Assembly (NCBI GenBank): GCA_041649575.1 | Contig: JBAZMW010000002.1 | Span: 148,487-212,486 of the forward strand | From: Patescibacteria group bacterium | GTDB taxonomy: Bacteria > Patescibacteriota > Patescibacteriia > 2-01-FULL-39-33 | Length of the DNA stretch: 64,000 nucleotides | Reading direction: 5' to 3' | Shown: piece after piece, positions 1 to 64,000 of the stretch | How the letters are laid out: each line of letters starts with the position of its first letter | How positions within the stretch are numbered: the stretch's first letter is position 1 | Translations under genes and position numbers: made by a program | The notes under the pieces: model-generated | What the model was told of the DNA's origin: nothing | Seen by the model: the letters and a program-made list of their open reading frames with translations, nothing else | The model's database searches: none

Positions 1-876
1 GGCCTACTCTTTGTGGCCAGTTTGGTTAGTCTTTTCCTTTGGGGCCTAAGACCCGGTTTGGATTTTACCGGCGGCAGTCTCATGGAGCTGTCTTTTGCCA
101 CCAGTCGCCCCGGTTCTCAAGAAGTCTCCGCCGCGCTGGTGCCGTTGAATCTAGGGGATTTGATAGTTCAGCAGGCCGGGGAAAAAGAAATAATGTTGCG
201 TTTTAAGGCCGTTGACGAAGCGACGCATCAGGGTATTTTACAAACTATTAGCGATAAATTTGCCGCTGATTCTCCGGAACAAATCAAAGAATTGCAGTTT
301 GAATCCATTGGTCCGGTTATCGGTAAAGAGTTGCAGCAAAAAGCCTGGTGGCAGATATTTTTGGTTTCTTTGGGCATTATTATTTACATCGCTTTTGCTT
401 TTCGAAAGGTTTCCAAACCGCTGGCCTCCTGGAAATATGGCGTCTCGGCCATTATCGCCTTGCTTCACGACATTGTTATTGTTGCCGGCTTTTTCTCGGT
501 CTTGGGGCATTTCTTTAATGTAGAAATCGACGCCTTGTTTATTACGGCTCTTTTAACCATCATGGGTTTTTCCGTTCATGACACCATTGTGGTTTTTGAC
601 CGTACCAGAGAAAATATCACCCGTCATCATGGCGGCACTTTTGCCGAAGTGGTTAATGATAGCGTCAACCAGACCATTGTTCGCTCCGTCAACACTTCTC
701 TAACGGTGCTATTGGTGTTGTTGTCGCTTTATATTTTGGGAGGCGCGACTATCAAAAACTTTGTTTTGGCTCTGCTTTTTGGCATTGCCATTGGCACTTA
801 TTCCTCTATCTTTGTCGCCAGTCCGGTAATTGTTGACTGGAATAATTTTGGCAAGAAAACAAAATCAGCCAGATAA
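1..876 (+). CDS. secF: Protein translocase subunit SecF (or C-terminal part of SecDF), 5'-truncated by the window edge
   Basis: Open frame from base 1. LDFTGGS motif and multi-TM SecD/SecF core (IIALLHDIVIVAGFFSVLG...VHDTIVVFDR). Confidence 0.85.
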   Translation, partial: GLLFVASLVSLFLWGLRPGLDFTGGSLMELSFATSRPGSQEVSAALVPLNLGDLIVQQAGEKEIMLRFKAVDEATHQGILQTISDKFAADSPEQIKELQFESIGPVIGKELQQKAWWQIFLVSLGIIIYIAFAFRKVSKPLASWKYGVSAIIALLHDIVIVAGFFSVLGHFFNVEIDALFITALLTIMGFSVHDTIVVFDRTRENITRHHGGTFAEVVNDSVNQTIVRSVNTSLTVLLVLLSLYILGGATIKNFVLALLFGIAIGTYSSIFVASPVIVDWNNFGKKTKSAR

Positions 877-929
877 TTATTAATCATTTTAGTCAAGCAA
901 GCTCTAAAAAAATAGAGTTTGTTTTTTTA

Positions 930-958
930 TTGACAAAAATATTTATTTTTGATATAAT
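930..958 (+). promoter_or_regulatory. sigma-70 type promoter (TTGACA-17-TATAAT)
   Basis: TTGACA at 930-935, 17-bp spacer, TATAAT at 953-958, upstream of the 1024 gene. Confidence 0.6.
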
Positions 959-1023
959 AAAGTAAATAATAAAAAGTTTATTATTTTTTAGCTAGATTTA
1001 GCTGAAATATTTATATTTTTAAT

Positions 1024-2181
1024 ATGTCTATTTTAGATCAAGTTAGAAAAAATCAATTTCAGGACAATTTAGCCGGTTTTAATCCCGTGTCCACTCTTAA
1101 TACTTTATTTTCCAGTCTAAGCGACAAAGAAAGAGATGTTGTTAGGCGGCGTTTTGGCTTGGGTACGGATCGCAAATATACCTTGGAAGAAATCGGCAAA
1201 CAATACGGCATTACTCGGGAAAGAGTGCGCCAGATAGAGAGTTTAAGCATCAAAAAATTAAAAGAACTTCAAGAATTGAAAGAAGAAATCGAAAAAGCCG
1301 AAAAAGTTGTGGTTCAGCTGTTGGAGCAGTATGGCGGCGTTATGGAACAAGATTTCTTTTTGGAAAAAGTCCTTAATTATTTAGAGGCCCAAGAAAATAT
1401 CGAGAATGTCTTGTTGTTTTTGGCCGAACACATTTTTTCCGACAATGTCTCCAAGGTCCGCCAGGACAAGGAATTCAATAATTTATGGAGAACCGATAGC
1501 GCCGATGTCACCTCGCTGAAGGATATTGTTAATGAGATGGTCCGAGTGATCAGTCAAAACAATCAGCCCGTTCAGCTGCAGAACTTGCTTAACAGTTTCA
1601 AAGACTCCGAATTCTATCAAAAAAACAAAGATAAAATTCTTTCTCGGGCGGTTTTTTTGGAAGCCACCGAAGAGGACGTGGATAAAATTTTAGAGAGTTA
1701 TCTGCGCGCTAGCCGCAAAATCAAATCCAATTTGTTTGACGAGTGGGGCTTGGTCTCTTGGGGCACTGTTCAACCCAAGAAGATCAATGATAAAATATAT
1801 ATGGCCCTAAAGAAAGCCGGCAAGCCTTTGCATTTCACCGAGATTGCCAATTTAATCAACGAAACCAAGTTCGACGATAAAATCGCTTATCCGCCCACCG
1901 TTCATAATGAATTGATTTTGGATGACAAATATGTTTTGGTCGGCCGCGGTATTTACGCTCTGAAAGAATGGGGCTATAATCCCGGCAATGTGGCCGATGT
2001 TTTAGAGGAAGTGTTAAAGGAAAATGGTCCTTTAACCCGCGACGAAGTTATCGAAAAAGTTTTGGCCAAGCGCCAAGTCAAGAAATCAACCGTCTATTTG
2101 TCGCTGATGAACAACAGCCAGATCAAGAAAAACGAGCAGGGCAAATACTATTTACTGGACGATACTGCCAAAAGTTTATAA
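1024..2181 (+). CDS. Sigma-70 region-4 domain protein with C-terminal HARE-HTH-like domain
   Basis: N-terminus LSDKERDVVRRRFGL...TLEEIGKQYGITRERVRQIE is a sigma-70 region 4 HTH. C-terminus GRGIYALKEWGY resembles the HARE-HTH of the RpoE delta subunit. Confidence 0.6.
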   Translation: MSILDQVRKNQFQDNLAGFNPVSTLNTLFSSLSDKERDVVRRRFGLGTDRKYTLEEIGKQYGITRERVRQIESLSIKKLKELQELKEEIEKAEKVVVQLLEQYGGVMEQDFFLEKVLNYLEAQENIENVLLFLAEHIFSDNVSKVRQDKEFNNLWRTDSADVTSLKDIVNEMVRVISQNNQPVQLQNLLNSFKDSEFYQKNKDKILSRAVFLEATEEDVDKILESYLRASRKIKSNLFDEWGLVSWGTVQPKKINDKIYMALKKAGKPLHFTEIANLINETKFDDKIAYPPTVHNELILDDKYVLVGRGIYALKEWGYNPGNVADVLEEVLKENGPLTRDEVIEKVLAKRQVKKSTVYLSLMNNSQIKKNEQGKYYLLDDTAKSL

Positions 2182-2256
2182 ACTTTAATTGTCAGCTAAA
2201 GTTAGCGTTTCAGACGCTAATCTAAGATAGTCTAAAACTCAGGAAGGTGACAAGGT

Positions 2257-3804
2257 ATGGGAATTGAACTTAATTTTGATTTGGCTTCAGTTTGGGAAAG
2301 TTTCGTAATTTTTGCTTCCCAGGATCCAATTACCATTGGCATTCAACTGTTTCTTAAAGGTGGTTGGGTGATTTTTTTAATTGTAATACTGACTGTTTTT
2401 TACGATGCGTGGCTAGATGCCCGCCAAGGCCAGTATGCCGGCAAGTGGCAGCATGTTCTCTTGGCTATCGATATTCCCAAAAACAATGAACAAACACCTA
2501 AGGCGGTAGAAAATCTTTTTGTCGCTTTGGCCGGTACGCAATCCAGCGGCAATTTGATTGATCGTTATTGGCATGGCAAAATACAAGAAAGTTTTTCCTT
2601 CGAAATCGTCAGTCTCGAAGGCTATATCCAATTTTTGGTGCGCACTCCCGTTCATTTCAGGGATCTGGTGGAGGCCGCTGTTTATGCCCAGTATCCGGAA
2701 GCGGAAATCACCGAAGTCGAGGATTACGCCAAGGATTATGCCGGATTGCGTTTTCCCAATGAGCAATATAATTTGTGGGGCACCGAATTGGTTCTGACCA
2801 AGGATTACCCCTATCCCATCAAAACTTATATTGATTTTGAACACACTTTGACCGGCAATTTTTTGGATCCCATGGCGGGGTTATTGGAGATTTTGAGCCG
2901 CTTCGGTCCCGGCGAGCAGCTCTGGCTGCAGCTGGTGGTGACGCCGTGGAAGCCGGACTGGGGCGAAAAAGCCAAAAAAGCCATCAAGACTCTTAAAGGA
3001 GAAAATTATGCTCCGCCGACCACCATAGCCGACAGGATAGCCAAACCAATCGAGTGGTTGGGCACTCAGGCCTTAAATGTCGCTAATGAATTTGCCGGCG
3101 GCGGGGGAGAGGGAGCCAGCAAAAAAGAGGAAGATCAGTGGAAAATGTTCAAACTTACTCCTGGAGAAAGACTGGTTTTTGAAAAAATTCAGCATAAATT
3201 GTCCAAAATTCCTTTCCGGGTGAAATTTCGCATGATTTATTTGGCCAAAAAAGATGTTTTTGCCAAAGGCCGGGGCGTAGCGGCTGTGATTGGCAATATT
3301 CAGCAGTTTAATGTCTCCGACGCCAATGGCTTCAAACCCGGCCCGAAAACCAAGACGGCGGTCGATTATTTTCGCGTTAAGAAAAGATTGGCGGAAAGGC
3401 AAAAAAGGATTTTGCGTCGTTTTATTGGCCGCAGTAATTTTTATGGCGAACCGGTCAGTAATATGTTTTTGAGTACCGAGGAATTAGCCACCCTTTGGCA
3501 TTTCCCGGTGATGACCGTTAAGGCGCCCAGGCTGGAAATGATTGGCTCCAGGCGAGCCGTTCCGCCCACTCGTTTGCCCTACAAAAGTCGTGGTTTTACC
3601 GTTGAAAAAGAGAGAGTTAGAACTTTGGCGGAAAGAGACGGCAGGATTGAAGAAAAAATTGAAGGTTCACTGGAATCTCATCCCCGGTCGCCAAAGTTAC
3701 CAGCGGTAGCGCCGCTGGTTCGGCCGGCCAATTTAACGGACAAATCGACCGAACCGCCGCCGCGAAGAAATCCCGAACCGCCGGCCAACTTACCCACTGT
3801 TTAA
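2257..3804 (+). CDS. Membrane protein (two N-terminal TM helices, large soluble domain); putative partner of the downstream TraD-like ATPase
   Basis: Hydrophobic N-terminus (VIFLIVILTVFY). 13 bp upstream of, and co-oriented with, the coupling-protein-like ATPase. Pro/Arg-rich C-terminal tail. Confidence 0.5.
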   Translation: MGIELNFDLASVWESFVIFASQDPITIGIQLFLKGGWVIFLIVILTVFYDAWLDARQGQYAGKWQHVLLAIDIPKNNEQTPKAVENLFVALAGTQSSGNLIDRYWHGKIQESFSFEIVSLEGYIQFLVRTPVHFRDLVEAAVYAQYPEAEITEVEDYAKDYAGLRFPNEQYNLWGTELVLTKDYPYPIKTYIDFEHTLTGNFLDPMAGLLEILSRFGPGEQLWLQLVVTPWKPDWGEKAKKAIKTLKGENYAPPTTIADRIAKPIEWLGTQALNVANEFAGGGGEGASKKEEDQWKMFKLTPGERLVFEKIQHKLSKIPFRVKFRMIYLAKKDVFAKGRGVAAVIGNIQQFNVSDANGFKPGPKTKTAVDYFRVKKRLAERQKRILRRFIGRSNFYGEPVSNMFLSTEELATLWHFPVMTVKAPRLEMIGSRRAVPPTRLPYKSRGFTVEKERVRTLAERDGRIEEKIEGSLESHPRSPKLPAVAPLVRPANLTDKSTEPPPRRNPEPPANLPTV

Positions 3805-3816
3805 ATTTTCTAAAAA

Positions 3817-5418
3817 ATGACAGAAGAAAGCGTCGAACAAAAAAAAGAAATAACCATTTTTGCCGAAACCAATTTCCGCAACCAGCGGCGCAGTTTTGGT
3901 ATTAAGCGCGATGATCGCCGGCGCCATATGTATATTATCGGTAAGACCGGCATGGGCAAAACCACGCTTTTGGAAAACATGATTATTTCCGATATCATCA
4001 ACGGCGAAGGTTGTTGCTATATTGATCCTCATGGCGATACCGCCGAAAAAATTCTAAATTATATTCCTTCCCACCGGGTTAACGACGTGGTCTATTTCAA
4101 CCCGTCCGATACGGATTTTCCCATCGCTTTCAATATTCTGGAGGCGGTTGACGAAAAAAGCAAGCACTTGATCGCTTCCGGCTTGGTCGGAGTTTTCAAG
4201 AAGCAATTCGCCGACAGCTGGGGCCCGCGTTTGGAATATATTTTAAGAAATGCTATTTTAGCTCTTTTGGATTATCCCGGTAGTACGCTTTTGGGTATCA
4301 TGAGGATTTTGGTTGACGCCGATTATCGCGACAAGGTGATTGAGAAAGTCACTGATCCGGTGGTCAGGTCTTTTTGGACCAATGAATACACCAAATGGAA
4401 CGACCGGGTTTTGCAAGAGGTCATTTCGCCGATTCAAAACAAAGTGGGCCAATTTTTATCTAATTTTTTAATTCGCAACATCGTCGGTCAGGTCAAATCG
4501 ACCATTGATATGCGCGAGATCATCGACAACAAAAAAATAATGATAATGAACTTGTCCAAGGGCCGTATCGGCGAAGACACCATGCAGCTTTTGGGATCGA
4601 TGATTGTCACTAAATTGTATTTAGCGGCCATGAGCCGCGTTGATGTTCCCGAGCAGCAGCGCCAAGATTTTTATCTTTACGTTGATGAGTTCCAAAATTT
4701 TGCTACCGACAGTTTTGCCGATATTTTGTCAGAAGCCAGAAAATATCGCCTGAACCTGGTTATTGCCCACCAGTACATCGAGCAACTGCCGGAGCTGGTG
4801 ACTGCCGCGGTTTTTGGCAACGTGGGCACGCTGATCAGTTTCCGGGTGGGCGCTTCCGATGCCGAGAGCTTGGTGCGGGAATTCACTCCTACCTTTACTG
4901 AAGAAGACCTGGTTAACCTGCCTTCTTTTAATGTCTATCTGAAATTAATGATTGACGGCATTTCTTCCGATCCGTTCTCCGCCACCACTTTACCACCACT
5001 TTTCGACGAAATGATCACCGACAGCAGTGAAAAGGTCATTAAAGTTTCTCGCGAACGTTATGCCCATGGTCGTAAGGTAATAGAAGACAAAATTAACCGC
5101 TGGAGTGGCATTGATCTAAGTGAAAAGTTGGCCGAAGCCACCGTGGGCAAGGGAGTGCCGGTTGTCATTTCCGCTTCCGGCGACGGCGCGAAGAAGAAGA
5201 AAAAAAAGAAGAAAAAGAGCCAGGCCACCGCTGGCAATAATTTTTCCGTGGCCTGCGCTTCCTGCGGCACGCCGGTCAAGCTGAACTTTCAGCCCGATGG
5301 CAAGCGCCCGATTTTTTGCGAGAATTGCCTTAATCAAATGGCCAAAGAAGAAGTCAAGTCCGACGAGGACGATGGCTACCAGAGTTTGGAAGATTTAAAA
5401 AAGATTCTGGGCCGATAA
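3817..5418 (+). CDS. TrwB/TraD/VirD4-family (type IV coupling protein-like) P-loop ATPase with C-terminal poly-Lys tract and CxxC...CxxC zinc ribbon
   Basis: RRRHMYIIGKTGMGKTT matches the RRH-x-GxTGxGK Walker A context of TrwB/TraD. Walker B LYVDEFQNF. Nine-residue Lys run, then CASCG...CENC. Confidence 0.65.
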   Translation: MTEESVEQKKEITIFAETNFRNQRRSFGIKRDDRRRHMYIIGKTGMGKTTLLENMIISDIINGEGCCYIDPHGDTAEKILNYIPSHRVNDVVYFNPSDTDFPIAFNILEAVDEKSKHLIASGLVGVFKKQFADSWGPRLEYILRNAILALLDYPGSTLLGIMRILVDADYRDKVIEKVTDPVVRSFWTNEYTKWNDRVLQEVISPIQNKVGQFLSNFLIRNIVGQVKSTIDMREIIDNKKIMIMNLSKGRIGEDTMQLLGSMIVTKLYLAAMSRVDVPEQQRQDFYLYVDEFQNFATDSFADILSEARKYRLNLVIAHQYIEQLPELVTAAVFGNVGTLISFRVGASDAESLVREFTPTFTEEDLVNLPSFNVYLKLMIDGISSDPFSATTLPPLFDEMITDSSEKVIKVSRERYAHGRKVIEDKINRWSGIDLSEKLAEATVGKGVPVVISASGDGAKKKKKKKKKSQATAGNNFSVACASCGTPVKLNFQPDGKRPIFCENCLNQMAKEEVKSDEDDGYQSLEDLKKILGR

Positions 5419-5435
5419 AGCTATAAGCTAAGAGA

Positions 5436-5460
5436 GCGGCGCAGGAGCCGCTTTTATTTA
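5436..5460 (+). terminator. rho-independent terminator
   Basis: GCGGCgcaggaGCCGC hairpin followed by TTTTATTTAT. Confidence 0.55.
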
Positions 5461-5486
5461 TCTTTAAAATGTGTTAAATTTTTCAT

Positions 5487-6035
5487 ATGTGGTCTGTTGT
5501 TTGGCAAGCTTTTTATTTGGCCTGGCCGGCTTATTTGGCCAATATGGCGCCGGTTATTTTCAAAAATTTTGGTTGGTTAAAATTTTTGGATCGGCCGATA
5601 GATGGCGGCAAAAAATTCGGCGGTGATTATCTTTTTGGACGGCACAAGACTTGGCGCGGGCTCCTGGCCGCTATCGTCGGCGGAGCTTTGGCCAGCTTTT
5701 TTCAGCTGATTCTTTATCGTTATCAGTTTTTCAGTTCTTTTTCTCTTTTTGACTACAACCAGCAGTGGCTGCTGGTCGGTTTACTTGGTGGTCTGGGCGC
5801 TATCCTGGGTGATTTGGCAAAAAGTTTTTTCAAACGTCGCCTGAAGATCGCCTCGGGCCGGTCTTGGCCGGTTTTTGACCAGTTGGATTTTATTTTTGGT
5901 TTTTTTGTTTTTGTTTATCTAACAGTCAGGCCGCCACTATTAGTGGTTGTCGTTGTTTTTCTAATCACCCTTATTCTTCATCCTTTGACTAATGTTTTTG
6001 CTTATCTTTTGAGATTTAAAAAAGTTTGGTGGTAA
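5487..6035 (+). CDS. CDP-archaeol synthase-like (CarS/DUF46) integral membrane protein
   Basis: GRHKTWRG motif and polytopic membrane profile typical of the CarS/CTP-transferase-like DUF46 family. Confidence 0.55.
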   Translation: MWSVVWQAFYLAWPAYLANMAPVIFKNFGWLKFLDRPIDGGKKFGGDYLFGRHKTWRGLLAAIVGGALASFFQLILYRYQFFSSFSLFDYNQQWLLVGLLGGLGAILGDLAKSFFKRRLKIASGRSWPVFDQLDFIFGFFVFVYLTVRPPLLVVVVVFLITLILHPLTNVFAYLLRFKKVWW

Positions 6036-6040
6036 TCAAG

Positions 6041-6934
6041 ATGAAAAAAGCGTTAATTATTTTTAACCCCACCGCCGGCCTGGTTAGCAGACAGGATGTC
6101 CGCGGGCTGGTGGAAAAAAAATTGAAAGAGCTGGGCTTCGACTGGGAATTGTTTTTGCTTAACTCGGAGTTTGAAAAAAATATCTCCAGCTTTGATTTTT
6201 CCGGGCTCAAGTTGGTGGTGGCGGTGGGCGGTGACGGCACGATCAAGGTGGCGGCCCGCACCATTTTAAAAAACAAACTGACTTGCCCGTTGGCGGTCGT
6301 GCCTTTTGGTTCGGCCAATGTGATAGCTTCCACCCTGGCCATCCCCATTAGTATTAAAGAAGCTTTAAAGCTTTTAGACAAACCTAGTACCAAAAAAATC
6401 GACGTCGGCCTGATTAATGGCAACCGTTATTTTTTGGTCGGTTTTTCCTTGGGCTATATCTCCGACATCGTTATTAATACCGGCAAAGGACTGAAAAATC
6501 GTTTTGGTATGCTGGGCTATTTTTGGCGATTATTTTTTAATAAAATCAGAATCTCCCGGCTTAAATTCAAAATCCAAACCCGCAACAGGACTTTCTGGCT
6601 CAAGGGCAATAGCCTGATAATTTTTAACGCTTTCAATTATTTTGGTTTCCGGCCCAAAAGGCCTATCAGCATCAGCGACGGCATTTTTAATCTCTACGTC
6701 ATTACTAATAAGACTTTTTTTTCTTTGATCCGGGCTGGATTTTATATCCTGCTCTACCACCAGCCGCCGCGTTATGTTTTTACTTTGGATAATAATTTCT
6801 TTAGAATAACTCTGCGCCGTCAACACTTTCTCAAAACCGCTCAAATCGACGGCGATCATCTCAATTTGCCGCGGGAAATAATCATCGAGGTATTGCCCCG
6901 GGCGCTAGAAATGGTGGTAAAAAATAATGGCTAA
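6041..6934 (+). CDS. Diacylglycerol/lipid kinase catalytic-domain protein (YegS/BmrU-like)
   Basis: ALIIFNPTAG...VAVGGDGT matches DAGK_cat signatures. Start taken at the internal ATG (MKKALIIF), which avoids overlap with the upstream gene. Confidence 0.65.
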   Translation: MKKALIIFNPTAGLVSRQDVRGLVEKKLKELGFDWELFLLNSEFEKNISSFDFSGLKLVVAVGGDGTIKVAARTILKNKLTCPLAVVPFGSANVIASTLAIPISIKEALKLLDKPSTKKIDVGLINGNRYFLVGFSLGYISDIVINTGKGLKNRFGMLGYFWRLFFNKIRISRLKFKIQTRNRTFWLKGNSLIIFNAFNYFGFRPKRPISISDGIFNLYVITNKTFFSLIRAGFYILLYHQPPRYVFTLDNNFFRITLRRQHFLKTAQIDGDHLNLPREIIIEVLPRALEMVVKNNG

Positions 6935-8045
6935 AGAAAAAGTGGTAGTAGCGATGAGTGGTGGCGTTGATTCCTCCGTCGCTGCGGCCTTACTCAAAAA
7001 ACAAGACTATGAAGTGGTTGGAGTTTTTATGCAGTTTTGGTTTCCCTTGTCTCGCCAGGGACAAGCGGAGGCGGGCTCGTTTACTAAAAATAAAACCATT
7101 CAGTCAAGTATAAATACCAAGGTTTACGAAGAAAACCGCTGTTGTAGTTTGAGGTCTTGGAACGAAGCGCAACAAGTGGCGCGAATTCTGGATTTTCCTG
7201 TTCGCAAGGTAAATTTCGGACGGCAATTCAAAAAACTGATTGTTGATGAATTTTTGCGTGAGTACAGACTGGGTCGCACTCCCAACCCTTGTGTCGCTTG
7301 CAATAAATTTATCAAATTTGATTTGTTGTTGAAATATGCGAGAACTGTTTTTGGTGCGGATTATTTGGCTACCGGGCACTATGCTAGCTTGGTGTCATTC
7401 AAATTAGGACGGCCCAAAGACAGACAAAAAGACCAGACTTATTTTTTGTATAATTTAAAACAAGCACAATTAAAGCACCTGCTTTTTCCGCTTGGTAATT
7501 ATACTAAAAATGAGGTCAGAAAATTGGCTAAGAAGTTTAAGCTGCCGGTTTTTGATAAGCCGGACAGCCAGGAAATCTGTTTTGTGGGGCAGTCACATTA
7601 TGATTTTTTGAAGAAATATTTGCGCTTACAGCCGGGTAAAATCATTAGCAACCAAGGAAAAATATTGAGAACGCATCAGGGTCTGCCCTTGTATACCCTG
7701 GGCCAAAGGAGCGGCTTGGGGCTTTCGGGCGGACCGTGGTATGTGGCTGAAATGGATTATAAAAAAAATCGGCTGGTTGTCACCAAAAAAGAAAAGCAGT
7801 CAGCAATCTTTCGAAAAGAATTAGTCGCCCAAAAAGTTAATTGGCTTTTTGGCGAACCAAAATTTCCTCTCATATGCCAGGCGCAAATTCGTTATCATGC
7901 CCGGTCGGCCAGTTGTCTGGTGAAAAAGCAGGACCAAAAGATTGTTGTTGAATTCAGGCAAAAGCAGCGGGCGATAATGCCCGGCCAATCTGTGGTTTTT
8001 TATCAAGGTGATGAGCTGTTGGGCGGGGGAGTGATAGTGGGTTAG
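6927..8045 (+). CDS. mnmA: tRNA-specific 2-thiouridylase MnmA (with extra insert after the PP-loop region)
   Basis: VVAMSGGVDSSVAA PP-loop, CCS..., NPCVACN and TGHY motifs. Confidence 0.9.
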   Translation: MAKEKVVVAMSGGVDSSVAAALLKKQDYEVVGVFMQFWFPLSRQGQAEAGSFTKNKTIQSSINTKVYEENRCCSLRSWNEAQQVARILDFPVRKVNFGRQFKKLIVDEFLREYRLGRTPNPCVACNKFIKFDLLLKYARTVFGADYLATGHYASLVSFKLGRPKDRQKDQTYFLYNLKQAQLKHLLFPLGNYTKNEVRKLAKKFKLPVFDKPDSQEICFVGQSHYDFLKKYLRLQPGKIISNQGKILRTHQGLPLYTLGQRSGLGLSGGPWYVAEMDYKKNRLVVTKKEKQSAIFRKELVAQKVNWLFGEPKFPLICQAQIRYHARSASCLVKKQDQKIVVEFRQKQRAIMPGQSVVFYQGDELLGGGVIVG

Positions 8046-8153
8046 TACAGAAGGAGTCAGGTTAATAATAAAAAAAGAAGACAAAGATCGGGCAGAAGAG
8101 GTTTTAGAAATTGGTAATAAGTAAATTATTAATAATAAACAAAGATTTAACGT

Positions 8154-8182
8154 TTGACATAATTTTGAAAGCATAATAAGAT
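8154..8182 (+). promoter_or_regulatory. Promoter TTGACA-17-TAAGATAAT driving a GC-rich cassette
   Basis: TTGACA at 8154-8159, 17-bp spacer, TAAGAT at 8177-8182. The same motif recurs at 9196. Confidence 0.55.
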
Positions 8183-8284
8183 AATATATCTTTCTCCAGA
8201 GAGAATGATTCATAGTCCACTTGTGGTGGAAGATGATTGCACAAAAGACAAGGGAACAGGAACCCAAGAAGGAGGCTGTACGTC

Positions 8285-9106
8285 ATGATTAAAAGAACCG
8301 TCGTGGGGCGACTTTTCCGTGATTCTGGCGCATTCGGCCAGTTGACGCCGCCGCCCGGTCTGGAGGGAACCATTGGTGATCCCGATTGGGATTTCTTCTC
8401 GAAGCTGCCGCCGCGTTTTGATTTTCTGGAACTCTGCGATCGGGTCGGCCACGCTTTTGAGATGTCCGAGTCACCCATCTCGCCCTCCGACTGGGAGGAC
8501 CAGTTCGAAAGTCAGAAGGAGCGGCTGCTCGCTCTGTCCGGCTGCTCTGATGGCCATGGCATCGTGCTTTTGCCCGGCCTATTGCCAGTGGCTCCCGGTG
8601 ATTGTATCAGGAAGAGCCTTTTCAATGTCTACATCCCGGCGGTAGAACGCGGCTACGGGGCGATCTATCCCAAGAGGGCTTTTGAGGATTGGTGTGATGG
8701 TCGGGCGGACAGTGTCGCGGCTTTTCCCGGAGTGGGCCACGAGCATCTAATCCACCTCGCCAGTAAAGGCTTGGTCGCCGTCTTCGTCTACATCGCCCAT
8801 TGTATGCGGGCGTGGCCCGTCTCGACCCAGCGCCGACTGCCACGGAAGTTGTTCAAATCGAATTTCTCCTTGGCCGGCGGCTGTGACACGCTTTCCGTCC
8901 TGTCTCTGCACCCTGATATTCTCGCCGCTGGTTTCTGTAGCCCGACGATCGAGCTCAGTGCCTTGCAGACAGATTCGCCGCGCCTCTCGATCTGCGTGGT
9001 GCCAGAAGACAAACGCCTCAGACTCGACATCTGGGGTAATCCCGACGATTTCGCGCCTGAAGCTTCAGGAGGGCTTTCGTTCTGGAAGGAGCAACCTGTC
9101 TTCTAG
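8285..9106 (+). CDS. Hypothetical protein, G+C-rich (foreign-looking) gene
   Basis: Long ORF in a sharply GC-rich segment. AAGGAGG sits 7 nt upstream of the ATG at 8285. No recognisable motifs. Confidence 0.5.
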   Translation: MIKRTVVGRLFRDSGAFGQLTPPPGLEGTIGDPDWDFFSKLPPRFDFLELCDRVGHAFEMSESPISPSDWEDQFESQKERLLALSGCSDGHGIVLLPGLLPVAPGDCIRKSLFNVYIPAVERGYGAIYPKRAFEDWCDGRADSVAAFPGVGHEHLIHLASKGLVAVFVYIAHCMRAWPVSTQRRLPRKLFKSNFSLAGGCDTLSVLSLHPDILAAGFCSPTIELSALQTDSPRLSICVVPEDKRLRLDIWGNPDDFAPEASGGLSFWKEQPVF

Positions 9107-9195
9107 CTGGCGCGCCTTAGCCGGCTGCCGGAGTTCTCTAATTGGGGCTAGTGATCATACCAATCACCGGCCTCTGTTTTTTGTTTTAAGCGTAG

Positions 9196-9224
9196 TTGAC
9201 ATTGATAATGAAAACCCTTAAGAT
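9196..9224 (+). promoter_or_regulatory. Promoter TTGACA-17-TAAGATAAT (second copy)
   Basis: TTGACA at 9196-9201, 17-bp spacer, TAAGAT at 9219-9224. Same architecture as the promoter at 8154. Confidence 0.55.
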
Positions 9225-9277
9225 AATCTTTCGATCTTTCAAGTTAAACTAGTAAGGCAACCATGGAGGGAGCTGCC

Positions 9278-10015
9278 ATGTTTCTGGTATTATTTTCCAT
9301 TCTGGTCTACCCAGTGGCCTTTGTCACCTTCGTCGTTTGCGCCTCAATCTACCTGGCGTTTGTCTTTGTCTTCAAGTCGCTGGGCTGGGAGCTGCAGTAC
9401 CTGGGGCCGTTGGTTCGGTTTCTGGCTCGCGTGATTCTCTTGAGTTGTGGCCAATGGCTCAAGGTTGGGGGCAACTGGCCCTCTCCGACTATCGGGCCTT
9501 GCATCTTTCTCTTCAACCACAGCTCTATCCTGGATGCTCTGGTGGCTGGCGCGGTGCTAAAAGGACGGTTCACTGGCGTGGCTGCCCAGGAGTATTTCTT
9601 TTGGCCGCTGTGGGGAACCATTATGCGCTGGCACAATATCATTCCCATCAAGCGCAAGTGCCACGACGAGGCCATAGAGAGCATGCGGCGGGCGGAAGAG
9701 GCGATAAAAAACGGCTGGTCAATAGGCGGCTTTCCCGAGGGCACCAGAAGCAAGACAGGAGAGTTGCAGCCGTTCAAAAAGGGCCTTTTCTATGTGGCCA
9801 AGGCCACGGGCGCGCCGATCGTGGTGATAGCCATCAAGGGGGCGTACCGTGCCAAGAGTCGCGTCGGTTGGTGTGTTCGGCCGGGAGTGATAACGGCCAC
9901 TATCGGCAAACCCTGGACCCTGTGGTCTAACGGAAAGCAACGGTATGCGGCCTTGTCGGTGGAAGAGTTAAGGCAACTGGCCGAAGGGCTCATGGCAACC
10001 ATGCTCGAAAGTTGA
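9278..10015 (+). CDS. 1-acyl-sn-glycerol-3-phosphate acyltransferase (PlsC/LPLAT family), G+C-rich
   Basis: NHSSILD (HxxxxD) and FPEGTRS acyltransferase motifs. N-terminal TM. GGAGGGAG RBS before the ATG at 9278. Confidence 0.75.
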   Translation: MFLVLFSILVYPVAFVTFVVCASIYLAFVFVFKSLGWELQYLGPLVRFLARVILLSCGQWLKVGGNWPSPTIGPCIFLFNHSSILDALVAGAVLKGRFTGVAAQEYFFWPLWGTIMRWHNIIPIKRKCHDEAIESMRRAEEAIKNGWSIGGFPEGTRSKTGELQPFKKGLFYVAKATGAPIVVIAIKGAYRAKSRVGWCVRPGVITATIGKPWTLWSNGKQRYAALSVEELRQLAEGLMATMLES

Positions 10016-10045
10016 GCGTCAGGCGGTTCCCGCTAGCGTAAGTAT

Positions 10046-10077
10046 CCGGCAACAGCGATGTTTGCCGGTTTTTCTTT
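10046..10077 (+). terminator. rho-independent terminator
   Basis: CCGGCAACagcgatgTTTGCCGG followed by TTTTTCTTT. Confidence 0.6.
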
Positions 10078-10123
10078 ACTTGATAAAATCTCCTAATTTG
10101 TTATAATTCAGTCAAACATTTTT

Positions 10124-11941
10124 ATGACCGCCAAAGAACTCAAACAAAAATATTTAGAATTTTTTGAGCGCCACGGCCACCAGATTATTCCTGGCGCCTC
10201 ACTGATTCCGGAGAACGACCCGACGGTTTTATTTACCACGGCCGGCATGCATCCGCTCGTGCCTTATCTGCTTGGCGAAAAGCATCCCGCCGGCACACGC
10301 CTGGCCGATGTCCAAAAATGCATCAGGACCGGCGACATCGACAGCGTGGGCGACGACTGGCATCTGACTTTTTTTGAAATGCTGGGCAATTGGTCGCTGG
10401 GCGACCCCAAGGATCCCAAAGGGATCGGGGCAGGTTATTTCAAAAAAGAAGCCATTGAGATGAGTTTTGAATTTTTAACCAAAGAGTTAAATATACCTTT
10501 GGAAAAATTGGCGGTTTCTTGCTTCGCCGGCGATGATGATGCGCCAAAAGACGAAGAATCGGCGAGTGCTTGGCGTTCGCTGGGGATCAGTGACAAACGG
10601 ATTGCTTTTTTGAGTAAGGAAGATAATTGGTGGCCGGCCGGTGGCAAAATGCCCGGTCCTCAAGGCCCGGACACGGAGATGTTTTATTGGAACTCGGATG
10701 AGTCGGCGCCGGAAGATTTCGACCCACAGGACAAGCGCTGGGTGGAAATCTGGAATGATGTTTTTATGCAATATAACAAGGCCGCCGACGGCAGCTACCA
10801 GCCGCTGGTGCAACAAAATGTCGATACCGGCATGGGATTGGAGCGTACCGTTGCTATCTTAAACGGCAAAAAAAGCGTCTACGAAATCGAGCCGCTCTTA
10901 ACCGTTTGTTCGCAAGTAACGGCTTTATTCGAGAGCACCCTGGAAGAACTGGAAGCCGAACAAACCAAAGCCGTCAGAATCATTGCCGATCATTTGCGCG
11001 CCGCCGTCTTTATTTTGGCCGAGAGCGTGGCGCCCTCCAACGTTGAACGTGGCTATGTCCTGCGCCGGCTGATTCGGCGCGCTATTCGCTATGGCAAGCA
11101 ACTGGGCATCAAAGACGCTTTCACTGCCAAAGTGGCCGAAGTGGTCATCGCGCAAATGGGCGGATTTTATAAGGAACTAAGAGAACAGCGAGATTTCATT
11201 ATCGATGAATTAAACAACGAAGAAGAAAAGTTTAGCGCTACTTTAGAAAACGGCTTAAAAAAGTTTGAAAAATTAAAAATTGACGAGCAAAAAAAGATCA
11301 GCGGCCAAGATGCTTTTATTCTTTTTTCCACTTATGGTTTCCCTTTGGAGATTACCAAAGACTTGGCCACCGAGCGCGGTTGGCAAGTTGACGAAGAAAA
11401 TTTTAATCTAGAATTTGCCAAGCATCAGGACATTTCCCGAAAAGGCGCCGAGCAAAAATTCAAGGGCGGTTTGGCCGATAATAGCGAAGTGACGGCCAAG
11501 ATGCATACCGCCACGCATTTGATGTTGGCGGCTTTGCGCCGGGTGTTGGGCGATCACGTTTACCAAAAAGGTGCCAACATCACCAGCGAGCGCATTCGCT
11601 TTGATTTTTCCCATGGCGAAAAAATGACAGCAGAACAAATCAAGCAAGTGGAAGACTTGGTCAATGAACAAATTAATAAAAAGATTCCCGTGGTCTGCGA
11701 AGAAATGACGCTAGAAGAAGCCAAGGAGAGGGGAGCGATGGGAGTTTTTAAAAATAAATACGGCGAGCGGGTTAAGGTTTATACCGTCGGCGATCCCTCG
11801 GCAGGATCGGGACAGGTTTTTTCCAAAGAGATTTGCGGCGGTCCGCATGCCGCCAACACCGGTGATCTGGGCCACTTCAAAATCCAAAAAGAAGAATCCA
11901 GCTCCGCCGGAGTCAGAAGAATTAAGGCGGTTCTGGAGTGA
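10124..11941 (+). CDS. alaS: Alanine--tRNA ligase, short form (catalytic, tRNA-binding and editing HxxxH present; no C-Ala domain)
   Basis: N-terminal AlaRS class II core (FTTAGMHPLVPYLLG, WHLTFFEMLGNWSLGD) and editing motif HTATHLMLAALR. Ends at 605 aa. Confidence 0.85.
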   Translation: MTAKELKQKYLEFFERHGHQIIPGASLIPENDPTVLFTTAGMHPLVPYLLGEKHPAGTRLADVQKCIRTGDIDSVGDDWHLTFFEMLGNWSLGDPKDPKGIGAGYFKKEAIEMSFEFLTKELNIPLEKLAVSCFAGDDDAPKDEESASAWRSLGISDKRIAFLSKEDNWWPAGGKMPGPQGPDTEMFYWNSDESAPEDFDPQDKRWVEIWNDVFMQYNKAADGSYQPLVQQNVDTGMGLERTVAILNGKKSVYEIEPLLTVCSQVTALFESTLEELEAEQTKAVRIIADHLRAAVFILAESVAPSNVERGYVLRRLIRRAIRYGKQLGIKDAFTAKVAEVVIAQMGGFYKELREQRDFIIDELNNEEEKFSATLENGLKKFEKLKIDEQKKISGQDAFILFSTYGFPLEITKDLATERGWQVDEENFNLEFAKHQDISRKGAEQKFKGGLADNSEVTAKMHTATHLMLAALRRVLGDHVYQKGANITSERIRFDFSHGEKMTAEQIKQVEDLVNEQINKKIPVVCEEMTLEEAKERGAMGVFKNKYGERVKVYTVGDPSAGSGQVFSKEICGGPHAANTGDLGHFKIQKEESSSAGVRRIKAVLE

Positions 11942-12009
11942 GTTTTTGGTATAATATAGAGTTCTATAAAATAAAACATTTATTTGGAAAGGCAGTGTTG
12001 CCTTTTTGT

Positions 12010-12235
12010 TTTCATTTCTGCGAGCGCATGAAAATTTAGCAACAAAACAGGCGGAGTTCGAGCGTAAATTTTAATTTGTTTGAGCAAAAGCCACCAGTAA
12101 ACTGGTGGCTTTTGCGAGTTATTAAAATTAGCGAGAACAACCCTGTTTTGTCTAAATTTTCATTTAGCTCGCGCTTTTTTCTTTTGTGTCAGCTTTTCTT
12201 TTTACTAAAAAAAGAAAAGCTGACACAAAAAAAGA
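12010..12235 (-). repeat. Dispersed intergenic repeat, copy A (inverted orientation), with a 19-bp perfect hairpin at 12185-12228
   Basis: Shares cttttctttttttagtaaaaagaaaagctgac(a/g)caaaagaaaaaagcgcga and ...gctcaaac...aaattttcat(g/a)(c/g)gctcgca with the copies at 22162 and 24651. Confidence 0.6.
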
Positions 12236-12252
12236 GTATATTTAATAAACTA

Positions 12253-12281
12253 TTGACAGAATTCTAATTATATGCTATTAT
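12253..12281 (+). promoter_or_regulatory. Promoter TTGACA-17-TATTAT for a GC-rich two-gene cassette
   Basis: TTGACA at 12253-12258, 17-bp spacer, TATTAT at 12276-12281. Confidence 0.55.
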
Positions 12282-12357
12282 AATAAGAAGTACCTTTTAC
12301 CACTGTGAGCTGGCCGACTTAGTCGGAAAACTAAGAACGAAGAAGGAGAAACACATC

Positions 12358-12714
12358 ATGAGTCAAAAGACTGGCATACTATTGCTGCTGTTGCGGCCGA
12401 AAGACGGAGCGGCCGTCTTCTTGGACTGGACCCAGAACGCCCTCTTCATGCTGGAGAGCGCGAGTGCCACAGGCGTTTCGCCGTTGGCCGAGAGGGAAGA
12501 TCTGGCCAAGTGTATGAAGGGTTACGAGCTGTGTCCCGCGCTTGGCTACGGCCTATGCGCCAGGTGCCCTATGTCAGTCACCGGCGGTGCTCTCTGTAAT
12601 TTCTGGGCTTCCCAGGGATTCGCCCGCGTGCTCGACGCGCGCACAGAAGAGGAGGCGACCTTTGCCGATCTCGATGCCATGCGCGCCGCGCTCACCGCTT
12701 CCATTACCGGCTGA
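12358..12714 (+). CDS. Hypothetical small protein (118 aa), G+C-rich
   Basis: GAAGGAGAA RBS. GC-rich ORF between a promoter and a shared terminator. No recognisable domain. Confidence 0.45.
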   Translation: MSQKTGILLLLLRPKDGAAVFLDWTQNALFMLESASATGVSPLAEREDLAKCMKGYELCPALGYGLCARCPMSVTGGALCNFWASQGFARVLDARTEEEATFADLDAMRAALTASITG

Positions 12715-12729
12715 AAGGAGAACACGGAC

Positions 12730-13107
12730 ATGCCAACGGTACAAGTGGCCGCGATAAATCTGCCGGCTGGCGCCTTCCTTTTCTTCTATCCGGAACACGC
12801 CACCCCCCAGTACCTTCTGTACAAGAATATCTGGCTGGGACAGACGATGTTCAGGCAGAAGCTAAACGAAGACGAACTTCAGGCTCTCCTCGCCGCCGGT
12901 CGAAATGGGTGGGAGGAAGTGGGCGAGGTGACTCGACGAGAGTTGCAGGCCGCGGATCTCTCTGGACTGGTTCGCAATCTCAAGACCAGGTGCGTCTGGC
13001 CCGAGAATGCGACCGCGTCAATCGCTGTCAGTCCTGACTGCAGCGGACGATGCTCGGAGTGTCGCGGGTGCTATAGCGACATGGAGCCAGTCACAGTAGA
13101 GCGATAG
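12730..13107 (+). CDS. Hypothetical small protein (125 aa) with Cys-rich C-terminus, G+C-rich
   Basis: AAAGGAG RBS. C-terminus DCSGRCSECRGCY. Confidence 0.45.
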   Translation: MPTVQVAAINLPAGAFLFFYPEHATPQYLLYKNIWLGQTMFRQKLNEDELQALLAAGRNGWEEVGEVTRRELQAADLSGLVRNLKTRCVWPENATASIAVSPDCSGRCSECRGCYSDMEPVTVER

Positions 13108-13126
13108 TCACACTGTGGTTCGTATC

Positions 13127-13170
13127 CGGGGGTTGTTGGTCGAGAAAGACCGGCAACCCTCTTTTTTTTT
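13127..13170 (+). terminator. rho-independent terminator of the GC-rich cassette
   Basis: GGGGGTTGTTGGTCgagaaaGACCGGCAACCCTC followed by T9. Confidence 0.65.
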
Positions 13171-13238
13171 ATTTAAATTTTAGAATCCCATTATTTCCTT
13201 GACATTTTTCGGTTCTTGCTTTAAAATACTTAAAGTTG

Positions 13239-13266
13239 TTGACAAATTAATCAAAATTGCTATAAT
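13239..13266 (+). promoter_or_regulatory. sigma-70 promoter upstream of infA
   Basis: TTGACA at 13239, 16-bp spacer, TATAAT at 13261. Confidence 0.55.
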
Positions 13267-13378
13267 TAGCTTGAGCTTAAAAGTTTCAAAATTTAGCTTA
13301 ATTAGTGTAAAATTCTAGGCCGACTAGAAGCTTATAAGTTGCCAAGAATTTTATTTTTATCTAAAATATTTAAGCTGC

Positions 13379-13618
13379 ATGAATCAAAAACAAGGCAATA
13401 CCCCCGATTCCAAAGATTTTTTGGAAGTCGATGGAGAAGTACTGGAGCTTTTGCCGGCCGCCAGTTTCCGGGTGAAGCTGGAAAGCGGCCCGGAAATTTT
13501 GGCCCACTTGTCAGGCAAAATGAGGATGTTTAACATCCGCATCCTGCCCGGCGATCGCGTCAAGATCCAGATGACTCCTTACGATTTGACTCGGGGCAGG
13601 ATAATCTACCGTTATTAA
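13379..13618 (+). CDS. infA: Translation initiation factor IF-1
   Basis: S1-like fold sequence [61 protein letters not shown]. Confidence 0.9.
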
Positions 13619-13623
13619 AAATT

Positions 13624-13737
13624 ATGAAAGTCAGATCATCGGTAAAAAAAATCTGCAAAGATTGCAAGCTTGTCCGTCGCAAAAAACGGCTGGTTGTCAT
13701 TTGCAAAAACCCTAAACATAAACAAAGACAGGGCTAG
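13624..13737 (+). CDS. rpmJ: 50S ribosomal protein L36
   Basis: [37 protein letters not shown]. Not in the ORF track because it is under 60 aa. Confidence 0.9.
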
Positions 13738-13836
13738 TGGCAGATGGCTTGTGGCATATAGCAAATAGTTAAAACTAAAAAACTATAAGCTATATACTAT
13801 ACGCTATAAGCCATTTGCTATACGCTAATAAATATT

Positions 13837-14229
13837 ATGGCTTTAAGAATTGCCGGTACAACTCTGCCAAACGACAAGCGCATCGAAGTGGGCTTGACTT
13901 ATATTTTCGGCATCGGCCGCAATTTGGCCGTCAAGATTTTGGCCGAAGCCAAAGTCAGTCCCGATATTCGCGTCAAGAACTTGAGCGAAGAGCAAGCCAA
14001 TAAGCTAAGAGTTATTGTCGAAAAGAATTATCGGGTTGAAGGTGAATTAAAAAGAGAAATTTTGGGTAATATCAAAAGATTAAAGGAAATCAAGGCTTAT
14101 CGCGGCACCCGTCATGCCAGAGGCTTGCCGGCTCGCGGCCAACGCACCAAGACCAACAATCGCACCGTGCGGGGCAATGTCAGAAAAACCATGGGTTCGG
14201 GCAAGAAACCGTCCGCTCAGAAGACTTAA
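13837..14229 (+). CDS. rpsM: 30S ribosomal protein S13
   Basis: LTYIFGIGR...[29 protein letters not shown]. Confidence 0.92.
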
Positions 14230-14241
14230 TTTATTATCAAC

Positions 14242-14712
14242 ATGACCGAAGAAACAAATCCAATCGAAGAAGCTGCTAAGAGCGCTCCTGTGGCCGAAAA
14301 AGAAAGCGCGGCTGCTGGCAAAAAAGTTATCAAGCCCAGAGCCAAAAAAACCGTCGCTTATCGCCAGGTGAGCTCCGGCCGTGTTTATGTTAAGGCCAGC
14401 TACAACAATACCATGGTGACTTTTACCGATCAGAACGGCAATGTCTTGTCCTGGTCTTCGGCGGGCCAATGCGGCTTTAAGGGTCCCAAAAAAGCTACGC
14501 CCTATGCCGCCACCATTATCGTCAAAAATTGTTTTGAAAAGGTCAAAAATTACGGTTTGAAAGAAGTGGCAGTCTTTGTTAAAGGCATTGGCGGCGGCCG
14601 GGAAGCGGCCATTCGCGCCTTAAATGCCAACGGTTTGATTGTCACCGGCATTAAGGATGTCACTCCCATTCCTCACAACGGTTGCCGTCCCAAGAAACCG
14701 CGGCGCGTCTAA
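14242..14712 (+). CDS. rpsK: 30S ribosomal protein S11
   Basis: GRVYVKASYNNTMVTFTDQNGNVLSWSSAG...KGPKKATPYAA. Confidence 0.92.
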   Translation: MTEETNPIEEAAKSAPVAEKESAAAGKKVIKPRAKKTVAYRQVSSGRVYVKASYNNTMVTFTDQNGNVLSWSSAGQCGFKGPKKATPYAATIIVKNCFEKVKNYGLKEVAVFVKGIGGGREAAIRALNANGLIVTGIKDVTPIPHNGCRPKKPRRV

Positions 14713-14727
14713 TCCTATAAATTATTT

Positions 14728-15330
14728 ATGAAAAAGAGTACTCACAAAGCCTGCCGTCGTTATGGCGTTAAACTGTGCCAATCGGATAAGTGCCCGGTCA
14801 TCAGACGCAATTATCCGCCGGGCATGCATGGTCCTAAAGGCGCCAGAAAACTCACCGAATACGGCCGGCAACTGGCCGAGAAGCAAAAAGCCAAGATTGT
14901 TTATGGTTTAAGAGAGAAACAGTTTGCCAATTATTTTGACGCCGCTTTTAAGAAAGTCGGCAACACCGCCGAACTGTTGTTTAAGCTTTTGGAAAGCCGT
15001 CTGGACAACGTGGTCTATCGGTTCGGCTTTGCCAAAACCAGGACTCAAGCCAGGCAACTGGTCAGCCACGGCCACGTTGAGGTTAACGGCAAGAAAGTCG
15101 ACATCCCTTCTTTTCAAACCAAAATCGGCGATGCCATTTCCCTTAGAGAAAAAACTTTGAAAACCAACGCTTTTGCCAATTTAGCCGAAGCGCTCAAAGA
15201 CAAAGAAGTCATGTCCTGGCTTAGTTTAGACGCCAAGGAACTAAAGGGTAAAATAGTCGATCTGCCTAAATTAGGCGAAGTGGAAATGAATATCGACTGG
15301 CGCATGATTGTCGAATTTTATTCCAAATAA
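14728..15330 (+). CDS. rpsD: 30S ribosomal protein S4
   Basis: KLCQSDKCPVIRRNYPPGMHG and an S4 RNA-binding domain. Confidence 0.92.
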   Translation: MKKSTHKACRRYGVKLCQSDKCPVIRRNYPPGMHGPKGARKLTEYGRQLAEKQKAKIVYGLREKQFANYFDAAFKKVGNTAELLFKLLESRLDNVVYRFGFAKTRTQARQLVSHGHVEVNGKKVDIPSFQTKIGDAISLREKTLKTNAFANLAEALKDKEVMSWLSLDAKELKGKIVDLPKLGEVEMNIDWRMIVEFYSK

Positions 15331-15388
15331 AAAGTTATTTTAAAAATATTAAAATATAAATTAATTAGCTTAAGGAGGAATAAAAATT

Positions 15389-16261
15389 ATGAAATATATT
15401 TCCTTGCCAAAGAAATTCATTGTTGAGGAAGAGGCCAGAGGCACCAAGGCGAAGATCATCATCGAGCCCTGTTATCCCGGCTACGGCTTGACTTTGGGCA
15501 ATGCCTTAAGACGGGTGATGCTGTCTTCTCTGCCGGGCGGCGCTGTCACCGCTGTTAAAATCAAGGGAGTGGGTCATGAGTTTAGCGCCATAAAAAATGT
15601 TTCCGAAGACGTTGTCGATATTATTTTGAACTTAAAGCAGTTGCGCATCAAGGTTTATGCCGATGAACCGGTGACTTTGCAGCTCAAAGCCAGGGGCGAA
15701 AAAAAGGTTACTGGCGCCGATATCGAGCCTTCTTCCGACGCCGAGGTTATTAACAAAGATTGTTTTATTGCCAGCCTCAATGATAAAGACGGCGAGCTGG
15801 AGATGGAGCTGACTGTTGCCAAGGGAGTCGGCTATGTGCCTACCGAAGAACAAGTAAAAAGCAAGGGCAAAGGCGAGATTGGTTTGATTTTGGTCGATTC
15901 TATTTTTACGCCGGTTCTTAATGTTCGTCTGAACATCGAAGCCACTCGTGTTGGTCAGCGCGTCGATTATGACAAGATTGTTTTGGAAATAGAAACAGAC
16001 GGGACCATTTCCCCAGAAGAAGCGTTGCAGAAAGCCGCCGAAATCCTGGCCAATCAGTTCAGCTGGCTGATGGAAGGCGGCAGGCAGGAATTGGTCGAAG
16101 TTGATCTGGAAGCGCCGGTGGCTTTGCCGGAAAACAAAGAAGCGGAGTTATTAAAGGAAGTCGCTTCGTCAGACGGTTTGGACGAAAGCCAAGTAGCGGC
16201 CGAGACAGAAGTTGTCGAAGACAAACCCAAAAAACGAGGTCGTCCCAAGAAAGTTGAATAA
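15389..16261 (+). CDS. rpoA: DNA-directed RNA polymerase alpha subunit, lacking a canonical alpha-CTD; acidic tail ending in an AT-hook-like KKRGRPKK
   Basis: Alpha-NTD clearly present (IEPCYPGYGLTLGNALRRVMLSSLPGGAVTAVKIKGVGHEF). 290 aa, no HhH alpha-CTD signature. AAGGAGG RBS. Confidence 0.88.
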   Translation: MKYISLPKKFIVEEEARGTKAKIIIEPCYPGYGLTLGNALRRVMLSSLPGGAVTAVKIKGVGHEFSAIKNVSEDVVDIILNLKQLRIKVYADEPVTLQLKARGEKKVTGADIEPSSDAEVINKDCFIASLNDKDGELEMELTVAKGVGYVPTEEQVKSKGKGEIGLILVDSIFTPVLNVRLNIEATRVGQRVDYDKIVLEIETDGTISPEEALQKAAEILANQFSWLMEGGRQELVEVDLEAPVALPENKEAELLKEVASSDGLDESQVAAETEVVEDKPKKRGRPKKVE

Positions 16262-16270
16262 AGCGTTTTT

Positions 16271-16621
16271 ATGAAACATCAGAAAAGAGGAAAAACTTTA
16301 GGCAGAACCAGATCGGTGCGTGAAGCGTTGATGAGAAATCTAACGACCAGTTTTATAATTTATGAAAAAATAAAAACCACCAAAGCCAAAGCCAAACTAT
16401 TGAGGCCTAAAGTGGAAAAGCTGATTACTTTGTCCAAGCATGACACCCTGACCAATCGGCGACAGGCCTTAAGGGTTTTATATTTTGATAAAGCGGTCAA
16501 AAAATTGTTTGAGGTTTTGGGTCCTCGGTATCAAGAAAGAAATAGCGGCTATACCAGGATTGTCAAGTTGCCGCCGCGCAAAGGCGATGCCGCTGAAATG
16601 GCAATTTTGGAATTAGTTTAA
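16271..16621 (+). CDS. rplQ: 50S ribosomal protein L17
   Basis: MKHQKRGKTLGRTRSVREALMRNL...GYTRIVKL. Confidence 0.92.
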   Translation: MKHQKRGKTLGRTRSVREALMRNLTTSFIIYEKIKTTKAKAKLLRPKVEKLITLSKHDTLTNRRQALRVLYFDKAVKKLFEVLGPRYQERNSGYTRIVKLPPRKGDAAEMAILELV

Positions 16622-16628
16622 TTCAAGT

Positions 16629-16985
16629 ATGAAAAAAATAGAAAGAAAAATTCATTCACTAGATGCCAGCGGCCGGCCGCTGGGCCGATTGGCCAGTCAG
16701 GTGGCGATGATTTTGATGGGCAAAAATCGGCCCGATTATCAGCCCCAATTGGATAACGGCGATATAGTAGAAGTTGTTAATTGCGATAAAATCAAGCTGA
16801 CCGGTAAAAAGCTGGAGCAGAAGGAATATATCTGGCATTCTCATCATCCGGGCGGCTTAAAACGCAAGAAAGTCAAATTGGTTTTGGCGGCAGATCCGGG
16901 AGAAGTCTTGCGCCGGGCGGTAGTCGGCATGTTGCCCAAAAACCGGTTGCAACGGCCGCGGCTTAAACGCCTGAAAATAAAATAA
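16629..16985 (+). CDS. rplM: 50S ribosomal protein L13
   Basis: DASGRPLGRLASQVAMILMGKNRPDYQP...VVGMLPKNRL. Confidence 0.9.
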   Translation: MKKIERKIHSLDASGRPLGRLASQVAMILMGKNRPDYQPQLDNGDIVEVVNCDKIKLTGKKLEQKEYIWHSHHPGGLKRKKVKLVLAADPGEVLRRAVVGMLPKNRLQRPRLKRLKIK

Positions 16986-16992
16986 TTTTATT

Positions 16993-17433
16993 ATGGAGAA
17001 AGAAAAAAAAGAGAAAATAGAAAAAGAAAAGAAGGTGGTTAAGAATAAGTATCTTTATGCCAAAGGCGCCAGAAAAACCTCGGTAGCCCAGGTGCGTTTG
17101 TATAGAAAGGGTAGCGGCAATTTTGAAGTTAATGGCAAAAAGTTTAATGAATATTTTAGAACCGAAAATCTGCAGAGAATTTTTTTGGCCGCTTTGACTG
17201 CCGTCAACCATCTGCAAGATATTGACCTTACTATCAAAACCCAGGGCGGCGGAATCACCTCGCAGTCGCAGGCTTGCCGACATGGCATTGCTCGCGCCTT
17301 GGTTGAACTGGATAAGGAATTGCGGCCGCTCTTAAGAGCCGAAGGCTTTTTGACCCGCGATCCGCGCGTCAAAGAAAGAAAGAAACCGGGCCTGAAGCGC
17401 GCCAGAAAAGCGCCGCAATGGAGCAAACGTTAA
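16993..17433 (+). CDS. rpsI: 30S ribosomal protein S9
   Basis: GKRKTSVAQV...GGGITSQSQACRHGIARAL...KKPGLKRARKAPQWSKR. Confidence 0.9.
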   Translation: MEKEKKEKIEKEKKVVKNKYLYAKGARKTSVAQVRLYRKGSGNFEVNGKKFNEYFRTENLQRIFLAALTAVNHLQDIDLTIKTQGGGITSQSQACRHGIARALVELDKELRPLLRAEGFLTRDPRVKERKKPGLKRARKAPQWSKR

Positions 17434-17450
17434 GGGAAAATTTATCAGCT

Positions 17451-17479
17451 GGGGCCAAAATTGGCCCCAGCTTTTTTTA
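17451..17479 (+). terminator. rho-independent terminator after the ribosomal-protein block
   Basis: GGGGCCAAAATTGGCCCC followed by AGCTTTTTTT. Confidence 0.65.
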
Positions 17480-17520
17480 TTATTGTTAATCTGTTAGAAT
17501 TACTTTAGTTTTAAGCAGCT

Positions 17521-20500
17521 ATGCCAGAAAAAGGACTATCTTTAAATGCCGAGCAACAAGCCGCGGTTCTTCATGATCAAGGGCCGCTTTTAATCGTGGC
17601 TGGCGCCGGCACCGGCAAAACCACGGTGATTACCGAAAGAATAGCTTATTTGATAAAAAACAAAAATTGCCGGCCGGAGGAAATTTTGGCCCTAACCTTT
17701 ACCGACAAAGCCGCCGGTGAAATGGAGGAGAGAGTCGATCGTCTTTTGCCTTACGGTTATGTCGATTTATGGATTCACACCTTTCACGCTTTTGCCGAAA
17801 AAGTTTTACACGACCACGGCCTGGAAATTGGTCTGCCCAATGATTTTAAGCTGCTCAGTACCACCGAGCAATGGCTTTTGGTTCGTCAAAATTTGGAAAA
17901 ATTTCCACTGGATTATTACCGGCCGCTGGGCAACCCGGTCAAGTTTATCCATGCCTTGTTAAAACATTTTTCGCGCGCCAAGGACGAGAATATTTCTCCC
18001 GCAGATTATCTAAATTATGTCCAGGAATTAAAGCTTAATGCCGATGGCGCAGAATTTATTAAAACCATCATCGACGAAGAGACCAAAAAACAATTAAGCA
18101 AAAAAGAACTTAAAGAAATTTTGGCCCAGGAAATCGCCAAGCAGACAGAGGTGGCCGAAGCCTATCACAGCTATCAGCAGTTGCTTTTGGCCAACAGCGC
18201 GCTGGATTTTGGCGATCTAATCAATTACGCCCTGAAACTCTTTACCACCAGAAAGAATATTCTTTTGAAATACCGCAACCAGTTCAAATATATTTTGGTT
18301 GATGAATTTCAAGACACCAATTACGCTCAATATGAATTATTGAAGCTTTTGGTCGGGCCTCAAAGCAACCTGACGGTGGTCGGCGATGACGACCAGTCGA
18401 TTTATAAGTTTCGGGGCGCTTCCATTTCCAATATTTTACAGTTCAAAGACGATTATCCGCAGGCCAAAGAAATTTTTCTCAACCAGAATTACCGCAGTTG
18501 TCAGAATATTTTAGATTTGGCTTATCGTTTTATCAAGCAGAACGATCCTTATCGTTTGGAAGTCAAGCTGGCTGGCGCCAGACAGCTTTCCAAAAAGCTC
18601 TCGGCTCAAAAGGACGGCCAAGGGGAAATCATTCATCTCCATGGCCGCCAGTTGGCCGACGAAGTGAAACTGGTGGTGGAAAAAATAATCAAGCTTTATA
18701 ACAACTCTCAAGCCGTCTCCTGGTCGGACTTCGCCGTTCTGGTTCGAGCCAATTCCAGCGCCGATGATTTTTGCTACGCTCTGGAAATGGCTGGCGTTCC
18801 TTTTAATTTTGTCGCTTCCAAGGGCCTCTATTCCAAGGCGGTGGTTTTGGATCTTTTGGCATACCTGAAACTATTGGACAATTATCACGAGGGGCCGGCT
18901 ATGTATCGCTTTTTGACGTTGCCGGTTTGGCAGATAAGTCAGAGCGATATCGTCAACTTGAATTATTGGGCCAAGAGGAAAGGCCAGTCGCTTTATGAGA
19001 CTCTCAAGCAGTCGGCGGCTCTAAACAATTTTACCCCAGATTTCCAGAGGCAGATTGGTCAGCTTTTGGCGGTGCTGGAGAAGCACGCCCAGCTGGTCAG
19101 AGAAAACAAAAAAACCACCGAAATTGTCCAAGCTTTTCTGGGCGACACCGGATATCTGAAGCAGCTTTCGGCCACGGATTCTCTGGCCAGTCGCGAACAG
19201 CTCGGCTATCTCAATCAGTTCTATAAAAAAATCCAAAATTTTGAACAGACTAGCGCCCACAACTCGGTTAAAGATTTTTTGTCTCTGGTGGAGCTGGAGC
19301 TGGAAGCTGGCGAAGAGGGGAGTTTGGAGGTCAACCTGGAGGAAGAAGGCCCCGATACCGTGAAAATCATGACCATTCATGCCGCCAAAGGCTTGGAATT
19401 CAAATATGTTTTTATCTCTAATTTGGTTGACAAGCGTCTGCCGACAATCGAGAGAAAAGACCCGATAGAATTGCCGGACAAGCTGGTCAAAGAAATTATT
19501 CCCGAGGGCGATATTCATTTACAGGAAGAGAGACGGCTGATGTATGTGGCCATGACTCGCGCCAAAGACGGTCTGTACCTGACTTCGGCCGCTGATTATG
19601 GCGGCGTCAGAAAAAAGAAACTCTCTCGTTTTCTGACGGAGCTTGCCGATTTGGGTTTGCCGCTGGCGGCCGAAATCAAAGCCGAGAGAGTCGGCGATTT
19701 GTCGGCCCGCCGACCTGCTCTAAGCGATAAGACCAGAGAAAAGGCCCCCGGCTTTTTACCCAGTAAATTCTCTTTTACCCAACTCAAGGCTTTTGAGAGC
19801 TGCCCTTATCAATATCGCTTCGCCCATGTCTTGAAGATCCCAGTCAAAGGCAAGGCCCAATTTTCTTTTGGCAAAAGCATGCACGGAACTTTGCAGAAAT
19901 TTTTTCTGTTGCTTAAGACCAAGCAAAACAAACGCCAGGGTGATTTGTTCGGCGCTAAAGATGGCAGTTCTGTCGAGGCCAGCGAAGCCGAGCTCTTAAA
20001 GATTTATCAAGAGACTTTTATCGACGATTGGTATGCCAGCAGAAAGGAGCGTGACGAATATTTTGCCAAAGGCCAGAGGGCGCTTAAAGGATTTTTTGCC
20101 CTGCACCAGCTCAACTGGCCAAGGGTGGCGGCGCTGGAACAGTCTTTTAATTTTAAGATTGCCGACGGCGGCGTTTATACTCTTTACGGTTTTATGGATC
20201 GTCTCGACGAGGTCGAGGGCGGCCTAAGAATCGTCGATTATAAAACCGGCCAGGCCAAAACCAAACTCTCCCCGGAAGACAAGGAACAGCTTTTGATTTA
20301 TCAGCTGGCGGCCGAAAAGGTGCTGGCCGAAAAAGTCAAAGAGTTGGTTTTCTATTATCTCGATGAAAACAAAGCGGTTTCTTTTTTGGGCGACGATAAA
20401 GAGCTGGCCGCTCTAAGGAAAAAAATCATGGCCATCATAGATGAGATCAAAAAAGGGGAATTCCCGCCCAAGCCGGGAGAAATCTGCAAGTATTGTGATT

Positions 20501-20532
20501 TTAATGGTATTTGCGAATATCGTTATAAATAA
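17521..20532 (+). CDS. UvrD/PcrA-family SF1 helicase fused to a C-terminal PD-(D/E)xK (Cas4/AddB-like) nuclease domain with Cys cluster
   Basis: GAGTGKTT Walker A and UvrD motifs (VDEFQDTN, GDDDQSIYKFRGA). C-terminus MDRLDEVEGGLRIVDYKTG...CKYCDFNGICEY. Confidence 0.8.
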   Translation: MPEKGLSLNAEQQAAVLHDQGPLLIVAGAGTGKTTVITERIAYLIKNKNCRPEEILALTFTDKAAGEMEERVDRLLPYGYVDLWIHTFHAFAEKVLHDHGLEIGLPNDFKLLSTTEQWLLVRQNLEKFPLDYYRPLGNPVKFIHALLKHFSRAKDENISPADYLNYVQELKLNADGAEFIKTIIDEETKKQLSKKELKEILAQEIAKQTEVAEAYHSYQQLLLANSALDFGDLINYALKLFTTRKNILLKYRNQFKYILVDEFQDTNYAQYELLKLLVGPQSNLTVVGDDDQSIYKFRGASISNILQFKDDYPQAKEIFLNQNYRSCQNILDLAYRFIKQNDPYRLEVKLAGARQLSKKLSAQKDGQGEIIHLHGRQLADEVKLVVEKIIKLYNNSQAVSWSDFAVLVRANSSADDFCYALEMAGVPFNFVASKGLYSKAVVLDLLAYLKLLDNYHEGPAMYRFLTLPVWQISQSDIVNLNYWAKRKGQSLYETLKQSAALNNFTPDFQRQIGQLLAVLEKHAQLVRENKKTTEIVQAFLGDTGYLKQLSATDSLASREQLGYLNQFYKKIQNFEQTSAHNSVKDFLSLVELELEAGEEGSLEVNLEEEGPDTVKIMTIHAAKGLEFKYVFISNLVDKRLPTIERKDPIELPDKLVKEIIPEGDIHLQEERRLMYVAMTRAKDGLYLTSAADYGGVRKKKLSRFLTELADLGLPLAAEIKAERVGDLSARRPALSDKTREKAPGFLPSKFSFTQLKAFESCPYQYRFAHVLKIPVKGKAQFSFGKSMHGTLQKFFLLLKTKQNKRQGDLFGAKDGSSVEASEAELLKIYQETFIDDWYASRKERDEYFAKGQRALKGFFALHQLNWPRVAALEQSFNFKIADGGVYTLYGFMDRLDEVEGGLRIVDYKTGQAKTKLSPEDKEQLLIYQLAAEKVLAEKVKELVFYYLDENKAVSFLGDDKELAALRKKIMAIIDEIKKGEFPPKPGEICKYCDFNGICEYRYK

Positions 20533-20710
20533 CGAGTGTTTTTAGATAATTTTTTTGAATAATATTAAAACTTTTGTTATTGTGGATAATTTTTGGTATT
20601 TTCATTTGACATACAATAAAAAAAATTTTATATTTTAAAATTATAATGATTATTATAATTTTATTTTGTTTAAATTTAGCTAAATTATTGGTATTTTAAA
20701 AAAATTACTA

Positions 20711-20739
20711 TTGACAAATATTTATCTATATGATATAAT
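20711..20739 (+). promoter_or_regulatory. Promoter TTGACA-17-TATAAT upstream of a long GC-rich leader
   Basis: TTGACA at 20711-20716, 17-bp spacer, TATAAT at 20734-20739. Confidence 0.55.
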
Positions 20740-20740
20740 T

Positions 20741-21314
20741 ATAATTGTAAAAAGATAAATAAGATATTTTTCGAATCTCCTTGCTCATGGCGTTACGCCA
20801 GTTATCTGGATGTATCGCCATTGACAAGGGTCTTTGAAAGGCGTTAGAACTATAATTTAGAGGAGGATGGCGCTTTATACGCTGCCAGTCCTGGCTTCAA
20901 GATAACTTCTTGAGGCGAGGCGGCCGGCTAAGCGCCCTGGGAAATCAGGTCACAAAATATAATTTTGCGGGCCGTACGATTCTCCCGCCAATCACCCTCT
21001 AATAATTGTTCTAAAAAATCAGGCGGGGATCTTGTCCCTGCCGCGATGCGAAGGAAGCCAGTGCCCGTAAATCTGCGCCTGTTTGGCGCAGATCAGGGCA
21101 GTCAGAAAAAGTTCGGCAAGTAGCAAAACAAACATCTTTACCGTGGCCGGCAACTTTTTCTCAAGTTTTATTCGTATCGTGGCAGAGGTAAGCGGCCACT
21201 GCCCTCTCCTTGGTGGCAAGCCGGTTTGGTTTGTATGACCGACCGGCTTGCCTCTCTACTTTAGTCAACAAGATTTGTTGACTGGGGCAGGGAAGTCAAC
21301 GAGGAGGGCGAGTC
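20741..21314 (+). ncRNA. Candidate structured RNA/long GC-rich 5' leader (unclassified) with a 12-codon mini-ORF at 20867-20905
   Basis: About 570 nt with markedly elevated G+C and multiple hairpins (e.g. GGCAAGCCGGT...ACCGGCTTGCC at 21218-21255). No B12/T-box/RNase P/tmRNA signature could be confirmed by eye. Confidence 0.3.
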
Positions 21315-21503
21315 ATGATTGTACAATGTTGTAAGTGCCTTCGCGTACGCGAAGGTACACAAGGTAGTGAGTGGAGCCAGGAGCCCGGAGAACGTTTGAC
21401 TGAAACAGACGTCTCCCATGGGTACTGCCCCGCTTGCACCGAGAAGGCGTTGGCAGAAGTACGCCAACACCATGGACAGAAGGAGGATACGCGGACCGAA
21501 TAG
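21315..21503 (+). CDS. Small zinc-ribbon protein (62 aa; CCKC...CPAC), G+C-rich
   Basis: GAGGAGGG RBS. Two CxxC pairs. Followed by a short hairpin and T-run. Confidence 0.5.
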   Translation: MIVQCCKCLRVREGTQGSEWSQEPGERLTETDVSHGYCPACTEKALAEVRQHHGQKEDTRTE

Positions 21504-21584
21504 GACCGCGTTTTAATTTTCTCAAAAATTATCAATAAATTTTTAAAGCACTCTTGACAACATCTTGTTTTTGATTTTTTTTCT

Positions 21585-21715
21585 GTGTTATAATTTTTTT
21601 GCAGGGAAGGATTATCACTCGTCATATTACCAGTTACACTTTAAACTCTCTCCCCTTAGTGTGGCCTGGCAATATCCAGAGTGCCTTCTCTAAATCCCGC
21701 CTTTACGGCGGGATT
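21585..21715 (+). ncRNA. Candidate small structured RNA (about 130 nt) ending in an intrinsic terminator
   Basis: GC-rich segment between AT-rich flanks. Terminator AAATCCCGCCtttacGGCGGGATTT plus a T-run at 21691-21730. Confidence 0.3.
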
Positions 21716-21776
21716 TATATTTTTTATTTTGTTAGTGTTTTATTTTGTGTTATAATAAGCCCATAAAAGGAGCGTT

Positions 21777-22157
21777 ATGACCATTAAGCAATTGCTTTAT
21801 ACCATTATTTTTGCCACTTTGGTTTGCTGGCTGGTGTGGTTTTTTGTTTTGTTTCAGATAGACCCGACCAGTAGCGGCCTCTTTGGTTTTTTTCTGTTTT
21901 ATGCCAGTTTGTTTTTTGGACTAGCAGGCGCTTTTTTTCTGCTTAGCTTTGCCTGGCGCAAGGTTTTCGGCAAGCTGAATTTGGAATATAAGATTGTCGG
22001 CACTTCTTTCCGCCAATCGATTTTTTTGGCGCTACTGATAGTCGGCTTGCTGTTTTTACAAAGCAAGAATTTTTTGAGCTGGTGGAATGTTATTTTACTG
22101 GTGGTGGTGGTTAGTATTTTGGAGTATTTTTTCTTGACTACCAAGAAGACAATTTAG
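21777..22157 (+). CDS. Hypothetical integral membrane protein (126 aa)
   Basis: Four predicted TM segments. AAAGGAG RBS. Confidence 0.55.
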   Translation: MTIKQLLYTIIFATLVCWLVWFFVLFQIDPTSSGLFGFFLFYASLFFGLAGAFFLLSFAWRKVFGKLNLEYKIVGTSFRQSIFLALLIVGLLFLQSKNFLSWWNVILLVVVVSILEYFFLTTKKTI

Positions 22158-22161
22158 GCTG

Positions 22162-22430
22162 TTGTCACCTTTCTTTTTTTAGAAAATTATTTTTAATGCC
22201 GCTTCTTTTCTAAAAAGAAGCGGCAGAAGAAAATCGCAGCTATTGTAAAATCCAGACAAAATTAGGTGAGTTTTCGCTAAGGCCATTAACTCCCCGCTCA
22301 GGCGCTAGCGCGCTGAGCGGGTCAAACATAATGGCCTTTGGCCTGCGGCCACCGCTCAAACTCCCAGCCAATTTTGTTCCTGGATTTTCCAGCGCTGCCT
22401 TTTTTGATCTGCTTTTCATAGGCTCGCCGT
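22162..22430 (+). repeat. Dispersed intergenic repeat, copy C
   Basis: TTGTCACCTTTCTTTTTTTAG... start and ...TTTTCATAGGCTCGC end shared with copy B. Internal near-perfect palindrome CCCGCTCAGGCGCtaGCGCGCTGAGCGGG. Confidence 0.55.
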
Positions 22431-22454
22431 AATGATTTAAATAGGACAATAACG

Positions 22455-22484
22455 TTGACTAAAGCAGCGCAAAAAGGTTATAAT
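22455..22484 (+). promoter_or_regulatory. sigma-70 promoter of pheS
   Basis: TTGACT at 22455, TATAAT at 22479-22484. Confidence 0.5.
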
Positions 22485-22493
22485 ATTTTTATT

Positions 22494-23543
22494 ATGAAAG
22501 AAAAGCTCAAGCAGTTAAAAATCGAATTTTTTGAGGCGATCAAGAAAATAAAAACCGCCTCTGATTTGGAAAATTTAGAAAATAAATTTTTGAGCCGTAA
22601 AAACGGCTTGCTCACCAATCTAATGAAAGGCCTGAAAGAGGTGGCGCGTGAAGAGGTGGCGGAGATCGGCCAATTAGCTAATGAGGTAAAAATCCAAATC
22701 ACCGATGAATTAGAGGGCCTCAAAAGCAAGCTTTCCGACCAGAGAGTCGGTGATTTTGATTTTTCTCTGCCGGGCGAGATGCCGCCCATTGGTCATTTGC
22801 ATTTGGTCACCGAGGCCATTCGCGAAATCGCTTCGATTTTTGAGGGTGTCGGCTTCCAGCGGGTCAGCTATCCGGAGGTAGAGTGGGATTATTATGCTTT
22901 TGAGGCCCTAAACATGCCCTCTGATCATCCAGCCCGCGATGAGTGGGAAACGTTTTTTATCGACCGTGAAGCTGTCAGCAAAAAGTATGGTAAGAGGATT
23001 TTGACGCCCCATACCTCTAACGCCCAGGTGCGGGAAATGGAAAAAGGCAGGTTGCCAATCCGCATGATGAATATCTCCAAAACCTATCGCCGGCAGATAG
23101 ACATTTCTCATACCCCCATGTTTCATCAGTTCGAAGGCTTGGTGATTGATAAGGATATCAATATCACTCATCTCAAAGGCACGATCGATTACTTTGTTAA
23201 GAAATTTTTTGGAGCCGACAGGACAATTCGCCTAAGGCCGCATCATTTTCAATTCACCGAGCCGAGTTTTGAAGTGGATATTTCTTGCGGCTTGTGCCAC
23301 GGTACCGGCAAGTTGGTGGATGGCTCGGCGTGTCGTATGTGCAAAGAGGGTTGGCTGGAGCTGGCTGGCGCTGGCATGGTGCATCCCAATGTCTTGAAAT
23401 TTGGCGGTATCGACTCGGGCAAATACAGCGGTTTTGCTTTTGGCTGGGGCGTGGAGCGGTGTTATACCATGAAAGCAGGATTAAACATCGATGATATTCG
23501 ACTGTTGTATAAGAATGATTTGCGGTTCAATACGCAGTTTTAA
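22494..23543 (+). CDS. pheS: Phenylalanine--tRNA ligase alpha subunit (with CxxC...CxxC zinc-ribbon insertion)
   Basis: Class II motifs (HPARDEWETFFI, FRLRPHHFQFTEPSFEVD, GAGMVHPNV). Start set at the ATG after the promoter. Confidence 0.9.
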   Translation: MKEKLKQLKIEFFEAIKKIKTASDLENLENKFLSRKNGLLTNLMKGLKEVAREEVAEIGQLANEVKIQITDELEGLKSKLSDQRVGDFDFSLPGEMPPIGHLHLVTEAIREIASIFEGVGFQRVSYPEVEWDYYAFEALNMPSDHPARDEWETFFIDREAVSKKYGKRILTPHTSNAQVREMEKGRLPIRMMNISKTYRRQIDISHTPMFHQFEGLVIDKDINITHLKGTIDYFVKKFFGADRTIRLRPHHFQFTEPSFEVDISCGLCHGTGKLVDGSACRMCKEGWLELAGAGMVHPNVLKFGGIDSGKYSGFAFGWGVERCYTMKAGLNIDDIRLLYKNDLRFNTQF

Positions 23544-23569
23544 TAAATTTATAAATAAGGCTGGTTTTC

Positions 23570-24649
23570 ATGAATTATATTAAACAACCAATTGGCTACA
23601 TTAAAGCAGAGGGTTCTGGTCCTGATATAGTGGGTTCGGCTATTCGTATTTTAAAAGAAGTCGAAAAAAAGATGGATGTAAGATTTAAACTAATAGAGTA
23701 TAAAGGCCAAGCGCCAGCACTGAAATATACCACTAAATCATTTACTGAACTAAAAAATTTTTATAAAAGAATTCGAGAAAGAAAGGGATGTATTATTCGT
23801 GGAGGAATTTACGCTAGACAGGTTTATAGATTGCGACACGATTTTAGGCTGACATATAAACCAATCTTAATCAACCCCATACCGGAATTGTTTGAAAATT
23901 CTCCTTTTAAGGCAGCCTTTGCCAAAAAAATAAACTTATTAATAGCCAGAGAAAACGCGCAAGGGCTATTGGTTTCCAAAGAGATATTAAAGAAAACAAA
24001 AACTAACGAGATATTTGAGGGAAAATTTTTTTACGACAAAAATCTTTGCCGAAAGTTTATAGAAATGTGCTATCAGGCCGCTAGTAAAAGGAAGAAAAAA
24101 ATCATGTTTTTAATTAAGGGTGATGTTTGGAGTCGTCAGAGTTTTGGTGGTATGTGGTTTAGTTTATGGAAGGAGGTTGGAAAAAAATATCCAGAAGTGG
24201 AATTTGATTGGGAACACGACGACACTTGGCTTGGCTATTTTATGAATCATCCAGAAAAATATGATATGGTAGTAGCTTTGGGCATTAGTGGCGATTTAAT
24301 TACCGATCCGATTGCCACTTTAGCTTATGGCACCAGAGCAATTACTCCTAGCGCTAACATTGCTCCAGACGGTTTTATGACTGTTCAAACCATTCATGGC
24401 GCCGGAACCGGTATACCAAAAGGTAAGGCCAATCCCATCGCCATGATTAGAGGCATTGGTCTATTGATGGAATATTTTTTTGAAATGCCAGAGATGAAAA
24501 ATCTTATCGATCTATCTATAAGAAAGGTACTGGCCAGAGGATATAGAACAATAGATATTTATCTTAGTAATAATCCCAAACACAAATTGATCGGCTGTAA
24601 AGAAATGACCAGCTTAATAGTAGAAGAGATGCAAAAACTAACCAGTTAA
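23570..24649 (+). CDS. Isocitrate/isopropylmalate dehydrogenase-family (Iso_dh-like) protein, divergent
   Basis: N-terminal IGYIKAEGSGPDIVG and GDLITDPIATLAYGTRAITPSANIAPDG resemble the Iso_dh fold. Assignment is tentative. Confidence 0.4.
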   Translation: MNYIKQPIGYIKAEGSGPDIVGSAIRILKEVEKKMDVRFKLIEYKGQAPALKYTTKSFTELKNFYKRIRERKGCIIRGGIYARQVYRLRHDFRLTYKPILINPIPELFENSPFKAAFAKKINLLIARENAQGLLVSKEILKKTKTNEIFEGKFFYDKNLCRKFIEMCYQAASKRKKKIMFLIKGDVWSRQSFGGMWFSLWKEVGKKYPEVEFDWEHDDTWLGYFMNHPEKYDMVVALGISGDLITDPIATLAYGTRAITPSANIAPDGFMTVQTIHGAGTGIPKGKANPIAMIRGIGLLMEYFFEMPEMKNLIDLSIRKVLARGYRTIDIYLSNNPKHKLIGCKEMTSLIVEEMQKLTS

Positions 24650-24650
24650 G

Positions 24651-24848
24651 TTGTCACTTTTCTTTTTTTAGTAAAAAGAAAAGCTGACGCAAAAGAAAAA
24701 AGCGCGATCTAATGAAAATTTGGCGCTTTAAGTCAAAATCCTAACAAAATTTTTAAACTCGCTTCGCCTACGGCTCGCTCAAACAGTAAAAATTTAGTAA
24801 CGGATTTTGCCTTACGCTTATTCCAAATTTTCATAGGCTCGCATTGTA
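24651..24848 (+). repeat. Dispersed intergenic repeat, copy B
   Basis: About 80 nt nearly identical to the reverse complement of copy A (cttttctttttttagtaaaaagaaaagctgacgcaaaagaaaaaagcgcga) and the ...gctcaaac...aaattttcataggctcgca tail. Confidence 0.6.
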
Positions 24849-24853
24849 AAAAA

Positions 24854-25345
24854 ATGAGAAGAATTAATAAAAATACATTGAAATGGATAATAGGAACGAT
24901 AATCGTACCTATTATTATAGCTGTAATAATGGTTAGTAATCAAGTACAGCAAAGCATAACTAATAGTGACAATTCTATTATGGCTGGTATAAATATTGCT
25001 AAAACCACTGGTGACAATAGTCCAGCCGTGGTTGGTGATAATAATAATTTTGAATACCATGTTAGTACTACAAGCACGCCTCAAAGACATGTTGATCAAA
25101 AGGTTATCGATTATTTAAATAGAGAAATACCCAAAGATGATCAAATAAAAATATTTATTGGGGCTGTTGCTCTTGATTCGGAAGCGTATATTTTTGCACA
25201 AGAAATATTTCATTATTTAACTGGTAAGTATAAAAATGTATATGGCATTGAATCTTTGGTGAATGATAATATGTCCCCAGGAATTCATATACACAAAAAG
25301 TTACAAGAAAAAAATATTTATATTGATATTCAAACTCATGAATAA
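24854..25345 (+). CDS. Hypothetical protein with N-terminal TM anchor
   Basis: AT-rich ORF with hydrophobic N-terminus (WIIGTIIVPIIIAVIMV). No known motifs. Confidence 0.45.
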   Translation: MRRINKNTLKWIIGTIIVPIIIAVIMVSNQVQQSITNSDNSIMAGINIAKTTGDNSPAVVGDNNNFEYHVSTTSTPQRHVDQKVIDYLNREIPKDDQIKIFIGAVALDSEAYIFAQEIFHYLTGKYKNVYGIESLVNDNMSPGIHIHKKLQEKNIYIDIQTHE

Positions 25346-25389
25346 TATAAAATACAGCCCTGTTTTGATAAAAATAGATTAAATAAAAT

Positions 25390-27858
25390 ATGAACCTCAA
25401 TATCTCCTACAACTGGCTCAAAGAATATGTCAAGACAGACTTGATGGCTCATGAGTTTGCCAAAAAATTGTCTCTGTCTGGTCCTTCGGTTGACAGAATC
25501 AAAAAAGTCGGGGCGAATTTTGATAAGGTGGTGGTTGGCAAGATGCTGGAAATTAGCAAACACCCCAACGCCGACAAGTTAAATGTGGCCAAGATAGACA
25601 TCGGTAAAAAAGAACCCATTCAGGTTATTTTTGGACAGATGGCGGTGTTGAAAGTCGGGGATCAGTTACCGGTCGCTGTGGCGCCAACCAAGCTGCCTGG
25701 CGGCATAGAAATATTGGAAAGGGAAATGCGAGGCGTCAAATCACAAGGGATGTGTTGCCTGGACAGTGAGCTGGGTTTGTCCGATCAAGACAAGGTGACG
25801 TTTTTTCCGGCAAAGATAAAACCAGGAACTCCGATCGCCCAGGCACTGGAATTGAAAGAAGATTATATTTTGGATATCGAGGTCACTTCCAACCGGCCCG
25901 ATGCCATGAGTGTTATTGGTATTGCTCGTGAAGCCGCGGCCATACTTGGCGACAAATTTTTATATCAGGAGCCCAAAGGATTGCCACCAGTCTCGCCGAG
26001 CCTAGGCGGACGGTCGCGTCGCTCCCTCGCAATGACATTAAAAGTCACCGTCAAAGAGCCAAAGCTTTGCCCGCGCTACCAGGCGGCAGTGATGACCGGC
26101 GTCAAAGTCGAACCGTCACCACTTTGGATGCAGCAGCGATTATTGGCTTCCGGCTTGCGGCCAATCAATAATTTAGTCGACATTACTAATTATATTTTGT
26201 TGGAATTCGGACAGCCGATGCATGTTTTTGATTATGATAAACTGGCCGCCGCCGAGATTAATGTGCGCCTGGCTAAAAAAGGCGAGACTATCTTGGCGCT
26301 TGATGGCAAGGAATATGAATTGGATGAAAAAGTGTTAATTGTTGCCGATGGCAAGAATCCTTGCGCTGTTGGTGGCATAATGGGTGGCGAATTATCCGGC
26401 GCAACCGGTATAACCAAAAACGTAGTTTTGGAGGTTGGTAATTGGGACCCAGTTAACATCAGAAAGACCGCCAGAGTCCTAAATTTGCATTCAGAAAGCT
26501 CTGATTTATACGAGAAGGGTCTAAGCCCGGAAGGCACCCAATCGGCTCTCTTACGGGCCATGGAGCTGGTCGAGGATTTGGCCAGTGGCCAATTGGCCGG
26601 AGAAATCATTGATATTAATAATTACAAACATAAGGTTAAAGAAATAAAACTGGACACAGCCAATGTCAGTCGCTTTTTGGGCGTGACTATCACAAACTCA
26701 CAAATTAAAGAAAGTCTAGACTCTTTGGGTTTTGAAGTTTACCCTGTTAAATCCCGCTCTAAGCGGGACGGCTCTGCCGTACTTAACGGGGTAAAAGTGC
26801 CCTGGTGGCGTGATCGGGATATGGAAGGCGAACATGACCTGATCGAAGAAGTGGCGCGGCTTTATGGCTATCATAATTTGCCCACCAAGTTAATGGCCGG
26901 CGACCTGCTTTCCGCTGTCATTCCGAGCGAAGTCGAGAAATCCCTTAATTTTTATTGGCAAGACAAGGTAAAGGACATTTTGGCCGGCTTTGGTCTGACC
27001 GAGATTTATACCTACTCCTTCATCTCCGAAAAGCAAATTAATAATTGCCGCTTAAACGCCTCGGCCCATCTGAAAATTTCCAACCCCTTGAGCGCTGATT
27101 TTGAATACCTGCGCACTTCGCTCTTACCCGGCGCTTTGCAGATTATTATCGAAAATGCCGGCTTTTTTTCAGAGGTCAAGTTATTTGATCTATCCAATGT
27201 TTATTTGCCGGTTAAAAAAGATGATTTGCCTCTGGAAAAAACAACGCTTCTTGTCATCGTTTCCGCCAAAAGCGGGAAAGCGGCCCTAAATGAAGCCAAA
27301 GGTATTTTTGAAGGCTTACTAAAACGTCTGAATATTTCCGATTTTAAATATTTAAAAGCTGACAATGCCGAAGGTGTTTATTGTCCGCCGAATTCGCGGA
27401 TTATCGTGGCAGAAAAGGGGATTGGCAGTATTAGTCTGGTTGAGCCGAAAGTCTTAGCGGCTTTTGGCGTCAAAAACGACGTGGCCTTTATCGAGGTGGA
27501 GTTTGAAGCCATTGCTTCTCAAGCCAAATCCGCTCCTGCCTATCACTCGATTCCCAAGTTTCCGGCCATTGAGCTTGATCTGTCAATGGAAGTTGATAAT
27601 GTCATTACTTTTACCGAAGTGGCCAATGTTGCCAGCGATGCCGGCGCGCCTTTGGTTGAAAAAGTCGATTTCCTGTCAGTTTATCAGGGAGATCCGTCCC
27701 AGGCCGAGGCCAAGAAGCTGGCTGTAAATAAAAAAGCTTTGGCTATTAGAATCGTTTACCGCGATTTAAACAAAACCCTGGAGCTGGCCGAAGCGCAGGC
27801 CGCGCATCAAAAAATTGTTGCCGCTCTGAAAAAGGGGTATAATATAAAAGTGAGATAG
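25390..27858 (+). CDS. pheT: Phenylalanine--tRNA ligase beta subunit (carries an in-frame GC-rich repeat insertion)
   Basis: tRNA-binding N-terminus (MNLNISYNWLKEYV), B3/4 and B5 domains, C-terminal FDX-ACB-like region. Confidence 0.9.
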   Translation: MNLNISYNWLKEYVKTDLMAHEFAKKLSLSGPSVDRIKKVGANFDKVVVGKMLEISKHPNADKLNVAKIDIGKKEPIQVIFGQMAVLKVGDQLPVAVAPTKLPGGIEILEREMRGVKSQGMCCLDSELGLSDQDKVTFFPAKIKPGTPIAQALELKEDYILDIEVTSNRPDAMSVIGIAREAAAILGDKFLYQEPKGLPPVSPSLGGRSRRSLAMTLKVTVKEPKLCPRYQAAVMTGVKVEPSPLWMQQRLLASGLRPINNLVDITNYILLEFGQPMHVFDYDKLAAAEINVRLAKKGETILALDGKEYELDEKVLIVADGKNPCAVGGIMGGELSGATGITKNVVLEVGNWDPVNIRKTARVLNLHSESSDLYEKGLSPEGTQSALLRAMELVEDLASGQLAGEIIDINNYKHKVKEIKLDTANVSRFLGVTITNSQIKESLDSLGFEVYPVKSRSKRDGSAVLNGVKVPWWRDRDMEGEHDLIEEVARLYGYHNLPTKLMAGDLLSAVIPSEVEKSLNFYWQDKVKDILAGFGLTEIYTYSFISEKQINNCRLNASAHLKISNPLSADFEYLRTSLLPGALQIIIENAGFFSEVKLFDLSNVYLPVKKDDLPLEKTTLLVIVSAKSGKAALNEAKGIFEGLLKRLNISDFKYLKADNAEGVYCPPNSRIIVAEKGIGSISLVEPKVLAAFGVKNDVAFIEVEFEAIASQAKSAPAYHSIPKFPAIELDLSMEVDNVITFTEVANVASDAGAPLVEKVDFLSVYQGDPSQAEAKKLAVNKKALAIRIVYRDLNKTLELAEAQAAHQKIVAALKKGYNIKVR
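25978..26039 (+). repeat. In-frame GC-rich element 'Y' inside pheT (encodes LPPVSPSLGGRSRRSLAMT)
   Basis: Matches about 55 of 60 positions of the reverse complement of 38896-38957 (ggattgccaccagtctcgccgagcctaggcggacggtcgc...cgctccctcgcaatgacatt). Confidence 0.7.
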
Positions 27859-27964
27859 AAAAAGTTTTTAAAGTTCATAAAGTTAAAAGAAAGATGCTGT
27901 CAGGCTTAATAAAGACTTTATAAACTTTTTACTTTATAAACCTTACTAACTAATTATCATTCCC

Positions 27965-28267
27965 ATGCTTGAAACATCTAAAGACCTTTTTTGGGTCGCT
28001 CTGTCGTTTGCCATCTTCTGGGTCGGCATCGCTGCCGGGTTTGGTTGTTTTTATTTGGCGTTGGTCTTAAGAAATTTTTGGCAAATTAGCTCTAGTGTCA
28101 AGAAAAAAATCGAAGCCGTAGAAAAAATTGTCGCCGCTTTCAAGGGCAAGGTGGAGAGTACTGCCAGTTTTGTCCCGCCGCTGGTGGAAGGCGTGACCAA
28201 AATCGTCGAAGCCATTGGCGAAAGAAAAAAGGCCAAGTCGGCAAAGAGAAAAGAAAAAAAGAAATAG
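27965..28267 (+). CDS. Small membrane protein (100 aa) with Lys-rich tail
   Basis: One or two TM segments. Followed by terminator AAACGGCCTTAAGCGGCCGTTTTTT. Confidence 0.5.
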   Translation: MLETSKDLFWVALSFAIFWVGIAAGFGCFYLALVLRNFWQISSSVKKKIEAVEKIVAAFKGKVESTASFVPPLVEGVTKIVEAIGERKKAKSAKRKEKKK

Positions 28268-28284
28268 CAATATCATTTTTGTTA

Positions 28285-28309
28285 AACGGCCTTAAGCGGC
28301 CGTTTTTTG
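28285..28309 (+). terminator. rho-independent terminator
   Basis: CGGCCttaaGCGGCCG followed by TTTTTT. Confidence 0.65.
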
Positions 28310-28336
28310 TGTTTTTAACATCTTTCTGTTATATTA

Positions 28337-28512
28337 AAGTGGTCGGTTGACGGGAATGACAGCCCCAAAAGGCCAAGAGTCCAGGGAAAGGTACTAGGAG
28401 CACTGACCGCTTTGAAAGCAACCGTCTAGCAAGTAAGCCAGAAGGCCTGGCTGGACGATTCTGTCGACCGATTCCGGGGAGCTCGCGGAGGCAAAAGCGG
28501 CTCCCCTTTATC
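28337..28512 (+). promoter_or_regulatory. GC-rich structured leader with intrinsic terminator upstream of lysS (candidate attenuator/riboswitch, unclassified)
   Basis: About 175 nt GC-rich segment ending in GGGGAGCTCGCGGAGGcaaaaGCGGCTCCCC plus a T-rich run, 60 nt before the lysS ATG. No T-box consensus seen. Confidence 0.35.
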
Positions 28513-28570
28513 GATCTTGATTATTTAATCCTTTTTTTGTAAAATTAAAACATTAAACCATTCCCAATTT

Positions 28571-30067
28571 ATGCCAGAAGACAAAAATAAGACCGATTTA
28601 GACGAACGCAAAATGCGCTTGAAGCGCTTGGAAAATATCAAAAAATCGGGCAGCAATCCGTATCCGGAAAAATTTGACAAACAACAAACACTGGCCGACG
28701 CCAAAACTCTAAAAGAGGGGACCGAGGTCAAAACCGCCGGCCGCATTCTTACCATTCGCGACATGGGCAAAATTATTTTTTGCCATTTGCAAGATTTTAG
28801 CGGTAAGTTACAAGTTGTTTTGAAAGAAGATGAGGTTGGCAAAGAAAAATTAAAATGGTTTTTGGATAATTTTGATCTGGGCGATTTTGTCGGCGTGGCC
28901 GGCGAGATTTTCACCACCAAAAAAGGTGAGATCTCCATTTTGGTTAAAAAATACGATTTTTTGGGCAAAGCGCTGTTGCCTTTGCCGGAGAAATGGCATG
29001 GCCTTAAAGACGCGGAGCTTATCTATCGCCAAAGATACTTGGATTTGGTAGCCAATGAAGAATCGATGGCGCGCTTCAAATTACGTTCAGAAATTGTCAA
29101 GGCGCTGCGCGAGTTTTATTGGGGCAGGGGATTTATCGAGGTAGAAACGCCGATTCTCTGCAATACCGCCTCCGGCGCTATTGCCAAGCCGTTTGTCACT
29201 CATTACAACGCTTTGGATTTGGACGTCTATTTGCGTATTGCTCCGGAAATTTATCTCAAAGAATGCATTATCGGCGGACTGGAAAAGGTTTTTGAAATTG
29301 GCCGCTGTTTCAGAAATGAGGGCATGGATCCGTCGCATCTGCAGGATTTTACCATGGTGGAGCATTACGCGGCTTATTGGAATTATGAGGACAACATGAA
29401 GTTCACCGAAGAATTGATTTGCCATCTCCTGGATAAATTTTTCGGCGGCCGAAAAATAAAAATCAAGGATCGAAAAGGGGAGCTAAAAGAAGTCGATTTT
29501 ATGCCGCCTTGGCCGCGGGTGAGTCTGCGGGAACTGATAAAAAAAGACAGCGGTATCGATATTGACAGAGCCGTCACCGCCGAAGAATTGGCTAAAGAAA
29601 TAAAAAAGAAAAAAATTGAAATCGAAGGCGCCGAAAGGTTGAGCCGCGGCGGCTTGATCGACTCTTTGTACAAGCAGGTTTCTCGGTCCAAGCTGATTCA
29701 GCCGACTTTTTTAATCCAGCATCCGCTCGATTTGTCGCCACTGGCTCGGCGCAGCGACGACAATCCGGCCGTTGTCGATCGTTTTCAGCTGATTGTAAAT
29801 ACCTGGGAGCTTTGCAATGCTTATTCAGAATTAGTCGACCCGCTGGATCAGAAAGAAAGATTCGAAAAACAGTCAGTCGCCAAGGACGCTGGCGATAGCG
29901 AGGCCCATGGCAAAGACGATGAATTTGTGGAGGCCCTGGAGCATGGCGCGCCGCCAATTTCCGGCTGGGGTCTGGGCGTTGATCGTTTGGTGGCCTTGCT
30001 GACTCAACAGGATAATTTGCGGGATGTTGTTTTGTTTCCCCTTATGCGACCCCAAAATAAAGAATAA
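28571..30067 (+). CDS. lysS: Lysine--tRNA ligase (class II)
   Basis: OB-fold N-terminus and class II motifs (FIEVETPIL, GRCFRNEGMD, GWGLGVDRLVALL). Confidence 0.92.
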   Translation: MPEDKNKTDLDERKMRLKRLENIKKSGSNPYPEKFDKQQTLADAKTLKEGTEVKTAGRILTIRDMGKIIFCHLQDFSGKLQVVLKEDEVGKEKLKWFLDNFDLGDFVGVAGEIFTTKKGEISILVKKYDFLGKALLPLPEKWHGLKDAELIYRQRYLDLVANEESMARFKLRSEIVKALREFYWGRGFIEVETPILCNTASGAIAKPFVTHYNALDLDVYLRIAPEIYLKECIIGGLEKVFEIGRCFRNEGMDPSHLQDFTMVEHYAAYWNYEDNMKFTEELICHLLDKFFGGRKIKIKDRKGELKEVDFMPPWPRVSLRELIKKDSGIDIDRAVTAEELAKEIKKKKIEIEGAERLSRGGLIDSLYKQVSRSKLIQPTFLIQHPLDLSPLARRSDDNPAVVDRFQLIVNTWELCNAYSELVDPLDQKERFEKQSVAKDAGDSEAHGKDDEFVEALEHGAPPISGWGLGVDRLVALLTQQDNLRDVVLFPLMRPQNKE

Positions 30068-30083
30068 AAAATAATTTAAGTTT

Positions 30084-30650
30084 ATGAAAAGAAAAAAAAT
30101 TATAGTAGTTATTATCATTGTAATCATCATTGTCGTTATTACTTTGTTTTTTATTTTTTTAAAACCACTTTCTTCTTACTTTAAATCGAAAATCCTGGAT
30201 TATCAAGAGAGCCAATGTGAGAAGCAAAACGGATTATGGTCGTGTAATGAGTCGTTTGGTGGCTGCATGGGTGGTTATGCGTGTATTTTGCCTTTTAAAG
30301 ACGCCAGAAAGCCGTGTCAGAATCCAGGTCAATGCTCAGGCAAACATTGTATTTTGTCAGATGAGCAGTTGAATCAACTAAAAGTAGTACATATAAACGG
30401 ATTTTTTTATTCTTATTTTAGCAGTCAGAAAGTTCCGGTTTTTCATTCAGAATTGTGCCCGTCTTGTACCTTAGAATTTGATCCATTATATGCTACGAAA
30501 TATGAAGAGTGGCCTGAAATTATGGACTTGCCGTCGGGTTTTAGTAATCAAGGGGTTTGTATCTCTTATCCGATGGGAAATTGTGATGGAATTTTGGAAA
30601 TGGATAATAATAAAATTAAAATATTAGCTAATGAATGTCTTTTTTACTAA
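30084..30650 (+). CDS. Membrane-anchored Cys-rich hypothetical protein
   Basis: N-terminal TM (IIVVIIIVIIIVVITLFFIF), then a 14-Cys extracytoplasmic domain. Confidence 0.5.
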   Translation: MKRKKIIVVIIIVIIIVVITLFFIFLKPLSSYFKSKILDYQESQCEKQNGLWSCNESFGGCMGGYACILPFKDARKPCQNPGQCSGKHCILSDEQLNQLKVVHINGFFYSYFSSQKVPVFHSELCPSCTLEFDPLYATKYEEWPEIMDLPSGFSNQGVCISYPMGNCDGILEMDNNKIKILANECLFY

Positions 30651-30651
30651 T

Positions 30652-31110
30652 ATGAAAAAACTTTTTTTTCTCCTCTTGCCGGCTGCGGTTTTAGTTTTAG
30701 CCGGTTGCGGCTCCCAGCAACCCAACGCCAACACTATCGGCGGAGTTTTGGATTTAAGTAAATCGGCCCAGGAAATACAGAAAGACAGTGCCAGCCAGTC
30801 GGCTGTCACCTCCGAGGATAACGTGGACAACATCTATAAATTCTATAATTTGAACAATCAGGTCAAGGATGAAGCGGCTGCCAAAGACGCCATCAGCCAA
30901 GGCCTGGCAGACGGCAAAAATCAGACGGAATTAAATAAAACCCTGGCCAGAGACAAAGATTTTGGTTCGGCCTATCTTTTGGGCTACACCTTTGGCTGTA
31001 AAGCCACCGGCAAAGCCGAAACGGATTGCCAAAACGAGATGGGGCAGAAGCTCTCGGAAATCATGGTGGAGGATCTGCAAAATCAAATTCCCGGCGCCAC
31101 GCAGCAATAA
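30652..31110 (+). CDS. Lipoprotein (hypothetical)
   Basis: Lipobox LVLAGCGS after a hydrophobic signal. Start set at ATG 30652 to avoid overlap with the upstream gene. Confidence 0.55.
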   Translation: MKKLFFLLLPAAVLVLAGCGSQQPNANTIGGVLDLSKSAQEIQKDSASQSAVTSEDNVDNIYKFYNLNNQVKDEAAAKDAISQGLADGKNQTELNKTLARDKDFGSAYLLGYTFGCKATGKAETDCQNEMGQKLSEIMVEDLQNQIPGATQQ

Positions 31111-31125
31111 TTTTATAATAAAAAT

Positions 31126-32379
31126 ATGTTAGACATTAACAAAATTAGAAACGAACTGGAGGAAGTCAAAAAAGCCCTAGCTAAAAGAATGCCACTAGCC
31201 GCTATTGATAGCGCTTTCAAAAAAATAATTACGCTTGACAATGAGCGGCGTGAACTCTTAAAAAAATCAGAAGAACTAAAATCAGAGAGAAATATTGCCA
31301 GTAAAACCAAGCCCACTCCGAAAATTATTGCCAAAATGAAAGCGGTGGGCGAGGAGATTCAGGGATTTGATGAAAAGTTAAAAAAAGTGGAATCAAATTT
31401 TAACGAAGCTATGGCCGAGCTGCCCAATATTCCGGCTGCTGATGTCCTGCCGGGTGGCAAAGAAAATAATCGGGTCATCAAGACCTTTGGCGAAAAGAGG
31501 GAATTCAATTTTACACCCAAAGATCATTACGATTTAGCTGTAGCTTTAGATATTATTGATTATGAACGCGCCGTCAAAATGTCTGGTTCCGGTTTTTGGA
31601 TTTACAAAGGTGCCGGCGCCATTTTGGAATGGGCCATTTTATCGTATTTTATAAAATTCCATCAGGCTAATGGCTATATTTTCATGATCCCGCCCTTTTT
31701 GCTCACCGAGCAGTCAGCTTATACTTCCGGCCACCTGCCTAAATTCAGAGACGATTTATTTTGGACTCAAGACAAGCAGTGTCTCAATGCCACCAGCGAA
31801 ATGATGTTGGGCAATTACCATCGTGACGAAATTATTCCCGAGCAGTCGTTGCCTCTTAAATATTGCGCTTACTCGGCTTGTTTCCGGCGTGAAGCCGGCA
31901 GTTACCGCAAAGAAGAAAGGGGAATGATCCGCGGCCATCAATTTAATAAAATAGAAATGTTCCATTATACTCGGCCAGAGCAATCCTGGGATAGTTTTGC
32001 CGAGCTGGTGGCCAGTGCCGAGAAATTAGTTGAGGGTCTAGGTCTGCATTATCAATCAGTACAATTAGCAGCCGAAGACGCCAGCGCCGCCATGGCCAAA
32101 ACCATTGATGTAGAGGCCTGGATTCCTAGTATGGCTAGTTATAAAGAGGTAAGCAGTGTTTCCAATGCGCTTGATTACCAGGCCAGGCGAGGCAATGTGC
32201 GTTACAAAAATAAGGAAACAGGCAAAAATGAATTTGTTCATACTCTAAATGCCTCTGGTTTGGCCACTAGCCGTTTGATTCCGGCAATTTTGGAACAACT
32301 CCAGAACGCGGACGGCTCGGTGGACGTGCCAGAAGTTTTGCAGCCATTCTGCGGTTTTGATAAAATTTTCAAGTGCTAA
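31126..32379 (+). CDS. serS: Serine--tRNA ligase
   Basis: N-terminal coiled-coil arm and class II core (FRREAGSYRKEERGMIRGHQFNKIEMF, ATSRLIPAILE). Confidence 0.92.
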   Translation: MLDINKIRNELEEVKKALAKRMPLAAIDSAFKKIITLDNERRELLKKSEELKSERNIASKTKPTPKIIAKMKAVGEEIQGFDEKLKKVESNFNEAMAELPNIPAADVLPGGKENNRVIKTFGEKREFNFTPKDHYDLAVALDIIDYERAVKMSGSGFWIYKGAGAILEWAILSYFIKFHQANGYIFMIPPFLLTEQSAYTSGHLPKFRDDLFWTQDKQCLNATSEMMLGNYHRDEIIPEQSLPLKYCAYSACFRREAGSYRKEERGMIRGHQFNKIEMFHYTRPEQSWDSFAELVASAEKLVEGLGLHYQSVQLAAEDASAAMAKTIDVEAWIPSMASYKEVSSVSNALDYQARRGNVRYKNKETGKNEFVHTLNASGLATSRLIPAILEQLQNADGSVDVPEVLQPFCGFDKIFKC

Positions 32380-32389
32380 GTTTTAAATG

Positions 32390-32433
32390 AAAATAAAACG
32401 AGCTGGCCGAATCGTGTTGATTCAGCCAGCTCG
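32390..32433. terminator. Bidirectional rho-independent terminator (serS and the convergent GC-rich gene)
   Basis: GAGCTGGCcgaatcgtgttgattcaGCCAGCTC with U-runs on both strands. Confidence 0.6.
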
Positions 32434-32452
32434 GTTGTAGCGTGGTGGCTTA

Positions 32453-32950
32453 CTATCTGAGGTGTAGAGCTTTCACCTCCGGTCCCTCACCGAAACACTT
32501 GCGTCCCGCCGGTGACCCCGCAAGAAGCCGCAGACTGCAGGTTCGCTTGGCTTTCTCGACTTCCTCCATCAGGATTTGCAGTACGTAGAGGAGTCGGTCG
32601 ACCGAGATCAACCTGGTCTTCAACTGCACACTTTCGGTCTCCACGTCGATACTGCCGACATGTTGCATCCGCCGCGTGACTTGCAGTTTGGGTCTGCGGC
32701 CCTCGACGGCTTTGACCGCCTCCCGTGTCAAGACGATGACGTCAGAGCAGTTGAACTCCGATTCCCTCAGTCGTCGGCCGAATTCCCGGATGTGTTTTCC
32801 GTCCGTGCCGGATTCGCCATCCGGGTCAGGCATTTCGAACAGGAACATACGCTCCAAGGCTCTCCGCAGGTCATCTCGTGGGTCGATCCCGACGCTCCTC
32901 TCTTCTTCCGACAACTCTTGTTCTCCCATTTCTGGCTTACCTTTCAGCAT
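32453..32950 (-). CDS. Hypothetical protein (165 aa), G+C-rich, acidic N-terminal half
   Basis: GAGGAG RBS before the ATG (minus). Own TTGACA-18-TATAAT promoter at 33020-33049 (minus). GC-rich relative to flanks. Confidence 0.5.
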   Translation of the reverse strand: MLKGKPEMGEQELSEEERSVGIDPRDDLRRALERMFLFEMPDPDGESGTDGKHIREFGRRLRESEFNCSDVIVLTREAVKAVEGRRPKLQVTRRMQHVGSIDVETESVQLKTRLISVDRLLYVLQILMEEVEKAKRTCSLRLLAGSPAGRKCFGEGPEVKALHLR

Positions 32951-33019
32951 ATGTTTCCTCGCTCCTCAATGTTTTCCACCATAGTCCTAGCAAGCCACCG
33001 TTGCTAAGGTACTAATTAT

Positions 33020-33049
33020 ATTATACCCCATAAACCCAAAACTTGTCAA
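33020..33049 (-). promoter_or_regulatory. Promoter TTGACA-18-TATAAT (minus strand) overlapping the 5' end of the divergent ftsQ-like gene
   Basis: Reverse complement reads CTTGACAagttttgggtttatggggTATAAT. Confidence 0.5.
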
Positions 33050-33054
33050 GAGAA

Positions 33055-33900
33055 ATGATAGAAGACAAAAACCAATTTAATTACCGGCCGAAAATTCAGG
33101 TCAAAAAGGATTATTACCGCCAGCGCTTTATCAATCCTTATTTTAATAAGGATAAAAAAAATAAATACCAGGGTTTCAACACCAGATTTTATCTAAAAAT
33201 TTTAGTGGCGGTTTTTTTGTTGTACCTGATAGTTTACAGTGATTTATTCAAGATAGGGGAGATAAGCATTTCCGGCACCGATATGATCAGCCAAACCGAA
33301 TTTCGGCAAATGGTGGAAAAGGAAATAAATACCTGGCGTTGGCATTTTTGGCCGCAGAGGAACCAGCTTTTGCTTAGTAAAAAACGATTGGCGCAAAAGA
33401 TCACCAGCCAATACAGTCTTAGTAAGCTGGAAATAAAAAAGGGTTGGCGCCGGCTGCAAATCAATCTGGAAGAAAAAATTTCTTACCTGATGGTTTTTAA
33501 TCGCGGCAAGTTTTACTTTACCGACGCCTGGGGCAATGTCACCCGGGAAATTTCTCCGGAGGAAGCCCAAAAATACTGGACCAGATTTCCCATTTTAAAC
33601 ACCGACCAAGAACGGGTCGATATCGGCAGCCAGATAACTTCCGAAAAAATGGTTAATTTCATTTTGGCTCTCAGTGGAAAGATAAAAGAAATGAAGCTGG
33701 CCATCTCTGGCTACGAGAGTCGGGGACAGGAGGAAGTGTCTCTGGTGGCCAAAGCCGGCTGGCGGGCTTATTTTGATATTGACTCCGATGTTGCCAAGTC
33801 CGTGGAAAACTTGGAATTGGTACTGAAAGAAAAAATCAAAGACCAGAAAAATTTGCAATATATTGATTTACGTTTCGGCGATAAGATTTATTACAAATAG
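33055..33900 (+). CDS. ftsQ: Cell division protein FtsQ/DivIB-like (TM plus POTRA)
   Basis: Single TM (ILVAVFLLYLIVY), then a POTRA-like region (IGEISISGTDMISQTEFRQMV). Confidence 0.65.
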   Translation: MIEDKNQFNYRPKIQVKKDYYRQRFINPYFNKDKKNKYQGFNTRFYLKILVAVFLLYLIVYSDLFKIGEISISGTDMISQTEFRQMVEKEINTWRWHFWPQRNQLLLSKKRLAQKITSQYSLSKLEIKKGWRRLQINLEEKISYLMVFNRGKFYFTDAWGNVTREISPEEAQKYWTRFPILNTDQERVDIGSQITSEKMVNFILALSGKIKEMKLAISGYESRGQEEVSLVAKAGWRAYFDIDSDVAKSVENLELVLKEKIKDQKNLQYIDLRFGDKIYYK

Positions 33901-34002
33901 AGGAGTGGGGATAACTGTAATTGTTTGTTTATCCTTTTTATTTTATAATACCTTTAATGTCGCATAATATAGCTTAAGCGATAATAAAGCAAGTAATTAA
34001 TC

Positions 34003-34968
34003 ATGAAGAAATCAAATCTGCCTATTCTCAGTCAGTTTTCGGACTTTCTGGCCTATTGCGAGGTAGAAAAAGGTCTTAGCCCCATTTCTACCAGAAATTA
34101 CCACAATTTTTTGAGAATGTTCGAAGGTTGGCTAAAAATCAAACATTTAACGCAGCTCAAGCCGCATGAGCTCACTCCAGAGCATGTCTGGGACTACCGG
34201 CTTTATCTTTCCCGTCGGCAAGACCGCTCTGGTCGCTATATCAAAAAAACCACTCAAAATTATTATTTAATCGCCCTTAGGAACCTTTTGAACTACTTCG
34301 CCGATAAAGATATTATCTCTTTGCCTTCAGAAAAAGTTAAATTACCAAAATTAACCGAAAAAGACAAAGCGATAAAGTTTCTAAAGTTTGATCAGATAGA
34401 AAAGTTATTACAGGTGCCGGATGTCACCACTCTTGAAGGCCTAAGGGACAGAACGATTCTCGAAATTCTCTTCTCTACTGGTATGCGGGTTTCGGAGTTA
34501 ACGTCGCTTAATATCAAACAGTTTGATCGCCTAGCTTTACTAAAAAATAATTTTTCTGATCAAGAGTTAAGCATCGCTGGTAAAGGTGGTAGAACAAGAA
34601 CGGTTTATTTTTCTCATCGAGCTTTGGGTTGGCTGGCTAGATACTTAAAAAACAGAAACGACCTCTATCCCCCGCTTTTTATTAACTATCGTCCCCATAA
34701 TGACAGAGATGACGAGCACCGTTTAACGCCTCGTTCGGTTGAAAGATTGGTAAAAAGACACACCGTGATGGCCGGGTTGCCTGTTGATGCCACGCCGCAC
34801 ACCCTGCGTCATAGCTATGCCACGGATTTATTGGATCAGGGAGCAGATTTGCGCAGTGTCCAGGAGCTTTTGGGGCATAAAAATATTGTTACCACTCAAA
34901 TTTATACTCACGTCACCAATCAAAAGCTTCGCTCCATTCATAAAAAATTTCATAGTGGCAATCATTGA
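34003..34968 (+). CDS. Tyrosine recombinase XerC/XerD family
   Basis: SAM-like N-domain. Catalytic R...HTLRHSYAT...LGH...Y (HTLRHSYATDLLDQGADLRSVQELLGHKNIVTTQIYTHV). Confidence 0.85.
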   Translation: MKKSNLPILSQFSDFLAYCEVEKGLSPISTRNYHNFLRMFEGWLKIKHLTQLKPHELTPEHVWDYRLYLSRRQDRSGRYIKKTTQNYYLIALRNLLNYFADKDIISLPSEKVKLPKLTEKDKAIKFLKFDQIEKLLQVPDVTTLEGLRDRTILEILFSTGMRVSELTSLNIKQFDRLALLKNNFSDQELSIAGKGGRTRTVYFSHRALGWLARYLKNRNDLYPPLFINYRPHNDRDDEHRLTPRSVERLVKRHTVMAGLPVDATPHTLRHSYATDLLDQGADLRSVQELLGHKNIVTTQIYTHVTNQKLRSIHKKFHSGNH

Positions 34969-34977
34969 AATAAAAAC

Positions 34978-35006
34978 TACGTCCCGATAACCGGGACGGA
35001 GTTTTT
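34978..35006 (+). terminator. rho-independent terminator
   Basis: GTCCCGataaCCGGGAC followed by GGAGTTTTT. Confidence 0.6.
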
Positions 35007-35049
35007 CAGAGAATAAAATCGTCTTTTGTTTATTCTTTCTCTTTGCAAC

Positions 35050-35178
35050 CGCAGCCGCAACCGGCCCCGCAGGAACAGCAATGAAAACAAACCTCCGGCT
35101 CGCAGGAACAGCGGGTTTCTTCGTCTATGGGCATCTCGCATTTAGCGCATTTATCCATAAAATTTGGTTAATTATTTA
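35050..35178 (-). CDS. Cys-rich 42-aa peptide (12 Cys; ...CSCEPEVCFHCCSCGAGCGCGC...), metallothionein-like or RiPP-precursor-like
   Basis: Complete ATG...TAA frame, 20 nt downstream of the M23 peptidase gene on the same strand. Strongly GC-rich. Not in the ORF track because it is under 60 aa. Confidence 0.4.
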
Positions 35179-35197
35179 ATAATATCTAATTTCTAGT

Positions 35198-36451
35198 TTA
35201 AGGCAAGTAGGTCGAGGGGCTGACTGGGATGCCATTAGAGCGCACCTCGAAATGTAAATGGGGACCGGTAGAAAATCCCGTGTTGCCGCTGTAACCGATA
35301 ATTTGTCCTTTGGTGACATATTGATCACCTTTAACATTAATACTGCTTAAATGGCCATATAGAGTCGAGAGATTGTTGTTATGAATGATCATGACGTAGG
35401 TGCCATACCAGCGGGTGTTGGCGGCTACTTTGGCCACATAGCCGGATTCGGCCGCTTTTACTGGTGTGCCGATTTTGGCCGCTAGGTCGATTCCCGAATG
35501 TTCAAAGAGATTACGAAACGGGTAATCGGGATCATGAAAATAACAAGTAATCCGGGGATTGTTAATGGGCCAGATCAAAGCGGCTTCTCCCAGAGAATTA
35601 AATTTTTCCTGACTCCCCTTTTTTTCCAGCTCTTGTCGAATTTTTCTTTCCAAGGCGGCGATTTGATTATTGGCCGCCGTTTGTTCTTTTTTGAGATCGG
35701 TAATCAGGTTTTGAAATTTGACCTCCGATTTTTTGGTCTCGACAATCAGATACTGTTTGGCGCCCTTTTGTTCGCCCAGCGCCGTCTTTTCCTGTTCCAG
35801 CTTGTTTAGCAAGTCTGAAAGTTGATCGCGTTCGCCGTTTAATTTTTCTTTTTGCTTGTTCAAAGTTTCTACCAGTTCTTGCACGCGGTTCAGGGTTTTT
35901 TGTAAATCACCTTCTATATTTTCCAAAGCTTTTACCTGATCGAAAAATTCCGAAAAAGAATTGTTGCTTAGTAAAACAAAAAGATAATTTTTGTCGTCAT
36001 AATGATCGAGAGCGCGGATAAAAGCGGCCAGCCGTTCCTTGTCTTTATTGATCATCAGCTCATTTTCTTTGATTTTCAGGCCGATTTTTTCTATTTCCAG
36101 TTCGGTTGATTTAATCTCCTCTTCTTTGGCGGTGATGTCTAGTCCCATTTTGGCGATCTGATTATCCAAAATATAAACTTGATTTTTAAAGTTGGCCGCT
36201 TGGCCCTGGGCTTTTTTGATGCTGTCTTTGTGCTTGTTTATCTCCTCGGCTAATTTGTCTATTTTTTCCTGTTGGGCTTCAATTTGCTTGTTTAAATTGG
36301 CTATCAAAGCTTCATTAGAGCCGGAGTCGCCAGCTGTCTCTTGCGCTCGCCCTATTTCTCTGGACATCAAAAAAACACCGCCAAAAATAATTAACGGCAT
36401 CAAAATTGACGCTAAAATATGATATTTTAGCTTTTTCAGTTCGGCAAGCAT
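35198..36451 (-). CDS. M23 family metallopeptidase with N-terminal TM and long coiled coil (EnvC-like)
   Basis: C-terminal HSGIDLAA...GHLS...GNTGFSTGPHLHFEV LytM/M23 motifs. Confidence 0.85.
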   Translation of the reverse strand: MLAELKKLKYHILASILMPLIIFGGVFLMSREIGRAQETAGDSGSNEALIANLNKQIEAQQEKIDKLAEEINKHKDSIKKAQGQAANFKNQVYILDNQIAKMGLDITAKEEEIKSTELEIEKIGLKIKENELMINKDKERLAAFIRALDHYDDKNYLFVLLSNNSFSEFFDQVKALENIEGDLQKTLNRVQELVETLNKQKEKLNGERDQLSDLLNKLEQEKTALGEQKGAKQYLIVETKKSEVKFQNLITDLKKEQTAANNQIAALERKIRQELEKKGSQEKFNSLGEAALIWPINNPRITCYFHDPDYPFRNLFEHSGIDLAAKIGTPVKAAESGYVAKVAANTRWYGTYVMIIHNNNLSTLYGHLSSINVKGDQYVTKGQIIGYSGNTGFSTGPHLHFEVRSNGIPVSPSTYLP

Positions 36452-36500
36452 GGAAAGAAGATTATTTTAATCTTATTCTACAAGAATTATATAACAATTC

Positions 36501-36529
36501 TTGACAAAAATCAATCTCAAAGCTATTAT
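36501..36529 (+). promoter_or_regulatory. Promoter TTGACA-17-TATTAT of a GC-rich cassette
   Basis: TTGACA at 36501-36506, 17-bp spacer, TATTAT at 36524-36529. Confidence 0.55.
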
Positions 36530-36584
36530 TTTTATTAAGTTGTCCTTTGGCTTTTGGTGAAGTTTCAACAACGGAGGGAGAAAC

Positions 36585-36848
36585 ATGGGACTCGTCGCTC
36601 CTGACACTCGCGGCAACGCGTGCTGGCTGATTAAATGCAACAACTGCGGCCATCAGGCGGCTTGGGATGGCTCCAATGCCGAGCAAACCCTTAGCCTGGC
36701 CGAGAATGATGGTTGGACGGTAACTCGAGGCAAGGGCCCAGGTGAGGTGGTCGCTCTGTGCCCCGAATGCAGGAAGAAACAACAGAAAGTCACTCCAGCC
36801 GCCATTGTCAGCCTGATGGATTTCCGCCAAGCATTGCCCAGGCGGTGA
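36585..36848 (+). CDS. Small zinc-ribbon protein (87 aa; CNNCGH...CPEC), G+C-rich
   Basis: GGAGGGAG RBS. Two CxxC pairs. Bidirectional terminator at 36889-36928. Confidence 0.5.
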   Translation: MGLVAPDTRGNACWLIKCNNCGHQAAWDGSNAEQTLSLAENDGWTVTRGKGPGEVVALCPECRKKQQKVTPAAIVSLMDFRQALPRR

Positions 36849-36888
36849 GCCGCGGGAGGTTTCCGAGATTCCCAACGTCAAAGGTTTC

Positions 36889-36928
36889 AAGGCTTGGACC
36901 GAGCGCGGTTCAAGCCTTTTCTGTCTTT
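36889..36928. terminator. Bidirectional terminator (GC-rich cassette and gltX)
   Basis: AAGGCTTGgaccgagcgcggttCAAGCCTT followed by TTCTGTCTTT. Confidence 0.55.
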
Positions 36929-38418
36929 AAGCGCTCCAGCGCTTGCCTGATTCTTAGTAAACTTTTTTCTGGTCCCAAAATTTCCGCCACCTCAAACGGC
37001 GTTGGCGATTTTTCCATTCCCGTCAGCGCCACTCTCATCGGCCACAGCACTTCGCCGTTGGTCAGATTGTTTTTAGTGATAAAAGTTTTTAATTTATTTT
37101 CCAATACTCCCCTTTCCCAGTCGCTGGCAGAATATTTTTCCAACTCCTGCAAAGTTAATTGCAAATTTTTTTTAGCCGCTTCCGCGCTAGATTTTTTCCA
37201 GACCAGCAAGCTCGGGTTATAACTTAGCTCAGCGGTAAAGAAAAAATTTATCCTCCCCCCTACTTCGTTCAAGCGGCTAACCCTTTCTTGTTCTAGTTTT
37301 AGTATTTTTTCCAAATCCAAATCAGTTGGCATTTGACCGACATTCTTTTCCAAATACGGCTTGGCTAGTTGGGCAAATTTAGTATTGGTCAGTTTCTTAA
37401 GGTATTCGCCATTGAGCCAGTCTAGTTTGGCTAGATCAAAAATGGCTCCGGCCTTGTGCACCTTGGCCAGAGAAAAAGCCTGAATAAGTTCTGGCAGGAG
37501 AAAAATTTCTTGTTCAGTGCCCGGATTCCAACCCAAAAGCGCCACAAAATTTAGGAGCGCTTCCGGCAAATAGCCTTTGTCGCGGTAATCCTCCACCGCC
37601 ACGTCGCCTTGTCGTTTGGACAGTTTGCTGCGGTCGGCGTTTAAGATCAGAGGCAAATGGGCAAACAGCGGCGGCGTCCAGCCCAAAAATTTGTACAACA
37701 ATAAATGCTTTGGCGTCGAAGACAGCCACTCTTCGCCGCGAATGACATGGGAGATTTTCATCAGATGGTCGTCAACCACCGAAGCCAAGTGATAAGTCGG
37801 AAAGCCATCGGCTTTCAAGATCACTTGGTCGTCTATTTCCCGGCTACGAAATTTTATTTCGCCGCGAATCAAATCATTAAAAACCACTTCTTGATTTTCC
37901 GGCACCTTCATTCTGATGGTGTATTTTTCGCCGGCCGCCAACTTATTTTGCACTTCATCTGGCAACAGATGGCGGCAATGCCAATCATATCTGGTTGGCT
38001 GTTTGGCGGCCTCTTGCTGTCGGCGTAAATTTTCTAACCTTTCCTCACTGCAGAAGCAATAATAGGCCAAACCCTTATTTACTAGCTCGGAGGCGTATTT
38101 CTGATAGATTTCGAGCCTTTTAGACTGCGTGTAGGGCCCAAAATGGCCTTTTTCAACGGCTTTTCCGGCTTTATCGAGTATTACGCCCTCGTCGGGTTTT
38201 AGGCTCGCCCAAGCCAAATTTTTGAGCAAATTTTCTACCGCCCCCGGCACTTCCCTGGTTTGGTCGGTATCTTCGATTCTCAGCACAAAAGACCCTTTAT
38301 TTTGTTTGGCAAAAATATAGGCATAGAGCGCGGTGCGTAGTCCCCCGACATGCAAATAGCCAGTCGGACTCGGCGCAAAGCGGGTGCGGACCTTTAATTT
38401 GTTTAGAAAAGAAAACAT
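36910..38418 (-). CDS. gltX: Glutamate--tRNA ligase
   Basis: RFAPSPTGYLHVGGLRTALY (HIGH) and KLSKRQG (KMSKS). Confidence 0.92.
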   Translation of the reverse strand: MFSFLNKLKVRTRFAPSPTGYLHVGGLRTALYAYIFAKQNKGSFVLRIEDTDQTREVPGAVENLLKNLAWASLKPDEGVILDKAGKAVEKGHFGPYTQSKRLEIYQKYASELVNKGLAYYCFCSEERLENLRRQQEAAKQPTRYDWHCRHLLPDEVQNKLAAGEKYTIRMKVPENQEVVFNDLIRGEIKFRSREIDDQVILKADGFPTYHLASVVDDHLMKISHVIRGEEWLSSTPKHLLLYKFLGWTPPLFAHLPLILNADRSKLSKRQGDVAVEDYRDKGYLPEALLNFVALLGWNPGTEQEIFLLPELIQAFSLAKVHKAGAIFDLAKLDWLNGEYLKKLTNTKFAQLAKPYLEKNVGQMPTDLDLEKILKLEQERVSRLNEVGGRINFFFTAELSYNPSLLVWKKSSAEAAKKNLQLTLQELEKYSASDWERGVLENKLKTFITKNNLTNGEVLWPMRVALTGMEKSPTPFEVAEILGPEKSLLRIRQALERLKTEKA

Positions 38419-38421
38419 AAA

Positions 38422-39291
38422 TTATTTTTTCTTTACCACCAGCCACCCAAATTTAATGGTGGCATTATAAATCCTACTTAACCGGCGCGGTTCTTGGATT
38501 AGCCGATATAGCCATTCTAACCCCAATCGCCTCAAAAATAAAGGCGCGCGTCTCACCTGTCCCGACAAAAAATCAAAAGTCCCGCCGACGCCAATCGCCA
38601 CTTTAATTTTTGGCACTTTGGCTAAGTTGTCTCTGATCCACTTCTCCTGCCTCACTTGCGGCAAGGCCACCAACAGAATATTGGCTTCGCTGGCATTAAT
38701 TTTTTCCAGCACCTGATTGTTGTTTTCAAATTGCCAACATTTGTTTTCTATGGGATCCCCACGGCCGGCTTCGCCGGCCTCGGGATGACATTGTAGAAGC
38801 GGCCCGCCTTGGTCAAAGCCAGCCACTTTGCCAATATATTTTTCTGCCACTTGTTTTGCCGCTCCTTCTTTTCCGCCCAGTAAATAAATTTTATAAATGT
38901 CATTGCGAGGGAGCGCGAGCGACCGTCCGCCTAGGCTCGGCGAGACTGGTGGCAATCCCGTGGGATCACCGCGTTGCCCGGTCATTTGACCGGGCTCCTC
39001 GGGATGACAACTTAGAAGTGCCTCTATTAGATCCACGCCCGTCACTCTCTCTAATTTTTCTTGTTTTAAAAATTTAGCCGCCCAAACCAGCCCAGCGCCA
39101 TCGCAGGTGGCCAAATCAGCATTATTTAAAATATTTCTGAAAACTTCGTCTTTTTGCGCCGCCACCACAAATTCCGGATTAATCGTCACCACCTGCCTTT
39201 GGCCTTCCGCTGTCAGCCATTTTTTAATTAACTTCAAGGCTTCTGGCAAATTGACCTGATCGATTTTTATTCCCAGTATTTCTATTTTCAT
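38422..39291 (-). CDS. WecG/TagA/CpsF-family glycosyltransferase carrying three in-frame GC-rich repeat insertions
   Basis: VVTINPEFVV...ADLATCDGAGLVWAAKF...GVDLIEALL and C-terminal RVAGPDL-type region are typical TagA. Extra segments CHPEEPGQMTGQRGDPTGLPPVSPSLGGRS and CHPEAGEAGRGDP. Confidence 0.75.
   Translation of the reverse strand: MKIEILGIKIDQVNLPEALKLIKKWLTAEGQRQVVTINPEFVVAAQKDEVFRNILNNADLATCDGAGLVWAAKFLKQEKLERVTGVDLIEALLSCHPEEPGQMTGQRGDPTGLPPVSPSLGGRSLALPRNDIYKIYLLGGKEGAAKQVAEKYIGKVAGFDQGGPLLQCHPEAGEAGRGDPIENKCWQFENNNQVLEKINASEANILLVALPQVRQEKWIRDNLAKVPKIKVAIGVGGTFDFLSGQVRRAPLFLRRLGLEWLYRLIQEPRRLSRIYNATIKFGWLVVKKK
38751..38799 (-). repeat. In-frame GC-rich element 'X', copy 1
   Basis: tgggatcccc-[GGCCGGCttcGCCGGCC hairpin]-ctcgggatgacattgtagaag. 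Same flanks as copy 2 with a different, compensatory hairpin. Confidence 0.6.
38896..39018 (-). repeat. Composite in-frame element X2+Y (about 120 bp) bounded by imperfect inverted termini TGTCATCCCGAGG / CCTCGCAATGACA
   Basis: Y part (38896-38957) is homologous to the pheT insert. X part (38961-39018) is homologous to X1 and has the hairpin GCCCGGTCAaaTGACCGGGC. Confidence 0.6.
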
Positions 39292-39294
39292 AAG

Positions 39295-39984
39295 CTACTT
39301 TTTTAGATAATTCACGATGATTTTGGCCTGGCTCTGGTTTTCTTTGTCGTCCTTAAAAGACATCAGGCCAAAAATGTCGCCTTTCCAAAAGCCCAAATTA
39401 ATTTCATAATCTGCCAGATTTTCCTTAAACTCAAAGCCGCTTTCCTTCAGCTTGTTTTTGTAGTAGCCGGCCACCTCTTCTTTCGGCTGGCTTATCTGTT
39501 TCCAGGACAAAGAGGTTGTTTCCATTTTTTTCAGTTCCGGCGAGCTTAGGGCTTTTTTTAATTCCTCCGGCGTAAAACCGCGCGACAAGTCTATTTTATC
39601 GGCAAAACTTTGGCTTAATTTAGCTTTCAAATCATTGGATAAATAAGCCAAAGTCGGCTTAAGCAGCCAGTTTGGTAAAAGGCCCATGATTTTCAAAAGT
39701 TTTTCCTTGCCTTCTGGCGTCTGCAGTTCAATCTCGGCTTTTTCCGGCAGATAAATGGCCAGTTCTTCCGGGAAATCACCCGGCAACTGGTTGACTTTTT
39801 CCACCACCGGAGAGACCGCCAATCTGACAGCGGCAAAAAGAGTAATGAAGATAATTACCAACGCCAAAATTAAACAACCGAAAAATTTGATAAATTCTCG
39901 GCTTCTATTTTTTTCCGGATTGTTCAGGTTGAGTTCCTGCCAATTTTTCATTATTTCCTGGCTAATTTTATTATATTCTAGCAA
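39295..39984 (-). CDS. Hypothetical membrane-anchored protein (229 aa)
   Basis: N-terminal TM (FFGCLILALVIIFITLFAAV). No known motif. Confidence 0.5.
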   Translation of the reverse strand: MLEYNKISQEIMKNWQELNLNNPEKNRSREFIKFFGCLILALVIIFITLFAAVRLAVSPVVEKVNQLPGDFPEELAIYLPEKAEIELQTPEGKEKLLKIMGLLPNWLLKPTLAYLSNDLKAKLSQSFADKIDLSRGFTPEELKKALSSPELKKMETTSLSWKQISQPKEEVAGYYKNKLKESGFEFKENLADYEINLGFWKGDIFGLMSFKDDKENQSQAKIIVNYLKK

Positions 39985-40031
39985 ATACCAGCCTTTTTTG
40001 CAAAAGTAAATCAGTCTTGTTATAATAAAAG

Positions 40032-40245
40032 TGGTTCATTTCCTCGAGACCCGAACTGGTCATTTGGGTCTCACCGCTCCGGTGGGGAAGCGAAACCAGC
40101 GCCTTCGCTTCCCCTCTGGCTTAACCAAAGCACCTTGGTAGCACTTCCCGGGTCTACTGAAAGCCGCATCCAGGCAAGCATTAGACCCGTTCCCGCTGTG
40201 GCGGCCGATGGCATCAGTCATCAGCCGTCCTTTTTGTTTATCCAC
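40032..40245 (+). ncRNA. Candidate structured RNA R1 (about 210 nt, unclassified)
   Basis: TTGCAA-17-TATAAT promoter at about 40001-40024. GC-rich hairpins GAGACCC...GGGTCTC and GGGGAAGCGAA...TTCGCTTCCCC. T-run at 40230-40245. Confidence 0.3.
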
Positions 40246-40289
40246 AGTTAAATATTTATAACCAAAGAAATCTTTGCTATAATAAAATC

Positions 40290-40625
40290 ACATTGGACAT
40301 GGGGCTTGTCAAATGGCCCTGCAACCAGTCCGAACGGAGAACGAGCCATGAGAACAAAGACAACGAAGCGAGCAGCAGTGGGCGTGATGGTCGATGGCAC
40401 CGGCGGAACAGCGTACTTGGCGACGTCCTGACCTAACGAGAACGGTCGGACTGGGCGTCAAAGAAGTTCTCCGAGACGCTTGACTCAACCCAAGCGTCTC
40501 GCCGCACCTTAACTCTCCTCGGAGAGTTGTGACTATAGGTTTTCACGCTTTGACAAAGCGTGGACATCCCCCTAAGGTGAGCAGTCGGTTGCTGACAGGT
40601 AGCCGACTCTCTTTTTGTTTTTAAA
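40290..40625 (+). ncRNA. Candidate structured RNA R2 (about 330 nt) with SD and a 27-codon Thr-rich mini-ORF (40347-40430), ending in an intrinsic terminator
   Basis: Extended -10 TGCTATAAT at 40275-40283. Long-range pairing CAGTCCG...CGGACTG. Terminator GTCGGTTGCtgacaGGTAGCCGAC plus CTCTTTTTGTTTTT. Confidence 0.3.
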
Positions 40626-40767
40626 AAATTTAGTTATCCACAGGTACTATTTATTTCTTTAAAAAATAGTTATATAATGAAAGTGCGGAAGGTATTTACG
40701 ATAGCGTACAACCGAAGCAGGCCATCGGCCAAACGATCGGCCAAACGAAAGAAAGGTGGGACGGAAG

Positions 40768-41259
40768 ATGAGAAAGTTCGTGTTTTGTACGGTAGTACTG
40801 GCGTTCGCGTTTGTGATGATTCCGGCGACGAATACTCCGGCATACGCGACGCAACTCGATCAAGGCAAGGCAGTGGCGACGGCTCCGACGACGATGGGGA
40901 CGACGCAGCAGGACGTGCAGACGGCGATGAAGAGCAACCTGGTCCTCGACGGCACCGGGCAGAAAGTCGCTGAAGTGATGAAGGCGCCGACTCTTGACTC
41001 CGGACGAGTGATTGCGCAGACGGCGACGACGAAGACGGCACGCGAAGAGCAGACGAAGATCACGGCGAAGAGTGACACGGTTGTAACGGCGAAGATCGAA
41101 GCGCAAGGCATGGGCGAGCAGATGGCAGCGGCTGGCGAAGATGACGCTGGCACGATCATCGTGGCGACGAAGAGTGACACCTATGCGACGAGAATCGAGG
41201 GCCGTATCGCTCACGACGCGGACGCGACCTTCAATGCGAACGTTCTGATCATCGGCTAA
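40768..41259 (+). CDS. Secreted Thr/Ala/Lys/Gln-rich small protein (signal peptide, cleavage after AYA), G+C-rich
   Basis: AAAGGTGGGA RBS. MRKFVFCTVVLAFAFVMIPATNTPAYA signal peptide. Low-complexity mature part. Terminator at 41349-41390. Confidence 0.5.
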   Translation: MRKFVFCTVVLAFAFVMIPATNTPAYATQLDQGKAVATAPTTMGTTQQDVQTAMKSNLVLDGTGQKVAEVMKAPTLDSGRVIAQTATTKTAREEQTKITAKSDTVVTAKIEAQGMGEQMAAAGEDDAGTIIVATKSDTYATRIEGRIAHDADATFNANVLIIG

Positions 41260-41424
41260 CCACGCGGGCAGCGCCGAAAGTCAGAACGAGTAGTACCTTG
41301 GATACACAACCGATACCGGCCAACAGTCGGATCGGCCACCTCCAGAGTTGGGTCAGCTGGCAACGGCGACCCTCTCTTTTTTTGTTTTGAAAAAATTTGC
41401 CAAAATTTTATAAATTTTTTATAC

Positions 41425-41756
41425 TATAAGCAAGCGGTTCCTGCTGTGGGAACCGTGCACATTGGGTCAACGGGTCAACCGGAGGGTACAAGCAATATGA
41501 AAAAGGAAATGAGAGCGCAGGGTTTGGTCGTGGCGAAATGGAAGTAGGCTAGACCGTAGCAAGGCAACTTAGCGTTGTTGGGCGGAGGCCCCAACTAACA
41601 GTGGGCCTCCGCTGAATCTTTCCCTCGCTTGAGCGGGGTGCTGGTATATCCTTCTCTGAAGGGGTTCCCCCGTTGGGAAGTGTTGCCCATTCAACGCCTC
41701 CTGACCGCACAGGCTGCAATTTGTCGCAAGACGAAGGGCAGCCTGAATTATTTTTT
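41425..41756 (+). ncRNA. Candidate structured RNA R3 (about 330 nt) with SD and a 16-codon mini-ORF (41497-41547), ending in an intrinsic terminator just upstream of the radical SAM gene
   Basis: GC-rich. Hairpins GGCGGAGGCCC...GGGCCTCCGCT and CAGGCTGC...GCAGCCTG followed by AATTATTTTTTG. Confidence 0.3.
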
Positions 41757-41781
41757 GCTATACTTAATTTATACTGAATTT

Positions 41782-42657
41782 ATGAGAGCAGCCAAATTTT
41801 ACAAAAAATCAGGGGCTAATGTTAAATGTCAGCTTTGTCGGCATTTTTGTCTGATTGCCCCAGCCAAGTTCGGCCTCTGCGGCATGAGGAAGAATATCGA
41901 CGGCCGGCTTTATTCTCTTAATTACGGTAAAATCATTGCCAGCCAGATTGACCCGATCGAAAAAAAACCGCTCTATCATTTTTTGCCAGGCAGTTTTGCT
42001 TATTCTTTGGCTTGCCCCGGCTGTAATTTTAAATGCCTTAATTGCCAAAATTCCGATCTTTCCCAAATCACCCCGGCTTTACAAAAGGCCGTTGATTCTT
42101 TGCCGGAAACCAGGCCGGAAGAGATTGTCGAGGCGGCCTGGGAAAACAATTGCCCGTCAATCGCTTATACCTATACCGAGCCCACCATTTTTGCCGAGTT
42201 TGCTCTCGACTGCATGGAGCTGGCCAGAGACAGTAATCTAAAAAATATCTGGGTTTCCAATGGCTATCTGTCGCCCGGTTGTCTGGAGGCCATCAGCCCC
42301 TATCTTGACGCCATTAATATTGATTTGAAATTTTTTAGCGATAAAAATTATCAAAAAATTTGCGGCGCTCGCCTAAAACCAGTCTTGGATAATCTGGTTG
42401 CTTTTAAAACAGCCAAAATTCATTTGGAAATCACCACTTTAATCATTCCCTCACTTAATGATAGCGATGAAGAGTTAACCGCTCTGGCAGAGTTTATTTA
42501 TCAAAAATTGGGCGACGACACGCCCTGGCATCTGGGCGCCTTTCACCCCGCTTACAAATTAAAAAATTTACCGGCTACGCCGACAGAAACCATCAAGCGG
42601 GCCCAGGCAATCGGGAAAAATATCGGCCTGAAATATGTTTATCCGGGAAATGTTTGA
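41782..42657 (+). CDS. AmmeMemoRadiSam system radical SAM enzyme
   Basis: AKFYKK...VKCQLCRHFC...GLCG...NYG then CPGCNFKCLNCQN (CxxxCxxC) typical of this family. Start moved to the ATG at 41782, since the upstream extension runs through RNA R3. Confidence 0.75.
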   Translation: MRAAKFYKKSGANVKCQLCRHFCLIAPAKFGLCGMRKNIDGRLYSLNYGKIIASQIDPIEKKPLYHFLPGSFAYSLACPGCNFKCLNCQNSDLSQITPALQKAVDSLPETRPEEIVEAAWENNCPSIAYTYTEPTIFAEFALDCMELARDSNLKNIWVSNGYLSPGCLEAISPYLDAINIDLKFFSDKNYQKICGARLKPVLDNLVAFKTAKIHLEITTLIIPSLNDSDEELTALAEFIYQKLGDDTPWHLGAFHPAYKLKNLPATPTETIKRAQAIGKNIGLKYVYPGNV

Positions 42658-42753
42658 CTCTAATTTAAACCGGATTGTTTTTTTGGCTGTCTTAACGCCT
42701 GAATTTTTGTTATAATGATTTATGGTGCATGAAAGATTAGTAAACAAAATTAA

Positions 42754-44109
42754 ATGAGAAAAAACTACCAATTAGCGGTATTATTTTGTTTTTTGCTTTT
42801 TTTGCTTTTACCCTTTACGGTTGGGGCGGCCGATTTCGATCCCGATTATCTGATTTCTGATACCGAATTGGCCAATCACAATTCTTTGGACCTGTCTGAT
42901 ATTCAAAGATTTTTGGACAAAAGAAATGGCACGCTCAAGGGTTATGTCACCCTTGATAAAGAAGGCAACCTAAAAACCGCCGTCCAGGCTTTTTTCGAGG
43001 TGGCGCAGAAGTGGCTGATCAACCCCAAATATTTGTTGGTGTTGGTACAAAAAGAGCAAAGCTTACTCGAAGATACCAATCCCTCCCAGGGCCAATATGA
43101 CCGCGCTACCGGTTATGGTTGTCCCGATACCGGCGGTTGCGACGACCGCTGGAAGGGCTTCTATCGCCAGGTAAATTCCGCCGCGGCTCAAACCCGCTAT
43201 TATCTGGACAATATTAATGAGTTTACTTATCAGCCGGGAAAGGCCTATAATATTGACGGGCAGTCTGTCACTCCCAAAAACACCGCCACCGCCGGTTTGT
43301 ACAATTATACCCCCCATCTTCACGGCAATCAGAATTTCTGGAACCTTTGGAACCAGTATTTTGGCAAAAAATGGCCTAATGGCGCCCTGTTGCAAGCCGA
43401 AGGCGACGCTAGCAAGGTTTATTTGATTGAAAACGAAGAAAAACGCGAAATTATATCCAAAGCGGTTTTTGCCTCCCGCTTCGACAGTAAAAAAATAATC
43501 ACTGTCGGCCAGGAAGATCTGGATTCTTATGACTCTGGCGTGCCCATAAAATACCTCAATTTTTCCCTGCTTAAAAGCAGCCGCGGCGACATTTACATGA
43601 TCGTTGACGACCAAAAAAGAAAAATTGCCAGTCAGGAAGTTTTCAAAAAAATCGGTTTTATGGAAGATGAGGTGATTCCGGCGGATGACAGCGAGCTGGG
43701 CCTTTATAAAGACGGTCCCGAGATTACCAGCTATACCCTTTATCCCGCCGGGACGCTTTTGCAAGACAGCCAGACTAAACAAATTTTTTATGTCATCAGC
43801 GGCAAGAAGCGGCCAATAATCAATAAAGAAATCCTGGCTTTTAATTTTAACGGCTTGCCGGTCAAAAAAGTTTCTCCCGTCGAACTGGAATCGTACCGCT
43901 CTGGCAATCCCGTCACCTTGCCCGATGGTGAACTGGTCAAAATCAAGGGAGCCAATACGGTTTACGTGATTTCCAATGGCAAACGTCTGCCGATTTTCAA
44001 CGCCAAGATTTTCGAAAAAATGAATTATAAATGGACTAACGTCAAAACCGTTTCCAAAGAGACCCTGGAAGTTCATGAGCTGGGTCAAACCATCACCGGC
44101 GATTGGTAA
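42754..44109 (+). CDS. Secreted protein with four C-terminal tandem repeats of about 55 aa
   Basis: Signal peptide. Repeats of pattern (V/I)Y(L/M/V)I...KR.I......F.............L(D/E)SY..G.P(I/V). Confidence 0.55.
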   Translation: MRKNYQLAVLFCFLLFLLLPFTVGAADFDPDYLISDTELANHNSLDLSDIQRFLDKRNGTLKGYVTLDKEGNLKTAVQAFFEVAQKWLINPKYLLVLVQKEQSLLEDTNPSQGQYDRATGYGCPDTGGCDDRWKGFYRQVNSAAAQTRYYLDNINEFTYQPGKAYNIDGQSVTPKNTATAGLYNYTPHLHGNQNFWNLWNQYFGKKWPNGALLQAEGDASKVYLIENEEKREIISKAVFASRFDSKKIITVGQEDLDSYDSGVPIKYLNFSLLKSSRGDIYMIVDDQKRKIASQEVFKKIGFMEDEVIPADDSELGLYKDGPEITSYTLYPAGTLLQDSQTKQIFYVISGKKRPIINKEILAFNFNGLPVKKVSPVELESYRSGNPVTLPDGELVKIKGANTVYVISNGKRLPIFNAKIFEKMNYKWTNVKTVSKETLEVHELGQTITGDW

Positions 44110-44138
44110 AGATTGCTATCTAAATTAATCAAAAACAT

Positions 44139-44930
44139 ATGTCTCTAGTTTTCGCGGCCATTGTGCCGCATCCGCCAATTCTCATACCCACCATTGGCAA
44201 AGAAAATTTGGAAAAGATACAAAAAACCCAAAAAGCCATGGAGCGTTTGGAGCAAGACCTTTATGCTTCCAAACCAGACATTCTAATCATAATTTCCCCT
44301 CATGGCGAAGTTCAGCATGATTTTTTTACCATCAACTTGTCTAATCAGTACCAAATTAGTTTTAACGACTTCGGCGATTTTGCCACCAAATTAGAAACCG
44401 GTGGCGACACTATCCTTATCTCGGTCAATAAAGAAAAAATCAACAGCCGCTCCCCTATCAATATTATTTCCGAGCCTAACTTGGACCACGGAATTGGCGT
44501 CCCTTTTTATTATTTGGGCCAACACCTCAAGGAAACCAAGCTGATCCCGATTTATTTTTCTTTGCTGGATAATTTGGCTCATTTGGAATTCGGCAAAAAT
44601 CTGAAAGAGGCCATTATGGGCACCGAAAAAAGAGTGGCCGTGGTGGCTTCCGGCGATTTGTCGCACTGCCTGACCGAAAACGCGCCAGCGCCTTTTAGTC
44701 CGGCTGGCAAAGAATTTGATGAAAAATTAATCGCTTTGCTCAAAAATGGCGATACCCAGGGGGTGATTAATCTGGAACCAAAATTCATCGAAAGCGCCGC
44801 CGAATGCGGCCTGCGTTCGATTTTAATTCTTTTGGGAGTTTTGAATAACATTAGCTTTCAATCGGAAATCTTGAGTTATGAGGCGCCTTTCGGCGTCGGC
44901 TACCTGGTGGCGAATTTCAAATTGGAATAA
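44139..44930 (+). CDS. AmmeMemoRadiSam system protein B (MEMO1/class III extradiol dioxygenase-like)
   Basis: AIVPHPPILIP and IIISPHG motifs of the Memo/LigB-like fold. Confidence 0.7.
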   Translation: MSLVFAAIVPHPPILIPTIGKENLEKIQKTQKAMERLEQDLYASKPDILIIISPHGEVQHDFFTINLSNQYQISFNDFGDFATKLETGGDTILISVNKEKINSRSPINIISEPNLDHGIGVPFYYLGQHLKETKLIPIYFSLLDNLAHLEFGKNLKEAIMGTEKRVAVVASGDLSHCLTENAPAPFSPAGKEFDEKLIALLKNGDTQGVINLEPKFIESAAECGLRSILILLGVLNNISFQSEILSYEAPFGVGYLVANFKLE

Positions 44931-44968
44931 AGATTAATTTTTTAAAACCGCCCTCGTTGGCGGTTTTT

Positions 44969-45283
44969 TTATTTGTCTGCCAGTACTTTAAAAAAATATT
45001 TCCACCTCTCTTTTTGCGCCAGTTCCTTGGTCTCGTTTAAGGCTCTCTCTATTATAATCTGGTTATTTTCTTTGCAAACCTTAAAAACAGAATTCCGCTT
45101 AAAAGCCGGCACGCCCAGCTCCTTGATTATTTTTAGAGCCAGTTCTTGCCATTGGTAAGCGGGCGGCTTTTTTGACTGCCGATTGGTAAAAATATCACTT
45201 AATGATTGAAGTCCTTTATTGTCTTTCATACCTAAGGAATTGTAATGGGATTTCTTTAAAAAGTTAAGAGGTGCGAAAATCAA
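44969..45283 (-). CDS. Hypothetical protein (104 aa)
   Basis: ORF only. No motif recognised. Confidence 0.35.
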   Translation of the reverse strand: MIFAPLNFLKKSHYNSLGMKDNKGLQSLSDIFTNRQSKKPPAYQWQELALKIIKELGVPAFKRNSVFKVCKENNQIIIERALNETKELAQKERWKYFFKVLADK

Positions 45284-45368
45284 GTAATATTTTGCACCTC
45301 GTTTTTATTTAAAAAAATTGACAAAACTTAGTATAAATTAATATAATATAAAAAACTTAAATAAATTC

Positions 45369-45827
45369 ATGCTTCAAATACTAACCAATCCCAATCCAAT
45401 TTTGCGCCAAAAATCAGTCTTGGTCGCCGATTTTACTAATGAAGAAGTCCAGAAACTGGTGCCGGAAATGGCCGAGACTATGCTCAAAAAAGACGGGCTC
45501 GGTCTGGCCGCGCCACAAATTGGTAAAAATATCAGATTGATAGTAGTGAGCCATAAGGATGGTGTTTTGGCTCTGTTTAACCCAAAAATTATTAAAAAAT
45601 CTTGGTTTAAAGAATGGGGCGAAGAGGGTTGTTTGTCTCTGCCGGATAAATACGGCGAAGTCAAACGTCATAAGAATATAACTGTAAAATTCGATGATAC
45701 CACAGGCAAATCAGAATGTTTGGAAGCCAAGGGTTTATTGGCCAGAGTAATTCAGCATGAAATCGACCACTTGGACGGAGTTTTGTTTATTGATAAAGCT
45801 AGAAAAATCGTAAATATCGACAAATAA
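45369..45827 (+). CDS. def: Peptide deformylase
   Basis: GLGLAAPQIG, EGCLS and HEIDHLDG motifs. Confidence 0.92.
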   Translation: MLQILTNPNPILRQKSVLVADFTNEEVQKLVPEMAETMLKKDGLGLAAPQIGKNIRLIVVSHKDGVLALFNPKIIKKSWFKEWGEEGCLSLPDKYGEVKRHKNITVKFDDTTGKSECLEAKGLLARVIQHEIDHLDGVLFIDKARKIVNIDK

Positions 45828-45835
45828 AACACGAA

Positions 45836-45861
45836 GAACGGGCACCGGTTGGCACCCGTTC
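45836..45861. terminator. Bidirectional terminator between def and a convergent small gene
   Basis: GAACGGGcaccggttggcaCCCGTTC. Confidence 0.5.
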
Positions 45862-45892
45862 GGTTCCACAGAACAAACTCACGTCGCCTTGA

Positions 45893-46099
45893 TCACGCTG
45901 GCTCCAGCAGTCTGAAGCATATCATCATGCCGATGAAGCAACAGGCCGCCACAACCATTAAGCGCTCGATTCTCCTTTCCCAACCATGCCTCATGTTTTC
46001 ATAGACGAGTGGGATCGCAAAGCCGGAGAATAAGCCAATTAGGCCAAGAACCACCATGACCACTAGCAATGCACCGTGATATGCGGTAAACATGTCCAA
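45893..46099 (-). CDS. Small membrane protein (68 aa, two TM), G+C-rich
   Basis: AGGAGGG RBS before the ATG (minus). GC-rich relative to flanks. Confidence 0.45.
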   Translation of the reverse strand: MDMFTAYHGALLVVMVVLGLIGLFSGFAIPLVYENMRHGWERRIERLMVVAACCFIGMMICFRLLEPA

Positions 46100-46157
46100 G
46101 ACCCTCCTGTGTCTGTTGAAATTGTGCTTGTCAAAAACATACCATTAAAATTTACAA

Positions 46158-47096
46158 ATGTCAAAAACAAAAATCATCTTTGCCGGCACGCCGGAATTCG
46201 CCGTGCCGTTTTTAAAAGCTCTGACCGAAGACTCCGATTTTGAAATTATTGGCGTCATTACTCAACCTGATAAGCCTTCCGGCCGAAAACAAGAATTTGT
46301 CCCCTCACCTATCAAACAACTGGCTCTGAAACTTGGTTTAAAAATTTGGCAACCAGGCAGTGTTAAGAATAATCCCGAGTTAGAAAAAGAATTAAAACAA
46401 GTTAGTCCGGATTTATTAGTAGTAGTCGCCTTCGGTCAAATTATTCCGCAAGAAATTTTGGACTTAGCCAAATTTGGCAATATTAATGTCCACCCCTCTC
46501 TTTTACCCAAATACCGCGGGGCTTCTCCGGTTCAGAGTGCCATTTTGACCGGCGAAACAAAGACGGGTGTCACTATCATGCTGATGGACCAAAAAATGGA
46601 TCACGGGCCAATTTTGAGCCAAAAAACCCTACTCCTTAATAGCGAAGAAACCAATCAATCCCTACACCAGGCCTTGGCAGAGCTGGGGGTGCCGCTTTTA
46701 CTGACCACCATCAAAGGCTTTTTGGGGGGTAAAATTAAGCCCCAGGAACAAAATCACGAGTCAGCCACTTTTTGCCAGACCATAACCAAAGACAGTGCCA
46801 AAATTGATTGGTCCAACGCGGCAATTGAGATCAAAAGAAAAATTTATGCTTTTTATCCCTGGCCAGGCGTTTGGGCTATTTGGGGTGGCAAGAGGATCAA
46901 GTTTTTTCCGCCAGCAGAAATCGTCAATGATTCAAAAAAACCGGGTGAAATTTTTTTGTCTGGAGACGGCTTAGCTGTTGGTTGTGGCCAAGGGTCGTTG
47001 AAAATTTCCAAGTTGCAACTGGAAGGCAAAAAAGAAATGACCGCCCAAGAGTTTTTGCGCGGCTATAACAAAGTTGTTGGTGAAATTCTAAAATAA
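46158..47096 (+). CDS. fmt: Methionyl-tRNA formyltransferase
   Basis: IIFAGTPEFAVP...NVHPSLLPKYRGASPVQSAIL motifs. Confidence 0.92.
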   Translation: MSKTKIIFAGTPEFAVPFLKALTEDSDFEIIGVITQPDKPSGRKQEFVPSPIKQLALKLGLKIWQPGSVKNNPELEKELKQVSPDLLVVVAFGQIIPQEILDLAKFGNINVHPSLLPKYRGASPVQSAILTGETKTGVTIMLMDQKMDHGPILSQKTLLLNSEETNQSLHQALAELGVPLLLTTIKGFLGGKIKPQEQNHESATFCQTITKDSAKIDWSNAAIEIKRKIYAFYPWPGVWAIWGGKRIKFFPPAEIVNDSKKPGEIFLSGDGLAVGCGQGSLKISKLQLEGKKEMTAQEFLRGYNKVVGEILK

Positions 47097-47134
47097 AACT
47101 ACGGCTTCCGATGATTTATAATATACTATCTAAG

Positions 47135-48424
47135 TCAAGCTCGTTTTGTCAATTTATGGCTGATAGGCAGCCCAACCAGCAGGATTAAAATTATATCCAA
47201 ATAAAATTCTTCGCGCATCAAATAATTGGTATAAATGCTCATAACCGTCACGAAGCTGAAATAAGCAAAAAGCATAACCGACAAAACAGTCGGTTTTTTG
47301 GTCACCCAGTTATAAATAACAGCCAAAAGCACTCCCCAAAAAATTGCCGCCACGATTATCCCCAGCCAGCCGAAATCTACCCAATAATTGAACAAAAAAG
47401 TCGCTGTCACCCACCAGGGCAAAAACATTTCTTTCCAAGCAATGGCGCCGTTTAGCTCCGGAGCGCCGAAAATTTTTAAGAACGAATTGAAAGTCGATAA
47501 ACCGTAACCGCCCCAGTGCCAATTAGCATAACTGAAATAATCGGTAGCCCTGAAAAACGCTTGCAGATTAAAGGCGGGAATCAAATAAAGCGGAATCAGG
47601 AAGTCGAGTTGGGCGGGCAGATTAAGTTTTGACAGGTCGGCCAAGTAGGTAAAAGCGTTGTAATCGACATCCGCATAATAATCGCGGTAAGTGATAAAAT
47701 GTCTGAACATCGGTATGGCCACAGAGATCACCAAGACCAAAATAAGCACCACCATCGAAGCCACAGCGATTTTGCGCCAATTGATTTTTTTAATCTTTAT
47801 AATCAGATAACCGAAATAGCTCATCAGTATCGGTAAAATTATCACCAGGCGCGAGGCATAAAGCGACAAGAGCAAAAAGCCCAACAAAATGTTAATAAAA
47901 ATTATTATTTTGACCACCCGGCTTCTGCGGCCGCTCAAGAGGAAGATAAAAGCCAGAGGAATAATAATTCTGGGCAGTAGCGCGGCATATTCCCAAAGTC
48001 CGAAAACTTGTTTGTTGATAATAAAACGCATTTTGTCGGGAACCGACGAGAGTATCGGCAAAGTGCCAAAACGGCTGAAAATATAAGCGTTAGCCGCCAA
48101 ACTCAGAATTGTTAAAATTAGAATCGTTATTAAAAATATTTTACTATTGGTCGTCTCTATTATCTGGCCAGCTTTAATTTTTCGGTTAGCCAACCGGCTG
48201 AAAATCACGTAACTCAAATAAAAAAGTAAAAAAAATAAGGCTAAAATCAGCCAGAATTTGCCGCTCCAGGCCGCTTCATACGGACTAAGCCGCAACTGCG
48301 CTACACCAATCGCCAGGAGCCACAGCGACAAGAGCAATTTGGCCGGGGAAAATTTATTGTTGCCAAAAAAATAGCTCAAACCGACGGCCATGCCCAAGAT
48401 TATAAAAACAAAAAATAGAACCAT
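47135..48424 (-). CDS. Polytopic membrane protein, O-antigen/oligosaccharide polymerase-like
   Basis: About 11 predicted TM helices. Sits in the glycosyltransferase cluster. Confidence 0.5.
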   Translation of the reverse strand: MVLFFVFIILGMAVGLSYFFGNNKFSPAKLLLSLWLLAIGVAQLRLSPYEAAWSGKFWLILALFFLLFYLSYVIFSRLANRKIKAGQIIETTNSKIFLITILILTILSLAANAYIFSRFGTLPILSSVPDKMRFIINKQVFGLWEYAALLPRIIIPLAFIFLLSGRRSRVVKIIIFINILLGFLLLSLYASRLVIILPILMSYFGYLIIKIKKINWRKIAVASMVVLILVLVISVAIPMFRHFITYRDYYADVDYNAFTYLADLSKLNLPAQLDFLIPLYLIPAFNLQAFFRATDYFSYANWHWGGYGLSTFNSFLKIFGAPELNGAIAWKEMFLPWWVTATFLFNYWVDFGWLGIIVAAIFWGVLLAVIYNWVTKKPTVLSVMLFAYFSFVTVMSIYTNYLMREEFYLDIILILLVGLPISHKLTKRA

Positions 48425-48427
48425 AAA

Positions 48428-49201
48428 TCAATTTTTAAAACCATATTTTTTAAAATACAACCAAGCGCTTTTGAAAAACTGCCATTGCTTGTTTATCACG
48501 CCTTGCTGAGAAAAACTCTGGCCGCCATGATGAATTATTTGCGCCTGGGGCGTGTAGAAAACCTGATAGCCTTTTTGTCTGGCCCGGCGGCAAAAATCAA
48601 CTTCCTCAAACCAGATAAAAAATCTTTCATCGAGCGGGCCAATCTCGCCGATAACCCTCTTGGGCAGCAGCATAAAAGCGCCCATTACCTGATCGACCGT
48701 CTGTTCTTTCTGATAATCAAAATCCTTAGCCAGATAGCGGTTGACTGATTTAAAACTAAAAAACTTTGGCAGTTTTAGAAACAGCAGCAGTATCGGCCAA
48801 AGTCGCGGAAATCGCCGTACCGATGGCTGGACGCTTTTGTCGGAATTTAATAACTGGCAGCCCAAAATTCCTATCCGGGGATTATCTTTTATGATTGCCA
48901 AACATTTTTCTAAACTTCCAGACAAAACTTCCGTATCGGGATTTAGCAGTAGAATAAATTCGCCCTGGGCTTCTTTCAGGGCTAGGTTGTTGGCCTTGGC
49001 AAAACCCAAGTTTTGTTTATTGGCTATCAGTTTCACCTCAGGGAATTTTTGCCTGACCGTTTCCACTGTGCCGTCTGAAGAAGCATTGTCTACTAATACG
49101 ATTTCCCAACTCAAGCCAGCGCTGTTTTTGCTGATAGTTGTCAGGCATTTATTTAATAATTCTTTGACATTCCAGGAAACTATGACAATTGATAAATCCA
49201 T
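48428..49201 (-). CDS. Family 2 glycosyltransferase
   Basis: IVIVSWN...VLVDNASSDGT and a DxD-type motif. Confidence 0.8.
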   Translation of the reverse strand: MDLSIVIVSWNVKELLNKCLTTISKNSAGLSWEIVLVDNASSDGTVETVRQKFPEVKLIANKQNLGFAKANNLALKEAQGEFILLLNPDTEVLSGSLEKCLAIIKDNPRIGILGCQLLNSDKSVQPSVRRFPRLWPILLLFLKLPKFFSFKSVNRYLAKDFDYQKEQTVDQVMGAFMLLPKRVIGEIGPLDERFFIWFEEVDFCRRARQKGYQVFYTPQAQIIHHGGQSFSQQGVINKQWQFFKSAWLYFKKYGFKN

Positions 49202-49202
49202 A

Positions 49203-49886
49203 CTAAGTTAGTTGGTGTTTTTTTTGTATTAATTCTTTGGCTTTCAGATATTTTTCTTTATTTTTTGTTTTTACCGGCAACTGATAAATAAAACTGGGCA
49301 GCCAGTGGCTCATGGTGCCGCCGGTTTTAATTGTAAACAAAACCTCATCCAGCCAAATTCCCCGTCCGCCTCGCTCGCTGATGGTTAAAAACAAATCCCA
49401 GTCCTGAAATTTTTTTAAACTCTCGTCCCAACCAGGAAAAAACTTTCTTCTAATCAGCGAGGTGGAATGAATATAAGGAAGCTGTTTTAACTTTTCGGAG
49501 TCAAACGGCCAAAGTCTGAACTTCTTCCAGCCGAATTTAAACGAAGAATAAGCAAAAGCCGCTGACTCATCGTTTTCCAAAGCCGTCAGCATCTTTTCTA
49601 GGGCCGAGAGTTTCAGAATGATATCGGCATCGCAAAAAAACAAATACTGGCCGCCGCTTTCTTTAAAGCCGGCGTTTCTGGCCGCCGCCGCGCCTTTGTT
49701 TTCCTGGCGGATTAATCTGATCCCCTCTTGCCAGGGAGCTACGGCCGTAGCGATAGCCTCTTTTGATCCATCGTCGACAATGATCAGCTCGAAATCCCTA
49801 AAAGTCTGGCTAAAAAGACTAACCAAACACTTCTGGAGCGACTTGGCCTGGTTGTAAACAGGTATAATGATGCTAATTTTTGGCAT
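49203..49886 (-). CDS. Family 2 glycosyltransferase
   Basis: ISIIIPVYN...LIIVDDGS. Confidence 0.8.
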   Translation of the reverse strand: MPKISIIIPVYNQAKSLQKCLVSLFSQTFRDFELIIVDDGSKEAIATAVAPWQEGIRLIRQENKGAAAARNAGFKESGGQYLFFCDADIILKLSALEKMLTALENDESAAFAYSSFKFGWKKFRLWPFDSEKLKQLPYIHSTSLIRRKFFPGWDESLKKFQDWDLFLTISERGGRGIWLDEVLFTIKTGGTMSHWLPSFIYQLPVKTKNKEKYLKAKELIQKKHQLT

Positions 49887-50730
49887 TCTGTTTGTATTTT
49901 AAATAACCCCGGACAGCGCCCATAAAATGATACCAGCCTCCCAGCTTGGCTATCATTTTGACCTTAAGTCTGTCTGATAAAGACGGCTTTTGGAATGGAG
50001 TAAAACTATTTAAACTGTCACCGCTCTTGATTTTTTGATAGTTAAAAATTAAATCGCCAAAGTTTTTTATCTCTTTGATTTTTAAATAAGCTGTTTTTTC
50101 GCCGAATTTCCTTTGTTTGTCAAGATAATTTTTTATACTACTGGCGTAATCATGATAAATTATTACATCGGGATAATACCTTATTTTGTATTCTTTTCGA
50201 CAACGGCCAATAAATTCCCGGCCCTCATGGCCATAATCAAGATTGGCGTCGAACAAGCCTACTTTAGCAAAAACTTCGCGCTTAATGGCGCAATTACCCT
50301 CGAGCAGCACTGGCGATTCAGTCGGCTGGTCTCCCTGATAATAATGAGGCGCAAAGTATTGCCAAAGATTATTATTTAACGGTTTGACTCGGCCGGTAAT
50401 TATCGCTTCGTGGAGCATAATTTCGCTGATGTTTTTTAGCCAGTTTTTGTCGGCCAAGGCGTCGTCGTCAAAAAAAACAATTATTTCTCCGCCAGAATTT
50501 TTAACGCCACTGTTTCTGGCCTGCGACACGCCGCCGTGTTCTTCCTTTAAATATTTCAAACTCAACCTATCTTTAAACTGCTTGGCTGTTTTTTCCGTGT
50601 CATCAATACTGCCGTCATCGACAACTATCACCTCGAATTTCTCCTTGGCAAAATCCTGCTCTACCAAGCTTGCCAGAGCCTTGGATAAATAGTTGGCCCG
50701 ATTATAAGTTGGAATCACTACTGACAGCAT
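49873..50730 (-). CDS. Family 2 glycosyltransferase
   Basis: LSVVIPTYNR...VIVVDDGSIDDT. Confidence 0.8.
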   Translation of the reverse strand: MLSVVIPTYNRANYLSKALASLVEQDFAKEKFEVIVVDDGSIDDTEKTAKQFKDRLSLKYLKEEHGGVSQARNSGVKNSGGEIIVFFDDDALADKNWLKNISEIMLHEAIITGRVKPLNNNLWQYFAPHYYQGDQPTESPVLLEGNCAIKREVFAKVGLFDANLDYGHEGREFIGRCRKEYKIRYYPDVIIYHDYASSIKNYLDKQRKFGEKTAYLKIKEIKNFGDLIFNYQKIKSGDSLNSFTPFQKPSLSDRLKVKMIAKLGGWYHFMGAVRGYLKYKQNAKN

Positions 50731-52168
50731 TTTCTTTTTTGAATAATAATGATTTAGTCTGCATGATATCTTTTTTTGAAAAACCCCCCACCAGTACCAG
50801 CGTAACCAGATAAACCAGTGCTCCTAGCGGCGCAGTTATTACAAAAGACCAATAACCTTTTAGCCACACAACCACCAGACTCATCACCAGACAGCTAAAG
50901 GTTATTTTGGCAAAAGAAATCAATAAATATTTTTTATCATATTTGACGATTTTTTCAATCACCACTATGCCCAGAGCAAACAAAACAACATAACTGATCA
51001 AAGCGGCTACGGCAGCCCCATTATAACCGTAAAGCGGTATTAGAATTAAATTTAAAATTATATTCAAAACGGCGATAATGCCCAGATGAACGGTGTTTCT
51101 GGTTTGTTTGTCGCAGGCGTTGAGCATGGCGCCTATCGGAAAGCACAAAAAAACCAAAACCAAAGAAGAAATCAGGATTTGCAAAGGCAAAATCGCCCCT
51201 TGATATTCTTGGCCGAAAATCGGCGGCAGGAATTTATCCGCCAGAACAATTACCCCGAAAGATATGGGCAAAGAAATCAACATCAGAAAATACATCGATT
51301 TGGCGAAAGTTTTAGACAACAATTCCTTGGAAGCGACAAAATATCTGCAAAAAGCCGGATAAATGCTGGCCGAAAAAGCCACGGCTACAAACTGCAGGGC
51401 AAAAGTGATTTTGTAAGCCACGCTATAGAGGCCAACCGCTTTATCATTAGCCAGCTTGGACAATAACACGATATCCATCGAAGAATAAATTCTGATAAAA
51501 AATCCGGCGATGGCAAAAGGCAGAGCCAGCCGAAAGAGTTCTTTGATTATTTTTTTATCAAATCGGAAAATGGTTAGAATTTTTAATTTTATTTTCAAAA
51601 ATAGCGCGGCATAAAAAAAGTTGAACAGACTGCCCAGTAGATAAGCGCCCATCAAAATTACCAAGCCCAACTGCAATTTTATAATTACCAGTCCCGCCCC
51701 CAAAACGATCAGTTGGTTTAAAATCACACCGTAGCTCTCGAATCTCAAGTTTTGGTGGCCGCGTAAAATGCCGTAAAAACTCAAGGCGAATGAATCCAAA
51801 AGCATCACAAAACCGGAAACATAAACTAATTGTTTGGTGATTTCCGGATAACCCATCAGATTGATAACCACTATTACCAAAGCATAAATTATTACCGACC
51901 CAAGAAGCTTGAGGCCCAGGACATTGGCCAGGTATTTTTGAGAATTTTTTATATCCCGGGCGCTTTCTCGAATAAGTATTTGCGTCAGACCAAAATCGAG
52001 AAACATGGCAAAAATAGTGGTAAAACTCAAAGCGAAAGAATATTTGCCGGTGTTTTCCACGCCGATGCTTCGCGCTACCAGAATAAAATATACAAAAGAA
52101 AGAATCTTTTGTATGGTTAGGGCGGCAGTAAAAAAAGTAGTATTTTTGACGAGGTTGCTGCTAGACAT
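50702..52168 (-). CDS. Polysaccharide flippase (Wzx/MOP superfamily)
   Basis: Fourteen-TM PST-family profile. N-terminal KNTTFFTAALTIQKILSFVYFILVAR. Confidence 0.75.
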   Translation of the reverse strand: MSSSNLVKNTTFFTAALTIQKILSFVYFILVARSIGVENTGKYSFALSFTTIFAMFLDFGLTQILIRESARDIKNSQKYLANVLGLKLLGSVIIYALVIVVINLMGYPEITKQLVYVSGFVMLLDSFALSFYGILRGHQNLRFESYGVILNQLIVLGAGLVIIKLQLGLVILMGAYLLGSLFNFFYAALFLKIKLKILTIFRFDKKIIKELFRLALPFAIAGFFIRIYSSMDIVLLSKLANDKAVGLYSVAYKITFALQFVAVAFSASIYPAFCRYFVASKELLSKTFAKSMYFLMLISLPISFGVIVLADKFLPPIFGQEYQGAILPLQILISSLVLVFLCFPIGAMLNACDKQTRNTVHLGIIAVLNIILNLILIPLYGYNGAAVAALISYVVLFALGIVVIEKIVKYDKKYLLISFAKITFSCLVMSLVVVWLKGYWSFVITAPLGALVYLVTLVLVGGFSKKDIMQTKSLLFKKENAVSSDSNL

Positions 52169-52196
52169 GCGGTTGATTATAATAAGCTAACTTTCC

Positions 52197-52895
52197 TTAA
52201 CCAAAATAGATATTTTTCAACTCTTTATTATTTAAGATGTCTTTATTTCCCTCAAGCGCCACTTGACCATTTTCTAAAACATAAGTCCGATTGGCCAGCT
52301 CTACGGCCTGTCTGGCATTTTGTTCAACAATCATAATCGAAACACCGGTGCTACTTATTTGTTTTATAGTAACAAAAATTTCTTTCATGGCTCTTGGAGA
52401 TAAACCTAGCGACGGTTCGTCTAAAAGCAATAATTGCGGGCTCTGTATTAACGCTCGGCTAATGGCCAAAAGTTGCTGTTGACCTCCCGATAGATTAGCG
52501 GTTCTTTGTTTTTGTTTTTCTTTTAAAATTGGGAATTGATTAAAAATCTTTTTTATTTTCTCAGCCACGCTTTTTCTGTCTTTAAAAATAAATGCCCCCA
52601 TTTCTAAATTCTCTTTTACGGTCATATTGCCAAAAACTTGCCGACCCTGTGGAACATAGCTTATACCTAATTCAATTAGTTTGTAGGTGGGAATCTTGGT
52701 GATTTCCCGATCATTCCAGATTATTTGGCCAGCATAAATATCGCACTGGTTGAAAATGCTTTTTAGAACCGTGGATTTACCAGCCCCATTGGGTCCGATT
52801 ATGGCCACTATCTCCCCTTCTTTGACTGTAATATCAACACCAAAGAGAATTTGCAGTTTTTCGTAGCCGGATTCGATTTTTTTTAGCTCCAACAT
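52197..52895 (-). CDS. livF: ABC transporter ATP-binding protein, LivF-like
   Basis: GPNGAGKST Walker A, LSGGQQQ signature, LLLDEP. Confidence 0.85.
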   Translation of the reverse strand: MLELKKIESGYEKLQILFGVDITVKEGEIVAIIGPNGAGKSTVLKSIFNQCDIYAGQIIWNDREITKIPTYKLIELGISYVPQGRQVFGNMTVKENLEMGAFIFKDRKSVAEKIKKIFNQFPILKEKQKQRTANLSGGQQQLLAISRALIQSPQLLLLDEPSLGLSPRAMKEIFVTIKQISSTGVSIMIVEQNARQAVELANRTYVLENGQVALEGNKDILNNKELKNIYFG

Positions 52896-52964
52896 GCTTT
52901 TATCTTAGCAAAATTTCTATAATTTTAAAACCCCGCCACGGGGGCGGGGCTTAGGACTAACTTA

Positions 52965-54116
52965 TTAGTTTTGATAAGGCACGAATTGGCCGTTTTTGAT
53001 TTGTTGCATCATAGAAGTCATGTGGGAGTCGCCATTACTGTCGATAGTGATGGGTCCACTGACGCCATCATAATTTTTTACCCCATACAGGTAGTTTTTT
53101 ACGCCATCAGGATTATAGCCGCTACTCTTTATGGCGTTTAGTAACAGATTAGTGCCATCATAGGAATTGGCCACGGCGCTCATAATCGGCGGATCTTGAT
53201 TGTAGGCGGAGATGTATTTTGTTTTGAGGTCTTTGACTTTTTGATTTTGATCATCTAGGGCGGAGGTGATAAAAATTGCTCCTTCGGCGGCGCTGTCGCC
53301 GGCTGTCACCACTTCTTTGACACCAAAATTGTCAGAGCCAATAATTTGAGCATTAATTCCCAGCTCTCTGGCTTGTTTGGCGATCAATCCCCCTTCGCTG
53401 CCATAACTTATAATCACTAATGATGTCGGATTTTTTTCTTTTATTTTTGTCAGGGCGGTTCGGAAGTCAGTCGCTTCCGGCAAGTAGGTTTCGGCATCTA
53501 AAATTTTTCCGCCGCTAGCTTCATAGGTGCTTTTAAAATTATCGAAAAAACCGACGCCGTAGTCATTGCTGGCATAAATGACGGCCACCTCTGGAGTGTT
53601 TAACTGGTGGTAAAGAAAATCGGCCAGATTAGCGCCTTGCACCGCGTCAGAAATGCAAGTCCGAAAAATATAATTGCCAGCTTGGGAGATTTTGGCAGCT
53701 GAAGCCAGCGTGGTCAGTAGGATAACCTTACTTTGTTCAGCAATGGGAGCTGTGGCCAAGACCGACCCGGAACAGCCAACCATGGTGGCTTTGACTTTAT
53801 CAACACTGATTAATTTATTAAAAGCAGTGACGGCCTCGGTTTTGTCGCAAGTCTTATTATCCTCAAAAATCAATTGGATTTGTTGGCCATTTATTCCGCC
53901 GCGATCGTTCCATTCTTTGACGGCGATTTCTATACCACCCTTCATTGATCCACCCCAATTAACTAAGTCACCAGTCAGCGGCGCAATCACCCCGATTTTT
54001 ATAGGCTCGGTATCTTGCGAATTAGCTTTGTTGGTGAGTGCCAAGGCATAGCCAATGATGGCGATAATCACCACCAGAGCAATTATCAGCCAGATAATTT
54101 TTGTTTTCTTTGACAT
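52965..54116 (-). CDS. ABC substrate-binding protein (Leu/Ile/Val-binding, LivJ/K-like)
   Basis: Type I periplasmic binding fold. N-terminal TM/signal anchor. Confidence 0.75.
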   Translation of the reverse strand: MSKKTKIIWLIIALVVIIAIIGYALALTNKANSQDTEPIKIGVIAPLTGDLVNWGGSMKGGIEIAVKEWNDRGGINGQQIQLIFEDNKTCDKTEAVTAFNKLISVDKVKATMVGCSGSVLATAPIAEQSKVILLTTLASAAKISQAGNYIFRTCISDAVQGANLADFLYHQLNTPEVAVIYASNDYGVGFFDNFKSTYEASGGKILDAETYLPEATDFRTALTKIKEKNPTSLVIISYGSEGGLIAKQARELGINAQIIGSDNFGVKEVVTAGDSAAEGAIFITSALDDQNQKVKDLKTKYISAYNQDPPIMSAVANSYDGTNLLLNAIKSSGYNPDGVKNYLYGVKNYDGVSGPITIDSNGDSHMTSMMQQIKNGQFVPYQN

Positions 54117-54269
54117 GGTTCTTGGGATATTTTATTTGTCTTGAATTCAAGAATAATGAAATATGGGACTTATCGTCAATTTATATTACAGAAATTTAGT
54201 GATATTTTAGCTAATTTGACAAATATTTAGCTATATTATATAATATCTGTAAATATTTTTTACAACAAT

Positions 54270-55001
54270 ATGCTGGACAAAATTATTGATTATTTCAATT
54301 TAGAAGAAAAAGAAGCCAAAGTCTATCTGGCTGCTCTGGAATTGGGCAATTCTAAGGTCAGTGAAATAGCCAAAAAAGCCGGTTTAAATCGCATTACGGC
54401 TTATGAAATTTTGAAACGATTAAGACAAAAGGGGTTGGCCGTGAGCTTAACTAGAAATAACGTTTTGACTTTTCGGGTGATTGATCCTGAAAAAGTTATT
54501 AAGAAAATGGAAAGCAAGTTATCCTTGTCTCGGGAGCTTTTGCCGGCGCTGGTGCTACTAAAAAATAACAGCGGCAAAAAGCCGAAGATCGAGTACTTTG
54601 ACGGTCGTGAAGGATTAAGGGCTTTGTGCAACGATTCCTTAAACTGTCAAGAAAAAATAATTTATGATTTGGCGGAACCCACCAATCTGTTGAAAACTAT
54701 CGGCGAGGATTTTTTTAATTCTTTTGTCAGACAAAGAGTCAAAAAAGGAATAAAGGTCAAGTTGTTGCTGCCTAAAAACAAAGAGAACAAAAAATATCTC
54801 GGGGTAGTAAAAAGAGATTTAAGAGAATTAAGATTTATTGATGATGATTTGTATCCCAATGAGTTTTATATTTATGACAATAAAGTCGCCATACTCTCCT
54901 TCTCCGGCAAGATGGGAGTATTAATTGAAGACGAGGAAATCGCCAAATCAATGAAGTCCATCTGGAGATTCTTATGGAATCACTCTGACAAAAATTTTTA
55001 A
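54270..55001 (+). CDS. TrmB-family transcriptional regulator
   Basis: N-terminal HTH_TrmB (EEKEAKVYLAALELGNSKVSEIAKKAGLNRITAYEILKRL). Confidence 0.7.
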   Translation: MLDKIIDYFNLEEKEAKVYLAALELGNSKVSEIAKKAGLNRITAYEILKRLRQKGLAVSLTRNNVLTFRVIDPEKVIKKMESKLSLSRELLPALVLLKNNSGKKPKIEYFDGREGLRALCNDSLNCQEKIIYDLAEPTNLLKTIGEDFFNSFVRQRVKKGIKVKLLLPKNKENKKYLGVVKRDLRELRFIDDDLYPNEFYIYDNKVAILSFSGKMGVLIEDEEIAKSMKSIWRFLWNHSDKNF

Positions 55002-55052
55002 CTTAAAACACCCGCCAATGAGGCGGGTGTTTTAAGAATATGTGGTTTTTAA

Positions 55053-56102
55053 CTAATTTACCTTCTCCAGATACATCGGAATAACAATATCATTATTTGT
55101 AATATCTTTGGCTACTCCAGTCACGCCACTGACTTCTTTTTTGTTGGTCAGACAGCTTTCAATACTATCTTTGGGACAAGTGGCCAAAAGGTTGACAATA
55201 TCAAAACCAAAGGCGGCCACGAAGTTGGGTTCTTTGCCATATTTGGCTTTGTATCTGGTTTTGAACTGCTCGCTATTACCGGGAATAGAAAAAGCAAATT
55301 GATTGGTGTAGAAAGTCATTTTGGGAGCTTTGGCTTGCGTTTCCGGATCGGATTGGACATTAGAGACTTCAACTATCGGGATATTAAACTTTAATTCTTC
55401 TATTTTTTTCAAAATGCCCAGTGATTCGCTTGGTGGTGTTGGGACGAATAACAGAGCTTCCGGTCCAGCGTCTTTGGCCTTACTAACGATGGTGGAAAAG
55501 TCAGTCGTGTTGGGAACATATGATTCCATGAAGACTATCTTTTTGCCGGATTCATCACAGAGTTGTTTGATTTTGTCAGCCACCGATTGGGCATACTCGT
55601 CTTTTCTGTAGATGACTGCTATTTTCTTGACGTTTTTGAGCGGTGAAATGTCTGATTCAAATGATGGCGTGGCAAAATGACTGGCGTCGGTATAATATCT
55701 GAAAGCATAATCATTAGTAATATTGTTAGCCGCGCTTTGAGTGATAACCATGGGAATTTTGTCCTCTTTGGCGAGTGAGGCCAGCGGCACGCTGACAATA
55801 CTAAGAGCTGTCACAAAAACATCCGGCTTTTGGAGTTTTAGTTTTTGATAGGCGGTCAAACCATCGGCGGCAGCGCCTTTGCTATCCTCATAGGTGACGG
55901 CAAGATTGGGGTGGTCTTCCAGCGCTAGATCCATGCCGTTCTTGACACTTTCGCCCCAGATGGCCGATGGGCCGCTTAGAGCCAAAATGGCTCCGATTTG
56001 GGTTTTATCATCACTGGTAGCAGCTTTATTGCCCAAGCCACAGCCGGCTAACACTACGCTTGCCATTAAGGCAACGACAATAATCAAAAATTTTGTTTTC
56101 AT
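55053..56102 (-). CDS. ABC substrate-binding lipoprotein (LivJ-like)
   Basis: Lipobox LAGCG. Periplasmic binding protein fold. Confidence 0.7.
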   Translation of the reverse strand: MKTKFLIIVVALMASVVLAGCGLGNKAATSDDKTQIGAILALSGPSAIWGESVKNGMDLALEDHPNLAVTYEDSKGAAADGLTAYQKLKLQKPDVFVTALSIVSVPLASLAKEDKIPMVITQSAANNITNDYAFRYYTDASHFATPSFESDISPLKNVKKIAVIYRKDEYAQSVADKIKQLCDESGKKIVFMESYVPNTTDFSTIVSKAKDAGPEALLFVPTPPSESLGILKKIEELKFNIPIVEVSNVQSDPETQAKAPKMTFYTNQFAFSIPGNSEQFKTRYKAKYGKEPNFVAAFGFDIVNLLATCPKDSIESCLTNKKEVSGVTGVAKDITNNDIVIPMYLEKVN

Positions 56103-56126
56103 ACGACGTTTTATTATTGTTTAGTT

Positions 56127-57254
56127 TTAATAAGGTATTATTTCACTATTTTTAATCTGATAAAGAATAAAATGTGCATTTTTTCTGTCATTGTTCTTAT
56201 CGAAGCTAATTTCGCCGCCAGCTCCAGAGTAATTAATATTTTTTAGAGACTCTACTGCCTGACTCATGTCCATATTATTTTTTCCAGCTGCTTCGGCCAA
56301 GATATAGATGTCATCGTACATGCCGATACAGGCGTTTTGCTGGGGACAATCGGCGCCGTATTTTTCTTTGTAAGTGTCTAATAAATTTTTTACTGAAACG
56401 ATATTTTCTATGGCAAAATCAGTACTAATAGCCCCATCTAAATAATTTTTATATTTTGAATTTAAATCGGCCGAATGCATAATTGCCTCATTTACTAACA
56501 AAGTTTTAGGTCGAAAATTAATTTCTTTTGCCTCCTTCAAAACTTTATCACCAGAAGTTGGGCTTTGAACGCTCATTAATAAAACATCGGGGTTAGCGTT
56601 TTTGAGTTTTAAAAGTGGGGTGCGGACATCGGTGGCATCCGTTGTAAAGCCCTCGCTTACAATTTTTACTTCCTTATTTTCAAGATTTTTTTCCAGCATC
56701 AATTTCATGCCTTTAGCGTAATCCGTTTCTTCATAGATAATCGCAATTTTTCTTAAATTATTATTAACAATATATTCTCCAAATAAGCGAGCCCCGTCAG
56801 CATCAGAAGCATAATTTCTAAAAACCGAGGGAGAAACCCCGGTCACCTTAACCGAGCTCACAACTGTGGCAATTAAGATCTGATCTGACTTTAATAAAGG
56901 CGCGATTCCTAATACTGTTCCACTACAGGCCACGGAAGAAAAAAGCTTTAGGCCGTTTACATTTGAAAGTTGTTGAAAGGCTGAAATGGCCGCTTGAGGG
57001 GCGCATTGATGGTCTTGATAATTAATTTCTATTTTGTGTCCATTTATTCCGCCTTTGGCATTTATTTCCTCTACAGCGATTTCAGCCGCTTTTTGCGCTG
57101 AGTCGCCATAAATAGCTGCTCCTCCGGTCAAAGGTAATAAAGCCCCGATTTTGATAGTTTCTTTATTGTTTTTGCTAATATTGCTCAGGCTGCAACCGGC
57201 CGTGGCCACGACAATTAACGCCAAAATGATGATGAATAGGGATTTTCTTTTCAT
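56127..57254 (-). CDS. ABC substrate-binding lipoprotein (LivJ-like)
   Basis: Lipobox TAGCS. Periplasmic binding protein fold. Confidence 0.7.
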   Translation of the reverse strand: MKRKSLFIIILALIVVATAGCSLSNISKNNKETIKIGALLPLTGGAAIYGDSAQKAAEIAVEEINAKGGINGHKIEINYQDHQCAPQAAISAFQQLSNVNGLKLFSSVACSGTVLGIAPLLKSDQILIATVVSSVKVTGVSPSVFRNYASDADGARLFGEYIVNNNLRKIAIIYEETDYAKGMKLMLEKNLENKEVKIVSEGFTTDATDVRTPLLKLKNANPDVLLMSVQSPTSGDKVLKEAKEINFRPKTLLVNEAIMHSADLNSKYKNYLDGAISTDFAIENIVSVKNLLDTYKEKYGADCPQQNACIGMYDDIYILAEAAGKNNMDMSQAVESLKNINYSGAGGEISFDKNNDRKNAHFILYQIKNSEIIPY

Positions 57255-57277
57255 GATTTTACTATATTATTATTATA

Positions 57278-58015
57278 TTAACTCCCCAGATACGCCTCTA
57301 ATACCAGCTTATTCTCCCTTATATCTTTGGGCTTGCCTTCGGCAATAACTTTTCCTGCGTCCATAACAATTATATAATCTGCCACCGTAAAAGTAAAATT
57401 CATATCATGTTCAATCAGTAGGACAGTCTCGCCCTGTTTTTTTAAGTCCTTTAGGATGCTTTTAATACGGTCGCGCAACACCGGATTTACTCCGGCTACC
57501 GGTTCGTCCAGGATGAGCAGCTGATGCGGATTGAGGATCGCTCGCGCTAGCTCCACCAGCCGTTTCTGTCCGTAGCTTAATTCTCCGCAAAGATGCTTGG
57601 GCGATTTATCCAAGCCAATCAGATCCAGGACATCTTGGATTTTTTTCTTTTTTTTCGAGCCGTAATAATTCAGGCCCAAAAGATTTTTGGCAAACTTCAT
57701 GTCTTCATTGTCAAGAGCAATGGATAAGTTTTCTTCTATGCTTAAGTTATTAAATAAATGCGCTTGCTGGAAAACACGGGATAGGCCCAGATTGGAAATT
57801 TTGTCAGGTGATAGGTTGGTGATATTTTTTCCAGCTAAAACTATCTCGCCGCTTTCGGCTTTTAAAATGCCGGAAATTAAGTTAAAGATGGTGGTTTTAC
57901 CGCTACCGTTGGGACCAATGAGCGCCGTGATTTGATTTTGGCCAATCTCAAAACTGCAGTCGTCGACCGCATGCACCCCGCCAAAATATTTTTTTAAGTG
58001 TTGAATTTTGAGCAT
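57278..58015 (-). CDS. livG: ABC transporter ATP-binding protein, LivG-like
   Basis: GPNGSGKTT, LSYGQKR, ILDEP. Confidence 0.85.
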   Translation of the reverse strand: MLKIQHLKKYFGGVHAVDDCSFEIGQNQITALIGPNGSGKTTIFNLISGILKAESGEIVLAGKNITNLSPDKISNLGLSRVFQQAHLFNNLSIEENLSIALDNEDMKFAKNLLGLNYYGSKKKKKIQDVLDLIGLDKSPKHLCGELSYGQKRLVELARAILNPHQLLILDEPVAGVNPVLRDRIKSILKDLKKQGETVLLIEHDMNFTFTVADYIIVMDAGKVIAEGKPKDIRENKLVLEAYLGS

Positions 58016-58020
58016 TATTA

Positions 58021-59127
58021 TTAATACAGCACGAATTGGCCGTCTTTTATTATTTTAATGACTATCGGCTTGATGGCATCGCCATTGCTGTCGAAAGTGG
58101 TGGAACCGGACACGCCAGAATAATCTTTTATTTTATACAAGCCGTCTTTAATGCAGGTTGAGTCCACTGTTGGGCAGCTTTCTTTAATAATTTTGGCCAA
58201 AATTATTAAAGAATCGTAGCCCTGCGCGGCAAAAATATTGGGGTCTTTACCGAATCTATTCTTATACAGATCCCAAAATTCTTGATTTGTTTCTCGTTTA
58301 AAATCAGAAGCAGCGAAGATGATGCCTTCGGCCAAGGGCCCGACCGCAGAAAGAAATTTGCTATCGGTCACTGTATTGTCAGAAATTATCTGGGCATTAA
58401 TTCCCATTTCTTTTATTTGCTTAATAATAAGAGCGACCTCCGGCATTAGGGCCCCGACATAAACTACTTGAGGATTTTTTTCTTTGATTTTTATGAGCTG
58501 GGATCGAAAATCGGTGGAGTTTTTTTGATATGATTGGCGTTCGACAATGACGCCCCCGTCTTTTTGAAAGGAATCAGTGAAGGTCTTCTCACCGATTACA
58601 TAAGCATCGCTTGACTGGTCGAAGATGGTAGCCGCTGTTTTATATTTTTGGGCCACAAATTCAGCCATTTTCTTTTGTTCGGTGCTTTCTAGGATGTGAT
58701 TTCTAAAAATATAATCCCCTGCTTGGCTAATTGAATCGGCCGCTGAAGCCGGGGTCAAGATAATCATCTTGGCTTTTTCGGCCAGTGGGGCGATAGCCAA
58801 AGTGCTTTGAGAGCAGACCGGACCAATGATTATTTTGGCGCCCTTAATGGCGGTAGAGTTATAAGCGTTTATAGCTTCCTTGGGGTCGCATTTTTCGTCT
58901 TCAAGCAATAAGTCTATTTTAAGACCAGAGAGAGCTGTTTTTTCGTTAGCTAATACAATGCCATCTTTTATGTCATCACCCAGGGAAGCCATGTTTCCGC
59001 TAAGCGGCAGAATTACGCCGATTTTTATTGTTTGATTTTGGTGAAGTTTTTTGCTGGAGACAAAAATTGCAACTGCAATAATCGCCAGCACAATGATAAT
59101 TACTATGAGCCAAAATTTTGTCTTCAT
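58021..59127 (-). CDS. ABC substrate-binding protein (LivJ-like), membrane-anchored
   Basis: N-terminal TM. Periplasmic binding protein fold. Confidence 0.7.
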   Translation of the reverse strand: MKTKFWLIVIIIVLAIIAVAIFVSSKKLHQNQTIKIGVILPLSGNMASLGDDIKDGIVLANEKTALSGLKIDLLLEDEKCDPKEAINAYNSTAIKGAKIIIGPVCSQSTLAIAPLAEKAKMIILTPASAADSISQAGDYIFRNHILESTEQKKMAEFVAQKYKTAATIFDQSSDAYVIGEKTFTDSFQKDGGVIVERQSYQKNSTDFRSQLIKIKEKNPQVVYVGALMPEVALIIKQIKEMGINAQIISDNTVTDSKFLSAVGPLAEGIIFAASDFKRETNQEFWDLYKNRFGKDPNIFAAQGYDSLIILAKIIKESCPTVDSTCIKDGLYKIKDYSGVSGSTTFDSNGDAIKPIVIKIIKDGQFVLY

Positions 59128-59144
59128 AAAATTTTGTATTTTAG

Positions 59145-60017
59145 TTATTCCAATTTAACTTTGCCAAAAAAACCCGTTGGTTTGAAGATCAAGATTAGTA
59201 TAAGGATTAGGGCATAAATTATCTGTCGGGCCGGGCCGACAATCGACGAAGGAAAACCGATGAACCTCAGTGGTTCCGGCAATAAGATCAAAATAATCGC
59301 GGCAATAATTGTGCCCCTCAGCGAAGCCAGGCCGGCAATAATTACAATAGCCAAAACAGGAATCAACTGCATGATAGTAAATGAGGAGGGATCGATAAAA
59401 GTAACATAATGCGCGTACAAACTACCGGCAATACCGGCAAAAAAAGCCGAGGTCGCCAAAGAATAACTTTTTAGCTTGAAAGTATTTTTGCCCAGCACTT
59501 GCGCGGCCAACTCATCATCTCGGACAGCTTGAAGCGCTTTGCCAAATGGCGATCGGGTAATTTGTTTGATTATTAGGTAAGTAATGAGCGCAATAGCTAT
59601 GGTCAAAAATAAAAAATTAAAATTACTACTGAAGTCCAGGCCGAATAAATTCGGTTTGGGTATGCCGGGTAGTCCCAGCGGTCCGCGAGTCAAATCAGTC
59701 CAATTGAGAGCCACGGCATAAACTACAAAAGTAAAGCCCATGGTAGCCAGAGCCAGATAGTCCCCTTTCAGCTTGTGGGTGGGTATGGCCAGTAGATGGC
59801 CGAAAGCCATAGCCAACAAGCAGGCGCATAAAATACAAAGCCAAAAGGGGCAGCCAGCTAGAGCCAGCAAGGCCGAAGTATAAGCGCCGATGGCATAGAA
59901 AGCGATATGGCCGAGATTAAGCAAACCGGAAAAACCCATGGCCAATTGCAAAGACATGGCCAGAATGAGATAGATGCCGATTAAAATTAGGAGATGAATA
60001 ATATAAGCAGAAAGCAT
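59145..60017 (-). CDS. livM: Branched-chain amino acid ABC permease LivM-like
   Basis: Polytopic membrane protein with the LivM-type conserved loop (ALQAVRDDELAA). Confidence 0.8.
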   Translation of the reverse strand: MLSAYIIHLLILIGIYLILAMSLQLAMGFSGLLNLGHIAFYAIGAYTSALLALAGCPFWLCILCACLLAMAFGHLLAIPTHKLKGDYLALATMGFTFVVYAVALNWTDLTRGPLGLPGIPKPNLFGLDFSSNFNFLFLTIAIALITYLIIKQITRSPFGKALQAVRDDELAAQVLGKNTFKLKSYSLATSAFFAGIAGSLYAHYVTFIDPSSFTIMQLIPVLAIVIIAGLASLRGTIIAAIILILLPEPLRFIGFPSSIVGPARQIIYALILILILIFKPTGFFGKVKLE

Positions 60018-60020
60018 AGA

Positions 60021-60887
60021 TTATTTTCTTTTAAGACCTAGGATGCCATGAGGCATGAAAAGCAAAAAAATAAATAAGATTACAAAAGCGATGGCGTCCT
60101 TGTAGCCCGAAGGTAAATACCAGATGCCAAAATTTTCAGCCAAGCCCAACAAAAAAGAGCCCAAAACGGCTCCAGGTACGCTGCCGATACCGCCGATAAT
60201 GGCGGCGGTAAAACCCTTGATCACCAGATTGGTACCCATGGTCGGCTCCAGATTTTGCTCCAGCCCGATCAGTATGCCGCCAATGCCGGCAATGGCCGAG
60301 CCGATAATAAAACTCCAAGAATAAATTTTTTCAGCCGGTATGCCCACCACTTCGGCTACTTCTTTGTTGTCTGAGACGGCTCTCATAGCCTTGCCTAGGC
60401 GGGTGGTTTTCATCAGTAGGAATAATAGGACAAATAAGACCAGGGCGACGGCGATAATAACTATTTGCAAGGGAGTGATGACGGCGCCAAAAAATTGCCA
60501 GCCTTCGGCTATCTCAATGAAGTCAATGGTTTTGACGTCAGCGCCGAAGAACATCAAGATCAGCGATTCCAATAGAATCAAAACAGCAAAGCCGGTGACC
60601 AGCAGGATCACCGGACTGGTTTTTCTATTTCTAAGCGGCTTATAGACTATTAGATTAATCAACCAGCCCAAAAAGGCGGCGAAGGCCACGGCCAAAATAA
60701 TCGCCAGCCAGAAATTAACGCCAAGATTAGAAAATAGCAGATAGGCAATATAGACAGAAAAAGTGACAACAGCGCCGTGGGCAAAATGAATGAATTTGCA
60801 GGTGGAATAAATCAGTGAAAAGCCGGAAGCGACCAGCGCGTAGATGGCGCCGGCAATTAAGCCGTTAATTAACAATTGTAAAAACAT
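60021..60887 (-). CDS. livH: Branched-chain amino acid ABC permease LivH-like
   Basis: LivH-type membrane protein (AMRAVSDNKEVAEVVGI). Confidence 0.8.
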   Translation of the reverse strand: MFLQLLINGLIAGAIYALVASGFSLIYSTCKFIHFAHGAVVTFSVYIAYLLFSNLGVNFWLAIILAVAFAAFLGWLINLIVYKPLRNRKTSPVILLVTGFAVLILLESLILMFFGADVKTIDFIEIAEGWQFFGAVITPLQIVIIAVALVLFVLLFLLMKTTRLGKAMRAVSDNKEVAEVVGIPAEKIYSWSFIIGSAIAGIGGILIGLEQNLEPTMGTNLVIKGFTAAIIGGIGSVPGAVLGSFLLGLAENFGIWYLPSGYKDAIAFVILFIFLLFMPHGILGLKRK

Positions 60888-61001
60888 TTACGACTAGTTG
60901 TTTATTAATTCAATCTTCTTATTTATACCATAATTTGGCTTTTAAAACAACAAAATCGGCGCATTTAAGCCGATTTTGATAATTACGCTTGATGATTTTA
61001 A

Positions 61002-62417
61002 CTAATCTTTTTTGGCCAGAACCTCTTCCCAATAGGGATCGGTGATTGATTTTAATTCCGCGTCAAATTCATAGATTTCTTCATGATATTTTTCGTCGTT
61101 AAGAGCGGCGGCCGCAGCCTCGTCTTCGGGCAAAACATGGCAGGCTCGGGCAATATCCATAAACTCCCGATGATGGTCTCTGATCAGGCAGGGCCGCAAT
61201 AAATTTGCGCCCGGCTTGTCTTTTTTAAGATATTTTTCTTGCCAGTCGCGTCCTTTGACGAAGAAGTCAGAAAACAGCGCATCAGCGATCTTTTTGCCCT
61301 CGCCATAAACCTTTCTGACATTGTCTTTGTAGTAGGGAATGAAAACGCAAGGCATGATATTAGCATTCCAGTCGATATAAAAATAACTTTTACCGCAAGA
61401 AATACAACCCTCGCTCATCTCCGCGCTATTCCAGAAATCGGCCACAAACCAATTTTTTTCTCTGATGAGCTGGCGCCATTTTTTATACAATTCAAATCGG
61501 GCACCAGGACTAAGCATTAACTTGGTGTTAAATTCACGACCAATGGGCATATATTGGAACATCCACATGTAACTGGCTCCCTGCTGGTCAAAATAATAGG
61601 TATAAAAATCGTCATTTAAAAGCAATTTGGCGTTTTTGCTGGTAGCCGTAACCGAAACCCCAAAAGGCGCCTGGGCCTGACGTAAATTTGCCAAAGACTT
61701 AAGAACGACCTGGTGAATTCCCGCTCCCCGGCGTTCGTCTGTTTCCTTTTCTAGCCCCTCAACGGAAACCGCTGGCGTAATATTGCCTAATTCTGCCATC
61801 TGTTTGGCAACGTCTTCGGTAATCAGCGTGCCATTAGTGTACATCAAGAAAAAGCTGTCCGGCCAAGCTTTAGGCAAATCCAAAATATTTTTACCCTCGC
61901 TCTGATACATCAGCGGCTCGCCGCCGGAAATGACAAAAAATCTCATGCCCATCTCGTCATGGAACTCATGCATCATTTTGTCAATCAGGCTCCATTCCAA
62001 GGTTTCGCTGTTGTCGGCGCCGGAAGAGGCATAACAGCCAATGCATTTCAAATTGCATTTCTTGGTCGGACTGATTACCACCAACGGCGGTGGCGTGGTG
62101 CCGTATTTTTCTTTGTAAACTTTAACGATTTTTAATCTTTCATCGTTATCGATCATTGCTCCTTTGACCAGGGTTTCGACGGCGCGAGTGGCAAATCGTT
62201 TGGAAATAACTCCGCGATTAATGTTTTTCACGGCAGTCACCAGTAATGATTTAACGCCGTAATAACGATCCAACCGCACTTCCCTAGAAAATTTCTTCTC
62301 ATCGGTGACCATGGCTTTGTAAAGCTGCTTGTCGATTTGTTTGGTGACAAGATACCGGGTTAACCGGTTGCTCATCGCCAATTGGCCCAGCTTGATGATC
62401 AGATCCTCTTTTTTCAT
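61002..62417 (-). CDS. Radical SAM protein with C-terminal Cys-rich (SPASM-like) region
   Basis: CNLKCIGC (Cx3Cx2C), GGEPLM, and C-terminal CISCG...C. Confidence 0.7.
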   Translation of the reverse strand: MKKEDLIIKLGQLAMSNRLTRYLVTKQIDKQLYKAMVTDEKKFSREVRLDRYYGVKSLLVTAVKNINRGVISKRFATRAVETLVKGAMIDNDERLKIVKVYKEKYGTTPPPLVVISPTKKCNLKCIGCYASSGADNSETLEWSLIDKMMHEFHDEMGMRFFVISGGEPLMYQSEGKNILDLPKAWPDSFFLMYTNGTLITEDVAKQMAELGNITPAVSVEGLEKETDERRGAGIHQVVLKSLANLRQAQAPFGVSVTATSKNAKLLLNDDFYTYYFDQQGASYMWMFQYMPIGREFNTKLMLSPGARFELYKKWRQLIREKNWFVADFWNSAEMSEGCISCGKSYFYIDWNANIMPCVFIPYYKDNVRKVYGEGKKIADALFSDFFVKGRDWQEKYLKKDKPGANLLRPCLIRDHHREFMDIARACHVLPEDEAAAAALNDEKYHEEIYEFDAELKSITDPYWEEVLAKKD

Positions 62418-62619
62418 AGGTTTTACTCTTTTATAATGGCGGCGGCCAAGCTGATATTACTCGACTTAAGCTGCCGTTTTTATTTATTAGGTTATCTCTT
62501 ATTATATTACAAATTATTTTATAAATAAACAGCCTGAAAGTCAAATTAAAAAACAAAAGAATAGCTGGTAAACTGCCATTCTTTTGTTTCTGATTAAATT
62601 ATGGCTTTTCCGCCCAAAA

Positions 62620-62690
62620 CTGGGAGACTAGGAATCGAACCTAGATTAAAGGCTTCAAAGGCCTCTGTCCTACCATTAGACGATCTCCCA
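62620..62690 (-). tRNA. tRNA-Gln (anticodon UUG)
   Basis: Reverse complement folds as a cloverleaf: 7-bp acceptor TGGGAGA/TCTCCCA, D-arm GTCT-AATGGTA-GGAC, anticodon stem GAGGC/GCCTT with loop CTTTGAA, T-arm CTAGG-TTCGATT-CCTAG. No encoded CCA. Confidence 0.8.
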
Positions 62691-62755
62691 ATTCTGGGCG
62701 GAATTAGCGACGGCCACCGCCTTTGATTTATAAACCAACCCGAAGGCTTTGGTAA

Positions 62756-62875
62756 TTAATGGCCGTGCTTATACTTCCCTACTCTTTCGTTTTTCACCAC
62801 CCGCTTCATCTTTTTGGTTTTCCACTTCAATTTGGGAACCTTGACTCTCGGGTCGCGTTTTTTCTTTTTTGGCAT
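62756..62875 (-). CDS. Small very basic protein (39 aa, MPKKKKRDPRVKVPKLKWKTKKMKRVVKNERVGKYKHGH), possibly ribosomal or nucleic-acid-binding
   Basis: Complete ATG...TAA frame between the tRNA and ftsX. Unassigned. Confidence 0.3.
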   Translation of the reverse strand: MPKKKKRDPRVKVPKLKWKTKKMKRVVKNERVGKYKHGH

Positions 62876-62951
62876 AAAATTTAAATTTAAAAATCCTCTC
62901 TTTTTGAGACGAAAATATATTATAACAAATATTTTTTATTTAAGCAAATCC

Positions 62952-63869
62952 TTAAGATCTTAGATATCTGCCCAAAGCCAGCGAACTGCTGATGATGTTT
63001 AAAATCGTGATGCCCACCAGTTGCAGACCGAAAATTATCAAGAAATGTTCATTGAAATATTTCGTCACATCAAAATCAACGCCTTCAAAAAAACTGGCCA
63101 AATGCGGCTGCAGGAGCGCCAGAAAAGAATAAGTGACTATTATCGCCAGCAGACAAGCCAGGATGCCTGAAAAAATGTTTTCTAGGATAAACGGCGATCG
63201 CACAAACCAATTACTGGCTCCAACCAGTTTCATAATGCCGACTTCGTTACGATGGGTAAAGATAGCGATGCGCACCGTATTAAAGACGATTAACGCGGCA
63301 ATAATCACAAAAATAATACTGATAACCAGTCCGCCCCGCCTGATATTATTGGCAATGGTATTAATTCGATTGATCACCAATTGATGGTCGTTGTAGTTTT
63401 TTTCCTCGACTAGTTCGCTGTAAGCGGGATTATCAATGGCTTTCAAAACCTCCGGATAGCTTTCCAGGTCTTTGGCTTTTATGATCAGTGTCGCCCCTAG
63501 TGGATTGCCGGCCAGTTCGTCCAAGGTCTCTTTGATAACGGGGTCGTTTTCGTGCTTTGCTTTAAATTCTTTCAAATTGTCTTCTGGCGAATGATAAATA
63601 ATTTCCTTGACTTGCGGCAGTGTCTCTAGATGATTTTTAACTTCGTTGATTTTGTCTTCCTTTACGTCGCGCTTGAAATAAACCGAAACATCGACTCTAT
63701 CTTTGACCGCCACAATCGCCGAATCGGAAATGGCGTTGATAATCACCAAAAAATTAATCGATAAAAAAGTCAAAGAAATAATAAAAATCGTGGCCAAGGA
63801 GAGCCAAATATTGCGCCAGAAAGACTGCAGGGCAAAAATAACGCTTCTTTTAATGGCTACTAAAAACAT
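62952..63869 (-). CDS. ftsX: Cell division ABC transporter permease FtsX
   Basis: Four-TM FtsX topology. Conserved C-terminal region MKLVGASNWFVRSPFILE. Confidence 0.88.
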   Translation of the reverse strand: MFLVAIKRSVIFALQSFWRNIWLSLATIFIISLTFLSINFLVIINAISDSAIVAVKDRVDVSVYFKRDVKEDKINEVKNHLETLPQVKEIIYHSPEDNLKEFKAKHENDPVIKETLDELAGNPLGATLIIKAKDLESYPEVLKAIDNPAYSELVEEKNYNDHQLVINRINTIANNIRRGGLVISIIFVIIAALIVFNTVRIAIFTHRNEVGIMKLVGASNWFVRSPFILENIFSGILACLLAIIVTYSFLALLQPHLASFFEGVDFDVTKYFNEHFLIIFGLQLVGITILNIISSSLALGRYLRS

Positions 63870-63875
63870 ATTTTA

Positions 63876-64000
63876 TTAAATTATGTATTTGCCGACTTTT
63901 TGATCTTGAATTATCGACCCCTCCTCCAAAGTAATCACTCTTCTTTTCAGGGAGTTGACTATTTCTTTGTTGTGAGTGACCAAAACTATCGTGGTGCCGA
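63876..64000 (-). CDS. ftsE: Cell division ATP-binding protein FtsE, C-terminal fragment (window edge)
   Basis: Reverse complement reads ...GTTIVLVTHNKEIVNSLKRRVITLEEGSIIQDQKVGKYII*, the ABC H-loop region. Lies immediately upstream of ftsX. Confidence 0.65.
   Translation of the reverse strand, partial: GTTIVLVTHNKEIVNSLKRRVITLEEGSIIQDQKVGKYII

Follow-up and report, generated by a model that had tools for sequence, protein, structure and literature searches.

Hairpin-forming repeats, probably of the Ssn-related type, inserted in frame in tagA and pheT of a Patescibacteria genome

The window analysed here, a stretch of 64,000 nucleotides from a Patescibacteria group bacterium, carries two protein-coding genes that contain short palindromic segments within their reading frames. 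One is a tagA/wecG-family glycosyltransferase gene, the product of which matches the Pfam family Glyco_tran_WecG (E 1.3e-45) and is recorded as an identical protein from a Patescibacteria MAG (235-kb contig). The other is pheT, encoding the phenylalanyl-tRNA synthetase beta subunit. The features are located as follows.

25390..27858, plus strand: pheT, product of 822 aa, contains Y', E and Z
25977..26037, minus strand: Y', 61 nt, near-identical to Y, antisense reading GLPPVSPSLGGRSRRSLAMT
26738..26795, plus strand: Z, in-frame hairpin element with two small hairpins under a 13-bp closing stem
26916..26944, plus strand: E, TGTCATTCCGAGCGAAGTCGAGAAATCCC, 29 nt, short degenerate family copy, encodes AVIPSEVEKS
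38422..39291, minus strand: tagA/wecG-family glycosyltransferase gene (ORF), product of 289 aa, contains X1, X2 and Y
38790..38752, minus strand: X1, TGTCATCCCGAGGCCGGCGAAGCCGGCCGTGGGGATCCC, single copy, 39 nt, encodes CHPEAGEAGRGDP (aa 168-180)
38898..39009: X2+Y doublet, tail-to-tail inverted, 112 nt, termini TGTCAT...ATGACA
38898..38959, plus strand: Y, 62 nt, outer stem ATTGC/GCAAT, right half of the doublet
38927..38950, plus strand: module CCGCCTAGGCTCGGCGAGACTGGT, 24 nt, nested in Y and also present in Y'
39009..38962, minus strand: X2, TGTCATCCCGAGGAGCCCGGTCAAATGACCGGGCAACGCGGTGATCCC, 48 nt, left half of the doublet, encodes CHPEEPGQMTGQRGDP (aa 95-110)

The sequence-only reading had described three in-frame palindromic insertions in tagA, and all strings it quoted were found at the positions given for them. 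The tagA ORF is uninterrupted through X1, X2 and Y, and its product contains CHPEEPGQMTGQRGDP-T-GLPPVSPSLGGRSLALPRND as well as CHPEAGEAGRGDP, where GLPPVSPSLGGRSLALPRND (aa 112-131) is the antisense translation of Y. The claim that all three insertions keep the frame holds insofar as the ORF stays open, but X2 and Y do so only jointly (48 + 2 + 62 = 112 nt from one outer terminus to the other). X1 starts with the head TGTCAT, followed by an outer stem ATCCC/GGGAT that encloses the inner stem GGCCGGC-GAA-GCCGGCC. In X2 the inner stem is GCCCGGTCA-AA-TGACCGGGC, and the outer tail stem carries one mismatch (GTGAT). An AA in front of TGTCAT had been counted among the conserved flanks of X; it does not precede X2. 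The imperfect inverted termini proposed for X2+Y do exist, with 11 of 13 positions complementary, and represent the usual doublet form of the family described below. The terminal mismatches between X2 and Y (CC versus TG) are offset by the tails of the respective copies (GGGAT versus GCAAT), and the heads therefore pair within their own copy. X and Y, introduced earlier as separate elements, belong to a single family and differ in orientation. The 24-nt module CCGCCTAGGCTCGGCGAGACTGGT in Y is missing from otherwise near-identical copies of ~37 nt that were aligned from elsewhere. An overlapping 24-mer, GTCCGCCTAGGCTCGGCGAGACTG (38925-38948), has exact matches on two contigs of a second metagenome, where it is part of a different repeat in another organism; on L122 this repeat lies ~270 nt from a GIY-YIG ORF.

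Using the head TGTCATNNCGAGG with at most one mismatch, five matches were obtained in the window, compared to 0.54 expected, and none of 100 shuffles attained five. The further copies that the earlier reading had proposed to search for are thus present, two of them (Y' and E) in pheT. Scans of the window for TCAT-xxx...xxx-AT and for GC islands were unusably noisy. Most PheT orthologs lack the inserted Y' segment, and a family doublet occupies the same PheT codon junction in P0133/L250. A 1-nt indel between Y and Y' gives them different exit frames (..LALPRND versus ..RRSLAMT). Each version suits its host gene, a sign of selection on the frame, and the two are shown to be recent copies of one composite element. 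E yields a net gain of ~5 aa relative to PheT orthologs. Folded as ssDNA and compared with shuffled sequences, X1 (z -3.6), X2 (z -3.7) and the X2+Y composite (z -4.7) stand out, while neither Y alone (z -0.5) nor E reaches significance. E is the weakest family assignment because it shows no significant fold. Element Z (fold z -7.4, net gain of 6 aa versus orthologs) stands outside the X/Y family and is yet an instance of the same phenomenon; in another lineage (L249), an 84%-identical relative of Z sits in a different pheT loop.

As had been claimed, the GC-rich palindromic inserts are lineage-specific and in frame, since most orthologs of TagA and PheT do not have them. In an alignment with 23 TagA orthologs of 234-261 aa, both insert segments correspond to gaps in nearly all sequences; the X1 segment is missing in 22 of the 23, and P0018 has an unrelated insert, VETLHSTSLQ, in the X1 loop. 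A protein search with the insert peptide as query returned no candidate sharing common words. The structure prediction that had been suggested as a further check is in good agreement with this picture. The AlphaFold2 model of the tagA product (mean pLDDT 87, pTM 0.83) shows pLDDT values below 50 at residues 97-109 and 112-128 and a mean of 57 for the block 171-180. Residues 95-134 and 169-179 are modelled as coil between secondary-structure elements, so that the tagA inserts are predicted to fall in surface or disordered loops.

X1, X2, Y, Y' and E all belong to a single family of short repeats, which fold into hairpins as ssDNA. Its architecture is 5'-T GTC, AT-yy-C, a variable GC-rich hairpin, G-rr-AT, C CC-3'. 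All five window copies start with TGTCAT and show the order GTC, palindrome AT...AT, C and then C or T (...AT-C-C(C/T), 5/5). Head and tail are perfectly complementary in 92 of 132 pattern matches, where chance predicts ~1/64, and they covary in four flavours: ATTGC/GCAAT (77), ATCCC/GGGAT (7), ATTCC/GGAAT (5) and ATCGC/GCGAT (3). Among 288 elements, 124 are arranged tail-to-tail, 22 head-to-head and 108 occur singly, the tail-to-tail inverted doublet with termini TGTCAT...ATGACA being the most frequent arrangement. The lengths from TGTCAT to ATCCC are not always multiples of three, so that these ends do not define the insertion boundaries, and an empty-site allele was not found. The family is spread over many phyla of bacteria, with high copy numbers in many genomes. 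It is conserved at the DNA level, and in larger genomes its copies are mostly intergenic. In other Patescibacteria, family copies lie in frame in LeuS, ValS, KsgA and PheT; the in-frame copies outside the window include those in ValS (L053), KsgA (L021), UvrA (L015), UvrB (L090) and PheT orthologs. The LeuS locus L088 carries four tail-to-tail pairs, three of which are within LeuS as judged by their peptides. Depending on frame and strand, the DNA of this one family is translated into unrelated peptides such as CHPE.., VIPS.., ..SLAMT and ..PRND.

No Rfam family matches the elements, neither in the window, with gathering as well as E-value thresholds, nor in 14 repeat-bearing loci. Hammerhead or other ribozymes, tRNA fragments, CRISPR repeats and integron attC sites were considered and dismissed, as their conserved cores are missing and Rfam lends no support. 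Removal at the RNA level in the manner of an intron is unlikely as well, because all in-gene copies examined preserve the frame and are free of stop codons, and excision needs neither.

A literature search with the string GTCATTCCCGC led to the study by Chenal et al. (2025, Nat Commun, PMC11893778) on Ssn GIY-YIG ssDNA nucleases, the Neisseria repeats NTS/dRS3 and the broader group of Ssn-related motifs (SRM). According to this study, GIY-YIG nucleases of 94 aa nick NTS and Ssn-related motifs as ssDNA. In N. meningitidis, cleavage is governed by three nucleotides 5' of the palindrome and binding by a C directly 3' of it, while the loop is free and extendable (PMC11893778). The SRM-rich genomes named there include Rickettsia and Wolbachia, and movement of the repeats by Ssn nucleases is put forward as a hypothesis only (PMC11893778). 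The cleavage determinant, GTC (HGTCWY) 5' of the palindrome, and the binding determinant, C 3' of it, are both present in 5/5 window copies. At the same time, 0/5 match the NTS consensus or the published SRM search motif HGTCWYN(0-2)YYVSBRHN(0-5)WNVSBRGN(0-2)RNCYNB (PMC11893778), because their centres are too long and contain a GAGG...CG(A/T)RG internal loop that is not found in NTS. The window matches this motif only once, at 37718-37747 within gltX, and the sequence there does not form a hairpin. A strict-regex SRM, TGTCATCCCCGTGAAAACGGGGATCCAG, is present in frame in Parcubacteria LeuS (L088), and it has the head TGTCATCCC and the tail GGGGATCC in common with X1. From these sequence comparisons, we infer that the NTS/Ssn-related motifs include this family as a branch with long centres.

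Small nuclease genes accompany the subfamily at several loci. Adjoining subfamily copies in L076, L105 and L120 are ORFs of 79-95 aa that encode a single GIY-YIG domain (PF01541, E 1e-13 to 1e-16); these ORFs are placed at the level of PF01541, as Pfam and NCBIfam do not separate the Ssn type (cd10448). In L076 (Patescibacteria) the ORF (408-686) has one inverted family copy on either side, in L105 (Nostoc) it is flanked by four family copies, and in L083 (Komeilibacteria) ORF and copy share one 8-kb locus, ~3 kb apart. A profile HMM search of the window plus 10 kb on each side (83 kb in total) returned no GIY-YIG ORF (best E 0.13), and no GIY-YIG homolog was found in 120 viral loci that also bear the family.

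Implementing all these observations, the inserts in tagA and pheT are probably hairpin repeats of the Ssn-related type, which entered these genes as lineage-specific in-frame insertions and behave in an RPE-like manner. The repeat would fold while the DNA is single-stranded, and a small GIY-YIG nuclease with a single domain, presumably of the Ssn type, would bind it and may nick it a few nucleotides 5' of GTC. For a doublet this would mean one nick just beyond each end, on opposite strands. Doublets could then be non-autonomous versions of units that hold the nuclease gene between two inverted copies. With the dense gene packing of a Patescibacteria genome, most insertions would hit genes, and the survivors would be those that restore the frame, are stop-free and fall in permissive loops. 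Such inserts would be translated as neutral extra loops, like the RPEs of Rickettsia. The in-gene copies do keep the reading frame of the host gene and show no stop codon in the frame used.

Several other origins had to be weighed. X2+Y had been called MITE-like, and a classical MITE- or RPE-type transposon would make the doublet a non-autonomous element with 13-bp TIRs, moved by a DDE transposase acting on TGT...ACA, with X1 and Y' as decayed halves. The terminal complementarity of 11/13, the length of 112 nt inside the RPE range of 105-146 bp (PMC2229807), the stop-free in-frame insertion into conserved genes in RPE fashion and the prevalence of doublets in the family all fit such an element. 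We nevertheless regard it as improbable. Target-site duplications are absent: 94 clean copies show 8 duplications of 2 nt (5.9 expected) and none of 3 nt (1.5 expected), and the flanking sequence of family copies is not conserved, which therefore argues against a classical MITE. Furthermore, each head covaries with its own tail and not with the head of its partner, single copies are frequent (108/288), and no transposase gene was seen beside the copies, the GIY-YIG nuclease gene being the only one bracketed by inverted copies. The missing target-site duplications would suit repeats of the REP/REPIN type that are maintained by a RAYT (an IS200/IS605-like Y1 transposase) instead of a GIY-YIG nuclease, as would the short ssDNA hairpins with an asymmetric conserved foot, the inverted doublet as the main unit and the many copies in many genomes. 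This origin, too, has little probability in our judgement. The conserved foot of REPs is GTAG/GTGG, that of the window family TGTC/GTC. Proteobacteria are the main group from which REP-RAYT systems are known, whereas the family spans many phyla, and a non-systematic look revealed no Y1-transposase gene beside the copies.

It is even less plausible that the segments are functional gene parts which resemble repeats by convergence, i.e., selected peptide loops (such as a Cys-His metal site, 'CHPE') or mRNA hairpins that tune translation or stability. Preserved frames, stable hairpins and the filling of the same PheT loop in several lineages could be read in this way. The segments are, however, missing from nearly all orthologs, the same DNA gives unrelated peptides in different frames and on either strand, conservation acts at the DNA level with mostly intergenic copies in larger genomes, and the modelled loops are disordered. 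Chimeric joins at repeats in a metagenome-assembled contig are the least credible source of all. The sequence does stem from a MAG, and a second assembly (Logan SRR8542065) ends exactly within the Y core. This second assembly is nonetheless 100% identical across 5,038 nt, X1 and the right part of Y included; both host ORFs are open, their orthologs align end to end on both sides of every insert, and comparable in-frame copies exist in many unrelated assemblies.

Starting from Ssn-related hairpin repeats with RPE-like behaviour, a more far-reaching possibility may tentatively be considered, although we would not expect it to hold. The doublets could be the non-autonomous form of an unrecognised class of mobile elements, the autonomous form of which would be 'hairpin -> ssn <- hairpin', moved as ssDNA by a GIY-YIG nuclease that nicks outside the ends, and this class would actively remodel essential Patescibacteria proteins. 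If this were true, the repeated insertions in the same PheT loop would indicate site preference and not only tolerance.

From a biological point of view, the repeats join two separate literatures, that on in-frame 'protein-coding palindromes' (RPE, Wolbachia) and that on Ssn-related ssDNA hairpin repeats (2025). They show that many odd insertions in housekeeping proteins of Patescibacteria (aminoacyl-tRNA synthetases, TagA, KsgA) derive from repeat DNA and are not lineage-specific functional domains, which bears on annotation, phylogenetic alignments and structure prediction. Multiple independent insertions, nested modules and frame-restoring indels in genes amount to a natural record of repeat spread.

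The likeness to RPEs, already pointed out from the sequence alone, holds for behaviour and extends to the palindromic repeats in protein-coding genes of Wolbachia (Ogata et al. 2000, 2002, 2005; reviewed in PMC2229807). In all these cases palindromic repeats lie in frame in conserved housekeeping genes and are translated into extra surface segments that are near-neutral and tolerated. An RPE unit measures 105-146 bp and forms one long stem-loop with terminal inverted repeats of ~12 bp (PMC2229807). The X2+Y doublet (112 nt, 13-nt termini) is within this size range, whereas the basic unit here is a hairpin of 30-60 nt and single copies (29-62 nt) stay below it. The host belongs to a free-living or episymbiotic Patescibacteria lineage, and RPEs are genus-specific while the present family spans many phyla and shares its determinants with the NTS/Ssn-related motifs; the two are likened here by behaviour and not by sequence. 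Our literature search found no description of in-frame copies in CPR genomes, in accordance with the earlier impression, but the family is not CPR-specific.

With REP/REPIN elements and their RAYTs, the family has in common ssDNA hairpins with an asymmetric conserved foot and without target-site duplication, inverted doublets as the likely replicative unit, and one associated, possibly domesticated, nuclease gene flanked by repeats. It differs in the foot itself, in its association with a GIY-YIG nuclease and not a Y1 (HUH) transposase, in a far wider phylogenetic range and in its in-frame intragenic copies. As regards MITEs, target-site duplication is absent, the inverted termini of X2+Y exist only through two inverted copies, and the only autonomous-looking unit found has a GIY-YIG gene and no transposase.

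The NTS/Ssn-related motifs share several features with the family. Both are oriented hairpin repeats with GTC(A/T)(C/T) directly 5' of a palindrome that begins with AT, and with a C directly 3' of it followed by C or T, around a variable centre or loop. Both number hundreds of copies over distant phyla, and both include inverted copies around a ~90-aa single-domain GIY-YIG gene (here L076 and L105). On the other side, the window family has far longer, mosaic centres (29-62 nt overall) with the conserved GAGG...CG(A/T)RG internal loop, no window copy fits the published SRM motif or the NTS consensus, and an ssn gene was not seen in the 83 kb around the tagA and pheT copies. The window copies are intragenic, in frame and in Patescibacteria, neither setting being mentioned in PMC11893778. 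What is new is thus the host and the setting; the elements are selfish DNA of known kinds and not a new kind.

X1, X2 and Y, three GC-rich hairpin repeats, lie in a gene for a WecG/TagA-family glycosyltransferase of 289 aa (Pfam E 1.3e-45); an identical protein has been recorded from a Patescibacteria MAG, on a 235-kb contig. The sequence-only reading had described these repeats as in-frame insertions; the finding is real, its description is correct, and all strings quoted there are found in the sequence. The search for further copies that it proposed gave two more heads within the window, both in pheT. The head TGTCATNNCGAGG, i.e. the 5' end of a copy, which pairs with its 3' end (tail) as an outer stem, occurs five times with at most one mismatch, against 0.54 expected: three times in tagA and twice in pheT. 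Copy boundaries were set at TGTCAT and ATCCC.

Hairpin elements and the tagA host gene in the window
38422-39291, minus strand: tagA/wecG ORF
38790..38752, minus strand: X1, 39 nt
39009..38962, minus strand: X2, 48 nt
38898..38959, opposite strand to X2: Y, 62 nt
25977-26037, minus strand: Y', family copy within pheT
26025-26037, minus strand: head of Y', at most one mismatch to TGTCATNNCGAGG
26916-26944, plus strand: E, short family copy within pheT
26916-26928, plus strand: head of E, at most one mismatch to TGTCATNNCGAGG
26738-26795, plus strand: Z, in-frame pheT hairpin unrelated to the X/Y family (ssDNA fold z -7.4)

As single-stranded DNA, X1 (z -3.6), X2 (z -3.7) and the X2+Y composite (z -4.7) each fold better than 200 of 200 shuffles; Y alone and E do not fold significantly better in the 200-shuffle test. 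Four of the six frames are stop-free in X1 and in E, and three in X2, Y and Y', and thus the odds of an insertion surviving are not small.

X and Y had been taken for different elements, but they belong to one family. Reverse-complemented, Y reads TGTCATTGCGAGG...GGCAATCCC, which matches the frame of X, TGTCATCCCGAGG...GGGGATCCC. Where the X2 and Y terminal repeats mismatch (CC versus TG), the tail of each copy restores the pairing with that copy's head (ATCCC/GGGAT in X, ATTGC/GCAAT in Y). The family was scanned for in one genome per species with the pattern TGTCATYSCGAGGN{15,45}ATCCC, giving at least 120 loci; chance alone could produce on the order of 2,000 matches to this pattern in 596 Gb. 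Among the matches listed, head and tail are perfectly complementary in 92 of 132 (chance about 1/64), with the covarying flavours ATTGC/GCAAT (77), ATCCC/GGGAT (7), ATTCC/GGAAT (5) and ATCGC/GCGAT (3). The 35-mer TGTCATTGCGAGGAGCGAAGCGACGAAGCAATCCC is the commonest form among these listed matches, and their hosts are Chloroflexota, Acidobacteriota, Proteobacteria, Bacteroidota, Cyanobacteria, Planctomycetota, Clostridia and several Patescibacteria lineages. The family is also found on viral contigs.

Under a general definition, 288 elements were found, of which 124 belong to tail-to-tail pairs at most 80 nt apart, 22 are head-to-head, 34 tandem and 108 single. Judged by its sequence, X2+Y is an ordinary doublet, i.e. 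two inverted copies, of this family. The inverted termini for which it had been called MITE-like (resembling a miniature transposon) are present, but they follow from this tail-to-tail arrangement, and a comparison of flanks around family copies revealed neither a target-site duplication nor a conserved flank. At 11603-11628 on the minus strand, the AT-rich sequence TGTCATTTTTTCGCCATGGGAAAAATCAA has the family GTCAT...ATC frame and a 7-bp stem, and may be a diverged family copy or a chance occurrence.

TagA residues ~95-131 and 168-180 stand opposite gaps in nearly all of 23 aligned orthologs (234-261 aa), which bears out in-frame insertion into an otherwise conserved enzyme. The exception is ortholog P0018, with an unrelated repeat-type peptide, VETLHSTSLQ, at the X1 loop (alignment A1, columns ~176-195). 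The structure prediction suggested as a check models both segments as loops: in an AlphaFold2 model built on the ortholog alignment (mean pLDDT 87, pTM 0.83) they are coil flanked by regular secondary-structure elements, with pLDDT <50 at residues 97-109 and 112-128 and a mean of 57 in block 171-180. Another assembly, made with an independent assembler (Logan, SRR8542065), agrees at 100% identity across 5,038 nt, X1 included. Its contig SRR8542065_289353 (L128) corresponds to window 33910-38947 and stops within the Y core common to Y', which is how assemblers break at repeats; short-read assemblies of the source organism are fragmented by these elements.

The pheT product has 822 aa versus ~786-790 in most relatives, and the Y' peptide GLPPVSPSLGGRSRRSLAMT is an insert relative to most PheT orthologs. 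The composite Y has been copied within this genome. A 1-nt indel between Y and Y' shifts the exit frame (to ..LALPRND in one and ..RRSLAMT in the other), and both versions suit their own host genes, which is direct evidence that restoring the frame is selected for. The PheT loop holding Y' has VIPA..AGI types resembling NTS, a Neisseria hairpin motif, in orthologs P0122 and P0131, and forward-plus-reverse doublets ending at an identical junction, ..SLAMT/LKV, in P0133, P0153 and P0158; the DNA there reads ...CGCAATGACG/TTAAAAGT in P0133 versus ...CGCAATGACA/TTAAAAGT in the window. This one surface loop has at least three repeat types across Patescibacteria lineages (P0122, P0131, P0132, P0133, P0153, P0158; L250, ~1080-1210). 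The ..SLAMT/LKV junction is identical in four lineages, with closer relatives lacking any insert. Such a pattern could stem from hot-spot insertion, or from an ancient insertion followed by losses.

Z has a 13-bp stem closing two small hairpins and encodes YPVKSRSKRDGSAVLNGVK, which lengthens PheT by a net 6 aa; a relative, 84% identical with compensatory stem changes, is located in a different pheT loop of another Patescibacteria lineage (L249, P0132). In 83 kb, the five family copies and Z are confined to tagA and pheT, with none intergenic and none in ~70 other genes, a clustering that local hopping, gene-specific tolerance or gene conversion could produce.

Y and Y' consist of a ~37-nt element, shared with P0133 and a Dehalococcoidaceae genome (L077), and a nested 24-nt module. 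The 24-mer GTCCGCCTAGGCTCGGCGAGACTG within Y, which overlaps this module, is found unchanged in a different, intergenic repeat of >100 nt in another organism (metagenome Ga0210057; L121, 421-444; L122, 1576-1599). Y therefore looks like a mosaic, one repeat module nested within another. In L122, this repeat follows a GIY-YIG ORF of 79 aa (1056-1304) at a distance of ~270 nt.

In larger genomes, most family copies are located in short ORFs, i.e. in intergenic DNA; those in Patescibacteria, as in a few further low-GC MAGs, occur inside long ORFs. These encode ValS (L053), KsgA (L021), UvrA (L015), UvrB (L090), a PfkB kinase (L025) and LeuS of Parcubacteria GW2011_GWB1_42_6 (L088), whose locus has four tail-to-tail pairs, three within LeuS by their peptides. 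In-frame copies are thus recurrent in small genomes.

A GC-rich region of ~750 nt without a convincing ORF is located at 40010-40760, near the turn in cumulative GC skew (~32-38 kb). Its RNA folds far exceed shuffles on both strands (plus z -5.5, minus z -3.3), and Rfam gave no match in it. Of the three perfect DnaA-box 9-mers TTATCCACA in the window, two lie here, at 40238 and 40634, with CTTTTTGTTT directly upstream of the former and ~15 nt upstream of the latter. The region may be origin-like or comprise unannotated ncRNA(s).

In Neisseria, NTS (CGTCATTCCCGCGMAVGCGGGAATCYRG) encloses dRS3 (Chenal et al. 2025, PMC11893778). Like the wider group of Ssn-related motifs (SRM), NTS is a hairpin repeat that is bound exclusively as ssDNA, and SsnA, a 94-aa single-domain GIY-YIG nuclease, cuts such repeats a few nt upstream (PMC11893778). 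Cleavage of NTS is set by the three nucleotides that precede the palindrome on its 5' side, the C directly 3' of it matters most for binding, and the loop tolerates replacement or extension (PMC11893778). Copies of exactly the present subfamily adjoin ORFs for single-domain GIY-YIG proteins of 79-95 aa (PF01541, E 1e-13 to 1e-16): with one inverted copy per side in Patescibacteria (L076), four flanking copies in Nostoc (L105), and two copies within ~300 nt in L120. In Komeilibacteria (L083), a GIY-YIG ORF and a family copy occur in one 8-kb locus, ~3 kb from each other. No GIY-YIG gene was found within 83 kb around and including the window, or among 120 viral loci searched.

We infer that the copies fold while the DNA is single-stranded and would then be recognised by an Ssn-type nuclease whose gene lies elsewhere in the genome. 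The two GTC-proximal nick sites of a doublet would lie just beyond its ends, on opposite strands, a placement suited to excision or copying of the doublet, and the autonomous form may be a 'hairpin -> ssn <- hairpin' unit as in L076. In so gene-dense a genome, insertions presumably persist only where they preserve the frame, bring in no stop codon and fall in tolerant loops; they would then be translated as disordered loops.

None of the five window copies fits the published SRM regex, which speaks against full membership, as does the negative GIY-YIG search in the 83 kb and the viral loci. All five have GTC, a palindrome AT...AT and then C, and an SRM matching the strict regex carries the X1 head and tail in frame within the LeuS of L088. 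Coding or in-frame copies and Patescibacteria are nowhere mentioned in the SRM study (PMC11893778), which has Rickettsia and Wolbachia among the SRM-rich genomes; these are the two genera in which protein-coding palindromes are known (PMC2229807). As the sequence-only reading proposed, the window copies behave like Rickettsia palindromic elements (RPE), being in frame, stop-free and inserted in loops. The X/Y copies are better classed as a Patescibacteria case of the Ssn-related hairpin repeats than as a new element class.

Follow-up and report, generated by a model that had tools for sequence, protein, structure and literature searches.

A candidate island of orphan small RNA genes and an orphan secreted protein in a variable gap of a Buchananbacteria-related genome

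In the known dual-function sRNAs, such as SgrS/SgrT, RNAIII/hld and SR1/SR1P, conservation extends to the ORF as well as to the pairing region. The csRNAs of streptococci are cia-dependent sRNAs of ~90-150 nt with two stem-loops, and they are highly similar to one another and across species (PMC3091779). Their promoters rely on TTTAAG-N5-TTTAAG, located 10 bp before the -10 element, and not on a good -35 element (PMC3091779). In Listeria monocytogenes, LhrC1-5 make up a multicopy sRNA family under one response regulator, LisR, and single-stranded CU-rich regions of these RNAs pair with AG-rich SD regions (PMC5880928). DnaA activates or represses promoters with DnaA boxes outside oriC (PMC8203912, PMC4447404). 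Regulatory RNAs of the CPR appear to be little described, and a full-text literature search returned no paper on sRNAs of Patescibacteria.

In the genome of an uncultured, Buchananbacteria-related Patescibacteria (CPR) bacterium, two conserved gene blocks that are transcribed divergently flank a gap of 1.75 kb, which is described here. The gap holds four tiny stand-alone genes, which lie on the + strand (40001-41760) in the order R1, R2, U3 and R3 as back-to-back units split by AT-rich spacers (Table 1). With moderate confidence, we read the locus as a fast-turnover, lineage-specific island of orphan candidate small RNA genes and an orphan secreted protein, arranged as four monocistronic mini-genes. 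If expressed, the units would exemplify stand-alone sRNA genes of a genome that is reduced and of the episymbiont type. They would also show complete turnover of sRNA and small secreted-protein genes between lineages at one fixed place in the chromosome, with a promoter element retained; the locus would otherwise be an ordinary orphan-gene island. All positions are those of the window, the whole 64-kb stretch of DNA that was analysed.

Organization of the four units

The original prediction had described a GC-rich locus of four units, every one of them with a separate promoter and terminator, and our scans agree with it. The GC content of the units is 0.54-0.60 (~0.44 for the window), and a promoter scan and a hairpin/T-run scan assigned a sigma-70-type promoter and an intrinsic terminator to each unit. 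Promoter-like sites in the locus numbered 10, against 2.3 +/- 1.9 in shuffles. The hairpin-plus-T-run scan found exactly four terminators on the + strand (40231, 40610, 41375 and 41749), with stem energies between -14.8 and -24.7 kcal/mol. The -10 context TATAATAAAA is in general use at promoters of the host genome, with 11 matches against 1.7 expected. The R1 promoter stands back to back with that of the divergent 218-aa gene (TATAATAAAATTA, 39963-39975, - strand).

Table 1. Features of the gap and its flanks, with positions in the window
Feature	Position	Strand	Remarks
Left flank of gap			218-aa hypothetical gene, wecG, gltX
R1 promoter	39998-40026	+	-35 TTGCAA, 17-nt spacer, TG-extended -10 TATAAT (40021-40026)
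R1, candidate structured non-coding RNA, ~210 nt	40033-40240	+	fold z -5.57
R1 terminator	hairpin 40200-40230, T-run 40231-40239	+	terminator scan
TTATCCACA, R2 upstream promoter element	40238-40246	+	40 nt before R2 -10
R2 extended -10 TGCTATAAT	40275-40283	+	-35 position poor (TTTATA)
R2, candidate structured RNA, ~330 nt	40290-40622	+	fold z -2.80; period-3 not significant
R2 mini-ORF, 27 codons (MRTKTTKRAAVGVMVDGTGGTAYLATS)	40348-40431	+	GGAG 8 nt before ATG; putative translation
R2 terminator	hairpin 40583-40608, then T-run	+	two terminator detections
Second TTATCCACA	40634-40642	+	39 nt before U3 -10
U3 -10 TATAAT	40673-40678	+	-35 position poor (TTTATT)
U3 ORF, orphan 163-aa secreted protein	40768-41259	+	period-3 signal, signal peptide
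U3 3' UTR	41260-41388	+	terminator hairpin 41350-41372, T-run 41377-41388
R3 promoter	41397-41425	+	-35 TTGCCA, 17-nt spacer, -10 TATACT
R3, candidate structured RNA, ~325 nt	41432-41756	+	fold z -3.58; period-3 not significant
R3 mini-ORF, 16 codons (MKKEMRAQGLVVAKWK)	41497-41547	+	GGAGGG 10 nt upstream; putative translation
R3 terminator	hairpin 41710-41745, T-run 41751-41756	+	terminator scan
Right flank of gap			AmmeMemoRadiSam radical SAM gene, 451-aa secreted protein, LigB/Memo gene

Three of the units had been proposed as structured RNAs, and R1, R2 and R3 are indeed structured and non-coding in bulk: all three fold better than dinucleotide shuffles (z-scores in Table 1), and their period-3 signal-to-noise ratios are 0.28, 1.17 and 1.26, respectively, compared to 16.5 for the U3 coding sequence. 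They have the generic features of trans-encoded sRNAs, namely their own promoter and Rho-independent terminator, an intergenic position, a stable fold and no protein-coding signal. Decayed protein genes were rejected as their identity, as none of the 10 longest ORFs on either strand had a Pfam match and no period-3 signal was found.

The elements named in advance within the three RNAs were all located. R1 is predicted to fold into a 16-nt single-stranded 5' tail and four hairpins followed by the terminator, and the hairpins GAGACCC/GGGTCTC (40047-40072) and GGGGAAGCGAA/TTCGCTTCCCC (40084-40114) are present. R2 has its extended -10 and a long-range helix CCAGTCCG.../...CGGACTGG (40325-40336/40443-40454), and three further hairpins besides this helix and the terminator. 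In R3, both long hairpins were found, GCGGAGGCCC/GGGCCTCCGC (41582-41591/41603-41612) and the terminator hairpin, and the T-run stops 25 nt upstream of the start codon of the radical SAM gene (ATG at 41782). TATACT lies 6 nt before this ATG, so that the mRNA of the gene is probably leaderless, like those in the relatives L163, L164 and L178. The mini-ORF of R3 lies where it was predicted; that of R2 exists, with its predicted coordinates (40347-40430) shifted by one nucleotide from the actual interval, which includes the stop codon.

A signal-peptide, Thr/Ala-rich protein had been read from 40768-41259, and the ORF, the signal peptide and the composition were all recovered. No shuffle (0/300) equalled the period-3 signal of the U3 ORF, whose GC3 of 0.74 and G3 of 0.49 compare with ~0.5 and 0.2-0.3 in host genes; from its sequence, the ORF looks truly coding, with a codon usage unlike that of its neighbours. 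The Sec signal peptide, as read from the translation, consists of MRK, 15 hydrophobic residues (FVFCTVVLAFAFVMI) and PATNTPAYA, with predicted cleavage before TQ, corresponding to the basic n-region, h-region and A-x-A cleavage motif of an SPase I substrate. The mature protein carries the internal repeat TAKSDTVVTAKIE / ATKSDTYATRIE, and ATCGGCCA occurs three times across the 5' and 3' UTRs of U3 (40724, 40736 and 41331). Homologues were sought with word-indexed and exhaustive HMMER searches and in Pfam, NCBIfam, PHROGs, PADLOC and PDB. The protein matched itself alone among 5.8 billion clustered proteins and 1.84 billion HMMER-scanned representatives, and it had no family match in the five collections. 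A beta-lactamase identity was dismissed, as the NCBIfam lines scored no more than 15-18 bits where the cut-offs are 680-880, which is noise. The AlphaFold2 model built from the single sequence had a pLDDT of 42.8.

Known RNAs and the same gap in relatives

A search of the whole window with Rfam at the gathering score gave no match in the locus. At E <= 10, the locus returned noise alone (14-22 bits, against gathering scores of 36-85), as did four related loci. ARAGORN detected no tRNA or tmRNA in the locus, and its sole find in the window was a tRNA-Gln at 62.6 kb. These results bear out the statement that the RNAs lack a tmRNA, RNase P, SRP or T-box identity. Homologues of R1-R3 were not found by nhmmer in 80 radical SAM-anchored and 80 gltX-anchored loci, nor by distant-mode blastn against phage and plasmid collections, and comparison of the three RNAs with all units of this gap (blastn-short; Smith-Waterman with shuffles) revealed no similarity. 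Altogether, no unit, U3 included, has a homologue in the 182 fetched loci or in the phage or plasmid collections, and the conservation or covariation with a conserved seed that is looked for in sRNAs was accordingly not seen across these relatives' loci. Since nothing in public data resembles them, the units are real-looking yet lineage-specific. RNAduplex comparisons of the units with translation-initiation regions of the window gave long, loop-ridden duplexes that are dominated by GC content and uninformative.

One part of the original prediction that was not borne out was a common architecture of R2 and R3. As a sign of homology it is unsupported, with a local-alignment z of -1.2 between the two RNAs and SD+ATG ORFs that are common in shuffles, and the CAACC motif that they have in common is not enriched (ACAACCGA-type pattern, 42 matches against 38.9 expected).

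In Buchananbacteria-like relatives, the same gap contains zero, one or two structured RNA units, always on the same strand. GC-rich, highly structured promoter-to-terminator units lie beside the 218-aa gene in L081 (two units), L163, L164, L168 and L178-181, and that of L178 has a fold z of -8.4. The gap is without units in L082, L169-173 and L174-177. Its occupancy varies in every relative, with an IS110-family transposase in one and a different 67-aa ORF in another.

Three of the relatives' units (L081 unit B, L163 and L164) form a small RNA family with the motif UCUCCUUCCGC. This family has an invariant single-stranded TCTCCTTCCGC, followed by a hairpin P2, an A-rich linker and a hairpin P3. 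The nhmmer profile built from the three sequences, whose MAFFT alignment shifted the 5' arm of helix P2, recovered just its three source sequences and none in the window. The locus holds no copy of the UCUCCUUCCGC motif with <=1 mismatch, and local alignments of R1, R2 and R3 with units of this family reached a z of at most 1.3. Judged by sequence, R1-R3 share with the family only position and strand. R3 shows a weak enrichment, and R1 and R2 none, of the CU-rich anti-SD-like motif that typifies the relatives' units. An SRP RNA on the opposite strand was also considered, prompted by GCGGAAGGAG, the reverse complement of the relatives' motif, which resembles the GGAA-loop region of 4.5S RNA; this was rejected because Rfam searches of both strands gave no SRP match and the terminator T-runs fix the strand.

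A conserved promoter module

Upstream of R2 and U3, at almost identical distances from the -10 element, lies the nonamer TTATCCACA, which matches the DnaA-box consensus TTATNCACA at 9 of 9 positions and may be bound by DnaA. Three exact copies occur in the 64-kb window, two of them within 400 bp in the locus. The 1.85 Mb of fetched DNA contain the arrangement TTATCCACA-N30/31-TATAAT four times (shuffle mean, 0.025), each time in the orthologous gap and in one orientation: twice in the window and also in L081 and L168. Among the three genomes that share the module at this fixed spacing, the flanking proteins are merely 47-49% identical. By these comparisons, the promoter module is the sole conserved feature of the island, and it offers a concrete handle on the island's regulation.

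Taken as an island of small RNA genes, the locus would work as follows. The poor -35 positions of the R2 and U3 promoters would be offset by an activator binding TTATCCACA, which would co-regulate both units; DnaA is the obvious candidate because TTATCCACA is a perfect DnaA box. R1-R3 would be released as discrete RNAs of ~210-330 nt and would most likely act in trans as sRNAs, via base pairing or protein binding. R2 and R3 may also be translated, into peptides of 27 and 16 aa respectively, and would in that case be dual-function RNAs. Between relatives, the transcribed bodies would have been replaced, or would have diverged beyond recognition, with the promoter module kept.

Alternative readings and comparison with known systems

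An unlikely alternative that nonetheless deserves serious attention is that foreign DNA, recently acquired or in decay and itself functionless, makes up the GC-rich bodies, the promoter- and terminator-like signals being partly fortuitous or left over from earlier occupants of a recombination-prone gap. The composition of the island and the codon usage of U3 are unlike those of the host, no homologue of the island exists in any collection searched, and the transposase and the 67-aa ORF are examples of a gap content that differs in each relative, all of which would be expected of such DNA; four complete promoters with strong terminators in one orientation, a hairpin content above that of shuffles and an intact, strongly periodic 163-aa ORF would not, and neither would the retention of TTATCCACA at a fixed spacing in three genomes whose flanking proteins have diverged as far as noted above.

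Rather improbable, in our judgement, is that R2 and R3 are primarily mRNAs of micro-proteins (27 and 16 aa) and carry long structured 3' UTRs, so that R1 alone would be truly non-coding and the island would be a small-protein gene cluster together with the 163-aa protein. In both RNAs, the SD-like GGAG/GGAGGG sequences 8-10 nt before the ATG fall where the predicted fold leaves most bases unpaired, but an equivalent SD+ATG ORF of >=15 codons arises by chance in 17-19% of the shuffles of each (17% for R2), and an SD-like core precedes only ~8/59 window genes (with rough start calls), so SD-led translation is not the norm here. A bias towards G-ending codons is common to the mini-ORFs and the 163-aa gene, and other intergenic gaps of the genome hold small GC-rich genes, whose products are a Zn-ribbon protein of 87 aa, a membrane protein of 66 aa and a Cys-rich peptide of 42 aa; against this, the mini-ORFs occupy just 25% (R2) and 16% (R3) of the transcripts, show no period-3 signal and have no homologues or family matches, including no PHROG match for the R2 mini-ORF.

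There is a slim chance that Buchananbacteria-like CPR use the gap as a dedicated fast-turnover expression site, in which conserved promoter/terminator scaffolds, including a DnaA-box-gated promoter, carry unrelated GC-rich payloads in each lineage. If this is true, the DnaA-box promoter would tie expression to replication or to DnaA-ATP status, and the payloads, namely structured RNAs, micro-proteins and secreted proteins, could serve rapidly changing host or phage interactions.

It is already disfavoured, and very improbable, that R2, R3 or both act in cis as leaders (a Thr attenuator, riboswitch or T-box) governing read-through into the downstream gene. Each of their terminators sits just before a gene, and, as in leader-peptide attenuators such as the thr operon leader, R2 has a short ORF with Thr codons upstream of a terminator, which had led to the suggestion of a Thr attenuator. 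This suggestion is not supported, for several reasons. The 6 Thr among the 27 codons are scattered, with a longest run of 2, so the tandem run of regulatory codons that marks such leaders is absent. The stop codon (40429-40431) is ~150 nt upstream of the terminator with three stable hairpins between them, and the best alternative partner of the terminator 5' arm is ~6 bp (GCAACC/GGUUGC, as read from the sequence), which makes no convincing antiterminator. The downstream genes have promoters of their own, U3 after the R2 terminator (TTATCCACA and the -10 at 40673-40678) and the radical SAM gene with TGCTATACT (41756-41764) and TATACT (41770-41775); moreover, U3 encodes an orphan secreted protein and not a biosynthetic one, and no leader, T-box or riboswitch of Rfam matched even at E <= 10.

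Also very improbable is the view that the RNAs are incidental and that the chromosome has at the two TTATCCACA boxes an element for DnaA binding, whether origin-related or a site of the datA, DARS or DnaA-box-cluster type that titrates or reactivates DnaA: the perfect consensus match, its recurrence within 400 bp, the presence of just three exact copies in the window and the divergent flanking gene blocks are countered by the presence of just two boxes, by one-mismatch boxes that are not enriched (16 against 13 expected in the window), by the absence of an AT-rich unwinding region with clustered boxes, and by the fixed distance of 39-40 nt from each box to a -10, which is promoter geometry. 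An origin of replication was rejected on the number of boxes, on this geometry and on the GC skew, which is negative at 36-41 kb, positive solely at 40-43 kb and negative again at 42-54 kb, with no lasting origin-type switch.

Read as an island of candidate small RNA genes, the locus invites comparison with the csRNAs (PMC3091779), which are likewise several independently transcribed sRNA genes, each with a promoter and a terminator. Their activator-site promoters parallel the TTATCCACA-N30/31-TATAAT arrangement of R2 and U3, and their unpaired anti-SD stretch has a counterpart in the relatives' UCUCCUUCCGC RNAs (L081, L163 and L164). Unlike the csRNAs, however, R1-R3 are 210-330 nt long with many hairpins and are unrelated to one another or to anything else, an anti-SD motif is not enriched in R1 or R2, and the putative activator site is further upstream, at about -45. 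By analogy, the relatives' CU-motif RNAs, and possibly R3 too, could plausibly use the LhrC mechanism (PMC5880928), although the LhrC siblings are homologous whereas the units in the window are not paralogues, and SD use in the host appears low. The anatomy of R2 and R3, a structured RNA with an SD-led short ORF, matches that of dual-function sRNAs, with the difference that such ORFs are common by chance in shuffles of both RNAs. As for DnaA acting as a transcription factor (PMC8203912, PMC4447404), the locus likewise has a consensus box in a promoter away from the origin; well-studied DnaA-regulated promoters and clusters usually contain several boxes, whereas here each promoter has a single box, always 39-40 nt from the -10.

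Structure and coding content of the island

The locus is placed between two divergently transcribed gene blocks of an uncultured Patescibacteria genome (235 kb contig) and comprises three structured RNA candidates (R1, R2 and R3) and a secreted-protein unit (U3), whose 163-aa ORF is annotated by NCBI as WC518_02045. Every hairpin, ORF, promoter and terminator of the original prediction is present in the sequence, with the R2 mini-ORF lying at 40348-40431 rather than 40347-40430. Promoter-like sites are enriched between 39500 and 42300 (10 observed vs 2.3 +/- 1.9), and a hairpin-plus-T-run scan detected exactly four plus-strand terminators in the locus. The units (GC 0.54-0.60) are separated by AT-rich spacers, and the folds of R1, R2 and R3 are all more stable than those of dinucleotide-shuffled controls (z -5.57, -2.80 and -3.58, respectively). 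Our preferred reading, held with roughly even confidence, is an island in which three orphan small RNAs, each structured and transcribed independently, accompany an orphan secreted protein, and in which two of the four promoters have a conserved DnaA-box-like element upstream in common.

Features of the locus, its flanks and related elements
Feature	Position	Strand	Remarks
Left block	39295-39951 (218-aa hypothetical gene)	-	followed by wecG, gltX, M23 peptidase
R1	40033-40240	+
R2	40290-40622	+
U3 (ORF)	40768-41259	+
R3	41432-41756	+
Terminators	40231, 40610, 41375, 41749	+
TTATCCACA	40238	+	40 nt upstream of R2 -10
TTATCCACA	40634	+	39 nt upstream of U3 -10
ATCGGCCA	40724, 40736, 41331	+	U3 mRNA UTRs
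Complement of ATCGGCCA, in 5' arm of R1 terminator	40203-40212
Right block	41782-42657 (AmmeMemoRadiSam radical SAM gene; TIGR04337, 294 bits)	+	followed by 451-aa secreted protein, LigB/Memo protein, def, fmt
RNA candidate	28338-28525	+
Class II aminoacyl-tRNA synthetase	28571-30067		Pfam tRNA-synt_2
42-aa Cys-rich peptide	35035-35160	-
87-aa Zn-ribbon protein	36585-36848	+
66-aa membrane peptide	45850-46110	-
72-nt repeats, first pair	38896-38967/25969-26039		inverted
72-nt repeats, second pair	12154-12225/24652-24721		inverted
Family member, L081 unit B	L081:5965-6172	-	orthologous gap
Family member, L163	L163:395-545	-	orthologous gap
Family member, L164	L164:540-812	-	orthologous gap

Because the U3 region is very poor in T, five of its six frames are open for at least 98 codons, and the open 163-aa frame is not convincing by itself. 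The ORF is a coding gene, based upon a period-3 S/N of 16.5 that was matched by 0/300 shuffles (vs 6.2 for the radical SAM gene by the same measure), 79% purines at codon position 1, a GC3 of 0.74, and a Sec signal peptide of textbook form (MRK, then a stretch of 15 hydrophobic residues, then AYA|T). Its codon usage is unlike that of neighboring genes, with ACG for 20 of 25 Thr codons where the host prefers ACC, and AAG for 9 of 10 Lys codons where the host uses AAA in 201 of 255. The protein matched only itself, both in a search of 5.8 billion clustered proteins and in an exhaustive HMMER scan of 1.84 billion representatives; no relative was found in Pfam, NCBIfam, PHROG, PADLOC or PDB, and an AlphaFold2 model from the single sequence was not good enough for use (pLDDT 42.8). 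That the island is inert acquired DNA we consider unlikely, although it is the best placed of the alternatives.

Period-3 signal is absent from R1, R2 and R3 (S/N 0.28, 1.17 and 1.26), and no Pfam family was matched by the ten longest of their ORFs, both strands considered; the three are therefore non-coding in bulk. Both mini-ORFs, in R2 and R3, are preceded by properly spaced SD-like sequences, but shuffling of each unit produces an equivalent SD-plus-ATG ORF of 15 codons or more in 17-19% of cases. We consider micro-protein mRNAs unlikely, slightly more so than inert acquired DNA. The original view that tmRNA, RNase P, SRP and T-box hallmarks are absent was borne out by Rfam 15, which returned no hit to the locus at gathering score and, with the cut-off relaxed to E <= 10, nothing but noise, and by ARAGORN, which found neither tRNA nor tmRNA.

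The further proposal of a Thr attenuator was rejected, because Thr codons are scattered, the R2 leader stop codon lies ~150 nt and three hairpins from the terminator, no convincing antiterminator was found, and both downstream genes carry their own promoters. That R2 or R3 are cis-acting leaders is very improbable. In the window (41756-41784; 6 nt) and in the related loci L163, L164 and L178, the ATG of the radical SAM gene has no SD and follows a -10 element (TATACT or TATAAT) by just 6-8 nt, which suggests that the mRNA is leaderless and that R3 would not be its leader. An SD-like core precedes only ~8 of 59 window genes, by rough start calls.

A DnaA-box sequence shared with related genomes

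Using the radical SAM gene, gltX and the 218-aa protein family as anchors, 182 loci of related genomes (L-numbers) were fetched, none of which contains a homologue of R1, R2, U3 or R3; phage and plasmid collections also gave no match to the units. The nearest genomes in the collections are distant (GluRS <= 64% identity; flanking 218-aa protein <= 49%). The sole feature shared by the window and its relatives lies between the units and is a perfect DnaA-box sequence, TTATCCACA, which precedes the -10 of R2 and of U3 and also those of L081 unit B and the L168 unit, at 40 and 39 nt in each pair. Within the 1.85 Mb of fetched DNA, the arrangement TTATCCACA-N28-31-TATAAT was seen four times vs 0.025 expected, always in this orthologous gap and in the same orientation, and the sequence between box and -10 is not conserved. 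Promoters with the box have poor -35 hexamers, whereas those without it (R1, R3, L081 unit A, L164 and L178) have good ones (TTGCAA, TTGCCA, TTGACA). Promoters with the box may be activator-dependent. DnaA, which is known to work from such boxes as a transcription factor (PMC8203912, PMC4447404), is a candidate activator here. We give very little credence to the boxes marking a DnaA-binding chromosomal element; an origin of replication is unlikely, since just two boxes are present, boxes with one mismatch show no enrichment, and no persistent origin-type skew switch occurs.

Turnover of gap contents

The content of the gap beside the 218-aa gene family differs in almost every lineage. No unit is present in L082, L169-173 (Candidatus Buchananbacteria) or L174-177, while L164 has one GC-rich promoter-to-terminator unit, L163 one unit and a 67-aa ORF, L178-181 one unit of ~320 nt (fold z -8.4), L081 two units, and L168 one long unit and then an IS110-family transposase. 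As in the window, all of these units are oriented away from the 218-aa gene. At L168:1086-2441, the transposase (Pfam PF02371) adjoins a structured unit of ~510 nt with the TTATCCACA promoter element, which would suit an insertion hotspot.

Several other window gaps are filled by small GC-rich genes and RNA-like elements whose identity varies with the lineage. This is a general habit of the clade, of which the locus is the largest example rather than a one-off. The GC-rich gene for an 87-aa Zn-ribbon protein (CxxC...CxxC) has its own promoter and lies between gltX and the M23 peptidase gene, on the opposite strand; an 87-aa gene at the same position in L169 is unrelated (BLASTP E 9.9), so small genes turn over in this gap too. 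A GC-rich, structured RNA candidate of ~190 nt has its own promoter (-10 TATATT), 5' GGUCGGUUGACGGGA pairing with 3' UCUGUCGACCGAUUCC (fold z only -1.9), and a terminator-like hairpin ~45 nt before a class II aminoacyl-tRNA synthetase gene; it matched no T-box or other Rfam family at E <= 5, and the corresponding L081 gap is only ~90 nt. Of two further GC-rich mini-genes in intergenic positions, the one flanked by def and fmt encodes a membrane peptide of 66 aa (MFTAYHGALLVV...) and the other a Cys-rich peptide of 42 aa (MDKCAKCEMPIDEETRCSCEPEVCFHCCSCGAGCGCGCKEKE). Two pairs of 72-nt repeats (92-94% identity) look like small mobile repeat elements able to sit within genes; a GC-rich copy of the first pair lies in frame inside wecG, as part of a GC-rich insertion (...CHPEEPGQMTGQRGDP... 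in the protein).

ATCGGCCA occurs 12 times in the window vs 2.4 expected, including two copies within a tandem 12-nt repeat of the U3 5' UTR and one in the 3' UTR. The complement is present in the R1 terminator, whose 5' arm includes GGCCGAUGGC, a perfect 10-nt match for pairing with 40721-40730. R1-mRNA pairing, a protein-binding site or chance could each account for this.

A small RNA family in the orthologous gap of relatives

L081 unit B, L163 and L164 form a real, small conserved RNA family. Its members have an invariant TCTCCTTCCGC followed by two hairpins joined through an A-rich linker, with differing stem sequences (Smith-Waterman z of 8.6 for L081 unit B against L164 and 2.7 against L163), and the layout runs from single-stranded, anti-SD-like UCUCCUUCCGC through hairpin P2, the linker and hairpin P3 to a terminator. 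The family has no match in Rfam. It is absent from the window: its profile has no match across the 64 kb, and anti-SD words show no enrichment in R1 or R2 and a weak one in R3. The window units are therefore positional analogues of these RNAs, not demonstrable homologues. The family motif TCTCCTTCCGC is complementary to an SD sequence (GGAAGGAGA) and recalls two known groups, the streptococcal anti-SD csRNAs (PMC3091779) and the Listeria LhrC sRNAs, which are CU-rich (PMC5880928).
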